From: a virus
DNA length: 64,000 bases
Reading direction: 5' to 3' (one strand)
Virus record (IMG/VR): IMGVR_UViG_3300029922_000003
Position numbers and translations under genes: made by a program. The notes beneath the pieces were generated by a model. It had not been told where the DNA came from and did not search any database. It saw only the letters and a program-made list of their open reading frames with translations. The stretch's first letter is position 1; the number at the start of each line of letters is the position of its first letter. Below are positions 1 through 64,000 of this stretch, one piece after another.

Positions 1-230
1 TCTGGAGTTACCCACAGTGCTTCAATGATAGCGATGTTCGGCTTGTGCTGTGTAACAACCCTATCGATGGAATTCCCGTCCACGACAATCTCGATCTTTG
101 AGTCTACGCAATTGTTGCTTAGCATGTCCGACACGAATGTCGCTGAGTTTTGCAATCCACTAGAGAACCCCTTGGCTCCATAAGAACTGTCATAGTCATG
201 TCTTAGTTTTAGTATAAATAATACTTTCAT
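1..230 (-). CDS. Glycosyltransferase-like protein, N-terminal part (runs off the left edge)
   Basis: Manual translation: MKVLFILKLRHDYDSSYGAKGFSSGLQNSATFVSDMLSNNCVDSKIEIVVDGNSIDRVVTQHKPNIAIIEALWVTP. Rossmann-like beta-alpha pattern resembling the N-termini of phage GT-B glycosyltransferases (recalled, not searched). Confidence 0.5.
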   Translation of the reverse strand, partial: MKVLFILKLRHDYDSSYGAKGFSSGLQNSATFVSDMLSNNCVDSKIEIVVDGNSIDRVVTQHKPNIAIIEALWVTP

Positions 231-425
231 TTTGTTTTTACGATCTTCTTGTGTTTTTGTGTATTTACCGGTCCAATTACTTTTATTCAGTTGGCAAGGT
301 ACCAGACACTACCCTGTATCTGCGGCCTGATCAACTCAATTTGACAGAGACGTGATATCTCCATTAGCCTTTTTTCTGAACAACTTGAATGCTGTCTTAG
401 GTTCCAGTGCGTTCAGGTGGGTCAT
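227..425 (-). pseudogene. Degraded small phage gene
   Basis: One frame gives MTHLNALEPKTAFKLFRKKANGDITSL, a second gives QIELIRPQIQGSVWYLAN*IKVIGPV, with an in-frame TGA at 287-289. The second frame ends in an ATGA overlap with the next start. Confidence 0.3.
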
Positions 426-1068
426 TGATAAGTCCCATGGATTTTGCATTTTCGTAGGTCAGACTCAGATCGTGTGTGAGATAAGCCTCAGCCTCTTTCA
501 CATCTCGCTTGAGTGTCTGCCAGAACAATTCCTTGCTCTTTGTCTTGGTTCCATTCCCTAGGTGGATAGACAGCTCATTCAGACTGACGTAATCTTTTCT
601 ACGGCAGTCCCAAATAGCAGCCAAGTCAATCAATGGCGCATTCCTGGAAAGAGAACCATCAATGCCGAAGAACCATGGGAATAGGTTCTTGCCATACTTC
701 AGGGCTCTCCTACACAAGAATGGAATATCGAATGAGATACCATTGAATGTAATTATCTCAATCTCTGGAACACCGCTGACATTGCCAACACACAGATTAG
801 AGAATACCGTTATCAGGTCTTTCTCGTCCTTTGAGTGATGTAGTACTGGAGACGCCTTGCCTACTTCCCAGACACCCACTGCACACACTTTTGCTGTGAG
901 TGGATTTAGGGCTGCTTGGTCATAGAACTTAGCCTTCTTATCTTCAATATCAGCAGCAATCTTTACTGGGTCCTTGAGGTTCCCTGCTGCCTTGATCTCA
1001 GGCATTACTGCCTCTATCTCCTCTCTTGAGAGAGGTTCTGTTTCGATGTCTACGATTACTTGTATCAT
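397..1068 (-). CDS. DnaQ-like 3'-5' exonuclease (stand-alone PolB proofreading-type)
   Basis: ExoI VIVDIET, ExoII ITFNGISFDIPFL, ExoIII YLTHD; 223 aa. Confidence 0.8.
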   Translation of the reverse strand: MIQVIVDIETEPLSREEIEAVMPEIKAAGNLKDPVKIAADIEDKKAKFYDQAALNPLTAKVCAVGVWEVGKASPVLHHSKDEKDLITVFSNLCVGNVSGVPEIEIITFNGISFDIPFLCRRALKYGKNLFPWFFGIDGSLSRNAPLIDLAAIWDCRRKDYVSLNELSIHLGNGTKTKSKELFWQTLKRDVKEAEAYLTHDLSLTYENAKSMGLINDPPERTGT

Positions 1069-1070
1069 GG

Positions 1071-1211
1071 TTATTTTTTATTTTCGCTCCCTAATTTGCT
1101 CCAAAAGTCATCAAACTCCTTCCACGTCTGCTCGTTGTGGTTGTGTGGATATATATTATCGCAAATAGGGCACCGATTATCTTCTTCATTATCATCATTT
1201 TCTGTTTCCAT
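1071..1211 (-). CDS. 46-aa hypothetical protein with CxxC (METENDDNEEDNRCPICDNIYPHNH...)
   Basis: Manual translation. Start overlaps the sbcC stop (TGATG); stop lies 2 nt before the exonuclease start. Confidence 0.45.
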   Translation of the reverse strand: METENDDNEEDNRCPICDNIYPHNHNEQTWKEFDDFWSKLGSENKK

Positions 1212-2998
1212 CAGAATTCGATTGTTTGTCTAAAGTATGGGATCAGAGATCTCTCGTGAGTAACAGTCAGGATTTGTAGGTTCTGGCTATCAGAGAGTTC
1301 TGAAATACTTTCGATGATTTCTTTAAAATTTGCAATGGTGTTTCTGTCAAGCCATGTGGTTGGTTCATCTAAGACTATCAAGTCCACTCCTGTCGAGAAG
1401 ATCTCGCAAGCAGCAAACCTAAATGCCAAAGATAGTGTTACCTTTTGTCCACAAGACAGGTCTGACGCTGGAACCTTCTTGGATCCAAAGTCACACACAA
1501 AATCATTATCTTTGTCTACACTGACTCGGTATTGCGCTCCGAAGCTTTGTAGGTATTGGTTAATAGATGAACACATTTGGTTCATCTTGGAATTTACATA
1601 AAGGCCACTAATGCCATCATGCCTAAATACATCTCTAACCCTAGAAATCCTAGACTCATGAATCTTAGTCCCAGAATACTTGAGTCCCACAGTCTTGGCA
1701 GACTCTAGGTCTTTTTCGTGCTGAGCAATCTGATCAACTAATCCACCAATGGAGGAGATTATTATACTTGCCTGTTCCTCTGCATTGCTCATCTCTGTGC
1801 GAGCATCTCGTATATTCATCAGCCCACCTTCGTACGCTTCAGATGAGTGCTTTGGCCATTGATTATCTTCTAGCTCTTTTTTCAAAACCTCAATAGCTGT
1901 ATTGGCGCTATCTATGTTGGCAGTATATTGATCCCTCTTGGTCTCATACGATGACAACTCGCTAGAAGCATCTTCTAACTCTTTTGATATAGCAAAGATG
2001 GTTCTATCTATCTTGGATGATGCCTTACGAGATTCCTCAAGCCTTCTACCCATTGATTCTACAATATCTTCTGTCAACTTGTTCCCACATATAGAGCAAT
2101 CGCCACTTTTGTCGTGAGAGCAACTGGCTGCATCAAGAATCTTGATCATCTCCTTGATCCCTCCAGACTCCTTGACTGCACTAGCCAACCTTTCTTTGAT
2201 ATTTTCTATGTCTAGGTTAGTTACCTTGGGAATAGTAAGTGATTTTAAGCTATTAGACAGAGACTCTTTGTAAGCGATCTTCTCCTCTATCTTTGCTTCA
2301 ATTGACTCTTTGCGCAATGCCCTCTTCTTGTTGGAAAGAATCTTATCCTCATTTGCAGAGTCAAGAAATTCACGAAGAGACGAGATTTTATCCCTCCTTT
2401 CACCTAGCTCTGCCTCGAGATTTTTCTTCATCTTAGAGACACTCTCAATAGCAGCCCTAGCTTGGCTTTCGTCAATTATTGCAGGGTATGGGATGTTTGA
2501 CTTCCAACGTCCAATTAGCTGCTCAATCTTTGCAGCCTTCTCTAACCCAAAGAACTTCTGGAGCATCTTATTCCTCTCAGCGGCCCTGCCAAATAAGAGC
2601 CCCAAAATATCCTGCTGAGTAACAAATACCATATTGGGAAGGAATGACTTGTCGCACCCCAGTAGTTCCAACATCTTATCCGTAACAGCGTCTGATCCGT
2701 TGATAGTGTCCGATCCATACTCCAACGATGCTTCGTTGTTGTGTAGATTCCTGTTAATTACAAATGGCACATCTTTGATAATACCACTTACCTCTATTGA
2801 GCCAGTTTTCTCTCCATAAGTAATCAGGTCCTTCTTCTTTTTTCCAAACTCCCCAGTTACAGCAATAGATATGGAAGAGGCAAAATTACTTTTGCCTGAT
2901 CCATTCTGACCAATAATGCCAACGACGTTATCATGGATATCGATATTGACATCTCTATGCTGAGTGACGTTTTTTAGTTCTACTCTAGTTATTTTCAT
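1211..2998 (-). CDS. sbcC: SbcC/Rad50 (T4 gp46-like) SMC-family ATPase
   Basis: Walker A GQNGSGKS, Q-loop FVTQQD, coiled coil with central zinc hook CSIC, signature LSCGQK, Walker B/D-loop IVLDEPTTWLD, H-loop VTHE. Confidence 0.92.
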   Translation of the reverse strand: MKITRVELKNVTQHRDVNIDIHDNVVGIIGQNGSGKSNFASSISIAVTGEFGKKKKDLITYGEKTGSIEVSGIIKDVPFVINRNLHNNEASLEYGSDTINGSDAVTDKMLELLGCDKSFLPNMVFVTQQDILGLLFGRAAERNKMLQKFFGLEKAAKIEQLIGRWKSNIPYPAIIDESQARAAIESVSKMKKNLEAELGERRDKISSLREFLDSANEDKILSNKKRALRKESIEAKIEEKIAYKESLSNSLKSLTIPKVTNLDIENIKERLASAVKESGGIKEMIKILDAASCSHDKSGDCSICGNKLTEDIVESMGRRLEESRKASSKIDRTIFAISKELEDASSELSSYETKRDQYTANIDSANTAIEVLKKELEDNQWPKHSSEAYEGGLMNIRDARTEMSNAEEQASIIISSIGGLVDQIAQHEKDLESAKTVGLKYSGTKIHESRISRVRDVFRHDGISGLYVNSKMNQMCSSINQYLQSFGAQYRVSVDKDNDFVCDFGSKKVPASDLSCGQKVTLSLAFRFAACEIFSTGVDLIVLDEPTTWLDRNTIANFKEIIESISELSDSQNLQILTVTHERSLIPYFRQTIEF

Positions 2999-3269
2999 CG
3001 CTGTTGTCGTATAGACAAAACATCCTAGCCCTCTCTTCTATGAGTCTCTCTAATCTTTCTGGAGATACTTCTAGGAATGGCGTGTTATAACCAAATCTAC
3101 GTCTCCACACAGTTATGTGTTTGCCTGTTGTAGGGCTGTACTTAGTTGAGGAGCGGTAGATAGTGTCACCACTCTTTAGCGCCACTGGAGTCTCATATGA
3201 GAATAACACCATTACTCCATTTAGAAGATCTAGTGCGTGACTATTTGCTGTGTAGTGTCTGAGCTTCAT
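2985..3269 (-). CDS. Small hypothetical phage protein (LFSYETPVA...SPTTGKHI)
   Basis: 94-aa ORF overlapping both the sbcD stop and the sbcC start. Confidence 0.65.
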   Translation of the reverse strand: MKLRHYTANSHALDLLNGVMVLFSYETPVALKSGDTIYRSSTKYSPTTGKHITVWRRRFGYNTPFLEVSPERLERLIEERARMFCLYDNSDENN

Positions 3270-4362
3270 GAATCGTTTCGGTTAAGTCCTTTTCAAGGAT
3301 TGCAGCTATATTATCTGTAGAGGGGTTGTTCCATATCTCACTAACGAGATCTACATCCCTCTGTTCCAGGCTATTCTCTTTTTCTACAAGAGATATGAAG
3401 TCTGTATCTTCCGTAACCTCACTGTCGCTCTCTAGGGAGTCTGCCACCTTTGGAGGCTTATCTCTATGTAGGTGAATGATAGCTCCTGGGAAGTGTTTGT
3501 TGACTTCAGAAACTAGCCCCCTAGCTTCATCCTCTTGAGCGGGAGTATATCTGACAATGTAAAAAGCAAATGGATCTTTAGCAACAATACCTAGTACGCT
3601 ACTTGATTCAAATAGGTTTATTACATAGGAGGCTTGATCTGGAGAATATGGAATGGATTTGATCTTTGAAACCTTCTTTTTTGTTTCGTCGAACTGGATC
3701 TCCAAGAACTTGAAGTCGTTGCATTCCTCACCCAACTTCAAGAAGAAGTTTGTACCAGGATATGCGGCAGTACACCCATTAGATAGCTTCATGATCTTGT
3801 GAATGTGAAGATCGCCTAATGCCAAGTATTTGCACTTCTTTGAAAGCTCTGCGAGATCTTCTTCGTCTAGCTGCGGCCTAGCAATTGATGGTAAGAATCC
3901 AGCGGCTGACTGATGCATCATAATAATGTCCATTCCATCCGGTATATTATTAATTACATCTTTAATTTGTTTTTTGTGTATATAACTAAGATTTAGTATT
4001 TTAATCCCCAATATGGTGTCGTGCAGATCACCAGATTTCTCCTTGTGAATATCACGCTCCTCAAGTAGTCCAGTCTCTACCCACTGATACTCAGATCCGA
4101 CAACCATATCGTGATTCCCCACATTAACTATCAGTTCTGCTCCAAACCCCTTTAGGTCTCGGCAGAAGTATATCCACTGGATCACATCTAGTGGGCTAGG
4201 CTCTGGAGAGTCAAACACATCTCCAGTTATCATCACGATGTCGTAATCCTTAAGCTCATCTGCGAGCTTGTGTAAATTCTTGCCGTGGTGTTTTTGTCTA
4301 CCGACATTACCCCACTGGTGACTACCGATATGTAAATCTGAAATGTGTGCTATTTTAATCAT
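3241..4362 (-). CDS. sbcD: SbcD/Mre11 (T4 gp47-like) metallophosphoesterase nuclease
   Basis: Motifs HISDLHIG, ITGDVFD, VGNHD, MMHQ, ALGDLH, YPG; next to the Rad50 homologue. Confidence 0.9.
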   Translation of the reverse strand: MIKIAHISDLHIGSHQWGNVGRQKHHGKNLHKLADELKDYDIVMITGDVFDSPEPSPLDVIQWIYFCRDLKGFGAELIVNVGNHDMVVGSEYQWVETGLLEERDIHKEKSGDLHDTILGIKILNLSYIHKKQIKDVINNIPDGMDIIMMHQSAAGFLPSIARPQLDEEDLAELSKKCKYLALGDLHIHKIMKLSNGCTAAYPGTNFFLKLGEECNDFKFLEIQFDETKKKVSKIKSIPYSPDQASYVINLFESSSVLGIVAKDPFAFYIVRYTPAQEDEARGLVSEVNKHFPGAIIHLHRDKPPKVADSLESDSEVTEDTDFISLVEKENSLEQRDVDLVSEIWNNPSTDNIAAILEKDLTETIHEAQTLHSK

Positions 4363-4365
4363 GAC

Positions 4366-4398
4366 GCAAAAAGCGGGGCACCCCTATGGATGCCCCGC
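4366..4398 (-). terminator. Intrinsic terminator
   Basis: Stem GCGGGGCA/TGCCCCGC (4373-4380 and 4391-4398), followed on the minus strand by TTTTTG. Confidence 0.6.
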
Positions 4399-4412
4399 CC
4401 TCAGCTTTGGAT

Positions 4413-4688
4413 TTAGCGAGATGCTTTGGCCGCTTTCTTCTTAGGAGAAGAAGAAACCGTCTTGGATGCACGCTTGCCCATACCAGCCAGCATGACCTGG
4501 AAAGCCTGGTACTGCTTCTGGCGCTTCATCGTGACAGAGCGCTTCACTCCACGAATCTTGTCGGGATTGAGTAGGCGACTGCAGATATACGCAATATCTG
4601 CGTTTTGAGTGATCTTGTTAGACTCAAGGAGGCTAACGATATCACAGAGGACTTCTTGTTCGGACCGTGGTTCTGGTGTTTTTTCCAT
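4413..4688 (-). CDS. Hypothetical protein with a basic C-terminal tail
   Basis: 91-aa ORF in operon orientation. Confidence 0.6.
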   Translation of the reverse strand: MEKTPEPRSEQEVLCDIVSLLESNKITQNADIAYICSRLLNPDKIRGVKRSVTMKRQKQYQAFQVMLAGMGKRASKTVSSSPKKKAAKASR

Positions 4689-4703
4689 TTTGTTTGTTTG
4701 TGT

Positions 4704-4976
4704 TTATGGGTGTATGTCTTGTCCATCAAACAGGAGGGCATCTACAATAGATACTTCCTGGGCTAGGACTTCGTTTCTGCTCTTACCTTTGGCAATTACT
4801 TGCCCCGTCTTAATCAAGGTCGCAACCCACTCTTGGGATTCGTTATCGAATTCAACATCTGTCACACGACAGTTGTTGACGCGGCCTTGATCAAAAATAC
4901 TCAATTCGTCATGATAGACTGACTTAACAGTTCCATCAGTGGCGAATATCATTGATATCTCTTTATCTTGAGACAT
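4704..4976 (-). CDS. Hypothetical protein of the AAA+ module (start reassigned to MSQDKE)
   Basis: The upstream extension in the ORF track overlaps the DUF2997-like gene; an ATG at 4976 gives 90 aa (IFATDGTVKSVY...DVEFD...QEWVA). Confidence 0.6.
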   Translation of the reverse strand: MSQDKEISMIFATDGTVKSVYHDELSIFDQGRVNNCRVTDVEFDNESQEWVATLIKTGQVIAKGKSRNEVLAQEVSIVDALLFDGQDIHP

Positions 4977-5160
4977 TTGATTTAGTGGAGACTTTTGTCC
5001 CCATGTGCAGCTCGGGTTTATCCTTACTGCTAATTTCTTCCTTGTAGATAGCTTCGTGTGCCTTGGTGGCAGCTTTGCAGCCATCTCCAGTAAACCCAAA
5101 TGCTTCAATACTAGCTACCCCCTCTGGGGTTATTTCGATTTCGATAGTTTCTACACTCAT
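4963..5160 (-). CDS. DUF2997-like small protein
   Basis: IEIEITPEGVASIEAFGFTGDGCKAAT pattern; position next to the DUF1257-like gene and AAA+ ATPase. Confidence 0.7.
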   Translation of the reverse strand: MSVETIEIEITPEGVASIEAFGFTGDGCKAATKAHEAIYKEEISSKDKPELHMGTKVSTKSNVSR

Positions 5161-5546
5161 CGGCGTTCAATTGTCAGCTTGATGTTACCATTCTTGGGGT
5201 TTGTCCTTTCGATAACTTCATACCCCTGATTCCTGGCGATTTTGCGGTGTTGCTCAATCTGGAATGCTTGACTAAGTAGAGAGCAGTCTTTGCCAACGAT
5301 GGCGCGAAGCCTTGAGTCATACAGATCTGCCTCGATCTCATACACTCCATTTTCGTTTTTGATTACTGCTATCTCGTATGTGCTATCTGAGAACTTAATC
5401 ACAGCATCGCACCCCTTTTGTTGCCCTGCATAGAACTTAGCTTGCTTGGCTTCTGTATCCAAAACTCCACCAAGCCGTTTGCAGGCTTTTTGAAGTGTAT
5501 CTAGGTCCCTGATTTCAGGCAGGGCCATTGCTCTCATATGTGACAT
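5157..5546 (-). CDS. DUF1257/Ycf35-like protein
   Basis: MSH...IRDLDTLQKAC..LG N-terminus, YEIEADLY, C-terminal A..QGYEV...GNIKLTI. Confidence 0.75.
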   Translation of the reverse strand: MSHMRAMALPEIRDLDTLQKACKRLGGVLDTEAKQAKFYAGQQKGCDAVIKFSDSTYEIAVIKNENGVYEIEADLYDSRLRAIVGKDCSLLSQAFQIEQHRKIARNQGYEVIERTNPKNGNIKLTIERR

Positions 5547-5553
5547 ATTTTTG

Positions 5554-7290
5554 TTATAACTCCTCTTCGTTAATTTTGATGGGTTCCATTGGATCAGGCT
5601 TTCCTGTCTTACTCAAGAAAGATTTTTTGGGTGGCGTCAAATCATCGTCTGCATTTGCCATCATAACCCCCCTTGATTTAGCCCACTTGAACAATCCAGA
5701 AGCCTCATCTGGGTTTAGCTCTGCCATGATCTTTACATCGCCAATTGCATCAAGGAAATAATCTGTTTTGATGGGGTTGGATTTTCCAAACCCAATCGCC
5801 TTTCCTTTTCTAATTAGCCCCTCGTTTACAATTTGCTCAATCTCTGATCCAGTTCGGTGTGGAGTCTTCATGGCTAGTAAGCCAAGATCAATTCCATACT
5901 CCTCTGGATTCCACCCTCTTTTGTTTAGGTGGATGTTGAAGATGTCCACTCTCTGCTTTAGGCCTGGTAGACCTACGTAGAATATTTCATCTACCCTACC
6001 TTTTCTAAGTGCGGGAGCTGGGACATCTTGTACGCTATTAGTTGTGCAAACAACAAATACATCTGCTTTCCTAGATTGATTCCAAGTAAGCCATGTGCCA
6101 TACATTCTCTGAAATGTACCCCCATCGCTAACTACTCCACTAGCGCCTGCCATCAGCTTCTCAGCCTCGTCAATAAAGAGAATACATGGTGCTTGTGCTT
6201 CAGCATCACCTAGGGCACGCAACAATTTTCCCTCGGATTCCCCAAGCAAGCTACCCATACAAGCAGCCACATCTAACCTAAGGATAGTTCTATCCCATTC
6301 TTTAGCTAGCGCTTGTGCTACATGAGTCTTACCAACTCCAGATGGGCCTACAACCCATATGCCCCTTGGAAGATCAATTCCGTCATCCCTGGCCCCCTGA
6401 CTAAATATCAACTCCCTATCCTTTGCCCACGCCTTCAGATTCTCCATGCCACCAACAGAGCTTAGCCCCTGATTAACTTCTATGATCTTCAGAACTCCTG
6501 ACTTCTGGATGAGCCTAGCCTTCTCTCTTCGGAGTACTTCCCCCTTAAAGGTTCTAGGCGGCTTATCTCCAGTGCCATAGGTTATGTCGATTGCATTCTC
6601 TCTGTTTGCCAAAGACAGGACATTCTCTGCCTGCCACTTAGTCAGTCCAGTGAGCTGTTGAGCAATCACCCCCTGCTCTTCATCTGTAAGAGTAATCTTT
6701 GGGATAGACTCTGAGATCAAAGCACCCTGGCTGCTCCTGACGATGGATTTCATCATCTTCACATCTGGGAGCTTGTGCTCAACATAAGTGACGATGTTTT
6801 CTAATTCGATAGGAATATCTGTGTGGTGATTCACAAACACCAAACTCTTTTGTTGCTTAATCAACTCCTGAGCAGCTGACTTAATTGCGCGAGTCAGCCT
6901 TGCGTTGGTGTGCTTGACGTTGTTTGAATCCACCATATGGAAAGCGGCGTCAAGAAGTACCATGATAGATTTAGATGGAAACCCATTGTCATTTAAATCC
7001 CACGTACATTGTTTATCTACAACAAAGTCCTCAAACTTGAATCTCGAGGGCTTGATAAATTCACTGATAGCCTCGGTAGGGCCACCAACCTCCATTACCT
7101 GAGGCTTACCCCCACGTTTCTGAAAGTCATAAATGGTGTTGCTAGCATCGTAAATGTACACCCTATTGGTTGTACCCTTGTCTAGCAGGAAGTTGGCCTC
7201 TTGTTGCAAGAGCCTATCTTCCTCAATGCTATACACCCAAACTATCGGTATTCTGGAAAGAACATAATCTCTTAGAATTGAGGATGACAT
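5554..7290 (-). CDS. Ycf46-like AAA+ ATPase
   Basis: VGGMENLKAW, Walker A GPSGVGKT, Walker B ILFIDEAEK, arginine finger LRKGRVDEIFYVGLP, degenerate N-terminal AAA domain; 578 aa. Confidence 0.9.
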   Translation of the reverse strand: MSSSILRDYVLSRIPIVWVYSIEEDRLLQQEANFLLDKGTTNRVYIYDASNTIYDFQKRGGKPQVMEVGGPTEAISEFIKPSRFKFEDFVVDKQCTWDLNDNGFPSKSIMVLLDAAFHMVDSNNVKHTNARLTRAIKSAAQELIKQQKSLVFVNHHTDIPIELENIVTYVEHKLPDVKMMKSIVRSSQGALISESIPKITLTDEEQGVIAQQLTGLTKWQAENVLSLANRENAIDITYGTGDKPPRTFKGEVLRREKARLIQKSGVLKIIEVNQGLSSVGGMENLKAWAKDRELIFSQGARDDGIDLPRGIWVVGPSGVGKTHVAQALAKEWDRTILRLDVAACMGSLLGESEGKLLRALGDAEAQAPCILFIDEAEKLMAGASGVVSDGGTFQRMYGTWLTWNQSRKADVFVVCTTNSVQDVPAPALRKGRVDEIFYVGLPGLKQRVDIFNIHLNKRGWNPEEYGIDLGLLAMKTPHRTGSEIEQIVNEGLIRKGKAIGFGKSNPIKTDYFLDAIGDVKIMAELNPDEASGLFKWAKSRGVMMANADDDLTPPKKSFLSKTGKPDPMEPIKINEEEL

Positions 7291-7293
7291 TTG

Positions 7294-7683
7294 TTATTTG
7301 GGTGGATCGAGATATCCTTCATCAAAGGATCTTGCTACTTTATTTTTGAAAAACCCTAGCACTTTGGCAAACTCTACAGCAGCCAACATTGTTGACTTGA
7401 TGTTGCTTAGTTTGATTCCAAACTTATCCTGCTCAGAGGCTGTTTGTGGAGCGATCTGATAGAATGGGAATGTACCACTGTATTTATCATCTACCACCAC
7501 AGTGAGGGCAGCAAATGATATCTTGCCTGTCATAAGCTCCCTGGCAATCATTGGAGAGATGCTCGCTGCTAGCCTCGAGGCTATCATTGCCTGCACTCCT
7601 GCAACCTCCTGGTCGCTTATAACCCCTGGGGCTGGTGGCTGTTGTGCTACGTTTTCTTGATTATCAACTGGTGTATCGGACAT
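7294..7683 (-). CDS. Hypothetical protein
   Basis: 129-aa ORF, tightly packed in the operon. Confidence 0.65.
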   Translation of the reverse strand: MSDTPVDNQENVAQQPPAPGVISDQEVAGVQAMIASRLAASISPMIARELMTGKISFAALTVVVDDKYSGTFPFYQIAPQTASEQDKFGIKLSNIKSTMLAAVEFAKVLGFFKNKVARSFDEGYLDPPK

Positions 7684-8110
7684 ATGAGTCTTGGAAGTTT
7701 TTTGAACAAAGGTGTAGGAATGAGAACTTTAGCTCTTCTGAGTCTTTTTTTAGTTCCTCTTCGCTGAGATCCCCTAGGAACTTCAGCGCCAATTCCTGCA
7801 TCCGTGAATCAAAAGAATCTGGTAATATTTGTTTTTTGTCGATCAACTTACTGACCCCTGTAGACTGCTCCAGGGAAGAGAACACTTGGACGAGTAAATC
7901 CTTGTGCCTCTCCTCTGGAACACCTACATCACCCTCAATTATTTTTGCCGCATCCGTTAGGATGTAGTTCCCAGACATTGGGCACGAAATGGTTACATGC
8001 TCCATCTGCATAGACACAGGAGAATACAAGATTGTCTTGAATTCAACAGTCGCCCCCAACTGGGAGATATCGGAAACGAACTGGCAGTCTATTAGATCTT
8101 TAATGTCCAC
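7664..8110 (-). CDS. Hypothetical protein
   Basis: 148-aa ORF overlapping both neighbours. Confidence 0.65.
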   Translation of the reverse strand: MDIKDLIDCQFVSDISQLGATVEFKTILYSPVSMQMEHVTISCPMSGNYILTDAAKIIEGDVGVPEERHKDLLVQVFSSLEQSTGVSKLIDKKQILPDSFDSRMQELALKFLGDLSEEELKKDSEELKFSFLHLCSKNFQDSYVRYTS

Positions 8111-8435
8111 TGCTGTCTTCCTTTTTTAGTTTTTCGAGTTGTGTGCCATAGATGACTAGAGTCAGCAATATACACAGAACTGCAGTGATTGGAACAGAAA
8201 TATCCAGTAGCAAAGAGAAAGCGGAAAATGCGGAGGCAACCAGAAAAGCAGCCCAGAATGAAAGGCAATACCGGCAGTTCATCAAGTACTCCAATGGAGT
8301 ACCTGAGTAACGTGCTTCGATATAACCTCTCATTCGGGCTGTGATTTCTGCTTCCTGCACAACATATAATATAGCACTTACTCCTTTGTCACCAAAGATA
8401 ATAAGAGCAATGAATAATGTTAGTACGGGAAACAT
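8100..8435 (-). CDS. Membrane protein with a CxYCxSFW motif (DUF1360-like, uncertain)
   Basis: Three hydrophobic segments; MNCRYCLSFWAA. Confidence 0.6.
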   Translation of the reverse strand: MFPVLTLFIALIIFGDKGVSAILYVVQEAEITARMRGYIEARYSGTPLEYLMNCRYCLSFWAAFLVASAFSAFSLLLDISVPITAVLCILLTLVIYGTQLEKLKKEDSSGH

Positions 8436-8439
8436 GGTT

Positions 8440-8697
8440 TTATTTTATGTTCCAGGCTAGAGACACCAGTCCAAGAACTCCAAGGAAAATCCCCAGAGCT
8501 GACCAAAACTTTACGTCTTCTGCCCCTACAATAAACTTATCTGCAATGTACCGAGAGATACTCCAACCAGCTGTCAACCATACGGCAAACAGGAATGGGC
8601 AAAGAATCTTACCGAACAAAAGCTTGCAAGTTATGATGTAGAAGAAAATGTATCCTCCCACAAACCCGACATCCACTCTCTCTTTGTAGTGTGACAT
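8440..8697 (-). CDS. Small multi-pass membrane protein
   Basis: 85 aa with three hydrophobic stretches. Confidence 0.55.
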   Translation of the reverse strand: MSHYKERVDVGFVGGYIFFYIITCKLLFGKILCPFLFAVWLTAGWSISRYIADKFIVGAEDVKFWSALGIFLGVLGLVSLAWNIK

Positions 8698-8698
8698 T

Positions 8699-8827
8699 TT
8701 AGTTAAGCAATATGGGTTGTGGTCGAGGCTGGCTCTTCGTGAAAGATGTCTTTTCCTTCTTGCGAAGAATGCACACCACTACAAAGGAAATAGCCGACCC
8801 TGTTAATAAGAAGGTCCACTCAGCCAT
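8699..8827 (-). CDS. 42-aa single-pass membrane protein
   Basis: Manual translation MAEWTFLLTGSAISFVVVCILRKKEK...; TGATG coupling to the upstream ORF. Confidence 0.45.
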   Translation of the reverse strand: MAEWTFLLTGSAISFVVVCILRKKEKTSFTKSQPRPQPILLN

Positions 8828-8997
8828 CAGGAAGCCTTAGCTTTCGATGGGAATGTAATAGTAGAGGCGGAACCCACCTCTGTGTCTGCGCTTACTTCAC
8901 TTAGTTCTTCTGCAAGCTCAACAAGTTGTTTCTTGCACAGTGCTGCCGTCAGCACTAGGACCGTCACTGATAGAATCAGATTCGTTAGACCGTTCAT
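8827..8997 (-). CDS. 56-aa protein with an N-terminal hydrophobic helix
   Basis: MNGLTNLILSVTVLVLTAALCKK; start reassigned within track ORF 8827..9036. Confidence 0.45.
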   Translation of the reverse strand: MNGLTNLILSVTVLVLTAALCKKQLVELAEELSEVSADTEVGSASTITFPSKAKAS

Positions 8998-9107
8998 GTG
9001 TTTGTGTGATTTGTTTGATTGTGGGCAACTTATCAAAGATCAAGGATTTAGATGGCTGAAACTTCGCAAACGAAGGTTCACCGCCCTTGGATAAAAACAA
9101 ATTTGGA

Positions 9108-9506
9108 CTACGAGAAATCATCCTCTTCAGTATCCTCTTTTTTGATAACAACGTCGAGACTTTCATGAATCAGAGCAGGGGAAGCCTCTTCGATCTTTTT
9201 GGGGACTTTTCTTTCAGTCTCCTCTGGGATCGAATCTTCATCTGCATCTGCTCCAAAACGCTCCTCTGACCAGGCCCTAGTTTCGTCAATCTTGTCACAA
9301 AAGAACTCAGTTCCTTCGTCGTCGACAACGATAATCTTTTTTGGCCTATAGGTCGCGTTGGCACCATTGATACTTGTTAGGTTGTATTCTAATACTCCCT
9401 CCCCAAGGAGATACTCCACCCGCTCGGGATGGATAACTTCTCCAGTTACGCAGCAAAGGAATTGCTTACTATTGCTGTAAGCTGTTAGGGGCTTATTGTT
9501 TTTCAT
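9108..9506 (-). CDS. Hypothetical protein with an acidic C-terminus
   Basis: 132 aa; first gene of the leftward operon. Confidence 0.65.
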   Translation of the reverse strand: MKNNKPLTAYSNSKQFLCCVTGEVIHPERVEYLLGEGVLEYNLTSINGANATYRPKKIIVVDDEGTEFFCDKIDETRAWSEERFGADADEDSIPEETERKVPKKIEEASPALIHESLDVVIKKEDTEEDDFS

Positions 9507-9701
9507 CTTTAATTATTTGTAACATTACCAATTGTTGGTGCTCCTTTATACAAGGAAGCGACCTTTATATCGTTGTGGATTCTCATATAGCTCTTCAAAG
9601 GTTGGTGCTCGTAATACCTTATCCATTCTTTTGGAGCAGGATGCAAGAACTATTTTTTCACCAAATCTTTCGATGTGCGCAAACAAGAATTGTAATGCTT
9701 G

Positions 9702-9729
9702 ACTATACATATATTTATAAAGTGTTCAA
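9702..9729 (-). promoter_or_regulatory. Candidate sigma70-type promoter of the leftward operon
   Basis: TTGAAC-16 nt-TATAGT in the AT-rich divergent intergenic region. Confidence 0.35.
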
Positions 9730-9805
9730 TAATTTCTTTACTGAACACCCCTTTTAGCTTATTTATTTTAACTGCCACCACTATTACAAGTGGTTTCTAT
9801 TATTT

Positions 9806-12800
9806 ATGGACAAACAAATCATCCCAGTAAGCGATAAGGAACTGGAGCGCCTGTATGGCCAACTATCAAACAAGATCGACTTGGTCGACCTAGTACCCGC
9901 AAGTATAAGTTTCCAAGGGAAACCTTTAAATATTTTACACCGTCGTCCGATGTTTGCTGGGATTTTTAGCAAAACCAGAAAGGTTAGAAAGCATGTTTAC
10001 ATGTGCGCTCGTCAATTAGGAAAATCTACGAGCATCAGTGCATCTATATTAATGAACTGCTGGTGGAGGTCATATTTTAGAGTAATGTATGTTGCCCCAC
10101 TAAGCATTTATACTCAGCGTCTACACTCAATGTTTATGGCTCCAATGACCCAGGGCAAGCTATTGCCATGGCCGGTTGTGAATAACACCTGTACAGCTAA
10201 TGTCAACGAAAAGAGTTATGTAAGTGGGAGCAGATTTGTGGGCATTTCTTGCTTCAATAACGTATCTAATTCATTGGGGGTGACGACCGATGAAGTTTAC
10301 CTGGATGAATGCAATTTGGGCTCTACAGCCCTATTTGACGGGATCAATCTTGACACTCTAGTTGACAAAAAACCAGGGGATCGTATTGTTGGATTTAACG
10401 AATCAACGTTAAAATTAGAATATGACACAATTAAATCAATTAAGCACAAAGGCAAACGACACGTCTGGCGAATCATTTTATCCAACGGGGACCACCTCGA
10501 CTGCACAGGGAACGAGCGAATCATGTCCGACAGGGGATGGATATACCTTGCAGAAATACTACCGTGGCATGAAGCTAACAGATGCCCAAGAGCAAGCAAA
10601 GCTAAGGCCATTAAATCACAGTCAAGAGCAAATGGTCTTTGGGACACTATTGGGAGATTCCTGTCTGACAAAAGTGGGTGGTACCACTCCAAGATCCCAC
10701 CCCAAGTATTACGTAACACACGGCCAGTGTCAGGAACGATACTGCAACCGCAAAGCGGAAGTGTTGGGGGACCTAGTGAGGACAAAGCCCAAGATTGTAG
10801 AGAACAGGGGCTGGGGGGAGAAAAGCTGCGTTTTTGGATCCCTAAGTGCTCCATGCCTAGACTCTATACACCAGATCTGCTACACGGGTACTTCAGACAA
10901 GGGCTTGCCAAAGAAGAAGGTAACTCAAGAATGGGTCAAACACTTGACCTGGGAAGCGATTGCGTGGTGGATGATGGACGATGGGAGCCTATCCAATACA
11001 GGGAGAAGTTTTGTGTTCAATACCCAATCATTCTCAAAAGAGGAATCCAGTCTATTGGTGAGCTGGTTAAAAGAAAATGGAGTGAGCTGCAAAGCCATAA
11101 AAATAAAGAAGAAAAGCAGGAACAAGACGTATTACATAATCACAGTGGATGTGGTTGGGACCAAGGTGCTCTTAGAAAACACCAGGATATACTCATTCCC
11201 AGAGATGGAGTACAAGTGGGCCTATCAGGAAGTAAACCTGGAGAAGCCATGCAGGCTCTGTGGGCAACCATTCGTGGGGAATGGGATCCAACCGTATTGT
11301 GGCGAGAAGTGCAGTGCTATCGCCAAGAAGGGAGTAAAGACAAGATGGGTGGAAAGGAATCGAGACGCCATGAACACAAAACGCAAAGAGAGATACTGGG
11401 AGAACTTAGAGGCTTCAAGAAAAAGGGGAAGGGAAACCGGAATGAGGCTGAGACAGGATCCAGTGCGCCATGCAAAACAGATACAAAAAAGGAGAGAAAA
11501 CAAACTCAAGAAAAAGGAAGCACTGAGGACTTCTCAGACATCGTCGGGATTGCCTACCTTGGGGTAGATGATGTATATGATATAGAGACAGAGAAGAACC
11601 ACACATTCTTTGCTAACGGGATAGGCGTACACAACTGTCAGGATCTTAATGCAGACTTCATTCCTCAGATTAGAGAAACATTAGGAACATCTGATTATCG
11701 ATACGAAAGCTATTTCGGAACCGCTCGTGGCGTTGACAACACACTTACCAAGCTTTTTGAAAACTCGACTCAAAACGAGTGGATAATGAAATGTGGGTGT
11801 GGGCACGAAAATGTACCTACCGAAGCTGGAAGAGTTTTGGAAATGATTCAGATCAAAGGGATTTGCTGCATAAAATGTGGCAAGGTAATAGATGTGACCA
11901 GAGGAAAGTGGATTAGGTCGTACGAATACGACCCAATCCACCGTGACTCAGAGGGGTATCATGTCCCCCAAATTATTGTTCCAGACCGTATATTTCCACA
12001 CGATAGATACATCGAAACTATTTATAATAAACTTCATGGGTCTAGCGCATATTCACAATCTAGATTTCTCCAAGAGTGCTTAGGAATACCCACCTCACAG
12101 GGCGGTGTTCCAATCACTCAGAAGGACATTAAAGAGGCTAGTATCTTAGACATAGACCAACACGAACCACCAAACGCTCAGATCTACCACAGGGTAGCTG
12201 GGGGCGTTGACTGGGGCGGTGCTGAGGTGGTCAGCTTTACTGTTGGTGTAGCCGTCGGGTACAGAGACGGCTGCTTCGACGTTCTAGGGGCTATTAGGCC
12301 CACAGGATTGCCGGATGAGCAGCGTCACTATGTTATCGGAGATTACCTCAAAAGCGTAACCGGAAGTAGAATTGAAATTGTAGGAGCTGATGCTGGATTC
12401 GTTGGATCCGTACAGAACCCCAACCTTGGAGCCTACATGGGGGTGCCCACAGGTTCTATTGCCTATGGGACCACCAAGAAGTTCTTCATGCCCAATACCA
12501 ACAATTGCTTTACCGTAGATAGAACAACACTGATTTACATCGTGTTCACTCTTATCAAGGCTCAGCGGATTCGGTTTCCTAAGGGAGGCTGGTTCGAGCA
12601 GTATTCCAGAGATTTGCTCGCTACCTTCACTGAGGACGCAACAAACTCTCATGGAGCCACTATTCGACGCTACAGCCGCTATCAGGACAAGCCAGACGAC
12701 TTTCTGCACGCCCTTGGATATGCCATCTTCATGGCAGCCCTAGGTATTACAGATTTGCCGTCAATGGCTGGTATGGCTACGAACCTATCTATCAATGCTT

Positions 12801-12850
12801 CCTACATCAACGACATCGGAATGGAAGTCGGTAGATTCGGGAATTATTGA
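9806..12850 (+). CDS. terL: Terminase large subunit, intein-containing precursor (1014 aa; 572 aa after splicing)
   Basis: Walker A ARQLGKST; Walker B DEVYLDE|CQD restored by removing the intein; zinc insertion CGC...CxxC; nuclease motifs GGVDWG and DDFLHALGY. Confidence 0.92.
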   Translation: MDKQIIPVSDKELERLYGQLSNKIDLVDLVPASISFQGKPLNILHRRPMFAGIFSKTRKVRKHVYMCARQLGKSTSISASILMNCWWRSYFRVMYVAPLSIYTQRLHSMFMAPMTQGKLLPWPVVNNTCTANVNEKSYVSGSRFVGISCFNNVSNSLGVTTDEVYLDECNLGSTALFDGINLDTLVDKKPGDRIVGFNESTLKLEYDTIKSIKHKGKRHVWRIILSNGDHLDCTGNERIMSDRGWIYLAEILPWHEANRCPRASKAKAIKSQSRANGLWDTIGRFLSDKSGWYHSKIPPQVLRNTRPVSGTILQPQSGSVGGPSEDKAQDCREQGLGGEKLRFWIPKCSMPRLYTPDLLHGYFRQGLAKEEGNSRMGQTLDLGSDCVVDDGRWEPIQYREKFCVQYPIILKRGIQSIGELVKRKWSELQSHKNKEEKQEQDVLHNHSGCGWDQGALRKHQDILIPRDGVQVGLSGSKPGEAMQALWATIRGEWDPTVLWREVQCYRQEGSKDKMGGKESRRHEHKTQREILGELRGFKKKGKGNRNEAETGSSAPCKTDTKKERKQTQEKGSTEDFSDIVGIAYLGVDDVYDIETEKNHTFFANGIGVHNCQDLNADFIPQIRETLGTSDYRYESYFGTARGVDNTLTKLFENSTQNEWIMKCGCGHENVPTEAGRVLEMIQIKGICCIKCGKVIDVTRGKWIRSYEYDPIHRDSEGYHVPQIIVPDRIFPHDRYIETIYNKLHGSSAYSQSRFLQECLGIPTSQGGVPITQKDIKEASILDIDQHEPPNAQIYHRVAGGVDWGGAEVVSFTVGVAVGYRDGCFDVLGAIRPTGLPDEQRHYVIGDYLKSVTGSRIEIVGADAGFVGSVQNPNLGAYMGVPTGSIAYGTTKKFFMPNTNNCFTVDRTTLIYIVFTLIKAQRIRFPKGGWFEQYSRDLLATFTEDATNSHGATIRRYSRYQDKPDDFLHALGYAIFMAALGITDLPSMAGMATNLSINASYINDIGMEVGRFGNY
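10310..11635 (+). mobile_element. Intein (442 aa) inserted directly after the Walker B DE
   Basis: Starts with Cys; block B region RIILSNGDHLDCTGNERI; blocks F/G VYDIETEKNHTFFANGIGVHN followed by a +1 Cys. Confidence 0.93.
10569..11567 (+). CDS. LAGLIDADG homing endonuclease encoded in the +1 frame inside the intein
   Basis: QMVFGTLLGDSCL, AIAWWMMDDGS, FNTQSFSKEE, C-terminal CxxC...CxxxC and a basic tail. The frame is open from 10422; the start at MKLTDAQ is inferred. Confidence 0.88.
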   Translation: MKLTDAQEQAKLRPLNHSQEQMVFGTLLGDSCLTKVGGTTPRSHPKYYVTHGQCQERYCNRKAEVLGDLVRTKPKIVENRGWGEKSCVFGSLSAPCLDSIHQICYTGTSDKGLPKKKVTQEWVKHLTWEAIAWWMMDDGSLSNTGRSFVFNTQSFSKEESSLLVSWLKENGVSCKAIKIKKKSRNKTYYIITVDVVGTKVLLENTRIYSFPEMEYKWAYQEVNLEKPCRLCGQPFVGNGIQPYCGEKCSAIAKKGVKTRWVERNRDAMNTKRKERYWENLEASRKRGRETGMRLRQDPVRHAKQIQKRRENKLKKKEALRTSQTSSGLPTLG

Positions 12851-12857
12851 TGGACCC

Positions 12858-14069
12858 CTATTGTTGTGTTTCTTCGTACATTTCTTTTAATACTTGATTC
12901 TTAGAAAGACCGATCAGGTGCAACATCTCTGAAGCTATTGACTCATCCCAAAATGGGGCAGTCAATATATCAAAGAACGCTGTATCTGATGGGATATCCT
13001 GTTGCCAATCTTGAAGCCAGGAAAAATCTAAGATATGTCCAGACCTGTCTGCAGCTACAATAGCTTTCTCAAATGAGGTTCTGATTCTATTTATCGCATC
13101 CTCCACAGTAGTTGCTTTGGATTTTATAAAATGAGCTCCTGGGCTATAGACCTCTCTCTTGTATACTCCAGCATGGAACTCTCCAGTATCCATACTCTCT
13201 GTCACAATATAGGTGATGTTCTCGTCTCCACCCTGAAGAACCGCAGCTAGTCGAATTAGGTCATCTGACTCGAGATTCATAGCTGGCCAATAGAGTGGTT
13301 GCCAAGTCATCGCGTGCTTAGAGATACTCATTGATGGATATTCATTCTGTAGAATACTTCCCTCTTTGGTGTACTTTGCATGCAAAGATGTGTCCGGTCT
13401 ACCATAAGAGCTAGAATAAATATCTACAACTGTCATAAATTCATCAGACTTCCTGTTGTCTACCTCTATAGCAGCTTTCTTGCGGAACAGATCTGGATTG
13501 GGAGTTTTGTCATCACCAAGCAGATACGATTCCCTATTGCTTACCATTGAGTTTTGATCAACAACCCTGGATGTAGCAAACCGGAGTAGTTTGTGGGTAA
13601 GGCTACTGCGCATTGCGCACGCAGTCATAGCTGCAATTTTTTCCATGTGGTTGAACATACCAAGTCTAAAACTCTTTTTGGTAGTAGACTCCATGAAGTC
13701 TTCGATGTCACTTTCTTCCCCAAATTCGTCAAACTTGGGGATAAAGCACCTCGCTGCTCCAACATCTCTACCATCTATCTCATCATCTCCCCCAGGGAAA
13801 TTCTTGTTCTTCGCTATATCCTGTGCAATCTTCTTTAGTCCATTGGGTGATCCATACGAAAGATTGATAAATCCTTCCTGAGCAATCAGTGACTTAAGAA
13901 TGACATTCCCCCTTAGGATGCTAGATGATGGTCCGATCCATTTGCAATTCCCAAGGCACACCGAGTGCTGACTACTGACTGCTACTACCTTTGATTTGCA
14001 CTTTGGGCAAAAAGGGTACTTCATCTCATCGACAATGTCTGCCAATGGATACTCTTCGTCTCCTAACAT
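12858..14069 (-). CDS. Hypothetical protein with an N-terminal zinc ribbon
   Basis: 403 aa; CPKC...CLGNC. Confidence 0.75.
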   Translation of the reverse strand: MLGDEEYPLADIVDEMKYPFCPKCKSKVVAVSSQHSVCLGNCKWIGPSSSILRGNVILKSLIAQEGFINLSYGSPNGLKKIAQDIAKNKNFPGGDDEIDGRDVGAARCFIPKFDEFGEESDIEDFMESTTKKSFRLGMFNHMEKIAAMTACAMRSSLTHKLLRFATSRVVDQNSMVSNRESYLLGDDKTPNPDLFRKKAAIEVDNRKSDEFMTVVDIYSSSYGRPDTSLHAKYTKEGSILQNEYPSMSISKHAMTWQPLYWPAMNLESDDLIRLAAVLQGGDENITYIVTESMDTGEFHAGVYKREVYSPGAHFIKSKATTVEDAINRIRTSFEKAIVAADRSGHILDFSWLQDWQQDIPSDTAFFDILTAPFWDESIASEMLHLIGLSKNQVLKEMYEETQQ

Positions 14070-14116
14070 AATATTTTGTTTGTTTGGTGTATTTATTCGT
14101 GAATTATTTGACTTAC

Positions 14117-14905
14117 TTAATCAACTACTATTCTATCTGGTGGTAGTGGTAAGACAGCTTGGTTCCACCAAGCCCTATACTCTTCTGGAATTACGCTACC
14201 CTCACCCAGAGTCGTACCTATACTTAGTATGGGGTAATAGTCTGGACTGTATATACTAACTTCGATTATTGATAAGTCAGTATCTCTAGTTATCTGGACT
14301 AGATACCAAATTCTTTTTCTCCCTGGATAAATGAGCAATTCTGGGAAAGAGGCAAGTATCTCTGATTCATACATTAAAGCCCACTCACCTCCGCATGAGT
14401 ATAGAGTATTCTCATGAATCACTTTAAACATATACCGCTTAAATCCCTGATAGAACCATCTTTGAAGATCTTTGATTGACATAACATACTTATTCTCAAG
14501 TTTTATTAGTCCGTCTGTAGCGGGTCTCTCTAGGTCTGGGCTTATGGGCATCTTTAGTCGGGGTAAATCCAGGTCAAAAATTGGCCCATTCATTACATCT
14601 TTATAGCTGTTGGGTTTCGCCCACGTGGAGTGATAGAATATAGTATTACACTCAGTGATATATTTCTTGATCTCTGCCCGTGTGAAGGGGGCATCTAGGT
14701 GCTTAGGAACCAACCCTAACCTAGCAACTGCTATGGCCCCTGGAGATATGAATGTATTTAAGAGGTCGTTATGCCTCTGAATTCTAGCCCTTAGATTATA
14801 ATTATCTCGCCTCCTCCTTACATCATCGGGTACAGGATTTTTTTTCTGAACTATCTTGCACGGTGGCGGTGGCATTGGGATAAGTGACTTAGGTATGTGA
14901 GTCAT
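14117..14905 (-). CDS. Hypothetical protein
   Basis: 262-aa ORF with a Pro-rich N-terminus. Confidence 0.7.
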   Translation of the reverse strand: MTHIPKSLIPMPPPPCKIVQKKNPVPDDVRRRRDNYNLRARIQRHNDLLNTFISPGAIAVARLGLVPKHLDAPFTRAEIKKYITECNTIFYHSTWAKPNSYKDVMNGPIFDLDLPRLKMPISPDLERPATDGLIKLENKYVMSIKDLQRWFYQGFKRYMFKVIHENTLYSCGGEWALMYESEILASFPELLIYPGRKRIWYLVQITRDTDLSIIEVSIYSPDYYPILSIGTTLGEGSVIPEEYRAWWNQAVLPLPPDRIVVD

Positions 14906-14971
14906 AATTGTTATATTTTAGGAAGAAACTTGCAATAGTTGGTGAGTTTGGATAAATTTATGGTAATCATC

Positions 14972-15985
14972 ATGAAAGACTTCTACACTGACTTTGGCCA
15001 CAATTTTATTAAGATTTTCCAGAATAGGGAAGTTCCTTCTTTCGCTAAGGAAGCTGAGACGCTCGATTCTGAATACCTTCAGTCTCTTCCAGACTCCGCC
15101 TTTGCAGACTCTGATTCCCGATCACTTCCACTTACCGATGCCGGCAACGTTTATGTTAGCGCTGCCTACTACTATGGGGCAAACGAAAAGAGTGCTAGTG
15201 TAGAAGAGAGGATCGTCAAAGCAGCTCAGCTTTTCAATATCTCAAAAGAGGTAGAGGAGCTGGCTGCTGATCTCTCTGAAGAGAACTCAAAGACCGCTGC
15301 GGTTGTCTATCAGGATTGGGCAATTACCGTTACTGGAGTAGACAACATCACTCGTGTATTTGATGGATGTAGCGGGGAGTCTCTGAAGAAGTTTGCTAAG
15401 TACTTTGTGAATGACCTATTTGGAACATTTGATTTTAGTCAGAAAGTTTCCTGTGCAAAGCAGATCGCCGACAAGATGGCTTCTTACGACATTGAGATCC
15501 CAGAGCGCATCCTACAGGTCGCAGGACTGAATATCCCTAACACAGAGAAGGTCGCTCAGGAGATCAAAGCTCGTGCCGTTAGAATTCACGACAACAGCGA
15601 AAAGGTTGCTCTCTGCAAGATCGCAGACGACCTAATTGAATCTGACGACAAGGATATCAATGGTATGTTCAAGGTGGCACAGCTTCTGGAGATCTTTGAC
15701 AAGAAGCACTCTCTGGCTCGCCACTACGGGAAGTCCATCCAGGACCCATTTGCTAGCGTCTTTAATACTCCTCGTGCAGAAGCAGAAAAGCTTGCATCAG
15801 TAGTAGATCTTGGTGGAGACTCTTATTCTTATGAAGAGCTTTCCGAAATTCCACAGGGCGTGCTCAAGCTTGCCCTTTCTGAAGAGTCCGCCAAACTTGT
15901 TGGGGTTGGGACAGATGAATACAATCCATCAAAGCTGGCTAGCCTAAGCGAAGATGAGCGTACTCGTCTTTCGTCCTACCTGTAA
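14972..15985 (+). CDS. Hypothetical protein, possibly head-associated (K-x-A rich)
   Basis: Start reassigned to MKDFYTDF; LPDSAFAD motif; many KxA motifs. Confidence 0.75.
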   Translation: MKDFYTDFGHNFIKIFQNREVPSFAKEAETLDSEYLQSLPDSAFADSDSRSLPLTDAGNVYVSAAYYYGANEKSASVEERIVKAAQLFNISKEVEELAADLSEENSKTAAVVYQDWAITVTGVDNITRVFDGCSGESLKKFAKYFVNDLFGTFDFSQKVSCAKQIADKMASYDIEIPERILQVAGLNIPNTEKVAQEIKARAVRIHDNSEKVALCKIADDLIESDDKDINGMFKVAQLLEIFDKKHSLARHYGKSIQDPFASVFNTPRAEAEKLASVVDLGGDSYSYEELSEIPQGVLKLALSEESAKLVGVGTDEYNPSKLASLSEDERTRLSSYL

Positions 15986-16686
15986 TGTTACTCCACAAGT
16001 CTAAAGACCAAGAGGTCTGCGGGGCTATTATGGCTCGCGCTGGCACGATGGCTACCGTATCCCATGCTATCGCCCTACACTTCTTCGGAACAGATATCTA
16101 CACCTGGGAACCCGAGACTCTCGCAATGGAGTTCAAGGACAAGCTTGATGTCGATATTGATGAAGAGAACTTGGATCGCCTTCATGCTATCATTGCCGCG
16201 ATTACTAGCGATAGCTTCCACAACGATTGGGTAGCTTTCAACGCTATTTGTTCTACCCTCAATGGAGAGAACGACCCCAACGACATCGCAGAGATGACGG
16301 TAGCGGAATTTGTCTGGGGGATCATAGAGGTCAGCCTTAATGAGGAAAAAGGAGATGAACACTTTTCTCCTGACATTGCAGCACTCGTTGGTACTATCCT
16401 GGATCAGGAGGGATTTGAGTCAGCGCCTATCCAATTGCACTTTGCCAAACTTCCAGAGAAATATGTGGATGGAGAATCTGAGCACGCAAAGCAGGATGCT
16501 CAGACAAGCTACCAGATGGGTCTATTGCAGGAGTATATTCGGGACCAAGCCCTAACGCTCTTTAAGCAAATCAATGCTTTACCTTGGCTGTCCAAAGGGG
16601 ACATCCACGATATAACAGAAGCCCTATCAGACGAGATAAAATCGGTTTCGAGTAAATACAAGGGCGACCCTGTGTACGGTTCCTAA
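15985..16686 (+). CDS. Hypothetical acidic helical protein
   Basis: 233 aa; TAATG coupling to the previous gene. Confidence 0.75.
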   Translation: MLLHKSKDQEVCGAIMARAGTMATVSHAIALHFFGTDIYTWEPETLAMEFKDKLDVDIDEENLDRLHAIIAAITSDSFHNDWVAFNAICSTLNGENDPNDIAEMTVAEFVWGIIEVSLNEEKGDEHFSPDIAALVGTILDQEGFESAPIQLHFAKLPEKYVDGESEHAKQDAQTSYQMGLLQEYIRDQALTLFKQINALPWLSKGDIHDITEALSDEIKSVSSKYKGDPVYGS

Positions 16687-16882
16687 TCTCCAGCATCTAA
16701 CAAAAAGCACACAGTTCTGGTGTACAGGAATCCATCCCCAACGCAGCAGGTCGCTTTTGATTGAATCAAAATCCGCTTGTATGGATTCTGATTCGGGCGA
16801 CCCACTCGCGTGGGGTATGGTTGGTTTTGTGAGCTTTTTGTTTTTCCCCTAAGGGGTAGGTATTACTTTTTACAGAAAGTGG

Positions 16883-16918
16883 ATCCCACCCCCCGAGGCA
16901 AGGGGGAGTGGGATTTTG
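16883..16918 (+). terminator. GC-rich hairpin, possible terminator of the plus-strand genes
   Basis: ATCCCAC-CCCCC / GGGGG-A-GTGGGAT stem followed by a short T-run. Confidence 0.4.
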
Positions 16919-17110
16919 GTTGTATCTTGTTATACCCAACAAGACCCTGACCAGGGTTTCGCTTTGAATAAATCAAAGCAAAAAGGTTCTGCGATTTAGA
17001 GCACAACAAAACCGTTCACCAGTAAACAAAAACTTTTGTGTTTTAATTTACTACAGTTTTTTCACAGTGTATTTCTAAACCGCAGAGGTGTTTTCCCTCC
17101 CCAGGGAAAT

Positions 17111-17183
17111 TGGCTGGGACGAAGGAATTGAACCTCGGATTTCCCTGCTTACACAAGGTGTCTTATCATTAGACGATCCCAGA
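17111..17183 (-). tRNA. Atypical or degenerate tRNA-like gene; anticodon not assignable
   Basis: Acceptor CTGGGA/TCCCAG with encoded CCA, D-stem GTCT/AGAC, T-arm CGAGG-TTCAATT-CCT(T)CG; the anticodon stem CCTTG/CAGGG closes only 6 nt (TGTAAG). Confidence 0.55.
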
Positions 17184-17225
17184 AAATCATACTACGGCTC
17201 AGGTCGCTATCTACCTTCAAAGACG

Positions 17226-17462
17226 AGGGACTCGGCCTTATCAGTTGTAGACCCCTCAATGACCGTAGCTTTATCTCTTTCGAGATAAATTGGCCTGGTG
17301 TTGGGACTTGTACCCCTCTTGATCGGCAGCCCACCAGGGAAGTGCCAATGAGCTTTCTTTCTGCAGAAATTGTCCAGTCCCAGTCCATGGTATTGGACAA
17401 GGGACTGGAGGTTAACCTACAAGAGCTGGGAAAGCTCAAGTCGGTTTGGGTCTCGACTCCCT
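17226..17462 (-). ncRNA. Unassigned multi-branched structured RNA candidate (about 237 nt)
   Basis: Terminal helices AGGGACTCG/CGACTCCCT and AGACCC/GGGTCT; internal stems CCAGTCCC/GGGACTGG, TTGGC/GCCAA, CTGGTG/CACCAG, GAGCT/AGCTC, and TTTATCTC-GAAA-GAGATAAA (GNRA loop on the minus strand). Confidence 0.55.
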
Positions 17463-18103
17463 TAATTTTGTTTTAAAATTGGGTAAAGAACTTCTGGTGG
17501 AATAACTGCATTGCTTTTGGTTGGTATCCTAAATACTGACCACCCAGAGCTACGCAAAATACCATCTCTGTAAGAGTCCTCTGCTTTCATGCTTTCGTGC
17601 TCGTCTCCATCAAACTCTACAACTATTTTTCTGTTTATTAGAGCAAGGTCGTGGACAAAGTCAAGGGTAGGGATCCTGTACTCAAACTCATACGCTTCTT
17701 TTTGAAATTCAAGAAAATCTTTCAGGCGTACATATTTCCATGCCTCTCTCTTTTTTAGAGTTTCTTCAACCGAAATAAGGTTTGTTCCACACGTAGCCCT
17801 ACCACCCCTGGCGTTACCCTCTAATCTATTTTCAGTTATACTCCCCCTTGATGCACAGCTTGGGGTACAAAAAGTTTTTCTATTCTTACCAGAAACTGTA
17901 TCAAACTCCTTTTTGCAATGTGGACACACTGCATGTATTTCTACTACCCTATTTGGTCTTATTGAGTTCCTATAGCTTGCAGAACAAGAAAGGGAGCAGA
18001 AGAACTTGTCTGCCCCCTTTCTAATTTGCCTACTTATTTCTCCCTTGGGTTTGTAGGCTGGTTCATCACAGTAATGGCAAATTATTTTAATTGAGTTTTT
18101 CAT
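17462..18103 (-). CDS. Free-standing DUF559/Vsr-like endonuclease with two N-terminal zinc-finger repeats (putative homing endonuclease)
   Basis: CxxC...FCSxSC twice; catalytic DLA...KIVVEFDGDEH...D..RD..L...GWSVFRI. Confidence 0.82.
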   Translation of the reverse strand: MKNSIKIICHYCDEPAYKPKGEISRQIRKGADKFFCSLSCSASYRNSIRPNRVVEIHAVCPHCKKEFDTVSGKNRKTFCTPSCASRGSITENRLEGNARGGRATCGTNLISVEETLKKREAWKYVRLKDFLEFQKEAYEFEYRIPTLDFVHDLALINRKIVVEFDGDEHESMKAEDSYRDGILRSSGWSVFRIPTKSNAVIPPEVLYPILKQN

Positions 18104-18112
18104 GTCTCAATT

Positions 18113-18141
18113 ATTAAATCACATTATGGAGAAGCAGTCAA
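18113..18141 (-). promoter_or_regulatory. Sigma70-type promoter directly before the endonuclease
   Basis: TTGACT-17 nt-TTTAAT with a TGn extension; predicted +1 a few nt before the ATG at 18103. Confidence 0.5.
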
Positions 18142-18161
18142 CAGAACTTGATGGAGATAAA

Positions 18162-18595
18162 TGGTGGAGGCGACGACATACGATAGTCGTGTCCACTGTA
18201 ATCTTCAACTAACCTTTATACACGCTTCGTTCATCTAATCAAGGGCTGTAGCGATGAACAACTACAGGGCCCAGGTTTTCAACTTAACGCAATTGATGCA
18301 TGCTTGGCTGAACCCTCATTAAGCAATTGAGGTGCCCTTTTGAAGTTCTGGGCATCGGGCGTCCCTGAACCGTGACGCTATGAGCGATCCTGCTTATTAG
18401 GCAGCTGCGAGCTCGTAGGAATCTTCATTGCTGAAGAGAACCTCGGCTGCATTGACCATTGCTGATCGGATCGACGTAGCTGCATTACGAATAGTAGCTG
18501 CATTTAGTCTTTTTACCAGATGATTAAAGAGGCCAACTGATATCCTCTACGTGTGGGTTGTGTCTCAGATTTCAATGTCGAATCCTTGCGCCCCC
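18162..18595 (-). ncRNA. ssrA: tmRNA (434 nt)
   Basis: 5' GGGGGCG pairs with 3' CGCCTCC-A-CCA including G3:U70; AAGGATTCGAC; P2 pairing ATTG-AATCT/AGATT-CAGT; pk1 GAGG/CCTC and ATCAG/CTGGT; tag ORF ending YELAAA with two TAA stops. Confidence 0.95.
18397..18501 (-). other. tmRNA tag reading frame AATIRNAATSIRSAMVNAAEVLFSNEDSYELAAA (34 aa)
   Basis: Resume GCA 13 nt after pk1, preceded by AAAAAGACTAAAT; C-terminal LAA-type degron. Confidence 0.75.
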
Positions 18596-18893
18596 TAAAT
18601 CTTCTACTACTATCCCAGAATTACCTGGGATTGTAAACCGAATAGTATTGGCTTTTGCGATACTTCCTTATGGAAGCATTCCTAACCAACCTATTCACTG
18701 AGTTCATAAACATAATGATACAACAGGAGAAGCTCCCTCTATGATATATACCCTCATTCTAGAATTTGGTATCCTTCACATAGCGCGGTAAAGTCGGTTA
18801 CGTCCCACTTTAGCGCCTGCCAACCTCACGCACGAACTTACGTATAAGCACACCGGGATATACGCACTCTTTGTGCTTGAGATTCTCTAAATT

Positions 18894-18965
18894 TGGAGTG
18901 GGGGCATTGAAGTAGGTTTTATGCTAAAAACATAGAGTCGTTTTCTCCTTCTTCGTTGCCCCCAC
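18894..18965 (-). pseudogene. tRNA-like relic (72 nt, Lys-TTT-like loop, no T-stem)
   Basis: 8-bp acceptor-like stem GTGGGGGC/GCCCCCAC plus TCCA; TATG-TTTTTAG-CATA hairpin; TTCAAT without a pairing stem. Confidence 0.4.
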
Positions 18966-19081
18966 AAATTGTTCCCCACCCTATATAGATTTGCAAGCTC
19001 TAAACGACATTACTCTCGCCAGTCTTCGCTCTGGGTCTTAGGTGTCGGCCTCACCCCTGTGAGATGGGGCTGGCTAGGGTG

Positions 19082-19132
19082 TCAACTTTTAGGTAGCAGA
19101 ACTTGCATTCCTGCTAGAACCCTAAAAGTTGA
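19082..19132. repeat. Long hairpin (inverted repeat)
   Basis: TCAACTTTTAGG/CCTAAAAGTTGA (12 bp perfect) plus inner TAGCAG/CTGCTA. Confidence 0.75.
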
Positions 19133-19218
19133 AATTGGGATATCTCTGGAGGTAATATGTAATTACTAACTCCAATATATTATGGCAAAACAGGAGTACT
19201 TTTATACCCCCCCCTCTA

Positions 19219-19992
19219 CTAATTTGTAACAGACATCGTACCCTCTAGAAGTCTCTTAACCGTGCTACCACTTGTCAGCGTTAAGGTATATACATATGTT
19301 CCCACTGTAATAGTGGATGTATCTTCAGAAGAAATATTTAGAGCAATCGTGCCGGCCTCGCCACCAAGAGCAATTCTTTCATTGCTGGTAGAAAGGGTGA
19401 AGATCGCTGAGTCGCTACTTAAGCTATTCTTGATCAGCATCTCTGCAGTATACCCAGTAAGATTGACTGGCTCGCCTGCAGAATTCCAGGTGATTATCTT
19501 GCTGAATGTAGACCCATTGATGATGTACATATTCAGGGTGTTAGTCTGAGATGGGTATGCATCAATGGTGTTTGTCGTAGGAGTAGTCTGAAGTTGGATA
19601 GTAGAGGAGGATGGGTACTCGACAATATTCACCGTACCGGTGTTGTAGGCAGACCACACATCCTTACTTCCATCATCTCTAAGTTGGAATACGTCCCAGT
19701 AATACACACCAGGAGAAAGTCTTGATGTCGTATCAGCGCCAACAGAGAACTCTGCTATCCCACCCTGACCATTCTGTGGAAATACAATCTGCTGGAACAC
19801 AACCGAATTAGATCCGAATGACCTTGTACTAATGGTGAACAATAGTCGTTTTGTACCAGGCTTGAATTGTACATAAACCTGGAACGACTCACCAATTCCG
19901 TAGGACAAGGGATCTGAGCCCCCTATTGGAGCTTGTACTCCTGGGATTATGATTGAGCTTGGATTAGCTAGGTTGCCTTCAAAGATTTCCAT
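19219..19992 (-). CDS. Virion protein with two Ig-like/BppU-N-like beta-sandwich domains
   Basis: C-domain GSTFSKIITW...PVNLTGYTA...GTYVYTLTL...RLLEGTM; N-domain with a similar GVYYWDV strand. Confidence 0.65.
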   Translation of the reverse strand: MEIFEGNLANPSSIIIPGVQAPIGGSDPLSYGIGESFQVYVQFKPGTKRLLFTISTRSFGSNSVVFQQIVFPQNGQGGIAEFSVGADTTSRLSPGVYYWDVFQLRDDGSKDVWSAYNTGTVNIVEYPSSSTIQLQTTPTTNTIDAYPSQTNTLNMYIINGSTFSKIITWNSAGEPVNLTGYTAEMLIKNSLSSDSAIFTLSTSNERIALGGEAGTIALNISSEDTSTITVGTYVYTLTLTSGSTVKRLLEGTMSVTN

Positions 19993-19993
19993 A

Positions 19994-21550
19994 TTACAGT
20001 CCTACTTGAGTCCAGTTGGTGATTATGCCGTTAGAGATCCCGATGGTATTGGTGACAAACGCTGCGGTGTTGGTTGTACTAATAGAGATCAAAGTAATAT
20101 TGGTTGTTATCCCATTACCAATACCAAGGTTCACCAAAGAGTTAGATGCATTTGTTCCTCCAGTTCCACCAAGGGAAAGTGGCACTGGCGTTCCACTAGC
20201 TATAGCTTGCAAATTAGAACTATAGGCTTGTACATTAGTACCAATCGAAACTCCCATTGCAGCCCTAGCAGTACTTCCAGAGACAGCCGTCCAGCTGCTT
20301 GATATACTAGCCAGGAACTGATTTGCTGATGGGGTCCCTATCGAAGAGATCGATTGAAGATTTGCATTAAAGGCTTGAACATTTGTTCCGATACTCAACC
20401 CCAGGGTCGTAACCAAAGACGCTGGTGATGCATTAGTCCAATTTGTAGAAACACCTCCAATGAGTACATAGTTGTTTGTTGGGACCACAGCAGAAACACT
20501 TGTTAGGTTGGAGCTGAATGCCTGAACGTTTGTACCAATAGACAACCCAAGAGAGCCAACAAATTGAGATGCGGTTTGTAGCACCCAGTTCGTAGATCCG
20601 CCTACAAGCACAGAGTTTGATGTAGGTACACCAAGAGTGCCGATCTGATTTAAAGACGAGCTATATGCTTCTACATTTGTTCCAATAGATAGTCCTAGGG
20701 ATGACTGAGCCGTTACTTGGTTGGTTCCACCGGTACCACCGTTAGATAAAGTCAGAGCCGAGGGCAATGCAATGCCTCCAGAGAATGTCTGAAGAAGTGG
20801 CCACGTATTGTTTGTATACACCCTCGCATACAGATTGTCGGCACTCGTTGAGTTTAGTGCATAACTCCTATAGGTGGAAACTACAGCTGAGTTTGTGTTA
20901 AAAAACCCATTAGTCCCTAGGTTTGACACAATCACATTTGCATTTGTAAAAACAAAGTCATTTGTAGATGAGAACACACTATTACTGAAGTTTATAGAAA
21001 GCCCGTTTGAAGCACTAGCAGAAGGGAGAGATAGGTTTCCGGTTATAGTTCCAGACCCCAAATAAAAGTTTCCAGGTCCACTAATTGACCAACTGAACCC
21101 AGTATATCCAGTGTTTGCCGCACCGACTGTTTGTGCTGTCGCAAAATAAATAGTGCTCTGACCACCTCTAATAACTATCGGCTGATTAAATCCAGAATCT
21201 AAACTGATACCATATAGGGTTAGTGCATCATTCTCAATTAATCCAACATTTACGTGAGACATAGAGATTGTATTAGATGTAAATGTAAGTCCCTGGACAA
21301 CAGCTAGGCCAGATCCAGATTTTACCCAAAAAGATCCATTAGTTGCACTCACAAAACCAGGGAATAGGTTTGTGCCCGGAACCAGTGCGTTGCTATCTAG
21401 CGGTGCATATCCATTGGTAACACCTCTTGCAATTAGTGGTTGGTACCCAGCATTTCCAGCTAAGGTAGATGATACATTAAGGGCACTAGACTGAGAGAAT
21501 CCAGTAGCGCACAAGGCCAAGAACAGTAGTGTAGTTAGTATTTTTTTCAT
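19994..21550 (-). CDS. Tail-fibre-like repeat protein with an N-terminal signal peptide
   Basis: MKKILTTLLFLALCATGFS|Q; NGYAPLD; two GGTGGTN motifs; four LGLSIGTNV(Q/E)A(F/Y)-type repeats. Confidence 0.7.
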   Translation of the reverse strand: MKKILTTLLFLALCATGFSQSSALNVSSTLAGNAGYQPLIARGVTNGYAPLDSNALVPGTNLFPGFVSATNGSFWVKSGSGLAVVQGLTFTSNTISMSHVNVGLIENDALTLYGISLDSGFNQPIVIRGGQSTIYFATAQTVGAANTGYTGFSWSISGPGNFYLGSGTITGNLSLPSASASNGLSINFSNSVFSSTNDFVFTNANVIVSNLGTNGFFNTNSAVVSTYRSYALNSTSADNLYARVYTNNTWPLLQTFSGGIALPSALTLSNGGTGGTNQVTAQSSLGLSIGTNVEAYSSSLNQIGTLGVPTSNSVLVGGSTNWVLQTASQFVGSLGLSIGTNVQAFSSNLTSVSAVVPTNNYVLIGGVSTNWTNASPASLVTTLGLSIGTNVQAFNANLQSISSIGTPSANQFLASISSSWTAVSGSTARAAMGVSIGTNVQAYSSNLQAIASGTPVPLSLGGTGGTNASNSLVNLGIGNGITTNITLISISTTNTAAFVTNTIGISNGIITNWTQVGL

Positions 21551-21852
21551 CCTAGTTTTTTTAGATTAACTCCGGTTTGGGTAGATGTGTATGCATAAAT
21601 TGGTTCGTTTATGGAAAGGGTTTTCTTTAGTTTCTGCAGATCATCTTCAGAGAGATTTATTATAGCAGATAGGGCTTTGTCAGATATATCAGAAAGAATA
21701 TTGTTTGCTTGGCAAGTGGTACACCGCTCTTTTCTACCAGCCTCGGTTATCTTAGCTTTAGCTGCTTCAAATATAGGGTGTAAGGCTGGAATGTCTTTTA
21801 TTACGGCAGCAGTAGATACAATATTTAGAGCCTTCTTCTTAGTGATTATCAT
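21547..21852 (-). CDS. Hypothetical protein with CxxC
   Basis: Start reassigned to MIITKK; RCTTCQ. Confidence 0.65.
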   Translation of the reverse strand: MIITKKKALNIVSTAAVIKDIPALHPIFEAAKAKITEAGRKERCTTCQANNILSDISDKALSAIINLSEDDLQKLKKTLSINEPIYAYTSTQTGVNLKKLG

Positions 21853-21856
21853 GATG

Positions 21857-22582
21857 TTAGGCACCAACGAATACAATAGAATTACTTCCAGATGCTAGTG
21901 CGGCAGTTGTTGTGTATACATTGTACAGTACTGGGGCCCCGTACTTGTTGGTAAGAGTTACAGTGGAAAAATTAGTGGCTGTAGAAGTGCCATTCACAGA
22001 CAAGGATGACGTACCTATTGTGGCTGGATAACAGAATGAGTAGTAGTTAGACCCACTAGAGGTTTCCGATACAGTGAGTGATGTAGAGAATGATGTGTCT
22101 GATTGTAGTGCTGTAAGGTCAGATCCAGATGGAGTAGCGGTGGTATTCCCGTAGTATCTTGGGAAGGCATCAGCTGGATACATAGCAACAACATCTGGGG
22201 ATGTGTTGATCAAAAGGTCGTTTGCTGTAGCTAGTGACAGAACGTCCTGAGATATCACACTCCATGCATTGTCTAAATCTTGTGGAGACTTAAAAACCAT
22301 CTCTAGTGAGGATACACGGAAGAAGTTTGATCCATCAGGGTCTGGAGCATTTGGGGGGATAGACTCTAGCTCGTCTACAGAAGCAACTGAATACAGCGTG
22401 TCGCATACTCCATCAGTGTATGAGCTGTTTACATCCCTTTGCATTACGAATATTTCTGGAACTATATTGTATGCAGTATCTACATATACTTTCATACCAT
22501 AACCAACGAATCCAGAGATTGGGGTACTAGAGCTCTTATAACTAGAGCTTGTCTCTCTCTTTAGTAGCAAAACCGTATTCAT
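21857..22582 (-). CDS. Putative virion structural protein (two-domain, Ser/Thr-rich C-terminus)
   Basis: Start reassigned to MNTVLLLK; located in the fibre cluster. Confidence 0.65.
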   Translation of the reverse strand: MNTVLLLKRETSSSYKSSSTPISGFVGYGMKVYVDTAYNIVPEIFVMQRDVNSSYTDGVCDTLYSVASVDELESIPPNAPDPDGSNFFRVSSLEMVFKSPQDLDNAWSVISQDVLSLATANDLLINTSPDVVAMYPADAFPRYYGNTTATPSGSDLTALQSDTSFSTSLTVSETSSGSNYYSFCYPATIGTSSLSVNGTSTATNFSTVTLTNKYGAPVLYNVYTTTAALASGSNSIVFVGA

Positions 22583-22592
22583 TAAGCTTATT

Positions 22593-23024
22593 TTACTGAA
22601 AAATAGCCTGATAGCAAACACCATCTGTCCCGCCAGCACATCCAACCTGACCAACGGGGCCAGTAGCTACGGGAGTACTAAAGTCTGGTATCCCAGTGGG
22701 ACCTATAGGACCAGTAGCCCCTTGTGGTCCAGTAGGTCCAATACTACCAGCGGGAGTAGGATTCCCAGGAGGACCGGCACCACCCTGTGGTCCAGCAGGT
22801 CCAGCAGGTCCAGCAGGACCAACAGGACCAACAGGACCAACAGGACCAGCAACTGCCTCACTATACGGCCCCGTAGGGCCTGTACAGCCAATAGGGCCTG
22901 GCGCACCATCTAGTGCTACAGAAACTACAGTTTTAGGTATTTTAGGGCATAGTGAATCTATGGGTCCAGATGGGACTTCGCACCCCTGAATTACCGGTGC
23001 ATTAAATAAGCAGTCAGATTCCAT
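22593..23024 (-). CDS. Cys-flanked short collagen-like protein 1
   Basis: DCLF...C...LCPKI, GCTGP, (G-P-X)n, C-terminal Cys residues. Confidence 0.85.
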
Positions 23025-23025
23025 A

Positions 23026-23439
23026 TTAAGCCCAGGTACATTTTACACAACTACTGCACATAGATCCACCAGTTCCACCAGGAGATCCAGCTGCACCAGC
23101 TGATGGCGTTGGCCCAACTCCTCCCACAACTCCAGTGGGACCAACAGGGCCTACGGGACCCACGGGACCAGTAGGACCAACAGGGCCAGCGGGGCCTGCA
23201 GGACCGGCTGGGCCGACAGGGCCAACTGGACCAGCTGGACCAAGGGGGCCTGGTAATCCTACAGATAGGGGAGAGATTAACCCTGCTGGACCTGTACAAC
23301 CTACTGGTCCATCTATACCTTGATTAGATACAGAAGTTGGTGGAATTGGTTGTATCTTTGGACACAGTGGATCCACACCAACAGAAATTGTTGGGCAATC
23401 TAAAATTATGGGGTCATTAAATAAACAGTCTTGGGTCAT
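23026..23439 (-). CDS. Cys-flanked short collagen-like protein 2
   Basis: Start MTQDCLF at an ATGA overlap; same architecture; ends CSSCVKC. Confidence 0.85.
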
Positions 23440-23867
23440 TGCATGAATAGGCAAATAGAACACGGAGAACAGCCAGTGGAAATCCCTCCACCTCCATCAG
23501 AACCTTGTGGCCCCACGCCAGGACCAAATCCTGTTGCCCCCCTCGCCCCAGTAGCTCCAACTGGTCCAACCGACCCCATCGCCCCAGTAGCTCCAACAAC
23601 AACTCCATCGCCACCTTGAGGTCCAACTGGCCCCGCCGGACCCTGTGGACCGATACCACCCGCTGGTCCAGGAGGTCCTGCCGGCCCAGTACTTACAGCA
23701 ATAGTACCTGCAGGCCCAGTAGGGCCAGTGCATCCTTGTACTCCTTCCAGTGATACAGAAAGTGGTGGTGGAGCTGTATTAATCTTTGGGCACAGTGGTT
23801 CTACGCTAGTAGATGGACCAGTGCACCCAAGAACCGTTGGTGGAATAAAATCGCAATCCTGTTCCAT
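23436..23867 (-). CDS. Cys-flanked short collagen-like protein 3
   Basis: MEQDCDF...LCPKI...GCTGPTG (G-P-X)n ...GCSPCSIC. Confidence 0.85.
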
Positions 23868-23871
23868 ATTA

Positions 23872-24696
23872 TTAAGGGCATTGCGCAGAATTGTTGGCGG
23901 GGTCTAGTGAAATCATTATGCTATTTGTAGATGGGCTATCTTTTATAATAACTCCAGGTCCAGCTACAATACTAAATACATCGTTGTTGTCTGGTGAGGC
24001 TCCATTAATAAGGGAAACATTTCCGTCACATACCCCATTGTCTGTACCATAGTAGACTTGTTGTCCAAGACCATACCCCTGTTGAGTAGTAAGAACAACT
24101 CCGCTACCGGACTGAGTAACTTCATTGTTTATGCCAGGAAGGAACACTACATCTCCGGTTATAAATCTTTCTGGGTTTCCGACCTGGGAGTGAATGACAC
24201 TAAGGCTATCAATAACAATACCACCCACATTCATCAATTGGGCCGGCTCCACAAACATAGGTCCTACCGTAGCGGATCCATTATTTTCAGGGATGAGCAC
24301 TGACAAAATTGGAGAATCAACAACTATTTTTACCTCAAGTGACTTAGCTCCAGAACTGGCAAGTAGCGTACTCTTGGATAGATATGGCCAGGTACTATTT
24401 GCGGCTGGGACATAAAAGCAAACAGTCCTTGATATAAGAGTATTGCCAGAGATGAGCTCAAAAAACAAATGAACCATACCAGTCTGTACAAATGATTCGT
24501 ATCCAGTGGGAACTGGGTGCCCAGATGTCTGGTCATAGATCATGTAGAAATTTGGTAGCGTATTTATTCCGAGTCTACTCCACCCCCTAAAATCTAGAAA
24601 ACAGGAATCTGGAACACTACTTGAGATAGTGTTCTCTACAAAAGGAAATGCCCTGTTGGCATTTTCATCTAAGAATGTAGGGAATAGTCCTGTCAA
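23872..24696 (-). CDS. Baseplate/fibre adaptor-like paralogue E
   Basis: N-terminal [12 protein letters not shown]; C-terminal INGASPD. Confidence 0.7.
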
Positions 24697-25403
24697 TTTG
24701 ATAGAGATATTTGGATTCCATTTGGAATCGGATTTATTCTTATAATTTGCTGCACATCAGTAGAAGAAGCTGGTTGTCCAACATCCTGTGCCCTGATGAA
24801 AAGATTTCCATTCTTTGTTGTAATGGAGTTAATAGACTTTAGCGGTTGGAACGTTTTTAAGCAACAGTCTGAGCTATTGTCCCCCCCAATACTATTTACT
24901 ACAACATTACTGCCAGTACCAGTAATAGTGACCCCCTCTCCCTCAACAAGCTTGATAACTCCACTGTAGACATCTCTACCGATTTGTATAGAAGATACCT
25001 GTTTGGGGCTAAAGACAAAAATACATAGTGGATCTACTAGAATTGTGCCATCTTTGATCGAAGAGGAGGAGCTAGTAATAAAAGGAACCATAGATGGAGC
25101 AGATTCTCCAAAGACAATTGTACCAACCTGCTTGCCCCTTGAAGATGTAATTGGAGCAGCTGCGTTACATGAATTAAACGATGTCTGGCTAAATGAAAAT
25201 ACCTCGCCACTGTCTGACTTTAAAATCCCATTAATTACACTGCCACTCTGAGACAAAGATGATAGCCAGATGGATTGGGAACCATAAGACGCAATAGATA
25301 TATCAACAAAAAGATTGTTGGGGAAATACCCAGAAGAACCAATAAATGGGAACTCCTGACTCTCATGTTGATTTCTCCACTCTGTATAAATATCTGTTTC
25401 CAT
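24693..25403 (-). CDS. Baseplate/fibre adaptor-like paralogue D
   Basis: EWRNQHESQEFPF; LKSINSI. Confidence 0.7.
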   Translation of the reverse strand: METDIYTEWRNQHESQEFPFIGSSGYFPNNLFVDISIASYGSQSIWLSSLSQSGSVINGILKSDSGEVFSFSQTSFNSCNAAAPITSSRGKQVGTIVFGESAPSMVPFITSSSSSIKDGTILVDPLCIFVFSPKQVSSIQIGRDVYSGVIKLVEGEGVTITGTGSNVVVNSIGGDNSSDCCLKTFQPLKSINSITTKNGNLFIRAQDVGQPASSTDVQQIIRINPIPNGIQISLSN

Positions 25404-26236
25404 TATGATGTAAGGTATGACTCACTTGGGAGTCTTCCATCTGGGAATGGCAATGTTTGAGTCTTATTACACGCTGTCTGTGCTGTTTGTGGCAAAGACA
25501 ATAATATGCCATCGGACACATTGGTTATCTGCAACCCAAATGATGGGTCTACAACTATATTTATATTACCAGAGGAGTCTGGAGAAACGGTATTTATTTT
25601 TGCAATTGGAGGCAACAAGCAGTCGCACAGATTTGAGGCAGGGGTGCAGAGAGTAGAAATGTCTCCAGTGGAAGATAGATAAAATACAATACTGTATTCA
25701 ATAACCCCATTGACTACCTCCGAGCTTACGCTAGTAAGTAGCTCCCCTGATGCTGATATCAATACATTTCCAGTAAACTTTCCCCCACCACCTGACACAG
25801 AGGAAACAACCTCTGGACCCGCTGCCATAAAGCAGTGTGAGGAGAGATAGTTGGATGTTTTACTCAGCTTGTGCAATCCAGATCCAGACCAATGAGATAG
25901 TGTAGAAACCTCCCCAAAGGCAACCCACCCAGAAACATCAAAGTTGCCAACGCTTATAATATTTGCCACTGAATAGTCACTGGATATAGGTACCTGAGCT
26001 ATAAAAGAATCTTGCCCAGAAAAGCTGTCGTAAAACGAAGCAGTAATTAGAGTTTTAGAAAAATGAATCGAAGAAAGCACTGGTTGGAAGTCGTTGGATT
26101 GTGCAACCACCATGCAATCCACAATGATTGATGGAACAAGCACAAACCCAGTGTCAGACACTGGAGTGTCTCCGTATTCCAGCGGGAAAGACCTCAGCGA
26201 ATTTAAGTTGAACCAATCTTCTTTTGTTCCGATCAT
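25403..26236 (-). CDS. Baseplate/fibre adaptor-like paralogue C
   Basis: DWFNLNSLRSFPL; CDC...INTVSPDSSGNINI. Confidence 0.7.
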   Translation of the reverse strand: MIGTKEDWFNLNSLRSFPLEYGDTPVSDTGFVLVPSIIVDCMVVAQSNDFQPVLSSIHFSKTLITASFYDSFSGQDSFIAQVPISSDYSVANIISVGNFDVSGWVAFGEVSTLSHWSGSGLHKLSKTSNYLSSHCFMAAGPEVVSSVSGGGGKFTGNVLISASGELLTSVSSEVVNGVIEYSIVFYLSSTGDISTLCTPASNLCDCLLPPIAKINTVSPDSSGNINIVVDPSFGLQITNVSDGILLSLPQTAQTACNKTQTLPFPDGRLPSESYLTS

Positions 26237-27759
26237 GGCACTAGCTGTTTAATATCCCATTGTGGGATTGTGTTTGGTTTCCCGCACGAATTTAGAGTGA
26301 TTGGTTGACCATCAACCACCTTAGCAGTGTAGTGATCTAATTTGCACCCATAATTCTTGTTTGCCCCATATATACCATTTGAATAAGCGTCGACAGTAAT
26401 ACCAATCGTTCTAATGTCTCGGGATAATTCAGTGTTGTCTACAAATATCAAATCTACAAAACTACCTGGAGCAACTGGTGATTGAGTGCAGTAATCAGTA
26501 ACACCAGCCACTGTGGGGACTTGATTGGAGAATGATCCTGCATAGTCCTTGCTAGTACCCACAAGTGGAGGAAGTGTGGGTGGCACTCCAACATACAAAA
26601 TACTATCGCCATCAACAATAGAGAATTGTGATGGTAGTACAGTGGGATCATTCCCAGTAATATTGATAGAAAAGTGGATGTATGCAGGCAGTACACAAAC
26701 ATTCTGGAGGCTCACCTTGAAGTAGTTTGGATATACCCTCAAGTTTCTGACTTGGACTATGGGAGCTCTAGCATTATTGATTGTATCTACAGCCTCGTTG
26801 TATAGGGCTGTATTAGCTTGGATCATGTTAGATAGAATTGTGCACAGATCTTTTAGCTTTTGAGACCGCCTAGAAATAGCAGCACTGACGGCTCTATATT
26901 CTTCACAAGAGCAGCATGGTAGGCAGCTGCTTAAGATCTGAATAGTGTTTGCTACAACACCACCCCCATCAACGGGAGGTTGCTCGATGTGGTGCAAGCA
27001 ATCAGAAGTAGAGAGCGTTACATTGGAAGTAGGACCAGAACCAGAGACATCATTTATCCACAACAGCTCTCCAGAGACACCAGGGGTTCCACCATCTCCT
27101 GCTCCTGGAATAGAATCCAGGATAATCATAGATGGGTCGGCAAGGTCTTGGGTAATACTTATGTTATCTCCTCCGATTATTTTCTGGGTCACCTCCCTAC
27201 CCCACGTAGACTCAGGAGGGATTGGGGGAACCTGAGAGGTCGGCGAGTTGGTAGCAACAGGCTCAATAAAAATTCTCCTTATTGTGTGAGGTCCAGGATT
27301 AACCACACTATCGTCAATGGCAGACTGGCTTGACAAAAAACTTAATGTGTAAGCTCCAGACACGAGCGATCCAGCGCTCATTATCCATAGAGCCAAACTT
27401 GAATCTGGATCCCACTTCGCTCCTGGAGTAAAGGTTAGGCAGGAGTATTGAGTAGAGGACTTTACGGAGATCGGATGACCCACCCTACTTACAGAATTTA
27501 ATAGCCTATCTACAGTGACAACGATTGCTACTGTAGAATCTGAGATATAACTCAGTGTAAGTTCATACTGGTCAGCAGTTTGAAAGTATCGAATTAGTGA
27601 CAGGTAGACATCGTGATTGTGCCACCTGCCTGGTGTAAACTTAAGATCTACAATAAAGTCAAAAGGGATCGCTGGGTTTGACTGATTTTCTAAAACAGTT
27701 TCAGAAAATGGAAAAACCCTTATTGAATTCTCTTGTTGCCATCCTTGGGTATCTATCAC
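26233..27759 (-). CDS. Baseplate/fibre adaptor-like paralogue B (extended)
   Basis: GWQQENSIRVFPF; INDVSG; CLPCCSC followed by a coiled coil. Confidence 0.7.
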   Translation of the reverse strand: MIDTQGWQQENSIRVFPFSETVLENQSNPAIPFDFIVDLKFTPGRWHNHDVYLSLIRYFQTADQYELTLSYISDSTVAIVVTVDRLLNSVSRVGHPISVKSSTQYSCLTFTPGAKWDPDSSLALWIMSAGSLVSGAYTLSFLSSQSAIDDSVVNPGPHTIRRIFIEPVATNSPTSQVPPIPPESTWGREVTQKIIGGDNISITQDLADPSMIILDSIPGAGDGGTPGVSGELLWINDVSGSGPTSNVTLSTSDCLHHIEQPPVDGGGVVANTIQILSSCLPCCSCEEYRAVSAAISRRSQKLKDLCTILSNMIQANTALYNEAVDTINNARAPIVQVRNLRVYPNYFKVSLQNVCVLPAYIHFSINITGNDPTVLPSQFSIVDGDSILYVGVPPTLPPLVGTSKDYAGSFSNQVPTVAGVTDYCTQSPVAPGSFVDLIFVDNTELSRDIRTIGITVDAYSNGIYGANKNYGCKLDHYTAKVVDGQPITLNSCGKPNTIPQWDIKQLVP

Positions 27760-28697
27760 AGATTGGAGATTAGGTTTGCCAGCATTTCACTCTGCTGACC
27801 TTGGGTACTGGAAATTAATGCTGCAAGAGTGGTCTCTTGAGCCCTGAGCTGCTCTAGGGCAGTAGTTAGTATCTCGAGCTGGGTGCATCCACAACATGAT
27901 GTAGAACATGTGTCTATGATTTGGATACTGTTTGTTGCCGGGTCTGTAGTTATCTGGATACAGTCAGATCCCTCTAGAAAGATCCTGCCATTGGCGTCTG
28001 GAGATACACCATTTATCTGTGTAATAGGAGATGGGACAAATGCTAAAGCGTTGTTACAGGTAGAAGTTTCTACCAGGTTCTCTCCATTGATAGCATCAAT
28101 ACGAATTACACCATACGGATCTGAATCTAACTGTTCGTAGGTAAGCCTAATGTTCTGCCCAGCCTTTAGTTTAAGAACATCTGTAGCTGTGTATAGCAGG
28201 GAGTTGCTAGGGTTGTAGATCTCAACCGACTGAAGAGCCGGCACTGAAACAAACTGGGTGTTTGCCTCAAATAGTGTACTTGCTGGCAGGAATTTAAAAA
28301 CTCCAATACCTTCACTGATTGTCTCAGAAATATCTCCAACGCCAATAGACCCCAGTACAGACACATTCGATCCAGATCCAACAAACGAATAGTAAGAGTC
28401 CTGAGTAAAAGAACTCCCCTCAATAGTTACTGTTGAAATTTGAATTGGAGATACAGTTGTGTCGCTAGGTTGGAACGAAATCTCGATAGACACATTGTCC
28501 TCAGAGACAGTTAGTGTGGATATATAGAACGTACCACCCACATAGCTCCTGGGGTAGTTGATCTGGAAAGCAACTACTAAACTATTTGGTATTACAAACG
28601 CACCAGAAACATCCGTCCTACTAGCATTCTCTTGAATCGGATAGTTTCTTTGTGAGTTTGAGTTTAGCCATTCTGGAAATACAATACTTTCTGACAT
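27756..28697 (-). CDS. Baseplate/fibre adaptor-like paralogue A
   Basis: EWLNSNSQRNYPI; INGVSPDANG; CSTSCCGC followed by a coiled coil. Confidence 0.7.
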   Translation of the reverse strand: MSESIVFPEWLNSNSQRNYPIQENASRTDVSGAFVIPNSLVVAFQINYPRSYVGGTFYISTLTVSEDNVSIEISFQPSDTTVSPIQISTVTIEGSSFTQDSYYSFVGSGSNVSVLGSIGVGDISETISEGIGVFKFLPASTLFEANTQFVSVPALQSVEIYNPSNSLLYTATDVLKLKAGQNIRLTYEQLDSDPYGVIRIDAINGENLVETSTCNNALAFVPSPITQINGVSPDANGRIFLEGSDCIQITTDPATNSIQIIDTCSTSCCGCTQLEILTTALEQLRAQETTLAALISSTQGQQSEMLANLISNL

Positions 28698-28706
28698 TTG
28701 GATCTA

Positions 28707-30986
28707 TTATGATGTAGTTAGCTGCCAGTTGACACTGGTGAATCCGATATTCCCTGTGTATGAGTCAGCTTGACCATCAATAATAGAAGCAACTCTCTCG
28801 ATTACTGTCAAGATTGAATCCCCTGGAAGCAGCCCTTGTGGATTTGACCCACCATTACTAACAGTCCCACTTGTCAGAACAACTCCACTCGCTGGTGGAG
28901 ATGAAGAGGTAACAATAGAAGACACACTTGGATAGCTTGGGATAAGGACCGAATACGCAGTGTAATTAGCAAGACTGACAGACCAGTACTGGACTGCAAA
29001 GGCAGAGGACTCAATAAAGCTGCTTAGATTTACTCCATTCCTAAGAACGTAATGAGTAGACTTGAATGTAGCAATTACTGGAGCACTACCAACTGAGGTT
29101 GACCCAAAGATTGACGATGCAATTGTTAAAGAAATGTTCCCAACAATCCCGTTCACAGGAATGTTGACTTTAGAGACGATCTGACACTTTGTTGTAGATG
29201 GTGGCAAGAAAAGCACACACGGAGTAATACCATTATAAAGACTCTCCTTGGCATTCTTCAAAGACACAATAGATACCTCCCCTGATGTCTGTACTCCATC
29301 TGTAGACAGGGTTAGAGCACCGGTTTGCTGCCCATTTATGTTGGTGGTGCTACCAACGATCTTTATGCCAGCTCCAGCGGTCAGTCGACTGACCAAAGCG
29401 GATGTAAGGAATTTCTGAGATGTTGGGTCGGTTCCTGCTATGCACGAATTACTGTCCGGTCCAGCAAGTGTGTTTAAGTCTAGTGTTAGACCTAGTGCAA
29501 GATTGCCAGATGTTGCAGGATTTCCTGTTAGGCAATCCGTAACTGAAATGGCATTGCTATTGCTCTGAAGAGAAACAACAAGTGGTTTTGCAGTGCTAAT
29601 GTTGGCACTGGAAAAGAATACCTCAAGAGCCTTAAAATATGGAGAATTCGGATCTTCTGCACTGCGAGCATTGTAGTCGTATGGCCATGGAGCATATAGC
29701 CTAAGATTTACTGTATCAATAGCTGCTGGGATCCACAGTAGATCCTGAGGAAGGCAATAAAAATCCTGACCGGCAGAAAGTGACACTCCATTGTTGGAGA
29801 TCTCAACAGAACTGGTAGGGGTTGGAGGCCACACGGAATTGAGTGGTACATCCCCCTCCCTTACGTATCTAAATACTGGTCCAGAGACAACCTGGTTGTC
29901 GAATGGATTTAGGTTAGCCCATCCAGTCAAATCTGATGGGAGGAAAAACTTAAATCGGTCTGTGTTAATGGCAATCCCTTGGACACTGTCCGTAATATCA
30001 GATGCCAATGTATTTGTGGAATACGTTGCATCCTGCCTGAAGAAAGCAACAGACAATCCTGTATTGGGGACAGCATACCAAGACCCGTAGGTTGGCCAAG
30101 CATTCCCAGTAACAGATGTAATAGAAGCTCCACTTCCTGATCCGCCAGTGTGATCAGGTTTTGATTGATCTAGGGACGAGCCACCCCAGACATCAACCCC
30201 CATTAGTCCACCAGAGTCTCTATATATCTCAACTCTAAATTCTGCTCCATATCCAACAGACGGTGTAGTCCCATTGCCCTTTATCGCAACCAAGATGTTT
30301 GGAGGAGTGTTGGACGCTGGTGAGTAGAAGTAATCTACATACCTATTACCACTGATAGTAACGCCACCAGACCCATCCGTATTCTGGCTGGATGCTGGCT
30401 TCGCGTGCAGAGGGAAATTGTAGTGGATGTGAGACTCAAATATATCTTTCTGGAGTGGAGACACAAAAGCAGAATCTCCGCTGAGGAATCCCAATTGGAC
30501 AATGGGGGCATTTGCCACCGAAGTCATCTTCCCAGGAGTCTTTGAGGATAGATAGTATCTACCAGGGGTATATGTCTGGCCTCCCTCAAGCATATAGGAT
30601 GTATTAAATCCAAGAACAGAAAGAGATTGAATATACCCACTCATCAGAATGGATCCAAGGTTGCTAGATGCACTCACGCACACTCCAACGACATAAGTCC
30701 TAGGAGTTGCTGTATACTGCTTTAGGGTTGTATTGTAAACCCCTTCAGCAATAGCCTGTTTGTAGGACTGAGAAGAGGAGTCAAAATAAACCCAATCTCC
30801 CACTTGAACTGCATTATCCAAAACAACATTTTGAATAACCAACTTCCCGTTTTGAGCACTAAAGTCGTTGAGCCTCTGGTACAGGAAGTCAGTTCTACGC
30901 TGCAAAGTAGCGATAGATCTGCCAGTAACAGATTGATTTACGAGTTCCCCGTCCGAAGGGGGTTGTACGATTGGATCCCAATTCAT
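28707..30986 (-). CDS. Baseplate/tail-fibre structural protein
   Basis: N-terminal DGELVNQSVTGRSIATLQRRTDFL helix typical of fibre anchors; beta-rich; 759 aa. Confidence 0.65.
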   Translation of the reverse strand: MNWDPIVQPPSDGELVNQSVTGRSIATLQRRTDFLYQRLNDFSAQNGKLVIQNVVLDNAVQVGDWVYFDSSSQSYKQAIAEGVYNTTLKQYTATPRTYVVGVCVSASSNLGSILMSGYIQSLSVLGFNTSYMLEGGQTYTPGRYYLSSKTPGKMTSVANAPIVQLGFLSGDSAFVSPLQKDIFESHIHYNFPLHAKPASSQNTDGSGGVTISGNRYVDYFYSPASNTPPNILVAIKGNGTTPSVGYGAEFRVEIYRDSGGLMGVDVWGGSSLDQSKPDHTGGSGSGASITSVTGNAWPTYGSWYAVPNTGLSVAFFRQDATYSTNTLASDITDSVQGIAINTDRFKFFLPSDLTGWANLNPFDNQVVSGPVFRYVREGDVPLNSVWPPTPTSSVEISNNGVSLSAGQDFYCLPQDLLWIPAAIDTVNLRLYAPWPYDYNARSAEDPNSPYFKALEVFFSSANISTAKPLVVSLQSNSNAISVTDCLTGNPATSGNLALGLTLDLNTLAGPDSNSCIAGTDPTSQKFLTSALVSRLTAGAGIKIVGSTTNINGQQTGALTLSTDGVQTSGEVSIVSLKNAKESLYNGITPCVLFLPPSTTKCQIVSKVNIPVNGIVGNISLTIASSIFGSTSVGSAPVIATFKSTHYVLRNGVNLSSFIESSAFAVQYWSVSLANYTAYSVLIPSYPSVSSIVTSSSPPASGVVLTSGTVSNGGSNPQGLLPGDSILTVIERVASIIDGQADSYTGNIGFTSVNWQLTTS

Positions 30987-30987
30987 G

Positions 30988-31626
30988 TTATTGGAAAGCT
31001 AGCCCCCAGAAGCAGTCGATATAGCTATTCGCCTGTACGACAATTGGAGAGGAGAGAGCTAGGCGGCTAAACACCACGTCCTGGCTATTATCAGAATTAA
31101 CTGGAGCACAAACCAGGGCAACACCGATAATGTTGCTAGGTCCATTAGCTCCGCTGTCTGCAAAGTAATAATTTTCAGATGACTCTCCAGCCTGAGTTGC
31201 ACTAGAAGCACTAGTCGCCACAAAAGTAGACATGTTGCTTGTGTAATTTTCAGCCAGAGTTGGGGTTGCCCCATACGCGCTAAGTTTAGCTGCAGTAAAA
31301 ATAGGTATACGAAGCCAATCCTGGATAACAGAATGGTCGCTAGAGTTCATTGACTGAAAGAAGCTAGATCCCTGGCTCCTATCTGTAATTGCAGAAATGC
31401 TTGGAATTGAAGAGCTTGTGTTTATGTAGTGGTAGTACATATGCGACACAACATATCGCATATCTCCAGAGACAAGGCGAGCCATAGCGTCTGCCGCCCC
31501 ATACATAACTAGGTTTTGTTTATGAAGAACCGGAGTGAAAACGTTAGTAGACTTGCTTCGGTACCCCATCGTAACCAATCCCTTACAAGAGGGTTGGTAA
31601 ATGTCTGTAAGGTCTAGGTTGCACAT
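30988..31626 (-). CDS. Putative baseplate wedge/fibre-attachment protein
   Basis: NLVMYGAADAMARL...VFSRLAL; gene position. Confidence 0.55.
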   Translation of the reverse strand: MCNLDLTDIYQPSCKGLVTMGYRSKSTNVFTPVLHKQNLVMYGAADAMARLVSGDMRYVVSHMYYHYINTSSSIPSISAITDRSQGSSFFQSMNSSDHSVIQDWLRIPIFTAAKLSAYGATPTLAENYTSNMSTFVATSASSATQAGESSENYYFADSGANGPSNIIGVALVCAPVNSDNSQDVVFSRLALSSPIVVQANSYIDCFWGLAFQ

Positions 31627-33365
31627 TTTGGTATTTGTTTAATCTCTAAAGTCTGCACTAAATTTGATGTATTGGAAAGATCGAATTGTTCTATTAAGAA
31701 GCCCCTGTAGTCAAGGTCATAATCATAAAAATTGTTAGATCCATAAGACCTCCCTCCTTTACTGGAAGAGCTGGCGTCAATAGATATAGCCTCTAGTATA
31801 CCAGTGGTATCAGGTGGAGCAGACCACAATGCCTGCTCCCCTGACGGGAAATCATTGAAATTCACTTCAATTAAGTCATTTAGATTAACAGAGTCAGTTT
31901 GAGTTTGGTTAGATGAAGCAGCTAGCTGGTATTGATCTATTAAATTTATTTCTAGGAATAGCATCAAAATAACATGAACAGGAGTACTAAGTTTGAGTGG
32001 ATTAATAGTCTTAAAAAATATATCTAGATTTTGTATATAATTTATATTTATTTTAATAGGAAGAATGGAATAAGTACAAAGGTCCTCGGCTAGTACCTGA
32101 GCCGGGTTCAAAAAGAAATCTACTTGGTTTGTGAAGTCAGTTTCTGGATTTGTACTATCGCTATACTTACTGAACAACTCAAATCCATAATTGTTCCCAG
32201 TCTGTCCGGCTTTCTCATTAACAGACGCCCAAAAATCCTTAATAGCCATTGGATCGCCAATTAGTGTAAACGCCACTGACTGGGACAAAGGCTGTGCTGG
32301 AGAATTGTTCTGACCATACACCGCTGGGACACTTATGTTGGGGAACGACAAAAACTGATTGGTATTTGTGGTGTACCCTGGCTTGAGGGGCAACGAAGGG
32401 AATTCCTCCCACCAGTCATACATTGTGGTATCAACTACCTCAACAACAGTGGAAAGTGGTGTGGATGCAGGAAGTACTGCACCGACCACGATGTTGTTGC
32501 GCAACATGGTCTTATCTAGCAAAGAGTACACACTCTTGTCAGTAATGATCAAATACCCCTCAGGAGTGTCCTGGATTACCTCAACGGTCTCTGACACCTC
32601 CCTGATTAATGGACTACCACTAACCGCAGATAGAAAGGAATCAAGAGCAGAAATGCTAGGTCCCTTAGACACCAACTCAAACACACTCTGAATGATTATT
32701 TTGTACTGCTCAGAAGACTCCTGTAGATTCGTGAAGATAAACCCATACTGGTCATGAAGTCGGAATGTATCCTCATCCACATCGCAGAACCAAATGACGA
32801 TCTGCTTGTCCATCTCTCCGGTTGTAGTATTTAATACATCAGCAACAGGGATGAGCGGGTTGCTGAACGGATTGCTCTTAAATACAATGCCGCCATCGTC
32901 GGCTGACAAAATAAAGTCTGCGCCATTAGCCAGGGTTACGGATGGTTGGAACAACCTATTTACCGCAAACGATCCGAGCGAAACAACGCTTTGGGGGAGT
33001 GGATAAAAATAGGAGTCACTAAGCTTAGCTGGGGTACCGTACTTCAAGAAAGAACCACTTCTGTACTTTCCTCCATCTGGCTGTTGTCCATAAAACCCAC
33101 CATCTCCATATGAAGGCACCTGAGCGTACTGCAGCATATCGCTCTCATTGATGATTACAGGAAGGACATTCTTCCTGGAGAAAGTAGGGATAGAGTATAT
33201 AGAGGAGGAGTTGATAATCTCCATCACGTCCATATAGCTCTGAAGAAGCATTTCGCTACAAGAATATCCAATTGCGTCTCCTAGTGCACCACCATCAAAA
33301 ATAGATGACCAGAATGAACCCAAGAAGTCCGCAAAGTTGCGTCCGTATGTGAGGTCGTTGTTCAA
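31614..33365 (-). CDS. Putative baseplate wedge subunit
   Basis: 583 aa following the baseplate J-like gene; KGPSISALDSFLSAVSG segment. Confidence 0.6.
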   Translation of the reverse strand: MNNDLTYGRNFADFLGSFWSSIFDGGALGDAIGYSCSEMLLQSYMDVMEIINSSSIYSIPTFSRKNVLPVIINESDMLQYAQVPSYGDGGFYGQQPDGGKYRSGSFLKYGTPAKLSDSYFYPLPQSVVSLGSFAVNRLFQPSVTLANGADFILSADDGGIVFKSNPFSNPLIPVADVLNTTTGEMDKQIVIWFCDVDEDTFRLHDQYGFIFTNLQESSEQYKIIIQSVFELVSKGPSISALDSFLSAVSGSPLIREVSETVEVIQDTPEGYLIITDKSVYSLLDKTMLRNNIVVGAVLPASTPLSTVVEVVDTTMYDWWEEFPSLPLKPGYTTNTNQFLSFPNISVPAVYGQNNSPAQPLSQSVAFTLIGDPMAIKDFWASVNEKAGQTGNNYGFELFSKYSDSTNPETDFTNQVDFFLNPAQVLAEDLCTYSILPIKININYIQNLDIFFKTINPLKLSTPVHVILMLFLEINLIDQYQLAASSNQTQTDSVNLNDLIEVNFNDFPSGEQALWSAPPDTTGILEAISIDASSSSKGGRSYGSNNFYDYDLDYRGFLIEQFDLSNTSNLVQTLEIKQIPKCAT

Positions 33366-33367
33366 AA

Positions 33368-35053
33368 TTATACTTCGATTATTGTGAGTGGGACTCCAGA
33401 GCTCTGGGTAAACATAGCGATATTTTCTGGACCATAACCAAGAGTAACGTCTGTTGGAATACCAAGGATAGATTGAGTACTCACAACAACCTCTGTAGCG
33501 TTTTGGTCTGGAGCCAGAATAGTCCCAGTAATAAGGATTGGTGTGTCTACAGATAAGACTGCTGGATCTTTATAAATTGTTGCGATAATGCCATCAACGC
33601 GAAGTTGATCCGTGGATGGGTTTATAGAGTTTATGTAATTGATCACATCAGACTGCAGGTTGAGTGCAGTAGTGGCTCCAGCTTTGACTCTAACCTTTAT
33701 TTCAGAAGTAGAAATAATGCATGGGACATACGCTTTAATTAATGTGTCCACTAGGGCCACCTGGTTTGAATTTGAATTTACAAACCCCTGTATGTCTCCA
33801 ATTCCAGGAGTTGTAATCCCATACACAGTAACTGGGATATAGTTTCCACCTGGATTTGGGTCTACCACAGGATCAAACACCACATACTCATATCCGTAAG
33901 AAGAATAGAATCCCTCAGCGACAGTGGTAATAGAGTGTAGGGTCTGACCAGATGGGATGGTAGCATTAACCCCACGCACCTTCTTAAGAATTGTGTAAGT
34001 ACTAAGTAGGTTGGCAGCCTGTGGTGTTACTCTAGAAACATCGTACATCCCTGGAATATCCCCAACACTCACTTGTACAACATACTTTCCTACATAGTCC
34101 TGAAAATCAGCTGTGCTTGCGTCTCCAGATATAATCTTGGTGGCAGTTTTCTCTATTGGGACCTCAGAGATAGAAACTGCTGTTTTTACATACACATCAC
34201 AAAAACTCCCAGACTTTACACCAAAGATGTTGTGGGAGTTCCTGGTCATTAGGTCTCCAGTTATTCCTTGAACATTGATCTGTAGAATGTAGGGGAAGTT
34301 ATCTCTAAGCGTCTGCTCTATAGACAATGGAGATGCCAGGTTCCTAACTGAAAGTGCTGGTATCAACCTGGAAACTACTTGAGCGTCAGTCTCTGCATCA
34401 CTACCGCCAGAAAAAGCTGAGAATGCCGATGCCGACACAAAGTTGTACACCTGAGCACTGGATAGTGGGGTGTACTGTGGAATGTTGTAGATTGCTCCAG
34501 TGGAGACTGCTGTAGCTGGTACAATAGCAAAGCTTTGGGTACCGGATTGGTCTGGATACAACTGGATCTGACTAGGATTTGACAGGTCTGGCGTTGCAGT
34601 AGCTATGTAATTAATTGTTGGGCTAAATACAACTCCATCCACTGTAGAGAATGTATAGCTTGATTGGATAGATAGACTAGACGGGCTACCAAGGATAGAT
34701 ACTTTAATGAACCCATTGGCAGATGTTCCGGCAACCCTAGACACAGAGAAGTTGGACAGTAGGGCGTCCACAATTGCACTGCTGGCGGTAGATGGGGATT
34801 GAATAACCTTAGATAGGGTATTGGTAGCGTTGAACTGATTAATTAGTGACTGAATCACTAAGAATATCTGAGCTTGTGGCCTAACATTTAGGTCGTTCAA
34901 ACTAGAGAGTGCAGAGAAGTCTAGATCCTGGTATGTATCGCTAAGGTACTGGCGGACAATTGCTTGAGCAGCCTGGATGTCAGACGCAGAAAATAGCGAG
35001 GGGTCAATATTGACTCCTGGGACTATATTAAAATTCTCAATGGATGTGGACAT
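33368..35053 (-). CDS. Baseplate J-like (gp6-like) wedge protein
   Basis: SRVAGTSANG, STGAIYNI, FSGGSDAETDAQVVSRL. Confidence 0.85.
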   Translation of the reverse strand: MSTSIENFNIVPGVNIDPSLFSASDIQAAQAIVRQYLSDTYQDLDFSALSSLNDLNVRPQAQIFLVIQSLINQFNATNTLSKVIQSPSTASSAIVDALLSNFSVSRVAGTSANGFIKVSILGSPSSLSIQSSYTFSTVDGVVFSPTINYIATATPDLSNPSQIQLYPDQSGTQSFAIVPATAVSTGAIYNIPQYTPLSSAQVYNFVSASAFSAFSGGSDAETDAQVVSRLIPALSVRNLASPLSIEQTLRDNFPYILQINVQGITGDLMTRNSHNIFGVKSGSFCDVYVKTAVSISEVPIEKTATKIISGDASTADFQDYVGKYVVQVSVGDIPGMYDVSRVTPQAANLLSTYTILKKVRGVNATIPSGQTLHSITTVAEGFYSSYGYEYVVFDPVVDPNPGGNYIPVTVYGITTPGIGDIQGFVNSNSNQVALVDTLIKAYVPCIISTSEIKVRVKAGATTALNLQSDVINYINSINPSTDQLRVDGIIATIYKDPAVLSVDTPILITGTILAPDQNATEVVVSTQSILGIPTDVTLGYGPENIAMFTQSSGVPLTIIEV

Positions 35054-35056
35054 AAA

Positions 35057-35515
35057 TTATGGTGTACCCCAAGCAACAGGTAGGTAAAATACAGCTGTTT
35101 CACCAGCTTGTGTAGATAACTGAAGGCTAAGAGAAATACTAGTGGCTTGAATGGAATAATTCAATAACGTAACAGTATTAATCTGCTCATCAAGGGGGGT
35201 CGTGCTAGTGTACTGAGATTTTATCCACCTAAGGGTAAGAGCACTTTGGCTAGAGAAAGCCTGTTGGATCTGAATAGGAAAGCTAATGTTCTTAGACATT
35301 AAATTTGCTATAAGAGAAGACCCATAAGATGGGTCTTCTAGTCTCTCCCCACTAGTGCTCAGCATAGCTTTTATATAGTTCTGAGATGCCTTTAGCTTCC
35401 CAGTTACGGCAAGTGCGGTAGGACGGATTCCAAGGCTTACTGGATTCCCGGAAGCATTATTATCAAATAAGGCTATATCTACGTTTCTCCCAGAATAATT
35501 TACTGTTGTTGGCAT
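35057..35515 (-). CDS. gp25/GpW-like baseplate protein
   Basis: MLSTSGERLEDPSYGSSL; directly before the baseplate J-like gene. Confidence 0.8.
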   Translation of the reverse strand: MPTTVNYSGRNVDIALFDNNASGNPVSLGIRPTALAVTGKLKASQNYIKAMLSTSGERLEDPSYGSSLIANLMSKNISFPIQIQQAFSSQSALTLRWIKSQYTSTTPLDEQINTVTLLNYSIQATSISLSLQLSTQAGETAVFYLPVAWGTP

Positions 35516-35907
35516 TATTGGGTGGTCCAGTTCAGGGATGAATCTTCGAATGTGGCAATAGCTGTAGATAGATCAGTTGCCTCTTGAGCAGCAGCAGCGT
35601 AGATGTCTTTGACATTACTTAGACCACCAGTGTCATACCCACTATACCTTATCCTCATCGCCTTTTCCAGAGCAAGACTGTGCATGCCCTCAAGTTTTAG
35701 TGGTGACCAATCTTCAATTTGAACATCTGACGCTTTTAGTCCCTGGAGTTGCTGGAGCGTGTCTGTCCGGTCAACCTGTGTCATAAAATCCTTAATGCCA
35801 TTAAACCAATCCAAAAATAGCTTTGTTTTAAACAACGATGCCAGGGTAGTAGCTTGATACAGCTCTGCCTCAGAAAAAGTTTTTGTATATGTATCTGTAG
35901 CGATCAT
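35515..35907 (-). CDS. Hypothetical protein
   Basis: 130 aa, coupled on both sides. Confidence 0.65.
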   Translation of the reverse strand: MIATDTYTKTFSEAELYQATTLASLFKTKLFLDWFNGIKDFMTQVDRTDTLQQLQGLKASDVQIEDWSPLKLEGMHSLALEKAMRIRYSGYDTGGLSNVKDIYAAAAQEATDLSTAIATFEDSSLNWTTQ

Positions 35908-36614
35908 ATCGTTTTGTCCCTAGAGTTCACTCCATCCAAAATTGACTGTGCAATCTTTGACGCCCTGTTGGAAACCTCAACTGGGCTAAGATTGAGCTTC
36001 TTTGAAATTTCATCGTTGGACATAGCTGGGTGCCCATTGCGACCTAGCTTCATATCAAGTATTTTCCTGCCATGATGATCTAGGTCATTGTAGACATACT
36101 CTGTCCAGAGGTTTAGTCTGGAGCTTTCTGGATCCTCTCCCTCGTCAACGTCTCCAACTACCTGACTCTCTGGGACCTCGTACTTGACGATTTTATTCAG
36201 CTTCTCTAGCCGGCGTCCAGAAATGCCAAGAGCATCCCTAATCTCAACATCATCGGGCTCTCTGCCATTTTCCTCTGTAAACCCTCTGATCATATTGACC
36301 ATCTTTCCGCTCTCTTCCCCGTAGTACCTAGACATTGGGGCCACCTCTGTCATATCCTTTGCCTCTCTGTTTAGTGGGCGTAGGTGATTGTAGACATGGG
36401 TAGAAAGCTTTGTACCCTGACTAGGGTCGTAAGTTTTAATCGCCTCAGATGTGAGTAGCCTAGCCTTGCTGGTCAGTAGGGCCTTGTTTACCGTCTTATT
36501 GTTATTTGCTGAAGACGCAATCATCCCACCAAAGCTATTTACAGCTCTACTTAGGTTTTCAGGAGTTGGTCTTTTTTTCCAATCCTTCCAAAGATCTTCT
36601 GGTTCTTGCGTCAT
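35904..36614 (-). CDS. Phage sigma70-family transcription factor
   Basis: Region 2 AIKTYDPSQGTKLSTHVYNHL, region 3 GREPDDVEIRDALGIS, region 4 helix-turn-helix MSNDEISKKLNLSPVEVS. Confidence 0.8.
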   Translation of the reverse strand: MTQEPEDLWKDWKKRPTPENLSRAVNSFGGMIASSANNNKTVNKALLTSKARLLTSEAIKTYDPSQGTKLSTHVYNHLRPLNREAKDMTEVAPMSRYYGEESGKMVNMIRGFTEENGREPDDVEIRDALGISGRRLEKLNKIVKYEVPESQVVGDVDEGEDPESSRLNLWTEYVYNDLDHHGRKILDMKLGRNGHPAMSNDEISKKLNLSPVEVSNRASKIAQSILDGVNSRDKTI

Positions 36615-36615
36615 G

Positions 36616-37974
36616 TTAGTCCCACTTGTCCATTGTTGCCTTAGGAAAAAAGGGGTGGCTCTTTTGTTTTTCGTATACCCCCTGCTCTAGCGCACACTCG
36701 AACCTAAATATAGTTGAAAATGTCCCTCCTGACAATACGTGATCCACACTTTTGCAGTATCCATCAATAGTTGCGCCAAAAGCACTCATAGGACCGCCAT
36801 CGAATGATTTAGCTCCTGAGAACGGAGAGAATGTAGCGCAAACTCCAGGAAAGGCTCCAGGAGCAACAGGAGTAACAATGTTGAAGGTTTTTTGCCTATT
36901 TGAATATGAAAGAACATGTGTCTGTGCATACGCAGTAATAGGGGATGTGGTACTGTCTGGAAAGTCAGATCCATTCAGCATACTCATCCACCCAGGGGCT
37001 GCAAGCAACATAGACCCCTTTGACCCTGGAAGCGTAGATGAGTAGCTCCCGAGCTTTATAGGAGAAAACTGATTTGTATAGTTGGAGGTTGTGGTTCCAA
37101 TAGCTGTTGGAGCGACAACAATACAATCTTTGGGCGACCTAGTGGTCAGGGCACTCCTATCTACCTTCTGGATAAAACTAGTTGGTATTTGATTTTCCTG
37201 AGCTGCAACTCCAACAAAATTGGGCATTATACACACATTGCCACCTGGTTTGCAGACAAGTGCACAATCAAACGCTGCAATAATGCCAGATAAAACATCC
37301 CACAAAGAACTGCTAGTACCAGCCCTTTGTAAACACCCATCTATGTATCTAGAAGCTCCCGAAGCTATTCCGGCGTTCGACCCAAAAACAAATACTCCCG
37401 TATTGCTCCACCCACTAATCTGGTTGAGTATATTAATGGCAGTCTGCTTGTCTGTTCCAGACACCACCGGTGCATATCCACTAACAGACTGAGCAGAGCT
37501 CTTGCTAATTACATTACCCAATCCGGTACAAATGATACTAGAGAATGGTTGGGTCCAGTCGCTTACAAAAAACTTAGACAACCCGCTAGACGCAGATGCA
37601 ACTGCAGAAGAATCTGTAGTATACAACAGGGAGGTAACATCAGCAGTACTCCCCGGACTCACACCAGGCAGAGAGCTTGTTATTTCATCAAGATCCCTAG
37701 CTACGTGAATCAAAGATACTGATGGGACCAATCCTCCATTCATATTGGAATAACCCACTCCAACAACATAACCAAAGAAAATATTAACACCGTCAACGGT
37801 TAGAGTTGCTTGTATATCTGTACCAATAAAGTCAGTAAGATCCTCTGGCCTAACTCCAACCTGACACGTAGGAATCCCTCCAACCTCAGCGTGGGAATTA
37901 ACTGAGGTTACTGATATGCCATTTAGTTTTACTACTGGCTTGTTTACACTATTGGCAGTACCAAGGAATGTCAT
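36616..37974 (-). CDS. Putative baseplate hub (gp27/GpD-like)
   Basis: Beta-rich 452 aa; C-terminal GYCKSVDHVL..G.FSTIFRF; position downstream of the tape measure. Confidence 0.6.
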   Translation of the reverse strand: MTFLGTANSVNKPVVKLNGISVTSVNSHAEVGGIPTCQVGVRPEDLTDFIGTDIQATLTVDGVNIFFGYVVGVGYSNMNGGLVPSVSLIHVARDLDEITSSLPGVSPGSTADVTSLLYTTDSSAVASASSGLSKFFVSDWTQPFSSIICTGLGNVISKSSAQSVSGYAPVVSGTDKQTAINILNQISGWSNTGVFVFGSNAGIASGASRYIDGCLQRAGTSSSLWDVLSGIIAAFDCALVCKPGGNVCIMPNFVGVAAQENQIPTSFIQKVDRSALTTRSPKDCIVVAPTAIGTTTSNYTNQFSPIKLGSYSSTLPGSKGSMLLAAPGWMSMLNGSDFPDSTTSPITAYAQTHVLSYSNRQKTFNIVTPVAPGAFPGVCATFSPFSGAKSFDGGPMSAFGATIDGYCKSVDHVLSGGTFSTIFRFECALEQGVYEKQKSHPFFPKATMDKWD

Positions 37975-38744
37975 GAATTCTTAAGGCTGCAGGCGTATCC
38001 CATTAGCAAGCAAAGAAGGCTTTGGTGAGGCCTTGTAGTTGTATAGTAAAAATCTCTTAGGGCTGCTGACGCAACACTATTTCCTGTAATTAATCCCTCT
38101 TTCCCTGGGACCTGATCCACACTATTTACAATACCATCAATATCAATGTAGTTTGGGTACTTAAGGTCGAGCGTTGTCTGGGCAAATGAGTCTGGGATAC
38201 TAGAACAGTTTGTGAAAGCTATACTTATGGGAGTATTAGGAACCTTCCTTAGGTCTGATATATCACCAGAGAATGTAAAATTTATTGTGTTAGAATCATA
38301 CCTGCCAGCAGATGCTACAGTGGCCACAACAGATGTCACTGGGTCTGATCCAGCAGACTTTGTGATTACAATTTTCTTCTCATTAATGCCATCAAAGGCA
38401 GACCACAGGTCACTAGTAGAAATGAACATGTTGGGGTGTACCACATTAATAAAAAGTGATGGGTCAAGCGTGGTTGGTATCAACAACTTTCCTTGCACTA
38501 ATCTAGTGTCAAATAACGAATTGGCAATACTAGAGAGTACGGGATCCCTATAGATTCCTGAGATCAGCACATTAGCTCTCCAAGCCTGAATAGCTGGAGT
38601 ATCGTACGCAGAAGACCCCAGGAGTGCATCTCTAAATAGGGAGAATGGGGGCTGAAGTATCTTTTCTTCGTACTCAGAAGGAAAGTAGCAAACGCTCGAG
38701 AATTTATTCGAGTTCAGCAAGTATGTTCTAATTTCTTCTACCAT
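37971..38744 (-). CDS. Hypothetical virion protein
   Basis: Start reassigned to MVEEIRTYLL. Confidence 0.65.
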   Translation of the reverse strand: MVEEIRTYLLNSNKFSSVCYFPSEYEEKILQPPFSLFRDALLGSSAYDTPAIQAWRANVLISGIYRDPVLSSIANSLFDTRLVQGKLLIPTTLDPSLFINVVHPNMFISTSDLWSAFDGINEKKIVITKSAGSDPVTSVVATVASAGRYDSNTINFTFSGDISDLRKVPNTPISIAFTNCSSIPDSFAQTTLDLKYPNYIDIDGIVNSVDQVPGKEGLITGNSVASAALRDFYYTTTRPHQSLLCLLMGYACSLKNS

Positions 38745-38745
38745 A

Positions 38746-39195
38746 TTAAGATTTCCCTCCATTGATTATAGACATCTCCAGGGTGAAATTAGCAAAATTG
38801 AATTCATTCATTTCTGCAGATATATTCATACCCTCTAGATACCCAAGGAAAGTAGTACTACCAAGAGACACAGAAATCGGACCGGACTGAGCATACACAT
38901 TACTTGATGTGTAGAACTCATTAACCACTCCAACTCCATCCCCAGATGTTGCTGCACAATTGGGGTTCAAAAAGATTATACCGCTTATAATAATTCTACC
39001 TGGACCCTCTCCCCATGCATACCCGTAGATTGAACTATCAAGAGTTTTGACATATTGGGTCACTTGATTCCTCTGGATTGCAACACCAGTGAATATCAAA
39101 AAATCAGACGGGGCAAGTGACAGAGTCAAGATGCCCATAGCACCATCACTGCTCTTCATCACTGTACCTCTTGTAGCTTTGAAAATATCTGCCAT
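38746..39195 (-). CDS. Tail-tube-like baseplate/tube initiator protein
   Basis: QRNQVTQYVKTLDSSIYGYAWGEGPGRIIISG; follows the tape measure; start MADIFK. Confidence 0.6.
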   Translation of the reverse strand: MADIFKATRGTVMKSSDGAMGILTLSLAPSDFLIFTGVAIQRNQVTQYVKTLDSSIYGYAWGEGPGRIIISGIIFLNPNCAATSGDGVGVVNEFYTSSNVYAQSGPISVSLGSTTFLGYLEGMNISAEMNEFNFANFTLEMSIINGGKS

Positions 39196-39196
39196 G

Positions 39197-41566
39197 TTAT
39201 CTGTTGTTAGGTGCTGGAGCAGCAACTCCACCTAAACCGCTCTTGGAGTCTGCTTTCCCTCCAATTTCGGTTTTGATATCAGCAAGTGCATTAAGAATTC
39301 TAGCAACTAATTGGTCTGGAGTCGATCCATCATTCTTGGTAGAGGAATCGGAGCCAGGAGACCACTTGGCAACAATACTGGCTCGATCACTCTGCTCAGT
39401 AGCGTCTTGAGCTAGTTTTGTGCTGTGTTCGCTGATCATGGAGTAAGAAAGGGCACTCTTGGCCTCATCAATCTCCTTCTGACTCTTCCCGTCCTTTTTG
39501 TATCGGCTCTCAAGATCAGACTGAGCTGACTTAATCTCCTTTTGATAGTCTTTATAGGCGTCACCCTTGTTTGCAGTAGAGAAATCTGCAATATCTTGGA
39601 GTCCCTTATTTATCTTGGCATTATCTCCTGTATTGTCGTCCAGAAGGCTACGGATTGACTTGTTGTTGTATGTAGTAACTCCATTGTCCATCATCTTCTG
39701 GAGAATGTCCTTATAAGAAGCTGCCTGGGATCCCTCACCCCCCTTACCCTTCTTGTAGTTTTCAGCCATTGCGTCCTGGATTGCTGCACCCACAAATCCA
39801 CCAAGTCCTTGATCAATCATTGACCCTACTCTCTTGTCAAATATCTCCTTAGATGTCTTTTTCTCATCCTCCTTGATCTTCTTTGCCTTATCTAGCTCAT
39901 CCTCTTCTTTTTTGTCCCTAAGTTGCGGGATAGCATCTCCTAGATCCTGTCTGCTATCCAAAACAGCTCCACGCGCTGTAAGTAAGGTTTGATACGCGGC
40001 ACTATCTTGAGATATACCATGCCTCTTGGCTACTTCCTTTAAGTCATCCTGGTTCTGAATTGAGGTAGCGTTCATGTCTTTTACAACACTGGCATACTCT
40101 TCTTTGGACACCTCATGTTTAGCCAAGTATGTACCAAACACAGTTGTTTTGTCTTTATTTATTCCATAAAGACCATCTGATAATGCTCTGTGCAGGCTAG
40201 CTTGGGTACTTAGCCCAGAAACTCCATCTACTACGTCTTGTCCCTCTCTTGCTCCTAATTCAGCACGAAGTTCTGGAGAAAATCCTTTCTCTTGGATCGT
40301 GTGATCCATAATAGACATGGCTGTATGAGTCTCGGGAGATATGTTCTTGTCATTCTTTTCTAGCAAATCAAATACAGCAGGAGTGTCGCCTTTTCTGACT
40401 AGATCTCTGACTTGATTCTTTAAGTCACCCTCTGGAAGAGCATAGAGAGCCGCAATGGCCCTTGCATTGACCGGAGAGCTGGCTACATTGATACTTCCCT
40501 GCAAATGCTGCTGAGCAAGGTCAGTAACTCCTGGGCCAGAGTACATCTCGCCCCTAGATGCGGACTCCTTCATTCTGGAATTAACTTCAGCGGTGGCTTG
40601 CAGTAGAGCAGAGTTTGCAATCTCTGTGTGGCCAGAGGAAACTCCACCATAGCTAAGGATCTCTTTGGCAACACCCTGGTACTGCACCATCTGTTCCTTA
40701 CTCATGTCTGCCACAGTGGCGGTTGCCTGTGTGTCTCTTAGGGAGTTGTCAATCATTGACTTTGTAACCCCACGTTGACCCCTGAACATGTCCTGAACAG
40801 AACTAGTGAGTTGTTCAAGTGGCATATCCTTTCCAAACAAGTCTTGGGCAATCCTAACTGTCTCGCTAGTCCCTTGTGCAAATTTTACCGCATCAGCCTT
40901 CTCCTGCTGAGTAGCGTCAGCTCTAGACAAATTCTGAAGATGGTCCCAACCCCCCAATAGAGGTCCAAAGGCAGATAGATTCTTAGCGAACTGCTCGTGG
41001 GTAAACCCAGATGACTTGTTGAAGTCCCACAGGCCATTAGAGCCATGCATCCCATCCTCGAGGTTTTTGACCATGTTGGCGGCTCCCTGCATGTTCGCTT
41101 GGATAGTCCCATTAGATATTCCTGGTCCAGCAATGAATCTACCCATGTCACTAGCAAATACCCCAAACTCATTTCTCATGCTACCCCCCTTCTGTGTGGA
41201 GTCCATAATCATCTGAGTGAGTTGATTGGTACCAGCCTGTCCTAGCATGCCCAGCTGTGGGTTCATGGCATATATCGATGTAGACCACCGATTGAACAAC
41301 TGTGCCCTAGTCTGCGACGCCGTAAGCTCATAGGCAGACATGTTGGGCCGTCCAAGTGTCTGCATTGAGGGCCTTCCACTATTGAACATTTGGGTAACCA
41401 TCGACAAGAACATGTCAATTGATGGATTGCCGGTGAAGAATCCATTTGTTGTCATTCCCCTATTTACGGGACTTCCAGACGCAGATCCATAAACCTGACT
41501 TACCGCATTCGGTAAGTTAGCCATAGCTCCACCAGATATTTGATTCTGTAAATTAAAATCAGCCAT
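39197..41566 (-). CDS. Putative tape measure protein
   Basis: 789 aa, helical, Ala/Gly/Gln-rich; lies between the tail chaperone region and hub genes. Confidence 0.7.
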   Translation of the reverse strand: MADFNLQNQISGGAMANLPNAVSQVYGSASGSPVNRGMTTNGFFTGNPSIDMFLSMVTQMFNSGRPSMQTLGRPNMSAYELTASQTRAQLFNRWSTSIYAMNPQLGMLGQAGTNQLTQMIMDSTQKGGSMRNEFGVFASDMGRFIAGPGISNGTIQANMQGAANMVKNLEDGMHGSNGLWDFNKSSGFTHEQFAKNLSAFGPLLGGWDHLQNLSRADATQQEKADAVKFAQGTSETVRIAQDLFGKDMPLEQLTSSVQDMFRGQRGVTKSMIDNSLRDTQATATVADMSKEQMVQYQGVAKEILSYGGVSSGHTEIANSALLQATAEVNSRMKESASRGEMYSGPGVTDLAQQHLQGSINVASSPVNARAIAALYALPEGDLKNQVRDLVRKGDTPAVFDLLEKNDKNISPETHTAMSIMDHTIQEKGFSPELRAELGAREGQDVVDGVSGLSTQASLHRALSDGLYGINKDKTTVFGTYLAKHEVSKEEYASVVKDMNATSIQNQDDLKEVAKRHGISQDSAAYQTLLTARGAVLDSRQDLGDAIPQLRDKKEEDELDKAKKIKEDEKKTSKEIFDKRVGSMIDQGLGGFVGAAIQDAMAENYKKGKGGEGSQAASYKDILQKMMDNGVTTYNNKSIRSLLDDNTGDNAKINKGLQDIADFSTANKGDAYKDYQKEIKSAQSDLESRYKKDGKSQKEIDEAKSALSYSMISEHSTKLAQDATEQSDRASIVAKWSPGSDSSTKNDGSTPDQLVARILNALADIKTEIGGKADSKSGLGGVAAPAPNNR

Positions 41567-41569
41567 TGA

Positions 41570-41580
41570 TCAAATATACC
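41570..41580 (-). promoter_or_regulatory. GGTATATTTGA motif 3 nt before the ATG (candidate late promoter)
   Basis: Identical 11-mer with identical spacing at 62346-62356. Confidence 0.55.
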
Positions 41581-41609
41581 CTTTAATTAGGACAGCCTAA
41601 AGACAATTT

Positions 41610-42188
41610 CTACCTACAAAAGGTCTGTATACATCGATCTACTTCATTTTCCAAATCTATCTTTGTGCCATGGTTTTTTATTTCAATATTATAAGCTAAC
41701 TCATTTGTCTCACTAACATGACCACTAGAGTCAATTTGTATGTGAGACTCTGGAGGCAGGATCTTTATTACCTTACCACCAAGTCTCATAACCATCTGGG
41801 ATTCGTTGTCGAACCTTAGATCCTCGATTGCCACCTTCCCTCCAGAATCAAGAATGGTCCTAGCCTTCATCTCGGCAATATTGACCCAAATATCGTAGCA
41901 AAATAGGTTACGACCCCAATCGGTACCAAGGCTTTGCATTGCATATCTAGGTGACTTTCCACCCAGAGCCTCGCATGGTTGCTCTTTGAGAGATCCCTCA
42001 ATCATTTCATGAATTACATCATCAGGTATTCCGGCCTCTTCAAATAGGGTTATAAGCATCCTCTTTAAGGGTCTGGCAAATTTAAATGTTGTGTATCCAT
42101 GCTTATCCCTAAGAATCCTGGACGCCGTACTCTTGCCACACCCTGCTGGTCCGACAAATGCTATTACTCGTGGTTGTTCCTTTTTCAT
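41610..42188 (-). CDS. Deoxynucleoside monophosphate kinase (T4 gp1-like)
   Basis: IAFVGPAGCGKST, FARPLKRML, PRYAMQSLGTDWGRN, IEDLRFDNE, HVSET; start reassigned to MKKEQP. Confidence 0.9.
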   Translation of the reverse strand: MKKEQPRVIAFVGPAGCGKSTASRILRDKHGYTTFKFARPLKRMLITLFEEAGIPDDVIHEMIEGSLKEQPCEALGGKSPRYAMQSLGTDWGRNLFCYDIWVNIAEMKARTILDSGGKVAIEDLRFDNESQMVMRLGGKVIKILPPESHIQIDSSGHVSETNELAYNIEIKNHGTKIDLENEVDRCIQTFCR

Positions 42189-42216
42189 CAAAATTTGTGG
42201 GTGGAAACCGCGTCCT

Positions 42217-42639
42217 TTAGGACGCCTTTCCGGGTTTGGTTTGTTGTGACTGAACGTAAAGCTTGAGCGTCTCGATTGGTGCGCCTCCACAGGAAGCGGC
42301 AAAGAAGCTAGGAGTCCAAAAAGCGGAACCCCACAGTTTTTTACGAAGCTCGTCCTTGCAGTCTCTCCGTGCTACAAAGGAACTGTTTCCTTTAAGGGCA
42401 TTCGCCATTTCAGAGATGCTGACTTTTGGCGGATACTCGACAACAAGGTGAACGTGGTCTTTGTCGTGGTTAAGTTCCACGAGAACCAAGTCCAGACGCT
42501 TGGCGGAAAGATCGAATCCGTAGCGAAGGCTTGTCCACACCGAATCTGAAATCACCGCATGGCGGTATTTCACGACGAAAACCAGATGCACGAGCAATCT
42601 GGAGACGCTGTGATTATTTCTTCGTAATTCGGTTGACAT
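42217..42639 (-). CDS. tnpA: Y1 HUH transposase (140 aa)
   Basis: HLVFVVKYR, DHVHLVV, FWTPSFF, YVQSQ; C-terminal part of track ORF 42217..43803. Confidence 0.93.
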   Translation of the reverse strand: MSTELRRNNHSVSRLLVHLVFVVKYRHAVISDSVWTSLRYGFDLSAKRLDLVLVELNHDKDHVHLVVEYPPKVSISEMANALKGNSSFVARRDCKDELRKKLWGSAFWTPSFFAASCGGAPIETLKLYVQSQQTKPGKAS

Positions 42640-42661
42640 TGTTTTTTCTTGGTAGTAGTAT
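42633..42661 (+). promoter_or_regulatory. Sigma70 promoter for tnpB
   Basis: TTGACA-17 nt-TAGTAT; GTG start at 42670. Confidence 0.6.
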
Positions 42662-42669
42662 TCAATGTA

Positions 42670-43851
42670 GTGAAAGCAATCCGCACAGTCAAGCTCAAAA
42701 TTTCCGGCAGCACAAAAGCTGACGGGTTGCTTACTGTTTGGTTGAAGGCGGCGAACTGGCTTTCCGACATTGTCTTCAAGACCGAGGAATTGAACTCGAA
42801 TCGACTGGCAAAAGCCCACTACGCCAACCTCCGGGAGATGGGGTTGCCGTCTCAGTTGGCCTGCTCTCTCTGCAAAACAGTCTGCGCTACCTACAAGACC
42901 GCCAGATCGAACAAGCGATGGAGATTGGCTAAGTTCTCCCGCGCCGTGATCCCTGTGGTGTGGAAGCGGGACTTCAATCGCACCCAAAAAGGCGTCACGC
43001 TTTGGGGTGAACTTTTGACCGTTGCTGATTCCCGCCCATTGCCGGAAGGCGCATGGAAAGACTCCAAGATCAAGCGCGTCGGCAGGCAGTGGTTTCTCTG
43101 CTTGGCTCACGAAGTCGAGATCCCCGAGCCAAAGACCGAGGGCTGCATTGTCGGCTGTGATTTCGGCATCAAGCGAATGCTGGTCGCTACCAACTCGGCA
43201 AACGCCAAACCATTTTTCTTCCACGGCGGGGTGTTGAATCACCGTCGTTCTTGTATCCGGCGCACCCGCGCTGCTGTTCAGTCTGTTGGCACCAGAAGTG
43301 CTCGGCGACTCCTGAAAAGGATGTCCGGGCACGAGGCTGCCGTAACAGCGCACTTGCTCCACACAGCAAGTAAGGCACTGGTCAGCTACGCGGTTGAAGT
43401 CGGAGCAAGAAAGGTCGTGGTCGAAAACTTGGAGAATATACGAGACAGTTCTCTGAGCAAAGGGAAGGACTTGCGTTCCAAGGTTCACCGATGGCCTTAC
43501 GCCGATATGCGATTCAAGATCGCATACAAGGCAGCCGCCGTTGGAATTGAATTGGAAGCGGTCAGTCCTCGCAACACAAGCCGTGGGTGTAGTGCCTGCG
43601 GCCATGTCTCGGCATCGAACCGGAAAGGCTTGCGCTTCTGTTGTCAGAAGTGCGGCCACAAGGACGACGCAGACCGCCAAGCCTCGAAGAACATCCGGGC
43701 GCGGTCTGTCTCCATAGCGTGCAACGCTTCGGAGACGGCGAGCATTAAAGCCGCTAAAAGCATCGGGTCTGTCGATATTGACTCTGAATCGTGCGTTCCG
43801 CATGGCGATTTGGTGTTGGTGAAGGACTCGGCTAAATCCCCGTGCCTTTAG
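42670..43851 (+). CDS. tnpB: RNA-guided endonuclease TnpB
   Basis: RuvC I VGCDFG, RuvC II VVENL, zinc finger CSACG...CQKCG, RuvC III DADRQASKNI. Confidence 0.93.
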   Translation: MKAIRTVKLKISGSTKADGLLTVWLKAANWLSDIVFKTEELNSNRLAKAHYANLREMGLPSQLACSLCKTVCATYKTARSNKRWRLAKFSRAVIPVVWKRDFNRTQKGVTLWGELLTVADSRPLPEGAWKDSKIKRVGRQWFLCLAHEVEIPEPKTEGCIVGCDFGIKRMLVATNSANAKPFFFHGGVLNHRRSCIRRTRAAVQSVGTRSARRLLKRMSGHEAAVTAHLLHTASKALVSYAVEVGARKVVVENLENIRDSSLSKGKDLRSKVHRWPYADMRFKIAYKAAAVGIELEAVSPRNTSRGCSACGHVSASNRKGLRFCCQKCGHKDDADRQASKNIRARSVSIACNASETASIKAAKSIGSVDIDSESCVPHGDLVLVKDSAKSPCL

Positions 43852-43862
43852 GCCGGGGAACT

Positions 43863-44186
43863 TTAAATTTTACCCTCCATTATTGCTTTGTATGCTGCGA
43901 TCAGATCTTCAGCAGAAGACTCTCCGCTTTTCTTTTGCTCCTCTACCTTTATGTATGGATATGAGTCCTTAATAAATTCAATCAGGTTGTCAGATCTATT
44001 TGAATTGGCCTTATTGATATTGTCTGGCGATATATAGTTCATACCACCAAGAGCCTCTATCTTGGCCCTATAGATGTCTGAGTTGTTCTCGTGGGACATA
44101 CCAAGACACGCCATTTCAAGGCGCAGCTCTTCATATCCATCTGGCATATCCAGATGACTTCTCCCACCAGATGTTACACCCCGCAA
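43863..44186 (-). CDS. C-terminal extension of the tail assembly chaperone (probably reached by -1 frameshift)
   Basis: No ATG start in the track ORF; the frame is open back to 44234, overlapping the end of the upstream gene in the -1 frame. Confidence 0.6.
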   Translation of the reverse strand: MRGVTSGGRSHLDMPDGYEELRLEMACLGMSHENNSDIYRAKIEALGGMNYISPDNINKANSNRSDNLIEFIKDSYPYIKVEEQKKSGESSAEDLIAAYKAIMEGKI

Positions 44187-44200
44187 AAAGGCCTGACGGA

Positions 44201-44749
44201 TTAAGAATCTTTTGCGGGATCGGAAAAATCTGGATCAAACACACGCCTAGATAGATCTAGCAGCTTTGTGTTGAACTGAGACAATAGACCGGAAAGTATG
44301 TACGTGTAGGTAGAGGAACCAGCACCAATTGGGCTGGCATCTACTTCAGCGAACAAGTCAAAATCCCCAAGACTCCAAGCACTCTTGGGATACACCCTTT
44401 CCTGCCTTACCCCATTGATCTCCTCTAGCTGATAATACAGACAGCCAAGATTGTACAGAGTGCTACACTCAAATGCATTGGAGATCTTACCAGTCTTCAG
44501 GAGGGCGTCTATTTGCTTCGTGACAATATCCCCCTCTCTCTTTGTCTTATCCCTAAAGGTGACATCAATGTTCTGATTTGGATTGGTTATGCGAGAGGAG
44601 AACGTCTTGCCAGTTGCCAAGCATTCAGCGAACTTGGTCTTATCCTCATCTGTGATCTCTAGCTTTGGTAGCTCGTAGTTTGCAACCTCGGTCTCTTTGG
44701 CCTTTATTTCGTTTGCCTCTTCTTTTATCTTTTGAATTTCTTCGCTCAT
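44201..44749 (-). CDS. Putative tail assembly chaperone
   Basis: 182 aa in the tube-to-tape-measure interval; ends FDPDFS with GAT TTT TCC. Confidence 0.6.
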   Translation of the reverse strand: MSEEIQKIKEEANEIKAKETEVANYELPKLEITDEDKTKFAECLATGKTFSSRITNPNQNIDVTFRDKTKREGDIVTKQIDALLKTGKISNAFECSTLYNLGCLYYQLEEINGVRQERVYPKSAWSLGDFDLFAEVDASPIGAGSSTYTYILSGLLSQFNTKLLDLSRRVFDPDFSDPAKDS

Positions 44750-47139
44750 ACGTCAGGGTGGAATTTTTGTGTGGATAGTGGCACTTGCGTGAACACACCG
44801 CCAGTCATGCTCTGTTGATCCCTTGGCTTAGGGGTTCCGTCTGGATAAACATTTGCTTCTTGGTATGTAGTGAGTGCTGTGCCGCCGATTAAGTTGTCCT
44901 TACCTGGATACGGCATTTCTCCAGCAGCGTCAACATCCTTATGTAAATTTGTCCACTCCTCTAGTTGAGAAAGGTATTGCCTCTGCCAGAATGTCTCAAA
45001 CCATTGATATCCATCAGTACCATATTGATCAGTAGTACGATACTTCCATTCAATCTTGTCGTAGTCGGCCTGCGTGTAGGGGGACAGTGCATAGGTTATC
45101 CTAGGTTCAGAAAGTAAGTCTTTTGTGGCTGCAGCAACTTGTTCCTCAAACACCTTCTCTGTCGGAGGAGCTACCATTGGTTTTTCAATTTTTTTGACAT
45201 ACTCCCCATTTGTTGTAGATGCTATATATCCATTCACACCAAAGTTCTGTAGGCCATATATATTCCCCTCGGAGAATATCCCACCAGTTGTGTAGATCTC
45301 ATCATCAAAGTGTCCTTGTCCACCAGCGAACACATCACCATTTGTCATAATGATCATATTACTGGAGGGATCTGATTCAGCTCCAGTTCCCATGTAGATA
45401 TAGTGTCCATCTTGACTCCAGTTCATATGGTCGCTCGATCTCATAAGAACTGACGGATACGTACCCTCCGTTTGCCCTGTAACCGAAAATGAACCATCTG
45501 CTGTGACACCAACATTGTTGGCAGAAAGTAAAACCTTTGAGGCTGTTTTTAGTATAATTCCAGATGGTGCGTAATCCCCGCCCTCTCCATCAAGAACTAA
45601 AACTGGATTGTACATGGCAGTAAGCTGAATAGCTCCGTTCTTGGAGTCCATCAATATGTCCTTGCCCCCACGAATTCTTACAGACTCGTCTGTGCAATAA
45701 ATCTCAGCAGACTTCTGTGCACGGATGATTGTATCCTTTCCAGACAGGATGACCGTAGTGCGTCCAGAAATGATCTCTACGTCCTTTGCAGCAGTTACGG
45801 TTAACTTACCCGCCCTGAGCTCTACAGAAGCCCCCCAGGCGTCTCTAAGGAGCACTGAGCCATCAGGTAGAACTCCACAGAAAGCATCTCCAGCGTTTGT
45901 CGCAGCTATATCACTATTAATTGTTTCTGTGGGTCCTGATTGAGTAGGAGAAAGACCAATACCTGCACCAAAGTCACATGTCTGATTTTCTGCTGCAAGA
46001 TTTGGGAAAGAAACACCCAATGGGCTTGGATCGTCCCAGTCACTGTCATATCCCTCGTGTCTTATAAACCTGTACTGACCAGATGTCTGCCATGCAACAT
46101 AGTCTCTTACAGAGCACCACAATCCAGCAGTAGTTCCAACAAACCCCTGCCTAGCAACAGCAGTGTCTACATTTGTATCCCCCTCTCCAGATAGATCATC
46201 AGCTTCATACTTCTTGATCGGGACATAGATGCCATTAACCTTGGCCATCCATGCGCCTTGTGTAGTTTTTATACTAAATGTTCCAAGCTCGTCGTGCCAA
46301 ATATCAGAAAATAGAGTACCACTAGCAGAGCTCCTGTTGGATTGTATAGCCTGACCTGCTGCAAACCACCCAGAGACTACTCTAATTGTATGGTTTGCGT
46401 ACTGGTCAGCAACAAATGGTCCTAGGAGTGGGGATATGAGTGTTTCTGTGTTTGTACGACCATAATCACAAATACTCCTGACCTTAAACCCAGAATTAAA
46501 CATCTGGAAGTTATGTGCCACCACATCAACAAAATCATCTATCTTATTTAGTGTAATAGATGCAAGAACTCCAGCTTGAATTCTTTTATATAACTTACCA
46601 TCAATTCCTCCTACATGGTAGTCACCAAACGAAGCCTTTTCTCCAGGTAACATATCATCAGCAATGCACGTATCTGATGTATCAAAAGCTATATCTTGGC
46701 ATTTGAAAGTATTCGCATCTATCATCTCATCAAAGCTGTCTGCATAATCCCCAAATGTTGGGATCTCTGTCTTTGTCCCAGGAGGAGAAAGAACGTTCAT
46801 TATCGCAGACCCAAGTACAAACCCATGGTGCGACTCTGGTAGCTTTGCAATAATTATCATATCCCCAATAACAGGAGAGAAAACATCACTGTGTCCAGTT
46901 GTTGGAGAAAATCCAGTAGATGGGTATGTGCACTGGGCATATCCCTCAAACGGGCACACCACCACACAAGTATTTTGAAGTGGGAATGTGTCTACAACCC
47001 TTCCAACAACAATTACATACCTGGCTGCAGCTATATCTCTCTGTGAGTACTCACTTGCAATACCATTGATCGGTTCGCATGGAGTCTGATACCCAGAACT
47101 TAGGGATTTAAACTCTGGAGATGTAGGATTTCTAGGCAT
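44746..47139 (-). CDS. gp5/VgrG-like central spike protein
   Basis: N-terminal OB-like VVGRVVD...PVIGDMIII; beta-helix repeats VELRAGKLTVTAAKDVEIISGRTTVILSGKDTII. Confidence 0.75.
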   Translation of the reverse strand: MPRNPTSPEFKSLSSGYQTPCEPINGIASEYSQRDIAAARYVIVVGRVVDTFPLQNTCVVVCPFEGYAQCTYPSTGFSPTTGHSDVFSPVIGDMIIIAKLPESHHGFVLGSAIMNVLSPPGTKTEIPTFGDYADSFDEMIDANTFKCQDIAFDTSDTCIADDMLPGEKASFGDYHVGGIDGKLYKRIQAGVLASITLNKIDDFVDVVAHNFQMFNSGFKVRSICDYGRTNTETLISPLLGPFVADQYANHTIRVVSGWFAAGQAIQSNRSSASGTLFSDIWHDELGTFSIKTTQGAWMAKVNGIYVPIKKYEADDLSGEGDTNVDTAVARQGFVGTTAGLWCSVRDYVAWQTSGQYRFIRHEGYDSDWDDPSPLGVSFPNLAAENQTCDFGAGIGLSPTQSGPTETINSDIAATNAGDAFCGVLPDGSVLLRDAWGASVELRAGKLTVTAAKDVEIISGRTTVILSGKDTIIRAQKSAEIYCTDESVRIRGGKDILMDSKNGAIQLTAMYNPVLVLDGEGGDYAPSGIILKTASKVLLSANNVGVTADGSFSVTGQTEGTYPSVLMRSSDHMNWSQDGHYIYMGTGAESDPSSNMIIMTNGDVFAGGQGHFDDEIYTTGGIFSEGNIYGLQNFGVNGYIASTTNGEYVKKIEKPMVAPPTEKVFEEQVAAATKDLLSEPRITYALSPYTQADYDKIEWKYRTTDQYGTDGYQWFETFWQRQYLSQLEEWTNLHKDVDAAGEMPYPGKDNLIGGTALTTYQEANVYPDGTPKPRDQQSMTGGVFTQVPLSTQKFHPDV

Positions 47140-47140
47140 T

Positions 47141-47178
47141 AAACAAAAGGGGTGGCACGATTAGTTTCGCGCCACCCC
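47141..47178 (-). terminator. Intrinsic terminator after the tail tube gene
   Basis: GGGGTGGC/GCCACCCC stem followed by TTTTGTTT. Confidence 0.7.
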
Positions 47179-47198
47179 GTATTGAAGTCAACCCAATA

Positions 47199-47711
47199 TT
47201 AGCTATTGGCGGCGGACATACTAGCAAACAGACCCTGGAGACTCTCTCTGATCATAAGCTCCTGGGTGTTCATTGTGAAGCCGTAGCTTGTGATGAATAC
47301 TCCAGTAAGGGTTCTAGCAAAGTTTGCCGTGATTCCATCGCAACCACCATTAGTTCCAGAGAACGAAATCGTAGCTCCACCAAGGCAAGCATTGAATAGG
47401 TTGGTGTCAAACTCCTTAGTGCTGACAATTTTACCTACAGAAATCTGACCAAGGGGACGGCCAGCAAGAACATACATCTTGCTAGATCCAAGCTCGTAGA
47501 TTGCATTAGCCTGTTGAGCGTATGTACACTCTACATTCTGTACAAGTGCTCCAACCCCAAGTGAGGCTGGTGTTCCACCTGAGGAAGAAGCTTGTGAGCT
47601 AGTCCCTGTCCCAGCACTTGTGCTGAGGGTCATGATAGCCATGTCGGAAAGGAACACCCCTCCGACCTGAACTGGGGTCCGTCCGTAGATATCTGTTGCT
47701 GATGTTGACAT
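47199..47711 (-). CDS. Tail tube protein
   Basis: LVQNVECTYAQQANAIYELGS..MYVLAGRPLG; directly after the sheath gene. Confidence 0.8.
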   Translation of the reverse strand: MSTSATDIYGRTPVQVGGVFLSDMAIMTLSTSAGTGTSSQASSSGGTPASLGVGALVQNVECTYAQQANAIYELGSSKMYVLAGRPLGQISVGKIVSTKEFDTNLFNACLGGATISFSGTNGGCDGITANFARTLTGVFITSYGFTMNTQELMIRESLQGLFASMSAANS

Positions 47712-47728
47712 AGTTGTTTTTTCCTAGA

Positions 47729-50464
47729 TTAGATTACGTTGAGCACCAGGTTCACATTGTTAACTGGATATGGTAGAGTCAGATTGATATTTGAATTAAT
47801 CTTGGTCCTGATGATTGGATCAATCGACAGGCTGTTGATTGTGAATCCAAGCAGCTGGGCTCCAGCACTATCAGTGACTGCATTTCCCATCAAGTATGTC
47901 AGACGGTCTGTAAGACGAGTCTGCATTAGCTGAACGAAATATGGATTGTTGTTGTACTGACCAACATACACCAGAAGATCCCCTCTGAGATACTTGGCAA
48001 TAGAATCCAAGTTTGTTGTGATAGAGATTTCAGACGTATTGTCGTCAGTATAGTCAGTAGTAAGCTGATGACGATTGAAGATCGCTCCACCATTTGATGC
48101 CTGATCGATGATCCACGTTCCCCCACCAGCGATAACGTTGAGCTGGGTGAGAGAGAAGTATGGGGTAGAGTGAGCAGCAGATGTGAATCCAAGAAGTGTC
48201 ACATTTGTCAGAGGTTGGTGAGGAGCAACACCAGACTTAAGTCCAGCAACAGCAGCGGCACCGAAGTAACCTGCAACAGTTAGAGTGCCATCACCCAGAA
48301 CGTCTGGCCAGACATTAACAACGCGGCGGTTTCCAAGGGCGGAAGAGGAGGCGGCGATAGCAGCTGCCTGCTCGTCCTTGCTCAGGCTGCGAGAAATCTG
48401 GATGCGGCGTGGGCTACCGGAAGATCCAATAGGAGCTGCGAACCCAGGAGACACAAGCTTGAGGTTTTGCTCATCTATGACACTGAGAATAACAACCGAA
48501 TCGTACACATTGTTTCCAAGGGCATCAACCGTGAAGTTGGAGCGGAACACATCTCCAGGGCGGATCCCATCAGTGATAAATGTAGCACCTGATACTGTGG
48601 CCAGCGTATAAGCTGTGACCTCGGAGCTACTATCAATAGCAACATACCCTGTCCAAGCTGTGCCGGTACCTGGGTTGATGTCGTACTTGAGGACTGTAGG
48701 AGAAAATGCCTGATTGACGATTGCAACGCGCTCTCTCGAGATAGAGGGATCGCTAGCAGCTAGGACGTGAGCCTCAGCAGCCTGGATGATCGTAGGATCA
48801 GTTGTAAGAGGGACGATGTAGTAAGCAGTAGGATCTGAAATGCTAGACTCGAAAGCCGCATTATACCCATCAACTGTTTCTGCAGTCACTGGGACGTAGT
48901 ACACAACCGCTCCAGCGGAGTTCTCAAGAGCCTTTCCAACTGCATAAGCAACTGGGTTCTCAGGAACGTTTTTGCCGATCTGAGCAGGGATCAGGGATGG
49001 ATCGCTGATCGTATTGAGCTGATTGGCATTGTCGATAACAAGAGCCTCGTAGCCAATGTTAACAGTAGCGCTAACAATCGGCATCTTGAGCAGAGTGCTG
49101 TAGGAATCAGTAAAGTTGCTGTTAGAAGCAAACAGCTGATCTTCGACAGTAACCGTCTTGCTGTCTGAGGAGATAGTGAATGCAACGTCACCTGGTGTTG
49201 GGTATCCAGCACGAGGGATGTTTAAAGAGGCTACGCTGTAGCAGAAATTGACTGTGATTGCGCTAGTGTTGGTCACTCCCGATGGAAGTGGGTCAGCAAG
49301 CGTAACAGTTGTTGCAGCACCAGCTGAGACAGCAGTGGCTGGAACGTAGAAAATATCTCCCAGTCGTAGTCCGGTATTGGAGCTACCCGAGAAAGTTGCA
49401 GTAAGCCCTAGGGACCCAAGGTAGAAAGACTTATTGCTCGAAGAGAGAGTCTGAGGTACCGCAGAGTCAACACCGTTGTTGGTAGATACAGCAACCTGTG
49501 GTCCGCTAGCCCATGTACCGCCCTTCACAACCTGGACTTCGTAAATCGTATTGTATTGACCAACATAAGTACCGGAGACGGATGGCTCTTGGTCAGCAAA
49601 AACAGCAGTAACGGCAACCGTGTACTGTTCGCCAGTGACATAGGCACCAGTTCCAGTGAAGTGAATAACAAGACCGCAAGTTCCAATAGTGATAGCAGTT
49701 CCTTCCGCTGCAGAGGCAACGCTAGCAACATTATCTCCCTGAACGCTTGTGATATTGAGGGTGGCTGCAGATCCTGTTCCACCAGATGCAACTGTGATGG
49801 TGTAGGTGTCGCTGATATAACCAGCGGCGATGTTGCCGATAAAAGCACTAGATGAATCAATTACAACAGCGTGACCTGTACCTTCGGCATTTACCGTTGT
49901 AATGGTATTAGCACCGGCGCTGTGTAGGTTACTAGCATCAGCAGTAACAGACCCAACCGAAGAGGCAACAACAGCGCGAGTAATCCCAGTTACGCGAGTT
50001 TCGCTAATGGTAGAGCCAGAGAGTGAAACAACAACTCCGTCGCCCACATTAACGTCGCGGCCATAGAAAGCCCCATTGCGAGCAAAGGCAACGCTTCCGT
50101 CAGTGTTGTAGTACTGAACAAATCCACCACTAGCAAGGGTCAGAGAATTCTGAGCAGAACCAAGGGTGATAGCGCTATAAGAAAATGATGCGTAGGAGGC
50201 GAGAACGTCAGTAAGCTGAAGTTCGATAGAAGTGGGATCAACTTCGTCAAGTAGTCCAAGTCCTTTGAGGGCGTATGGAGTGTTGGCAGTTGTAACAAAG
50301 CTACCATACCCAGTATAGGAGGCATCGGTAGGATCATTAACATCCTTGATGTTTTTCTGAGATCCAACAATTACCGCAATAAGGTCTTGGGTGGCAGTCG
50401 CTGGGAGGGCTGCAAAGTCCTGCTGAATGTCAACCTGAGGAAGGAGATATGTTCTAGTGGCCAT
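47729..50464 (-). CDS. Contractile tail sheath protein
   Basis: 911 aa; C-terminal AAAVAGLKSG...PLTNV, GGTWII, RHQLTTD, EISITTNLDSIAK, LPYPVNNVNL. Confidence 0.9.
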   Translation of the reverse strand: MATRTYLLPQVDIQQDFAALPATATQDLIAVIVGSQKNIKDVNDPTDASYTGYGSFVTTANTPYALKGLGLLDEVDPTSIELQLTDVLASYASFSYSAITLGSAQNSLTLASGGFVQYYNTDGSVAFARNGAFYGRDVNVGDGVVVSLSGSTISETRVTGITRAVVASSVGSVTADASNLHSAGANTITTVNAEGTGHAVVIDSSSAFIGNIAAGYISDTYTITVASGGTGSAATLNITSVQGDNVASVASAAEGTAITIGTCGLVIHFTGTGAYVTGEQYTVAVTAVFADQEPSVSGTYVGQYNTIYEVQVVKGGTWASGPQVAVSTNNGVDSAVPQTLSSSNKSFYLGSLGLTATFSGSSNTGLRLGDIFYVPATAVSAGAATTVTLADPLPSGVTNTSAITVNFCYSVASLNIPRAGYPTPGDVAFTISSDSKTVTVEDQLFASNSNFTDSYSTLLKMPIVSATVNIGYEALVIDNANQLNTISDPSLIPAQIGKNVPENPVAYAVGKALENSAGAVVYYVPVTAETVDGYNAAFESSISDPTAYYIVPLTTDPTIIQAAEAHVLAASDPSISRERVAIVNQAFSPTVLKYDINPGTGTAWTGYVAIDSSSEVTAYTLATVSGATFITDGIRPGDVFRSNFTVDALGNNVYDSVVILSVIDEQNLKLVSPGFAAPIGSSGSPRRIQISRSLSKDEQAAAIAASSSALGNRRVVNVWPDVLGDGTLTVAGYFGAAAVAGLKSGVAPHQPLTNVTLLGFTSAAHSTPYFSLTQLNVIAGGGTWIIDQASNGGAIFNRHQLTTDYTDDNTSEISITTNLDSIAKYLRGDLLVYVGQYNNNPYFVQLMQTRLTDRLTYLMGNAVTDSAGAQLLGFTINSLSIDPIIRTKINSNINLTLPYPVNNVNLVLNVI

Positions 50465-50488
50465 GGGATTTATTTAATTACTATTAGA

Positions 50489-51166
50489 TCAGGTAAGTGC
50501 CTGTTGTGGCAAGATGTTTTTTGCTGTTTCGCTTATTTTTAGATTAGTAAATACCGATTTAACCCTAAGGCTTTCTGTTGTTATTCCCCAGTGCTCTTGA
50601 TATTTGACCTCGCAAGCAAAATCTGTTGTCCAATACTCCTTATATTCTTCTATTCTTTGGGTTTTCCCAGTGCTTACAGCCCTAACTCTATCTAGAGAAA
50701 AAGCCCTTTCTATTTGGTTTCTGAACCCAGAGACAAAGTACCTAAGTTCTGTTGCAAGTTCCATGCTAGCAAGCATGCTCTCGGCAATACATCTAAATTG
50801 TACAACAGAGTGATTCATGTTGAACATTGATACCAATCCAGTATTCGGATCAAATCCAAAAAAGTCATTAATAGCATCCTGTGGGTATTGAGCCTGATCA
50901 ATGCTAACTAGAATAGATGGCCTTTTGCCAACTACTGCTCTGTCTGCATTATATGTCTCACTGATCCAAACATTGGACACAGCTTGGTCTGGATTCCAAA
51001 GGTAATTAGAGGCTCCAGAAGAAATTCTATTTGTAGATCCAAAGTACTGACGTAGTGATGCGACAAATACAGACAGTACATAAATAGGTGTCTTTAGGTA
51101 GCACCCATCTTCTGCTCTAACTGGGTACAAGGTAGCGCCGGTTAAACTCTTGATTTGTTCACTCAT
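50489..51166 (-). CDS. Putative tail terminator/completion protein
   Basis: Position between neck and sheath genes; ISETYN...RPSILV. Confidence 0.6.
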   Translation of the reverse strand: MSEQIKSLTGATLYPVRAEDGCYLKTPIYVLSVFVASLRQYFGSTNRISSGASNYLWNPDQAVSNVWISETYNADRAVVGKRPSILVSIDQAQYPQDAINDFFGFDPNTGLVSMFNMNHSVVQFRCIAESMLASMELATELRYFVSGFRNQIERAFSLDRVRAVSTGKTQRIEEYKEYWTTDFACEVKYQEHWGITTESLRVKSVFTNLKISETAKNILPQQALT

Positions 51167-51939
51167 CGTAGAGGTATCTTAAATGCAGGATCTGTAACAG
51201 GCAACCTTGTAATTTTAACTGACTGCTTAACCTTAAGCCCGCGAAATTCAATCTGATCTACTTGAGCAACTTTGTAGCGAGCATTTGCGTCTTTGCTAAT
51301 CCAGATATCCTGAGGCTTTATAGTTGGATATGGCATTGCCAAGAAGGCGCTGTCTGCCTGCTCTACTAGCCCTTGCTCTTCCACTGGGATCTTTGACGTT
51401 CCACCTGGGGGTACATACTCATAGGCGACAAACATGTCAATTGGTGGCCAATAACCACCTTTGAACTTCTGTCCAAGCCCATCCTTGTCTTCAGTACCAA
51501 TTGGCTGTCCAAGAATCGGATGGACATTGCTTGCAGGCTCTCCAAAGGTCTTTAGCCTAAGAAGTGTACCTGTAGCACCGTTGAATTTCTTTAGCTCAAG
51601 ATTCCACCTGCGGAGCATCTCCCTGTATCTAAGGTAGTCAGGACGAGTAGGTTCTCCGGCGGCATTGTCTGGAGAGGACACAGCTACCTGTACCCCATTC
51701 TCCTTTGCGATTACCCTAAACCAAAGAGCGTCTATATTAGACAGAATCCTATCTGGCTTGGTAATTGTTATTTCATTGTCGCCAAATACGTCAGCAGCTT
51801 TAACCCACGGACCAGAATCAGTAGGAGACAACTCTACAGTAAACGAGAAATTACCCATGCCTTGACCATCCCACTCAACGTGGTACTTACTGTCTAGGAG
51901 TGATGGGTATATCGATAATCTTGTAAACTTGAAAGCCAT
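51163..51939 (-). CDS. Putative neck (head closure) protein with an FN3-like N-terminus
   Basis: VEW...FTVELSPTDSGPW...WFRV; GGYWPPI; PYPTIKPQDI...RYKV. Confidence 0.6.
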   Translation of the reverse strand: MAFKFTRLSIYPSLLDSKYHVEWDGQGMGNFSFTVELSPTDSGPWVKAADVFGDNEITITKPDRILSNIDALWFRVIAKENGVQVAVSSPDNAAGEPTRPDYLRYREMLRRWNLELKKFNGATGTLLRLKTFGEPASNVHPILGQPIGTEDKDGLGQKFKGGYWPPIDMFVAYEYVPPGGTSKIPVEEQGLVEQADSAFLAMPYPTIKPQDIWISKDANARYKVAQVDQIEFRGLKVKQSVKITRLPVTDPAFKIPLR

Positions 51940-52389
51940 TTAGAACGGACGTATATATCTGTATGGTCCCGCAATAGATCCATAACACAATTCTGCATTC
52001 TTCATCCTCTTGATGTCTACAATGCGCTTATTAAATTCTTGGACTAATTGATTGGCAATAGACAGGTACTCCTGGGTCTTACCTTTGTCCTGAATTGTTG
52101 CTCCGTCCTTGGTAGAGAAGTCTAGTCGATTTCTTGAGTAATTAATTGCCTTGGATCTCATGAGATATCCAGAGGCACCCACAAGCATCTCGTACCGGTA
52201 CGGGAAGTCTTCGACAGTATAGGTGTCTACAAAAGGTAGAGTAGAATTATATGTATCAGTAACCAGGATCATCGCTTGTTCGATGTCCTTATCCTCGAAC
52301 TCTACAGAGTCCAATAGAAAATTTTCCGCTGCGGACCGATCCATAAGAAAGAATCGGACATCTGCAGGGGTTACGAGTTGCTGTATCAT
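51940..52389 (-). CDS. Putative head-tail adaptor
   Basis: DVRFFLMDR...EFEDKDIEQAM...DTYN; helical; first gene of the neck block. Confidence 0.6.
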   Translation of the reverse strand: MIQQLVTPADVRFFLMDRSAAENFLLDSVEFEDKDIEQAMILVTDTYNSTLPFVDTYTVEDFPYRYEMLVGASGYLMRSKAINYSRNRLDFSTKDGATIQDKGKTQEYLSIANQLVQEFNKRIVDIKRMKNAELCYGSIAGPYRYIRPF

Positions 52390-52392
52390 GTT

Positions 52393-53067
52393 TTAGCCCT
52401 GAAGCTTGCTCGCTAAAAATCCACTAGTAATATCTCTACCATGTTGACCAGCGTCCAATCTATCTTTTAGCCACAGTCTAGATGCATCTACCCCAGATTG
52501 TGGCTGGGGAGAGACCCCAGGTATCTTTATGTCAGTACTTGACCTAGTAAGTTTTCCCAAAAGATCATTTATCTTAATGGAGTTGTCTTCCCCGTAAATA
52601 GATGGGTTTAGTTTATACCCATGATGCTCCATCATTTCCCCCTCTAGTCCTGCCGCCTCCGCAAGACTTGACCCTTGCGTAATTTGCTCATTAAGAGGCA
52701 AGGTCTTCATGTATGGACTATTTTTGACAATGTGATCCATTAGAGATTGCTCCTCAGGTCTTCTCCCTGTGAGCCTACCAAACTCGTTCGACTCAAACAC
52801 CGCCTGCCCTGTCGGAGCTGCAAAACCTTTTCTTACAATATCTGGACCAAAATTTTTTATCTGCCTTAATTGATTCGCAGCAGCATTCCTAGACCTTCCA
52901 ATCATATCACCTATTACATTAGAAATTACATCAGGACTATGACCAATTATTCCACTCTCGAAAGGTCTTCCTTTTGATAAAAGACCTCGTAGTTCCTCTA
53001 GCATATGTAGCCCACCAGCAGCTTCCTTGTGTATTTCTGTTAAATATAGTTTTGCGTATTTATTCAT
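52393..53067 (-). CDS. MNKYA-family protein 3
   Basis: Leader MNKYAKLYLTEIHKEAA. Confidence 0.7.
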   Translation of the reverse strand: MNKYAKLYLTEIHKEAAGGLHMLEELRGLLSKGRPFESGIIGHSPDVISNVIGDMIGRSRNAAANQLRQIKNFGPDIVRKGFAAPTGQAVFESNEFGRLTGRRPEEQSLMDHIVKNSPYMKTLPLNEQITQGSSLAEAAGLEGEMMEHHGYKLNPSIYGEDNSIKINDLLGKLTRSSTDIKIPGVSPQPQSGVDASRLWLKDRLDAGQHGRDITSGFLASKLQG

Positions 53068-53069
53068 AA

Positions 53070-53564
53070 TTATTGTTTGTTTGAAATTCTGCTCAAGAGA
53101 TCTGCGACTGAAACTGATGGAAGCATTGCTTTGTCTCCAGCAGTAACTGCAGCATTGGCTGTATGTTTGACTGGCTTCATCAAGCTCTCGAGAAGTCCAC
53201 CTTCTGGAGTGCCAGCACCGATAGCGGCATCTCTGGCATTTCCCTGAAGTGATGTAACACCCTGAGCAATGGTAGGAGCAGCAAGAGCAGCACCGACGCC
53301 AATCCCACCACCGGCAAGCATACCTTTGATGGCTTCACTCACTCGGCTCTTCTTGTGACCGTGAGAATCGTATCCAGGTTCCTTTACTGCTCCAGCAATT
53401 CCACCGATGCCGGCACCAATTGCTCCAAGAGCAGGAGCACCTTCAGTGAGGGCCTGAGTAGTATCAAAAGGATGATAGTTCTTAACAGCTGTGGCAGTCT
53501 GGTCTGCAATTCCACCAAGGGATTTGGAGACCTGGTCAAAGTATTGATTGGCGTATTTATTCAT
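53070..53564 (-). CDS. MNKYA-family glycine-zipper protein 2
   Basis: MNKYANQYFD; two Gly/Ala helices around GHKKSR. Confidence 0.75.
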   Translation of the reverse strand: MNKYANQYFDQVSKSLGGIADQTATAVKNYHPFDTTQALTEGAPALGAIGAGIGGIAGAVKEPGYDSHGHKKSRVSEAIKGMLAGGGIGVGAALAAPTIAQGVTSLQGNARDAAIGAGTPEGGLLESLMKPVKHTANAAVTAGDKAMLPSVSVADLLSRISNKQ

Positions 53565-53567
53565 GAA

Positions 53568-53903
53568 TTAAGTGTATTTGGGAATAGAAGCAGCGGTAAT
53601 TGCTCCAACAGGGATTCCTGCAGCAGCTCCGACTCCAAGTCCAACAGCTCCACCAGCAAGCATCCTCTTGAGAGCCTCTTTAATGCGGCTCTTTTGATGG
53701 CCCTGCTCATCAACACCTGGGTCTATTGCTCCGCTAAGAGCACCAATAGTTCCTCCTGCCATCAACCCCTTTGCACCCAAAGCTCCCATAGACCCAGCAA
53801 CTATTGCAGAACTTGGGATTGTATCATTTTGTAGGCCACCATTTATGTTCCAGGATGCCTGCTTGTCTAAATTATCGAAGTATTGATTGGCGTACTTGTT
53901 CAT
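53568..53903 (-). CDS. MNKYA-family glycine-zipper protein 1
   Basis: MNKYANQYFDNLDKQAS; two Gly/Ala helices around GHQKSR. Confidence 0.75.
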   Translation of the reverse strand: MNKYANQYFDNLDKQASWNINGGLQNDTIPSSAIVAGSMGALGAKGLMAGGTIGALSGAIDPGVDEQGHQKSRIKEALKRMLAGGAVGLGVGAAAGIPVGAITAASIPKYT

Positions 53904-54064
53904 CGCTTAAATCTATCAAAGATTCTACTCGCAATAAAGAATATTAGTAAAATAACAATAGCATACAGCGCCGGAGCCTCTGGGACGGGATGTATGTGGT
54001 GATCGTCGTCGTTGAAACTTCCAGGAACTATACTGTTTGCGTTCAAGGTAAGAGAGTTGTCCAT
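53900..54064 (-). CDS. 54-aa membrane micro-protein with a PEP-CTERM-like tail
   Basis: MDNSLTLNANSIVPGSFNDDDHHIHPVPEAPALYAIVILLIFFIASRIFDRFKR; TAATG overlap at the start and ATGA overlap at the end. Confidence 0.7.
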   Translation of the reverse strand: MDNSLTLNANSIVPGSFNDDDHHIHPVPEAPALYAIVILLIFFIASRIFDRFKR

Positions 54065-54324
54065 TAATGGAAGTTTGATTTGAATACGTCTGGGCTCATT
54101 GGGTAGTACTGACCAGATGCTTCTAGGATGTAATCACCAGGGCAAACCTTAAATAGATTGCCGTTGCTCTGAATGATCCCATGTGTACTGTTTTTGTTTT
54201 TGCAGAATCTACAAATGGGGTCAGGACCCTGTGTAGACTTCAGGTTCTTGACATGGGGGTGTGGTTTGTCCTGACTCCAGAGAGAAGCCTGTACCTCTGA
54301 ACCCTTTTTGTTGTAGAGAGCCAT
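54064..54324 (-). CDS. Small PGDY-motif phage protein
   Basis: HGIIQS...VCPGDYIL...GQYYPM.PDVF. Confidence 0.7.
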   Translation of the reverse strand: MALYNKKGSEVQASLWSQDKPHPHVKNLKSTQGPDPICRFCKNKNSTHGIIQSNGNLFKVCPGDYILEASGQYYPMSPDVFKSNFH

Positions 54325-54434
54325 GGGTTAATTGTAGCATGTCAGTTGTCTCTAGTGCATCTCTTTCTAAAAAAATATTTTAAGATATTTTTAGGAAAAA
54401 CATGAACATGAATTGTTGTTAACAATATAACTAC

Positions 54435-54468
54435 AAAAGAAAAGGCCCAGCAATTTCTTGCTGGGCCT
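54435..54468 (-). terminator. Intrinsic terminator after the major capsid gene
   Basis: AGGCCCAGCAA/TTGCTGGGCCT 11-bp stem followed by TTTCTTTT. Confidence 0.85.
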
Positions 54469-54487
54469 GTGAACTTTCTATTCTGTA

Positions 54488-55519
54488 TTACCAGAATTTA
54501 GCTTTCGAGACGCCAAAGCAGTTACCGAGGCTTGCACCAATACTGGAATACAAGAACCACTCAAGCATGAACGCTCTGCGATCCACGAACATCGTAGGCT
54601 GCTCAAGCTCATAGAACTTGCCCAGGAACTGGGGAGCTGCGAAGGCGTAAACCTCACCGTCCTTGATGATGTCATCCTTGATGGTGAACAAGTGCTTCTG
54701 TCCCAACAGGGTCGTTTCCGTGAGACCGTTCTTGAACAGCTCTTCGGAGAGATCACCGATGTTGGAGTGTTGGAACTTGAGGTACTCGCGTCCTGTATTC
54801 ACGTTCATCACGATCAGATCGGGATTGAGGCGAATAGGAGTACTGTACTGACCAAGTGTTCCACCACCAGGGGTGAAGCCTGTGCTCATGATCTTCAGGA
54901 AGTCAACGATGTTGCTGCGGGTAAACCCATCAGTAGCACCGTTCGGGTTGCCCCAAACATTTGTGAAGTCATAGAACTGTACCTTGCCGGTTACTGGGCT
55001 GACGTTCGATCCACCAGTAGGTGCAGCGAAAGTTCCGCCAGTAGGGGCAGCAGAAGGAAGGACGATAGCATTGACCGACTGGAAGAACGGAACGTCCTCA
55101 GCTGTCATGTGATCCTTGACTGCATTCTCCTTGAACACATTGCGGATGTCGTAGTCGTAACCTTCAAGACGGCGAGCGTCCTGGAAGAAACTTGGACTCA
55201 CAATGCGAGCAAAGTCAACGCGATAGCGGTCACCCTTCATGATGCGGTTCTTAGGAAGTGTAGCAAAACCAACTGTCATGGACAGTGGCTGGCCAACTTC
55301 CTTGTCGACGATCTTGACAGGCTCTTCAGTGTCGAGCTGTTTGTCGAGCTCGGCAGTGGTGATTGTCTGAGGGGGAAGGATCTTGCGGAGCAGTCCCTCT
55401 TCGCGAAGAGTCAGACGAGTATAGTCCGTGGCGACCTCAGCGGCCTTATCAAGATTACCAGAGGCAATCTTCTCCATGAACTTGTCGTTGATCAATTTTG
55501 CGGGAATATCTTTATTCAT
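54488..55519 (-). CDS. Major capsid protein (HK97-fold inferred)
   Basis: 343 aa, followed by a strong terminator and preceded by decoration- and scaffold-like genes; LREEGLLRKILPP, YDIRNVFKENAVKD, YAFAAPQFLGKFY. Confidence 0.8.
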   Translation of the reverse strand: MNKDIPAKLINDKFMEKIASGNLDKAAEVATDYTRLTLREEGLLRKILPPQTITTAELDKQLDTEEPVKIVDKEVGQPLSMTVGFATLPKNRIMKGDRYRVDFARIVSPSFFQDARRLEGYDYDIRNVFKENAVKDHMTAEDVPFFQSVNAIVLPSAAPTGGTFAAPTGGSNVSPVTGKVQFYDFTNVWGNPNGATDGFTRSNIVDFLKIMSTGFTPGGGTLGQYSTPIRLNPDLIVMNVNTGREYLKFQHSNIGDLSEELFKNGLTETTLLGQKHLFTIKDDIIKDGEVYAFAAPQFLGKFYELEQPTMFVDRRAFMLEWFLYSSIGASLGNCFGVSKAKFW

Positions 55520-55544
55520 AAAATTATTTTCCTGTGTTTAGCTA

Positions 55545-56018
55545 TTAGCTGATGCGATGGCTAGTGGAAGGAATGTAGGTAAGATAAGTCTTCGTACCGA
55601 GGGAATAAGGGGCAACCGAAACGGTGCCGATAATCACTTCGCCAGAAGCAGCTTTCTTGATGGTACCAGCGGGAGCCGAAACCGGATCGCCGATGTTGTA
55701 GGAGGCGGCTGTGTAAACAGCAGTTTCGATCTCAAGCGCATTGCTGAAAGCGATACCGTGAATAGCACCATAACCAACCTGGACATATGACGTAGGGTTG
55801 TCCGATCCACGGTTAGTGGAAGGATCCGTAGCGTCGACCATGATCACAAAAGGGATCTGGTCCACTGAGGTAACTCCGAGCTGCCATACACCTGCGGTGG
55901 ACACGGTAGCAATGAGTCCCTGTGAGAGCGTCACGCCGGAACCGGCGGGAAGACTCTTTTCAACAATAAACGGACTGGGCCAGCCCTTTGTAATGTTGAC
56001 ATTGACTTGTAGAGACAT
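55545..56018 (-). CDS. Capsid decoration/cement protein
   Basis: Beta-tulip-like pattern; YNIGDPVSAPAGTIK...IIGTV; directly upstream of the capsid gene. Confidence 0.7.
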   Translation of the reverse strand: MSLQVNVNITKGWPSPFIVEKSLPAGSGVTLSQGLIATVSTAGVWQLGVTSVDQIPFVIMVDATDPSTNRGSDNPTSYVQVGYGAIHGIAFSNALEIETAVYTAASYNIGDPVSAPAGTIKKAASGEVIIGTVSVAPYSLGTKTYLTYIPSTSHRIS

Positions 56019-56166
56019 TGTATTTTTTTCCTTGTTTTGGATTTGCTCCTACTACATTCCGCTTAGCAGAATCATCTCGAGAGCTTGATGAGATCAACCT
56101 AAGTATTACTTAGAATTGACGTTGAATATATATTGCGTTAAATCCTTATTTTTTGCAACATTTATT

Positions 56167-56565
56167 TTAGCCTTCCATCGCAAGTCTCTCGAACGGATCG
56201 AGATTTGCTGTGGAAGGAACGTCACCAGCGGAACCGAAGCTATCAGCTTTAAGTTCTCCAGCTAGCTTATCTAGTACATTAAAAATTTCAGAAGGATCTT
56301 CGACGAGCGTTTTTACGAAAGCCACCTTGTTAGAGTCTTCAAGAATCCCACGAGTAACGAGAGTGTTCGCGACCTTATTGACGTTGGTGCGGAATTCCTC
56401 TTCACGCTCTTTAGCGGTCTTCTCAAGCTTTTCGAGCTTGAGGGAGGCCTCTTTGTAGCGTGGCTGAATATCATGGAGGGTCTTCTGGGCTTCAAAAGCC
56501 GAGACCGATTGCTCTGCGAGTTTCGCTGCATCTTCGATGATTTGTTTAACAATAGTGTTATTCAT
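56167..56565 (-). CDS. Small coiled-coil head assembly protein
   Basis: 132 aa, helical, several KxA motifs. Confidence 0.65.
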   Translation of the reverse strand: MNNTIVKQIIEDAAKLAEQSVSAFEAQKTLHDIQPRYKEASLKLEKLEKTAKEREEEFRTNVNKVANTLVTRGILEDSNKVAFVKTLVEDPSEIFNVLDKLAGELKADSFGSAGDVPSTANLDPFERLAMEG

Positions 56566-56567
56566 GA

Positions 56568-58298
56568 TTACTCTGCGTCAGGGGATTCTTCTTTCTTCTC
56601 TTCTTTTTCCTCTTTCTTAGGCTCTTCCTTCTTTTCAGCAGGAGCGCCTTCTGATTTTTCTGGAGGGGCGGGAGGACCATCTTGAGAAGGGGCATCTCCA
56701 CCTGGGGCTCCACCAGGAGCTGCACCATCTGGCGCACCACCCTGATCACCACCGCCGGTTAGTCCAAGTTCGTGTAGAACCTGAGTAGCCTCTTCTTCCG
56801 AAATCTGTCCAGTCTGGAGAAGCTCTTGGAGAGCCTGAAGGATCTGCTGCATTTCTGGAGGAAGATTAGCGATCTTCTCTTCGCGAACTGCGGCTACCTT
56901 AGAAACAATAGCTGATTTGATATTCTCTTTGGCAAGAACCTTAGCGTCTTCGATAGCAGCCTGCTTGAGGTAATCCTCAATCTGCTCTTCGTTGTACCCA
57001 GCGGCCTTGAGCTGCTCTGCCTTGTCAGAAACTAACTTAGCGATCTTCTCGTTGATCTCGATCTCTTCAGTGGCTTTCTTTACAAAAGCGTCGATATCTT
57101 CCTTGCTGTAGCCGAGTTCTGTGAGAGCGGCAACCTTACGGCCAATAAATTCATTGATGGAAGCCTCTTTCTTCTTAGAAGATAGAGTCTCTGCATCAAA
57201 CTTAGCAGCCTGCTTGACAAGCTCAGTAATCTCCGCATCAGTCTTGCCTTCGGAAACCCATGTGGCGACCTTAGCATTGATGTTAACTTCGATCTGAGCG
57301 ACCTGCTCGGGAGTAAAAAGTTCGGCAGCAACCTTACCTGGGACCTGTTCTGGTCCAGGGGCAGCATCACCAGAGGCACCTGGAGCAGCTCCACCTTGAG
57401 AGGCGGACTGAAGTTCCATAACAATCTGCTGAGCCTGCTCTGGAGTGACCTGCCCTTCTTGGACAAGTTCCTGAAGAGCCTGAAGGATGGCCTGGATTTC
57501 TCCACCACCATCTCCACCAGCTGCGGAAGGATCAGGGGCTCCACCAGCGTCAGGGCCGGCAGCAGCACCAGCGTCGGGAGCGGGGGCTCCACCAGCGGCA
57601 GAAGGGTCTACGGTAGGAGGGGTTACGTCATCGGCAACCTTACGTCCGAGTGTGGAAAACAGAAAACGTCCAAGCTCATATCCAACGGAAACGTTGCGAT
57701 AGCTGGAAGCAATTTTGGTAGCAATAAGATCTAGCTTATCTTCGGAAGCAGCCTTCTCTTCGCGATCATCCTTTTCGAGTTCTTTCTTAGCATCGGGCTT
57801 CTTCTCATCCTCATCAGCCTTAGTGACTGTAGCGGGTTCTGGGAGCTTGCGAGATGTTTTGGAATCTTTATCGCCCTTAGCGACCTCTTCGAGTGATTCG
57901 CCCTTGCCCTTAGCAGCTGGGGTCTCATCCTTCTCGATCTCTTCCTGAGCAACCTTGATGCTATTTAGGAGACGATTAACAAGAGACTCTGGCTCGTCGG
58001 AAGCAACCTTGCTGGAAGCAGGAACTTCTTTGCGCTCAGGAGACTCTTCCTTGGGGGAGAATTGTCCTTCGACTTTCTCGTCAGCCTCTACGCCGCGAGT
58101 AGAAAGTGGGTCAGTTGGTCCACCCTTAGTCTCACCACCACCAGGAAGCTCTTCTTTAACTTCTGGGTCAGTGTGTGCTTCTGGTGCCTTGGAATCTTCC
58201 TTGCCCTGCTCATAAAGAGCAATCTTTTCGGATTCCCCAACGAACTTGCGGAAGTCTTCTAGTGTGGCATTGAATTTGGGAGCTTTTCTCTTATTCAT
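56568..58298 (-). CDS. Scaffolding/core-like protein (acidic, low complexity, repeated helical modules)
   Basis: 576 aa; duplicated ILQALQEL module; three (G/Y)-S/N/T-x-E-x-I modules; Gly/Ala/Pro linkers; more than a dozen KxA motifs. Confidence 0.7.
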   Translation of the reverse strand: MNKRKAPKFNATLEDFRKFVGESEKIALYEQGKEDSKAPEAHTDPEVKEELPGGGETKGGPTDPLSTRGVEADEKVEGQFSPKEESPERKEVPASSKVASDEPESLVNRLLNSIKVAQEEIEKDETPAAKGKGESLEEVAKGDKDSKTSRKLPEPATVTKADEDEKKPDAKKELEKDDREEKAASEDKLDLIATKIASSYRNVSVGYELGRFLFSTLGRKVADDVTPPTVDPSAAGGAPAPDAGAAAGPDAGGAPDPSAAGGDGGGEIQAILQALQELVQEGQVTPEQAQQIVMELQSASQGGAAPGASGDAAPGPEQVPGKVAAELFTPEQVAQIEVNINAKVATWVSEGKTDAEITELVKQAAKFDAETLSSKKKEASINEFIGRKVAALTELGYSKEDIDAFVKKATEEIEINEKIAKLVSDKAEQLKAAGYNEEQIEDYLKQAAIEDAKVLAKENIKSAIVSKVAAVREEKIANLPPEMQQILQALQELLQTGQISEEEATQVLHELGLTGGGDQGGAPDGAAPGGAPGGDAPSQDGPPAPPEKSEGAPAEKKEEPKKEEKEEKKEESPDAE

Positions 58299-58360
58299 AG
58301 TATTTGATAATGATGTTACGTGGGTTTTGTTTTTGTGTCTATTAAAAATTGATGAAATAG

Positions 58361-59689
58361 TTAATTTAATACAAGAGCATTAAATATCATTTCATCATTC
58401 GCTGACACGCTTTCCAAGACAGCTACCTTGTATGCCAGATACTGCCTCACAAGAGCTTGTGATTGTGCAGTAGCCCCAGACTTACATTGCGTCTGAGTCG
58501 GCGTCATTAGTGCTGCCATCTTGATTTTTTCTTCCTGCCATGTTGGCTCAATTGAAAACTGTCTCAATTCTGAAGTTGTGCCCTGAGTGAGGGGAATATT
58601 AATTGATGTGTTAGGATCAAATTCATGAATAGAAGCAATAGACTCGAGATTGCTAGCTTCTTTCAATTCACGCCTAATGCACTCACGAAGAATTGGCTCA
58701 GCTTGTTTGATGATTAATTCAAAGTCTTGATATCTAGATCCAGAAGCTAGTTTGAAGAAGTTTTTAAATGATAGTATGGACCCACTCTTTGCAAGAGCCC
58801 CAAACATTTCCTTCGGTGATTTATCCTGGAGTTCTCGCACAGCAGACTCAGAAAGGTCAATGTGATCCACTGGACTGTTGATGGACTTAACCCCAATAGC
58901 ATCAATACGCTTTTGCATCTCAGATAGTTTCTGTGCAATAGCCAACTTAGAAGTAGAGAGGATTCTATTCTCCAATAGCTCGGCAAGATCAGCCCCACCT
59001 AGTACCTCAGAGGAGTCAATTCCTGCAACCTTTGCAAGATCCATAGCAATCATGTCTGCGCCACGGTCAACCTTAGAGATATCATTCCAATATCCAGATT
59101 CGTTGATCATGTAGCACTTACGTCCATCAGGTAAAATTCTGTTTCTTCCAAAGGGAGCGCTGGCCTTCTTCTTGAGGTGCTCACAATACTGACTAGCGGT
59201 CTTACTGATGTTCCCACAAATACTGCACGTGTCGTGATCGCAATGCCAACCCATACTGAACTTCGCCTCTCCCCCTTTCTCTAGGTTTCCAAGCCAATCA
59301 GCACACTTGTCGTGGCTTGCAGCGATTAGGAGTTCGACTCTACCCATCTTTTCGTTGTAGGCAGATCTGATCACATCTCCGTCCCTCTGCTCACGCGGGA
59401 TCTTGCTGTTGTGGTTGCGATAAAGATTTGCCTTCTTAACAAAAGTGTCGTGAGAATTACGGCAGATAGCTTCTGGGAAAAAATCTGCATTAAGGTTTGA
59501 CCCAGTTTTCTCGCCAGCACCAAGTGCAATCAGGTGAATTAGTGTATGATCCTTGATGGGAGTAATCTCACCCCACGAATCCGTAACAGCACTAGCGATC
59601 TTACGACGGTCCTTAGGGTCGTCGACAATCTTTACAAGATGCTCTGCCTCTGGATAATCAAAGGAATCGTTGAATACTAATTTTCTCAT
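58361..59689 (-). CDS. Putative prohead maturation protease
   Basis: NADFFP, LYRNH, GRVELLI, FSMG (candidate catalytic Ser), CSIC...CEH zinc site; upstream of the scaffold and capsid genes. Confidence 0.65.
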   Translation of the reverse strand: MRKLVFNDSFDYPEAEHLVKIVDDPKDRRKIASAVTDSWGEITPIKDHTLIHLIALGAGEKTGSNLNADFFPEAICRNSHDTFVKKANLYRNHNSKIPREQRDGDVIRSAYNEKMGRVELLIAASHDKCADWLGNLEKGGEAKFSMGWHCDHDTCSICGNISKTASQYCEHLKKKASAPFGRNRILPDGRKCYMINESGYWNDISKVDRGADMIAMDLAKVAGIDSSEVLGGADLAELLENRILSTSKLAIAQKLSEMQKRIDAIGVKSINSPVDHIDLSESAVRELQDKSPKEMFGALAKSGSILSFKNFFKLASGSRYQDFELIIKQAEPILRECIRRELKEASNLESIASIHEFDPNTSINIPLTQGTTSELRQFSIEPTWQEEKIKMAALMTPTQTQCKSGATAQSQALVRQYLAYKVAVLESVSANDEMIFNALVLN

Positions 59690-60537
59690 TATGAGTTCTG
59701 AAAGGCGGGACGATTGGCAAACGCCTGATAAAGAAATGTTGTCAGAGCGGCTCCACCCAATCCACCAACAAGGTGTTTACTCACTCCTCCAAGGGATTTA
59801 ATCCCTGGGCGATATCTGGTAGCAGCCTGAACGTCTGCAGCCATTGAGTTGTTTTTAGTAGCCTTAGCTAGAAGATCTTTTAATTCCTTAAGCCTATCCT
59901 CTCCTTCTCCCTGATTCATTGCTTTGTCGTAATTGTCAGCAGCAGCAGTTAGTCCAACACCAGCTCCTTGGGCAGCAGTTCCAGCGGCTGCATAATTCTT
60001 CATTGCAATGTTTTTATCAAGGTGAGCCAATCCAGCACCACCAAGAGCACCAGCACCAGCTACAGCGCTAGTTGGGTTGATCGAGAAAGACTTAATTTTG
60101 TCCCATACACTAGGAACTGGATCAGGGCCAGCCCCTACCATCTTAGCAACAGAAGAGACGGCAGCAGGAGCAGCTAGTCCAGCAACGCCTCCAGCGGCAG
60201 CTCCAGTGAGCATTGAGTTTCTCTTGCGAGACTTGAAGTCGTCGTCAGTTTCAAATTCCCCCTGAGAACCGGTCTGGCTACCAATAGCAGCACCTAGCCC
60301 AGCTCCGGCAAGTCCAGTAGCAGCAGGTACTAGTGATGGATTCTTTTGGAAAGCAGTAGAGGCAGTGTCTGTAGCTTTCCCAAGAGCGTTGAGGATCTCA
60401 TCTTTGATACCAGCGTTCTTCACGCAAGTAAGAGCAAGATCTCCAATCTGTGCATCGAAGCACTGAAGCAAGAGCTTCTCATTTGGCTGAGATGCAAGTT
60501 TTTGGTCTACTCGTTTAAAAAGTTCAGTGAAGTCCAT
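59689..60537 (-). CDS. Glycine-zipper virion protein
   Basis: Several Gly/Ala hydrophobic helices; DDFKSRKR spacer similar to that of the MNKYA proteins. Confidence 0.7.
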   Translation of the reverse strand: MDFTELFKRVDQKLASQPNEKLLLQCFDAQIGDLALTCVKNAGIKDEILNALGKATDTASTAFQKNPSLVPAATGLAGAGLGAAIGSQTGSQGEFETDDDFKSRKRNSMLTGAAAGGVAGLAAPAAVSSVAKMVGAGPDPVPSVWDKIKSFSINPTSAVAGAGALGGAGLAHLDKNIAMKNYAAAGTAAQGAGVGLTAAADNYDKAMNQGEGEDRLKELKDLLAKATKNNSMAADVQAATRYRPGIKSLGGVSKHLVGGLGGAALTTFLYQAFANRPAFQNS

Positions 60538-60540
60538 AAA

Positions 60541-60906
60541 TTATACGTTGGTAACAGCCTCTCCAGAAAATGTATCAGACAGTGCCCTAAGAGTTGTTAG
60601 TGCTGTAGTGATTCTAGTCACTAGGATAGCAGCTAGAGCAGAGGACCTGGCAGCAGCGTTGGAATATGTTCCTCCATCAAAGGAGAATGTAAATGGCTGA
60701 AACCCTTTGCGAATATATACATACCTATCTGGAAGGGTCCAGGTGCTTGTAGTGTCATCATCTACGTTGCCATAGAATCCACCAACATCAACCTGGGGCT
60801 CTCCGAACTTCTGCATTGCAGCAAGATCGTCCTGGGAAAACTCTTCGTTCTTGATATCTACAAAGAACTTGTCGTCAGCTACATATTTAATAACTCTGAT
60901 TTTCAT
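60541..60906 (-). CDS. Hypothetical virion protein
   Basis: 121 aa within the head operon. Confidence 0.7.
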   Translation of the reverse strand: MKIRVIKYVADDKFFVDIKNEEFSQDDLAAMQKFGEPQVDVGGFYGNVDDDTTSTWTLPDRYVYIRKGFQPFTFSFDGGTYSNAAARSSALAAILVTRITTALTTLRALSDTFSGEAVTNV

Positions 60907-60908
60907 GA

Positions 60909-62342
60909 TTATTTACCTTGGGTAGCAGAAAAGTTTTTGGTCTTCAGGAGATTGTGCTCCAACTCCACAAGGGAGTTGGCAAAGTGAGGATCAATAGTTT
61001 GGGCAGTCCCCTGACGGAGAACCGAGCGAACAACATCCTTGATCATACTTGCGTGAGGAGCAAGTTCTGACATTGCATTGTAAGCATTAGCTACCTCTGC
61101 AGGATCCTGCTGAGAGATAATCTCGTCATGCATAAGCTCGCGGAGGATGGCTTCTCTCTTGATGTTTTCAACATCGTGGTCAGCCTGGGCTTTGATCTTG
61201 GGATGAGAATTGCCCTTTAGCTTAAGCTCATAGCCCTTACTGGCAAGATCGTCCTCAGAGCTGTGAGCGGGAACCAAACCAGAAACTCCAGAGATAGTCT
61301 TAGCTGGTCCATCCACTAGGGTATCAAGGATACCTGGGATCTTAGGGGCTTTAAATCCACCACTAGATGGCTTTGGTTTCGCAGGGGCATCTTCTGCCCC
61401 TTCTTTTTCAAAAAAAAGGGAATACGAGATATCACTAACCAAATCAACTGGGAATTCAGCAAACTTGTGAGATGCGACCTTCTTGTTGGATGATCCACCC
61501 CAAAGAAGATCAGAAGCATTGGATTTTTGCTCTACGATATTTCCAGCCTTCCTTACCAAAGACTTTAATTCTGCCTGCTTAGAATTAACCTCTTCCAGGG
61601 AGTTATTGAACTGAGCAGAATGCGTGGAGTACCTAGAGTCAGCCTCTACCATTTTCTCAAAAGCATCCATAAATGACGTAACCTTGTATGGTACGTGAGC
61701 AGCAATCTTGGGTGTCATCTCTGACATAGAGATCCCGTTACATTTGGCTACCAAGCCAAGGATCTTTCCGGCCCTTGGTGTATCAGAGTACTCTGAGAAA
61801 ATCTGAGCTGCATAGTCTGCAATTTTTTCTCTCTCGTGAGTGTACTGTAGAAGGTCGGTTGCTTCCTTCAGGGCCGAGGTAAAATTTTCTTTAGCCTCCA
61901 CGACAGAATCACGAGCTTCAGACAGTTCCCTGTCCTGCTCACCAATGGCGTGGTAAGCCTCTTTAATTCGAGAAGCTAGTGGCCTCTCAGAAGTGCTGGA
62001 TACAGAGTAATTATCCTCAACAACATTACCAGTGAATACTGCGTTAAAGTCGTCATCAAAAGACTGGAAAGATGCTGTTTTATCCTGCTTAGTAGTTGGA
62101 GCAAATGATTGCTTGATGATCTCCTTCTTGTCAGCAATATCAAAGTCAGCTGTCTTATCAGAAGCCAGTTTTACATAAGCCTTTGTCTTAGCAATATTAA
62201 AGGCTTCAACAACTCTGCTAATTGTCTCTGGGTTGAGCTCCTGCTCCTGGGCTACCTTAACAATGCTCTCGTTTGCAGAGAGTCCACTGTTGTGTAGCTT
62301 GATAGCACTATTTAGTGCGTTTTCGATGCGCTCGTAGATCAT
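60909..62342 (-). CDS. Helical head-associated protein (K-x-A rich)
   Basis: 477 aa coiled coil with many KxA motifs. Confidence 0.75.
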   Translation of the reverse strand: MIYERIENALNSAIKLHNSGLSANESIVKVAQEQELNPETISRVVEAFNIAKTKAYVKLASDKTADFDIADKKEIIKQSFAPTTKQDKTASFQSFDDDFNAVFTGNVVEDNYSVSSTSERPLASRIKEAYHAIGEQDRELSEARDSVVEAKENFTSALKEATDLLQYTHEREKIADYAAQIFSEYSDTPRAGKILGLVAKCNGISMSEMTPKIAAHVPYKVTSFMDAFEKMVEADSRYSTHSAQFNNSLEEVNSKQAELKSLVRKAGNIVEQKSNASDLLWGGSSNKKVASHKFAEFPVDLVSDISYSLFFEKEGAEDAPAKPKPSSGGFKAPKIPGILDTLVDGPAKTISGVSGLVPAHSSEDDLASKGYELKLKGNSHPKIKAQADHDVENIKREAILRELMHDEIISQQDPAEVANAYNAMSELAPHASMIKDVVRSVLRQGTAQTIDPHFANSLVELEHNLLKTKNFSATQGK

Positions 62343-62345
62343 GTT

Positions 62346-62356
62346 TCAAATATACC
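62346..62356 (-). promoter_or_regulatory. GGTATATTTGA motif 3 nt before the ATG (candidate late promoter)
   Basis: Identical to 41570-41580 with the same spacing. Confidence 0.55.
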
Positions 62357-62361
62357 TTATG

Positions 62362-63258
62362 TTATAGGGCTTGTGGAGCAGAATATTCAATTTGTTTAAC
62401 TTCCTGCTTGTCCTTTAATGACAACTCCCTCTCTTTATCTCCAATCATTTTCCTCACTGGATCATTATAGTCAAGACTAGAAGACACTTCCTTGATCCCA
62501 CCCCAAAGAGCTTTTCTGAAGTAATCCCCATTTGCGATAGCACCCTCTGCTGTTTTGTTTTGTTCAGCAATACTCATGGCATTGGTGAGAGAGATGTGCC
62601 GCTCAAAGTCACAAGGCCTCGCCTTCATAGTCATTCTTGCACCAAGTACAAACTCACTAGCCTGCATTTCAAGAGACTGCCTCATTGATTCAGATATCTT
62701 CTTTGAAACATCCGTAGCCACATTCATTCTCCTCTGTAGCAGGTTCCTTGAAATCTGCCACCCAAAGGCATACGAAAGTCCCAACCAAAGACAAGTAGCT
62801 GCAACATCTTCAGTAAGCTGCTCAGACTTATTGTATGGAGAAATAAGGGAGTAAATAAGTGTATCGCAATCCAAATACTCTTCTACATCAAAAAATAGCT
62901 TCAGGTAGCAATCAATATTCTTTCGTTTAGTCCTAAAGCTTTTTGCTATGTCTTCTATATTTTTACCGCCAAGAAACATAGCCTGTATTGTAGTCCCAAG
63001 CCCATTGTTAACATTGCCACAAAAACAGGAATATGCGTACCTGACCTCTGGGTAGTGACACGCACCATGTACAAGCAGTGAATAAAAATCTATGACATAC
63101 TTGTCGTCTTCCGATAGTGGTATTACAGATGGATTTTGCTCCCCACGCTGCTGAGCCTCTTGGTAAGCACGACGATACTCTAGCGCCTGCTGCGCCCTCC
63201 ATGCTGGTGTATAATTGGGGTCGGAACTAAAGTCCCGAGAGTACATCTTTATGCTCAT
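62362..63258 (-). CDS. Hypothetical protein (possible helix-turn-helix DNA-binding protein)
   Basis: 298 aa; IEDIAKSFRTKRKNIDCYLKLFFDV. Confidence 0.7.
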   Translation of the reverse strand: MSIKMYSRDFSSDPNYTPAWRAQQALEYRRAYQEAQQRGEQNPSVIPLSEDDKYVIDFYSLLVHGACHYPEVRYAYSCFCGNVNNGLGTTIQAMFLGGKNIEDIAKSFRTKRKNIDCYLKLFFDVEEYLDCDTLIYSLISPYNKSEQLTEDVAATCLWLGLSYAFGWQISRNLLQRRMNVATDVSKKISESMRQSLEMQASEFVLGARMTMKARPCDFERHISLTNAMSIAEQNKTAEGAIANGDYFRKALWGGIKEVSSSLDYNDPVRKMIGDKERELSLKDKQEVKQIEYSAPQAL

Positions 63259-63505
63259 ACTAATTCGGATATTTATATGCGAAAACTGCGGCGAGCATTT
63301 GGACAGAGATCAGAATGCCGCGAAAAACATTCTTCAATTTGCCGGTGGACAGCCGGTTAAAGGACATGGAGAGCATATCAGTCACGCCAAGGCTTCGGCC
63401 TCGGCGCGCAATGCTCGTCGAAGTGTCAACCAACCTAGCTCTGCAAATGTCTAGCATATTTGTATTCAAGGAATCCCCGCGCCTTCAGGCCGGTGAGGAT
63501 GTCAA
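63259..63505 (+). mobile_element. IS200/IS605 remnant: tnpB 3' fragment plus right end (left boundary uncertain)
   Basis: RIFICENCGEHLDRDQNAAKNIL (TnpB zinc finger and RuvC III); right end GAAT-CCCCGCGCCTTCAGGCCGGTGAGG-ATG-TCAA. Confidence 0.85.
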
Positions 63506-64000
63506 CCGTGATTAGAATCATAGTACTTCTGATCCAGATCTGCAAGCTGAGTTGTTGCCCCATTATCTTTTAGCTTTCTATAAACATTCAACTTGTCTGC
63601 TGGAGACAACCCCTGAACCTGATTAGAGAAGCTATCTCCAAAGTATTTATTTAAGACTGGGCTCTGTGCAATCTGATCCATACGGCCACTGTCGCTAGTG
63701 TCGTACATATGGTCTCCCGCAATATTTAGGCCCTGTGTAGCAATAATATTGGGGGCATAATTGCCCACATGTTTAATCCCCCTAGTAAAAGCCCCATCAG
63801 CTGCATTTGGGGGGACCAGCTTGTGCTCTCCAATTATATGCCCAATACCTGGGGTGTTGTTTACATAATCCTTGGGCATATTAAGGACTCCTTTTGCAAC
63901 CCTTCCAGCAGCTTCAATCCCCTCACCAGCTCTATCCAAATTCATCAACCTAGCTCCGGCACCAATTGCTTTGGCACCAAGACCAAGCCCCTTACCCAAC
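63502..64000 (-). CDS. Gly-rich hypothetical protein, C-terminal part (start beyond the right edge)
   Basis: Open to the window end; its TGA stop lies inside the IS right end. Confidence 0.7.
   Translation of the reverse strand, partial: LGKGLGLGAKAIGAGARLMNLDRAGEGIEAAGRVAKGVLNMPKDYVNNTPGIGHIIGEHKLVPPNAADGAFTRGIKHVGNYAPNIIATQGLNIAGDHMYDTSDSGRMDQIAQSPVLNKYFGDSFSNQVQGLSPADKLNVYRKLKDNGATTQLADLDQKYYDSNHG

Follow-up and report, generated by a model that had tools for sequence, protein, structure and literature searches.

The large terminase gene (terL) in a 64,000-nt stretch of viral DNA (IMG/VR record IMGVR_UViG_3300029922_000003; hereafter the window) raises the question of how an intein can carry a homing endonuclease that is written in a different reading frame from its own, and whether both of these frames are real. 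A first-pass annotation, made from the sequence alone, had placed the intein splicing domains in the terminase frame and a complete LAGLIDADG nuclease in the +1 frame over the same DNA, and had proposed that both frames are maintained. We consider it very likely that terL contains a class-1 intein at its Walker B motif and, overprinted in the +1 frame, a separate I-SceI-like homing gene that would be started internally and would target intein-less terL.

An intein directly after the Walker B motif of the terminase

The terL gene (9806..12850; all features described here lie on the plus strand) is one open frame of 1014 codons. Matches to PHROG terminase profiles flank a central insert on both sides, with phrog_2 covering TerL residues 55-178 (E = 2e-9) and phrog_675, a terminase large subunit profile, covering residues 612-974 (E = 9e-29). 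The translation also contains CARQLGKST (10004..10030) and, approximately 90 residues downstream of it, VYLDE (10295..10309), which we take, from established knowledge of P-loop NTPases, to be the Walker A motif or P-loop (GKST) and the Walker B motif, respectively. Profile matches and both Walker motifs together identify the product as a large terminase. VYLDE is encoded by the last five codons of the N-extein, and the intein is inserted directly after its Asp-Glu pair. The C-extein (11636..12850), which represents the nuclease/translocase part and carries the phrog_675 match, is 76% identical to the terminase of another viral contig (L001, positions 5491-7209).

The Pfam profile Intein_splicing (PF14890) matches TerL residues 182-610 with 38.5 bits against a cut-off of 35.8 and, together with our intein alignment (A2), defines a class-1 intein of 442 aa (10310..11635) that runs from Cys1 to a terminal His-Asn. 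The end residues of a class-1 intein are all in place, namely Cys at 10310, VHN ending at 11635 and, at 11636, the Cys+1 of the sequence CQD. After removal of 10310-11635, TerL is 572 aa long. The L001 terminase is without an intein, comprises exactly 572 aa and reads FDEVQDL at the insertion site, and the two proteins share the junction DE-(C/V)QDL. This agreement in length shows that the intein boundaries given by the first-pass annotation are right, and the other coordinates stated there hold as well.

The N-terminal splicing domain, with blocks A and B, occupies 10310..10561 and shows beta strands in the AF2 model, and the C-terminal splicing domain, with blocks F and G (VYDIETEKNHTFFANGIGVHN), occupies 11522..11635; both were delimited using alignment A2, in which C1, G48, R50, H51, W53, T66, N68, E69, G76 and W77 are invariant. 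The AF2 model of the intein frame was built on only four sequences, so that even the splicing domains score low in it. In block B, the Thr-x-x-His signature is replaced by T-G-N-E (10505-10516), in which the Thr is kept and a Glu stands in the place of the His. The same Glu is found in five of the six relatives that were aligned or read, and the sixth has Gly. A few active inteins without the block-B His are known, and the Glu is therefore no bar to intein membership; nearly all inteins do have this His, which means that the splicing chemistry may be atypical here. Since terL is essential and every key splice residue except the block-B His is present, we infer that splicing of the TerL intein takes place.

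A complete LAGLIDADG endonuclease in the +1 frame

Over the same DNA, the +1 frame opens at 10419 and runs to a stop codon at 11565-11567, inside the C-terminal splicing domain; counted from its first ATG at 10422, it comprises 381 codons (10422..11567). Pfam LAGLIDADG_2 (PF03161) matches this ORF with 87.3 bits against a cut-off of 25 (E = 1.5e-24). LAGLIDADG motif 1, GTLLGD, is encoded at 10641..10658 with its catalytic Asp at 10656-10658, and motif 2, WWMMDDG, at 10965..10985 with the Asp-Asp pair at 10977-10982; all 18 homologues keep the acidic catalytic residues of the two motifs, and WWMMDDG aligns to WFMDDGG of I-SceI. Frames, profile match and both motifs agree with the first-pass reading that a complete nuclease ORF, ending at 11567 within the intein, lies between the splicing domains while the terL frame runs through uninterrupted.

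The AF2 model of the nuclease, which was based on an alignment of the 18 homologues, has a mean pLDDT of 90 and a pTM of 0.70. Its best matches among solved structures are I-WcaI and I-SceI (Foldseek E about 1e-14, target TM 0.74-0.78), and I-SceI is also matched by sequence alone (E = 4.5e-6). I-SceI and I-WcaI are monomeric, two-motif LAGLIDADG endonucleases encoded in group I introns. The +1 product shares their fold and both catalytic motifs and, based on profile, motifs and AF2 fold, we are confident in its prediction as an I-SceI-like LAGLIDADG homing endonuclease. Unlike the two intron-encoded enzymes, it continues into a C-terminal zinc-ribbon-like element, CxxC...CxxxC (11250..11312), with four invariant Cys in the nuclease alignment (A1) and two short strands in the AF2 model, followed by a basic helical tail (11301..11531; AF2 helices at residues 245-321, pLDDT about 90). 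The tail, which weakly matches PHROG profiles of HNH endonuclease families in their own tail regions, is probably an extra DNA-binding region.

The nuclease frame is conserved and the terminase frame is kept open

The first-pass annotation had suggested a comparison of dN/dS in both frames among homologues. Using the window and four relatives, we counted substitutions and calculated NG86 dN/dS in ten comparisons. Substitutions fall mainly on third positions of nuclease-frame codons; in the core compared with L008, 91 do so, against 47 and 49 at the other two positions. In the three comparisons with unsaturated dS, the nuclease frame has a dN/dS of 0.14-0.22; the terL frame over the overlap has 1.0-1.9 in all ten. 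From the third-position substitutions and the dN/dS values we conclude that the nuclease is under purifying selection and that the terL frame over the overlap is kept only stop-free.

The terL-frame linker between the splicing domains, which had been described as filler, comprises 320 stop-free codons (10562..11521) and is a shadow of the nuclease gene. AF2 assigns it a pLDDT of about 25-30 and predicts no secondary structure; a functional protein domain in this linker was considered and rejected. The terL frame acquires a stop wherever a T at the end of a nuclease codon meets AA, AG or GA at the start of the next. Across the overlap, T-ending codons occupy 0 of the 114 positions at which they would carry this risk, and 43 of 207 elsewhere. 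To quantify this, we fixed the nuclease protein, drew synonymous codons and calculated by exact dynamic programming the probability that the terL frame stays open, which is 2e-14 with the codon usage of the genome and 4e-7 with the T-poor codon usage of the nuclease ORF itself. In five relatives, the corresponding probability for the host frame ranges from 7e-4 to 2e-11. The value of 1e-7 given earlier for the stop-free filler was of the right order for random codons, and conditioning on the nuclease moves it to 2e-14 or 4e-7. With the low nuclease-frame dN/dS and the empty risk positions, the proposal that both frames are maintained is borne out.

These figures also bear on the possibility that two compensating indels, introduced during sequencing or assembly, conceal an ordinary intein with an in-frame endonuclease. 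Since the +1 frame overlaps both splicing domains, a pair of indels would in principle suffice to connect the frames. Such an error would, however, neither yield 320 wrong-frame codons without a stop (2e-14 to 4e-7) nor clear every T-ending codon from the risk positions, and more than 30 independent assemblies, with nucleases 30-60% identical, show the frames in the same relation. The calculated probabilities demonstrate selection on the terL frame and rule out compensating indels; together with the recurrence in the other assemblies, they led us to reject an artefact as exceedingly improbable.

Probable translation start of the nuclease

Two in-frame ATG codons come into question as the start of the nuclease, the first ATG of the open frame at 10422 and an alternative at 10569..10571, 24 codons before LAGLIDADG motif 1. 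The confident AF2 nuclease fold begins at ATG 10569, and a start at 10422 adds 49 unconserved residues to it. In nine relatives (L011, L017, L019, L020, L023, L032, L048, L055 and L085), the +1 frame is closed by a stop that precedes the first start codon by only 0-6 codons. This start codon is located 14-23 codons ahead of motif 1 and is an ATG, except for TTG in L019 and GTG/TTG in L032. This usual position corresponds to ATG 10569 in the window; the two closest relatives, L007 and L008, have no ATG there. Start context was scored with a matrix trained on 56 ORF starts of the window and compared with 902 internal ATGs, among which ATG 10422 reaches the 99th percentile and ATG 10569, with a poor context, the 64th. 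We found no Shine-Dalgarno site before any of the candidate nuclease starts; genes of this genome are generally without one. A sigma-70-like promoter match (TTGACA, 16 nt, TATTGT; 10362..10389) lies 33 nt upstream of ATG 10422 and is a weak lead, being the best of 8 matches against 6.8 expected in the scanned region, so that the scan overall is at chance level. These sequence features point to internal initiation, from 10422 or 10569, as the most likely way in which the nuclease is made.

Upstream of 10569, a further 50 codons of the +1 frame are free of stops and overlap the N-terminal splicing domain; given the intein protein, an opening of this kind has a probability of 0.066 here and of 0.02-0.05 in three relatives. 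It could point to programmed +1 ribosomal frameshifting between 10419 and about 10570, by which ribosomes would produce a fusion of N-extein, N-terminal intein part and nuclease ending at 11567, and in L008 a 1-nt difference does place the N-extein in the nuclease frame, which is the frame of such a fusion. A start at 10422 explains the upstream open stretch equally well, however, and neither a slippery site nor an in-frame pause codon was seen between 10419 and about 10570. The fusion would lack the C-terminal splicing domain and hence be unable to splice. Moreover, the +1 stop located just before the first start in at least nine family members makes a frameshift fusion impossible in those relatives. 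We therefore regard frameshifting at the terL locus as quite unlikely and keep internal initiation as the preferred reading. Two programmed frameshifts, by which the nuclease would be read as part of the intein, were also considered and rejected.

The missing Shine-Dalgarno site and a promoter scan at chance level would suit a nuclease ORF that is an unexpressed relic. The element would then effectively be a vertically inherited mini-intein with a long linker of junk sequence. Against this stand an intact ORF in every lineage examined, invariant catalytic residues and a dN/dS of 0.14-0.22. A dead ORF in a frame that terL does not protect would gather stops; the third frame over 10570-11530 has about 28. 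The absence of a Shine-Dalgarno site is a general property of genes in this genome, and the close relative L001 has an empty site, as expected of a mobile element. A relic is therefore highly improbable, and we retain a nuclease gene that is probably expressed from an internal start. As a side observation on gene starts in this genome, the sequence TCCACCC is weakly enriched upstream of several genes (14 occurrences against 7.4 expected).

A model for the element and its relation to known systems

In the model that we propose, the nuclease does not belong to the intein polypeptide as a domain and would instead have its own gene on the DNA between the splicing domains. In the terL frame, this DNA would encode a disordered linker of approximately 320 residues whose sole constraint is the lack of a stop codon. 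After translation, the whole 442-aa intein including the linker would splice itself out, leaving a 572-aa TerL with the junction ...VYLDE-CQDL..., and the nuclease would be translated independently from ATG 10422 or ATG 10569. It would then be predicted to cut intein-less terL at the Walker B site in co-infecting phages, and repair of the cleaved allele would copy intein and nuclease into it. Such an arrangement would uncouple homing from splicing: the dose of nuclease would be set by the internal start and not by the quantity of an essential packaging enzyme, and the intein polypeptide would bear only a disposable linker.

Overprinted nucleases in inteins are already known from preprints of 2025-26, and the terL locus is a further example. 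The first-pass annotation had pointed to out-of-frame endonucleases in actinobacteriophage inteins and supposed that the architecture may be rare rather than new, and these have indeed been published: non-canonical actinobacteriophage inteins include terminase inteins with an endonuclease in a separate frame and an unstructured in-frame middle, and their proposed origin is an intein that was invaded by a free-standing nuclease gene (bioRxiv 10.1101/2025.01.02.630785). There, the out-of-frame nuclease on the same strand is endonuclease VII-like, and the LAGLIDADG and VSR-like nucleases are antisense; in contrast, the terL intein combines a same-strand, I-SceI-like LAGLIDADG nuclease with a large phage lineage that is not actinobacterial.

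The closest published counterpart is the cyanobacterial dnaX intein (Phillips, DeSimone and Gogarten, bioRxiv 10.64898/2026.09.14.751524). Its splicing domains enclose a LAGLIDADG gene that lies out of frame on the same strand, the intein frame there shows disorder, and a low dN/dS of the nuclease frame goes with a high one of the host frame; the layout was, as cited in that preprint, first noted by Gorbalenya in 1998. The terL element shares with it the overlapping same-strand LAGLIDADG gene, the disordered intein frame and the dN/dS pattern. The two nucleases are homologous (30-35% identity), 47 of the best 80 prokaryote matches are the dnaX element, and both inteins follow directly on the Walker-B Asp-Glu, at DE|CHMLS in dnaX and DE|CQDL in terL. 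The elements differ in their host, which is a phage terminase here, in the nuclease frame (+1 here versus +2 in dnaX), in the extra zinc ribbon and basic tail of the terL-intein nuclease, and in block B, which has Glu instead of His. As far as they were read, the dnaX and actinobacteriophage preprints make no mention of a terminase intein with an I-SceI-like nuclease in frame +1, of homology between such a nuclease and that of dnaX, of a Walker-B position shared across several ATPase families, or of one nuclease lineage in overprinted, split and in-frame layouts.

Among canonical inteins, TerL inteins with an in-frame LAGLIDADG nuclease have been described, among them those at the Walker-B site TerL1-e in mycobacteriophages (Kelley et al. 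2016, PMC5050341). The intein of the window resembles TerL1-e in its position at Walker B in the ATPase centre of the terminase, whereas the nuclease of these canonical TerL inteins is an in-frame domain of the intein polypeptide. In fractured genes, a free-standing endonuclease gene lies between the two halves of a split intein (Dassa et al. 2009, PMC2677866). The nuclease inside the terL intein is likewise a separate gene; unlike in fractured genes, the terL frame is continuous, which implies splicing in cis, and the two genes overlap.

Relatives of the element in other genomes and other ATPase genes

Relatives of the terminase were found by a word-indexed search with the intein region, and identity in the linker is 30-47%. 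At five loci whose DNA was read (L007-L011; four from the terminase search and one reached through the nuclease), an intact homologous nuclease ORF lies in the +1 frame and the terminase frame is uninterrupted in five of five cases. For P0003, P0005, P0011 and P0014, the frame layout was inferred from the protein only. Searched against 1.8 billion representatives, a profile of the linker alone matched 47 clusters (50% identity), of which 29 reach E <=1e-10; nearly all of the proteins are 950-1500 residues long with the match in the middle. The nuclease alone as query found no viral contigs, and its relatives were reached only with an alignment-based scan; deposited phage genomes gave only distant terminase and nuclease matches (24-28% identity).

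In scans with the nuclease alignment, we classed the best 80 loci of each collection by reading frame. The nuclease is overprinted in host frame +1 at 25 of the best 80 loci on viral contigs and at 2 of the best 80 on prokaryote contigs, and in host frame +2 at none of the 80 viral and 47 of the 80 prokaryote loci. It is fused in frame with a long ORF at 20 of the best 80 viral and 7 of the best 80 prokaryote loci, and forms a stand-alone ORF at 35 and 24 of them, respectively. Besides terminases, the hosts of +1 nucleases include DEAD/DEAH helicases, a ResIII helicase and a TraG-like ATPase. One of the +2 loci, from Microcystis, is a DnaX with intein according to Pfam; the others are almost all on cyanobacterial contigs and have the junction DE|CH(M/Q)L in common with the Microcystis DnaX. 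Wherever the junction is readable, the intein stands directly after hhhhDE, and the relatives read hhhhDE|C. At L038, L058 and L084, which carry close relatives of the nuclease, the nuclease gene lies between the two halves of clamp-loader-like genes that bear intein halves.

In a quick maximum-likelihood tree of the nucleases, the nuclease of the window belongs to a clade of ten +1 nucleases with an SH-aLRT of 98. This clade neighbours the +2 clade of dnaX with weak support (84), and the sisters of the dnaX clade are the three viral nucleases located between the halves of split clamp-loader-like genes. Given the weakness of the deep branches, a shared ancestry of the terminase and dnaX elements can reasonably be read from the tree but is not demonstrated by it. 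A broader possibility, which we put forward tentatively and would not quite favour at present, is that one I-SceI-like nuclease lineage accompanies inteins that always follow immediately on the Walker-B Asp-Glu pair in P-loop NTPases unrelated to one another. Its hosts would comprise phage terminases, cyanobacterial DnaX, DEAD/DEAH and ResIII helicases and a TraG-like ATPase, and it would occur in four layouts, overprinted in +1, overprinted in +2, free-standing between split halves and fused in frame. If this holds true, the terminase element and the published dnaX elements share ancestry, the element would change its host gene via recognition of the common Walker-B site, and overprinting, far from a rare accident, would be a recurrent, long-lived stage through which inteins pass as they acquire their nucleases or come close to losing them.

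The main value of the terL locus is comparative. It adds a terminase member with a nuclease homologous to that of dnaX, the one well-studied case of a same-strand LAGLIDADG gene, and the overprinted layout is common not only in uncultured large phages but also in other ATPases. The family offers natural material on how inteins acquire nucleases (the 'splicing first' idea), on how long two overlapping frames persist, and on splicing by an intein without the block-B His. Gene callers hide the overprinted layout by giving either one long ORF or fragments.

Out-of-frame nucleases in inteins of other ATPases

The I-SceI-like LAGLIDADG nuclease overprinted on the terL intein is shared by five relative loci (L018, L031, L055, L080 and L156), in each of which it lies in frame +1 of the host gene, within an intein that follows the Asp-Glu pair. 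The host proteins at these loci comprise DEAD/DEAH helicases, a ResIII helicase and a TraG/TrwB-like ATPase, the last from a Thaumarchaeota MAG. Two further relatives, the DNA locus L011 (1502-5962) and the protein P0005, carry two inteins in a single terminase: the first is canonical, sits in the P-loop and contains an in-frame LAGLIDADG_3 domain, and the second is located at Walker B and contains the out-of-frame nuclease. For L011, the gene caller reported the nuclease and the C-extein as separate genes and thereby split the terminase.

We also found viral clamp-loader-like genes that are each interrupted, leaving two ORFs whose reading frames differ (L038, 1664-4715; L058, 1792-4807; L084, 1722-4723). 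At all three loci, ORF one closes with the N-half of an intein, ORF two opens with the C-half, and a stand-alone LAGLIDADG gene related to the window nuclease lies between them, an arrangement that resembles the 'fractured gene' layout of split inteins.

Splicing domains and reading frame

Block B of the window intein (10505-10516) reads Thr-Gly-Asn-Glu. A His in this block is almost universal among inteins; the window intein and five of six relatives have Glu instead, and P0005 has Gly at the same position. This replacement occurs although terL is essential and its intein would have to splice. In the metagenome scaffold L008, a 1-nt difference within the N-terminal splicing domain (~2990-3010) brings the N-extein and the opening codons of the intein into the nuclease frame, resulting in an open frame of 632 codons and breaking the terminase frame. 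This difference could stem from misassembly, from a defective allele or from some other cause.

Genome character

The window appears to derive from a poorly known large tailed phage. Three of ten large proteins matched PHROGs (tail sheath, an ATPase family and an ABC-like family), and the longest contig in the terL cluster is ~187 kb. The minus strand carries nearly all of the genes, and their upstream regions are A/T-rich and lack a Shine-Dalgarno site. A CCACCC-like motif precedes five predicted gene starts by no more than 20 nt (positions 7300, 42199, 44756 and others); over the whole window, TCCACCC is only weakly enriched (14 found versus 7.4 expected).
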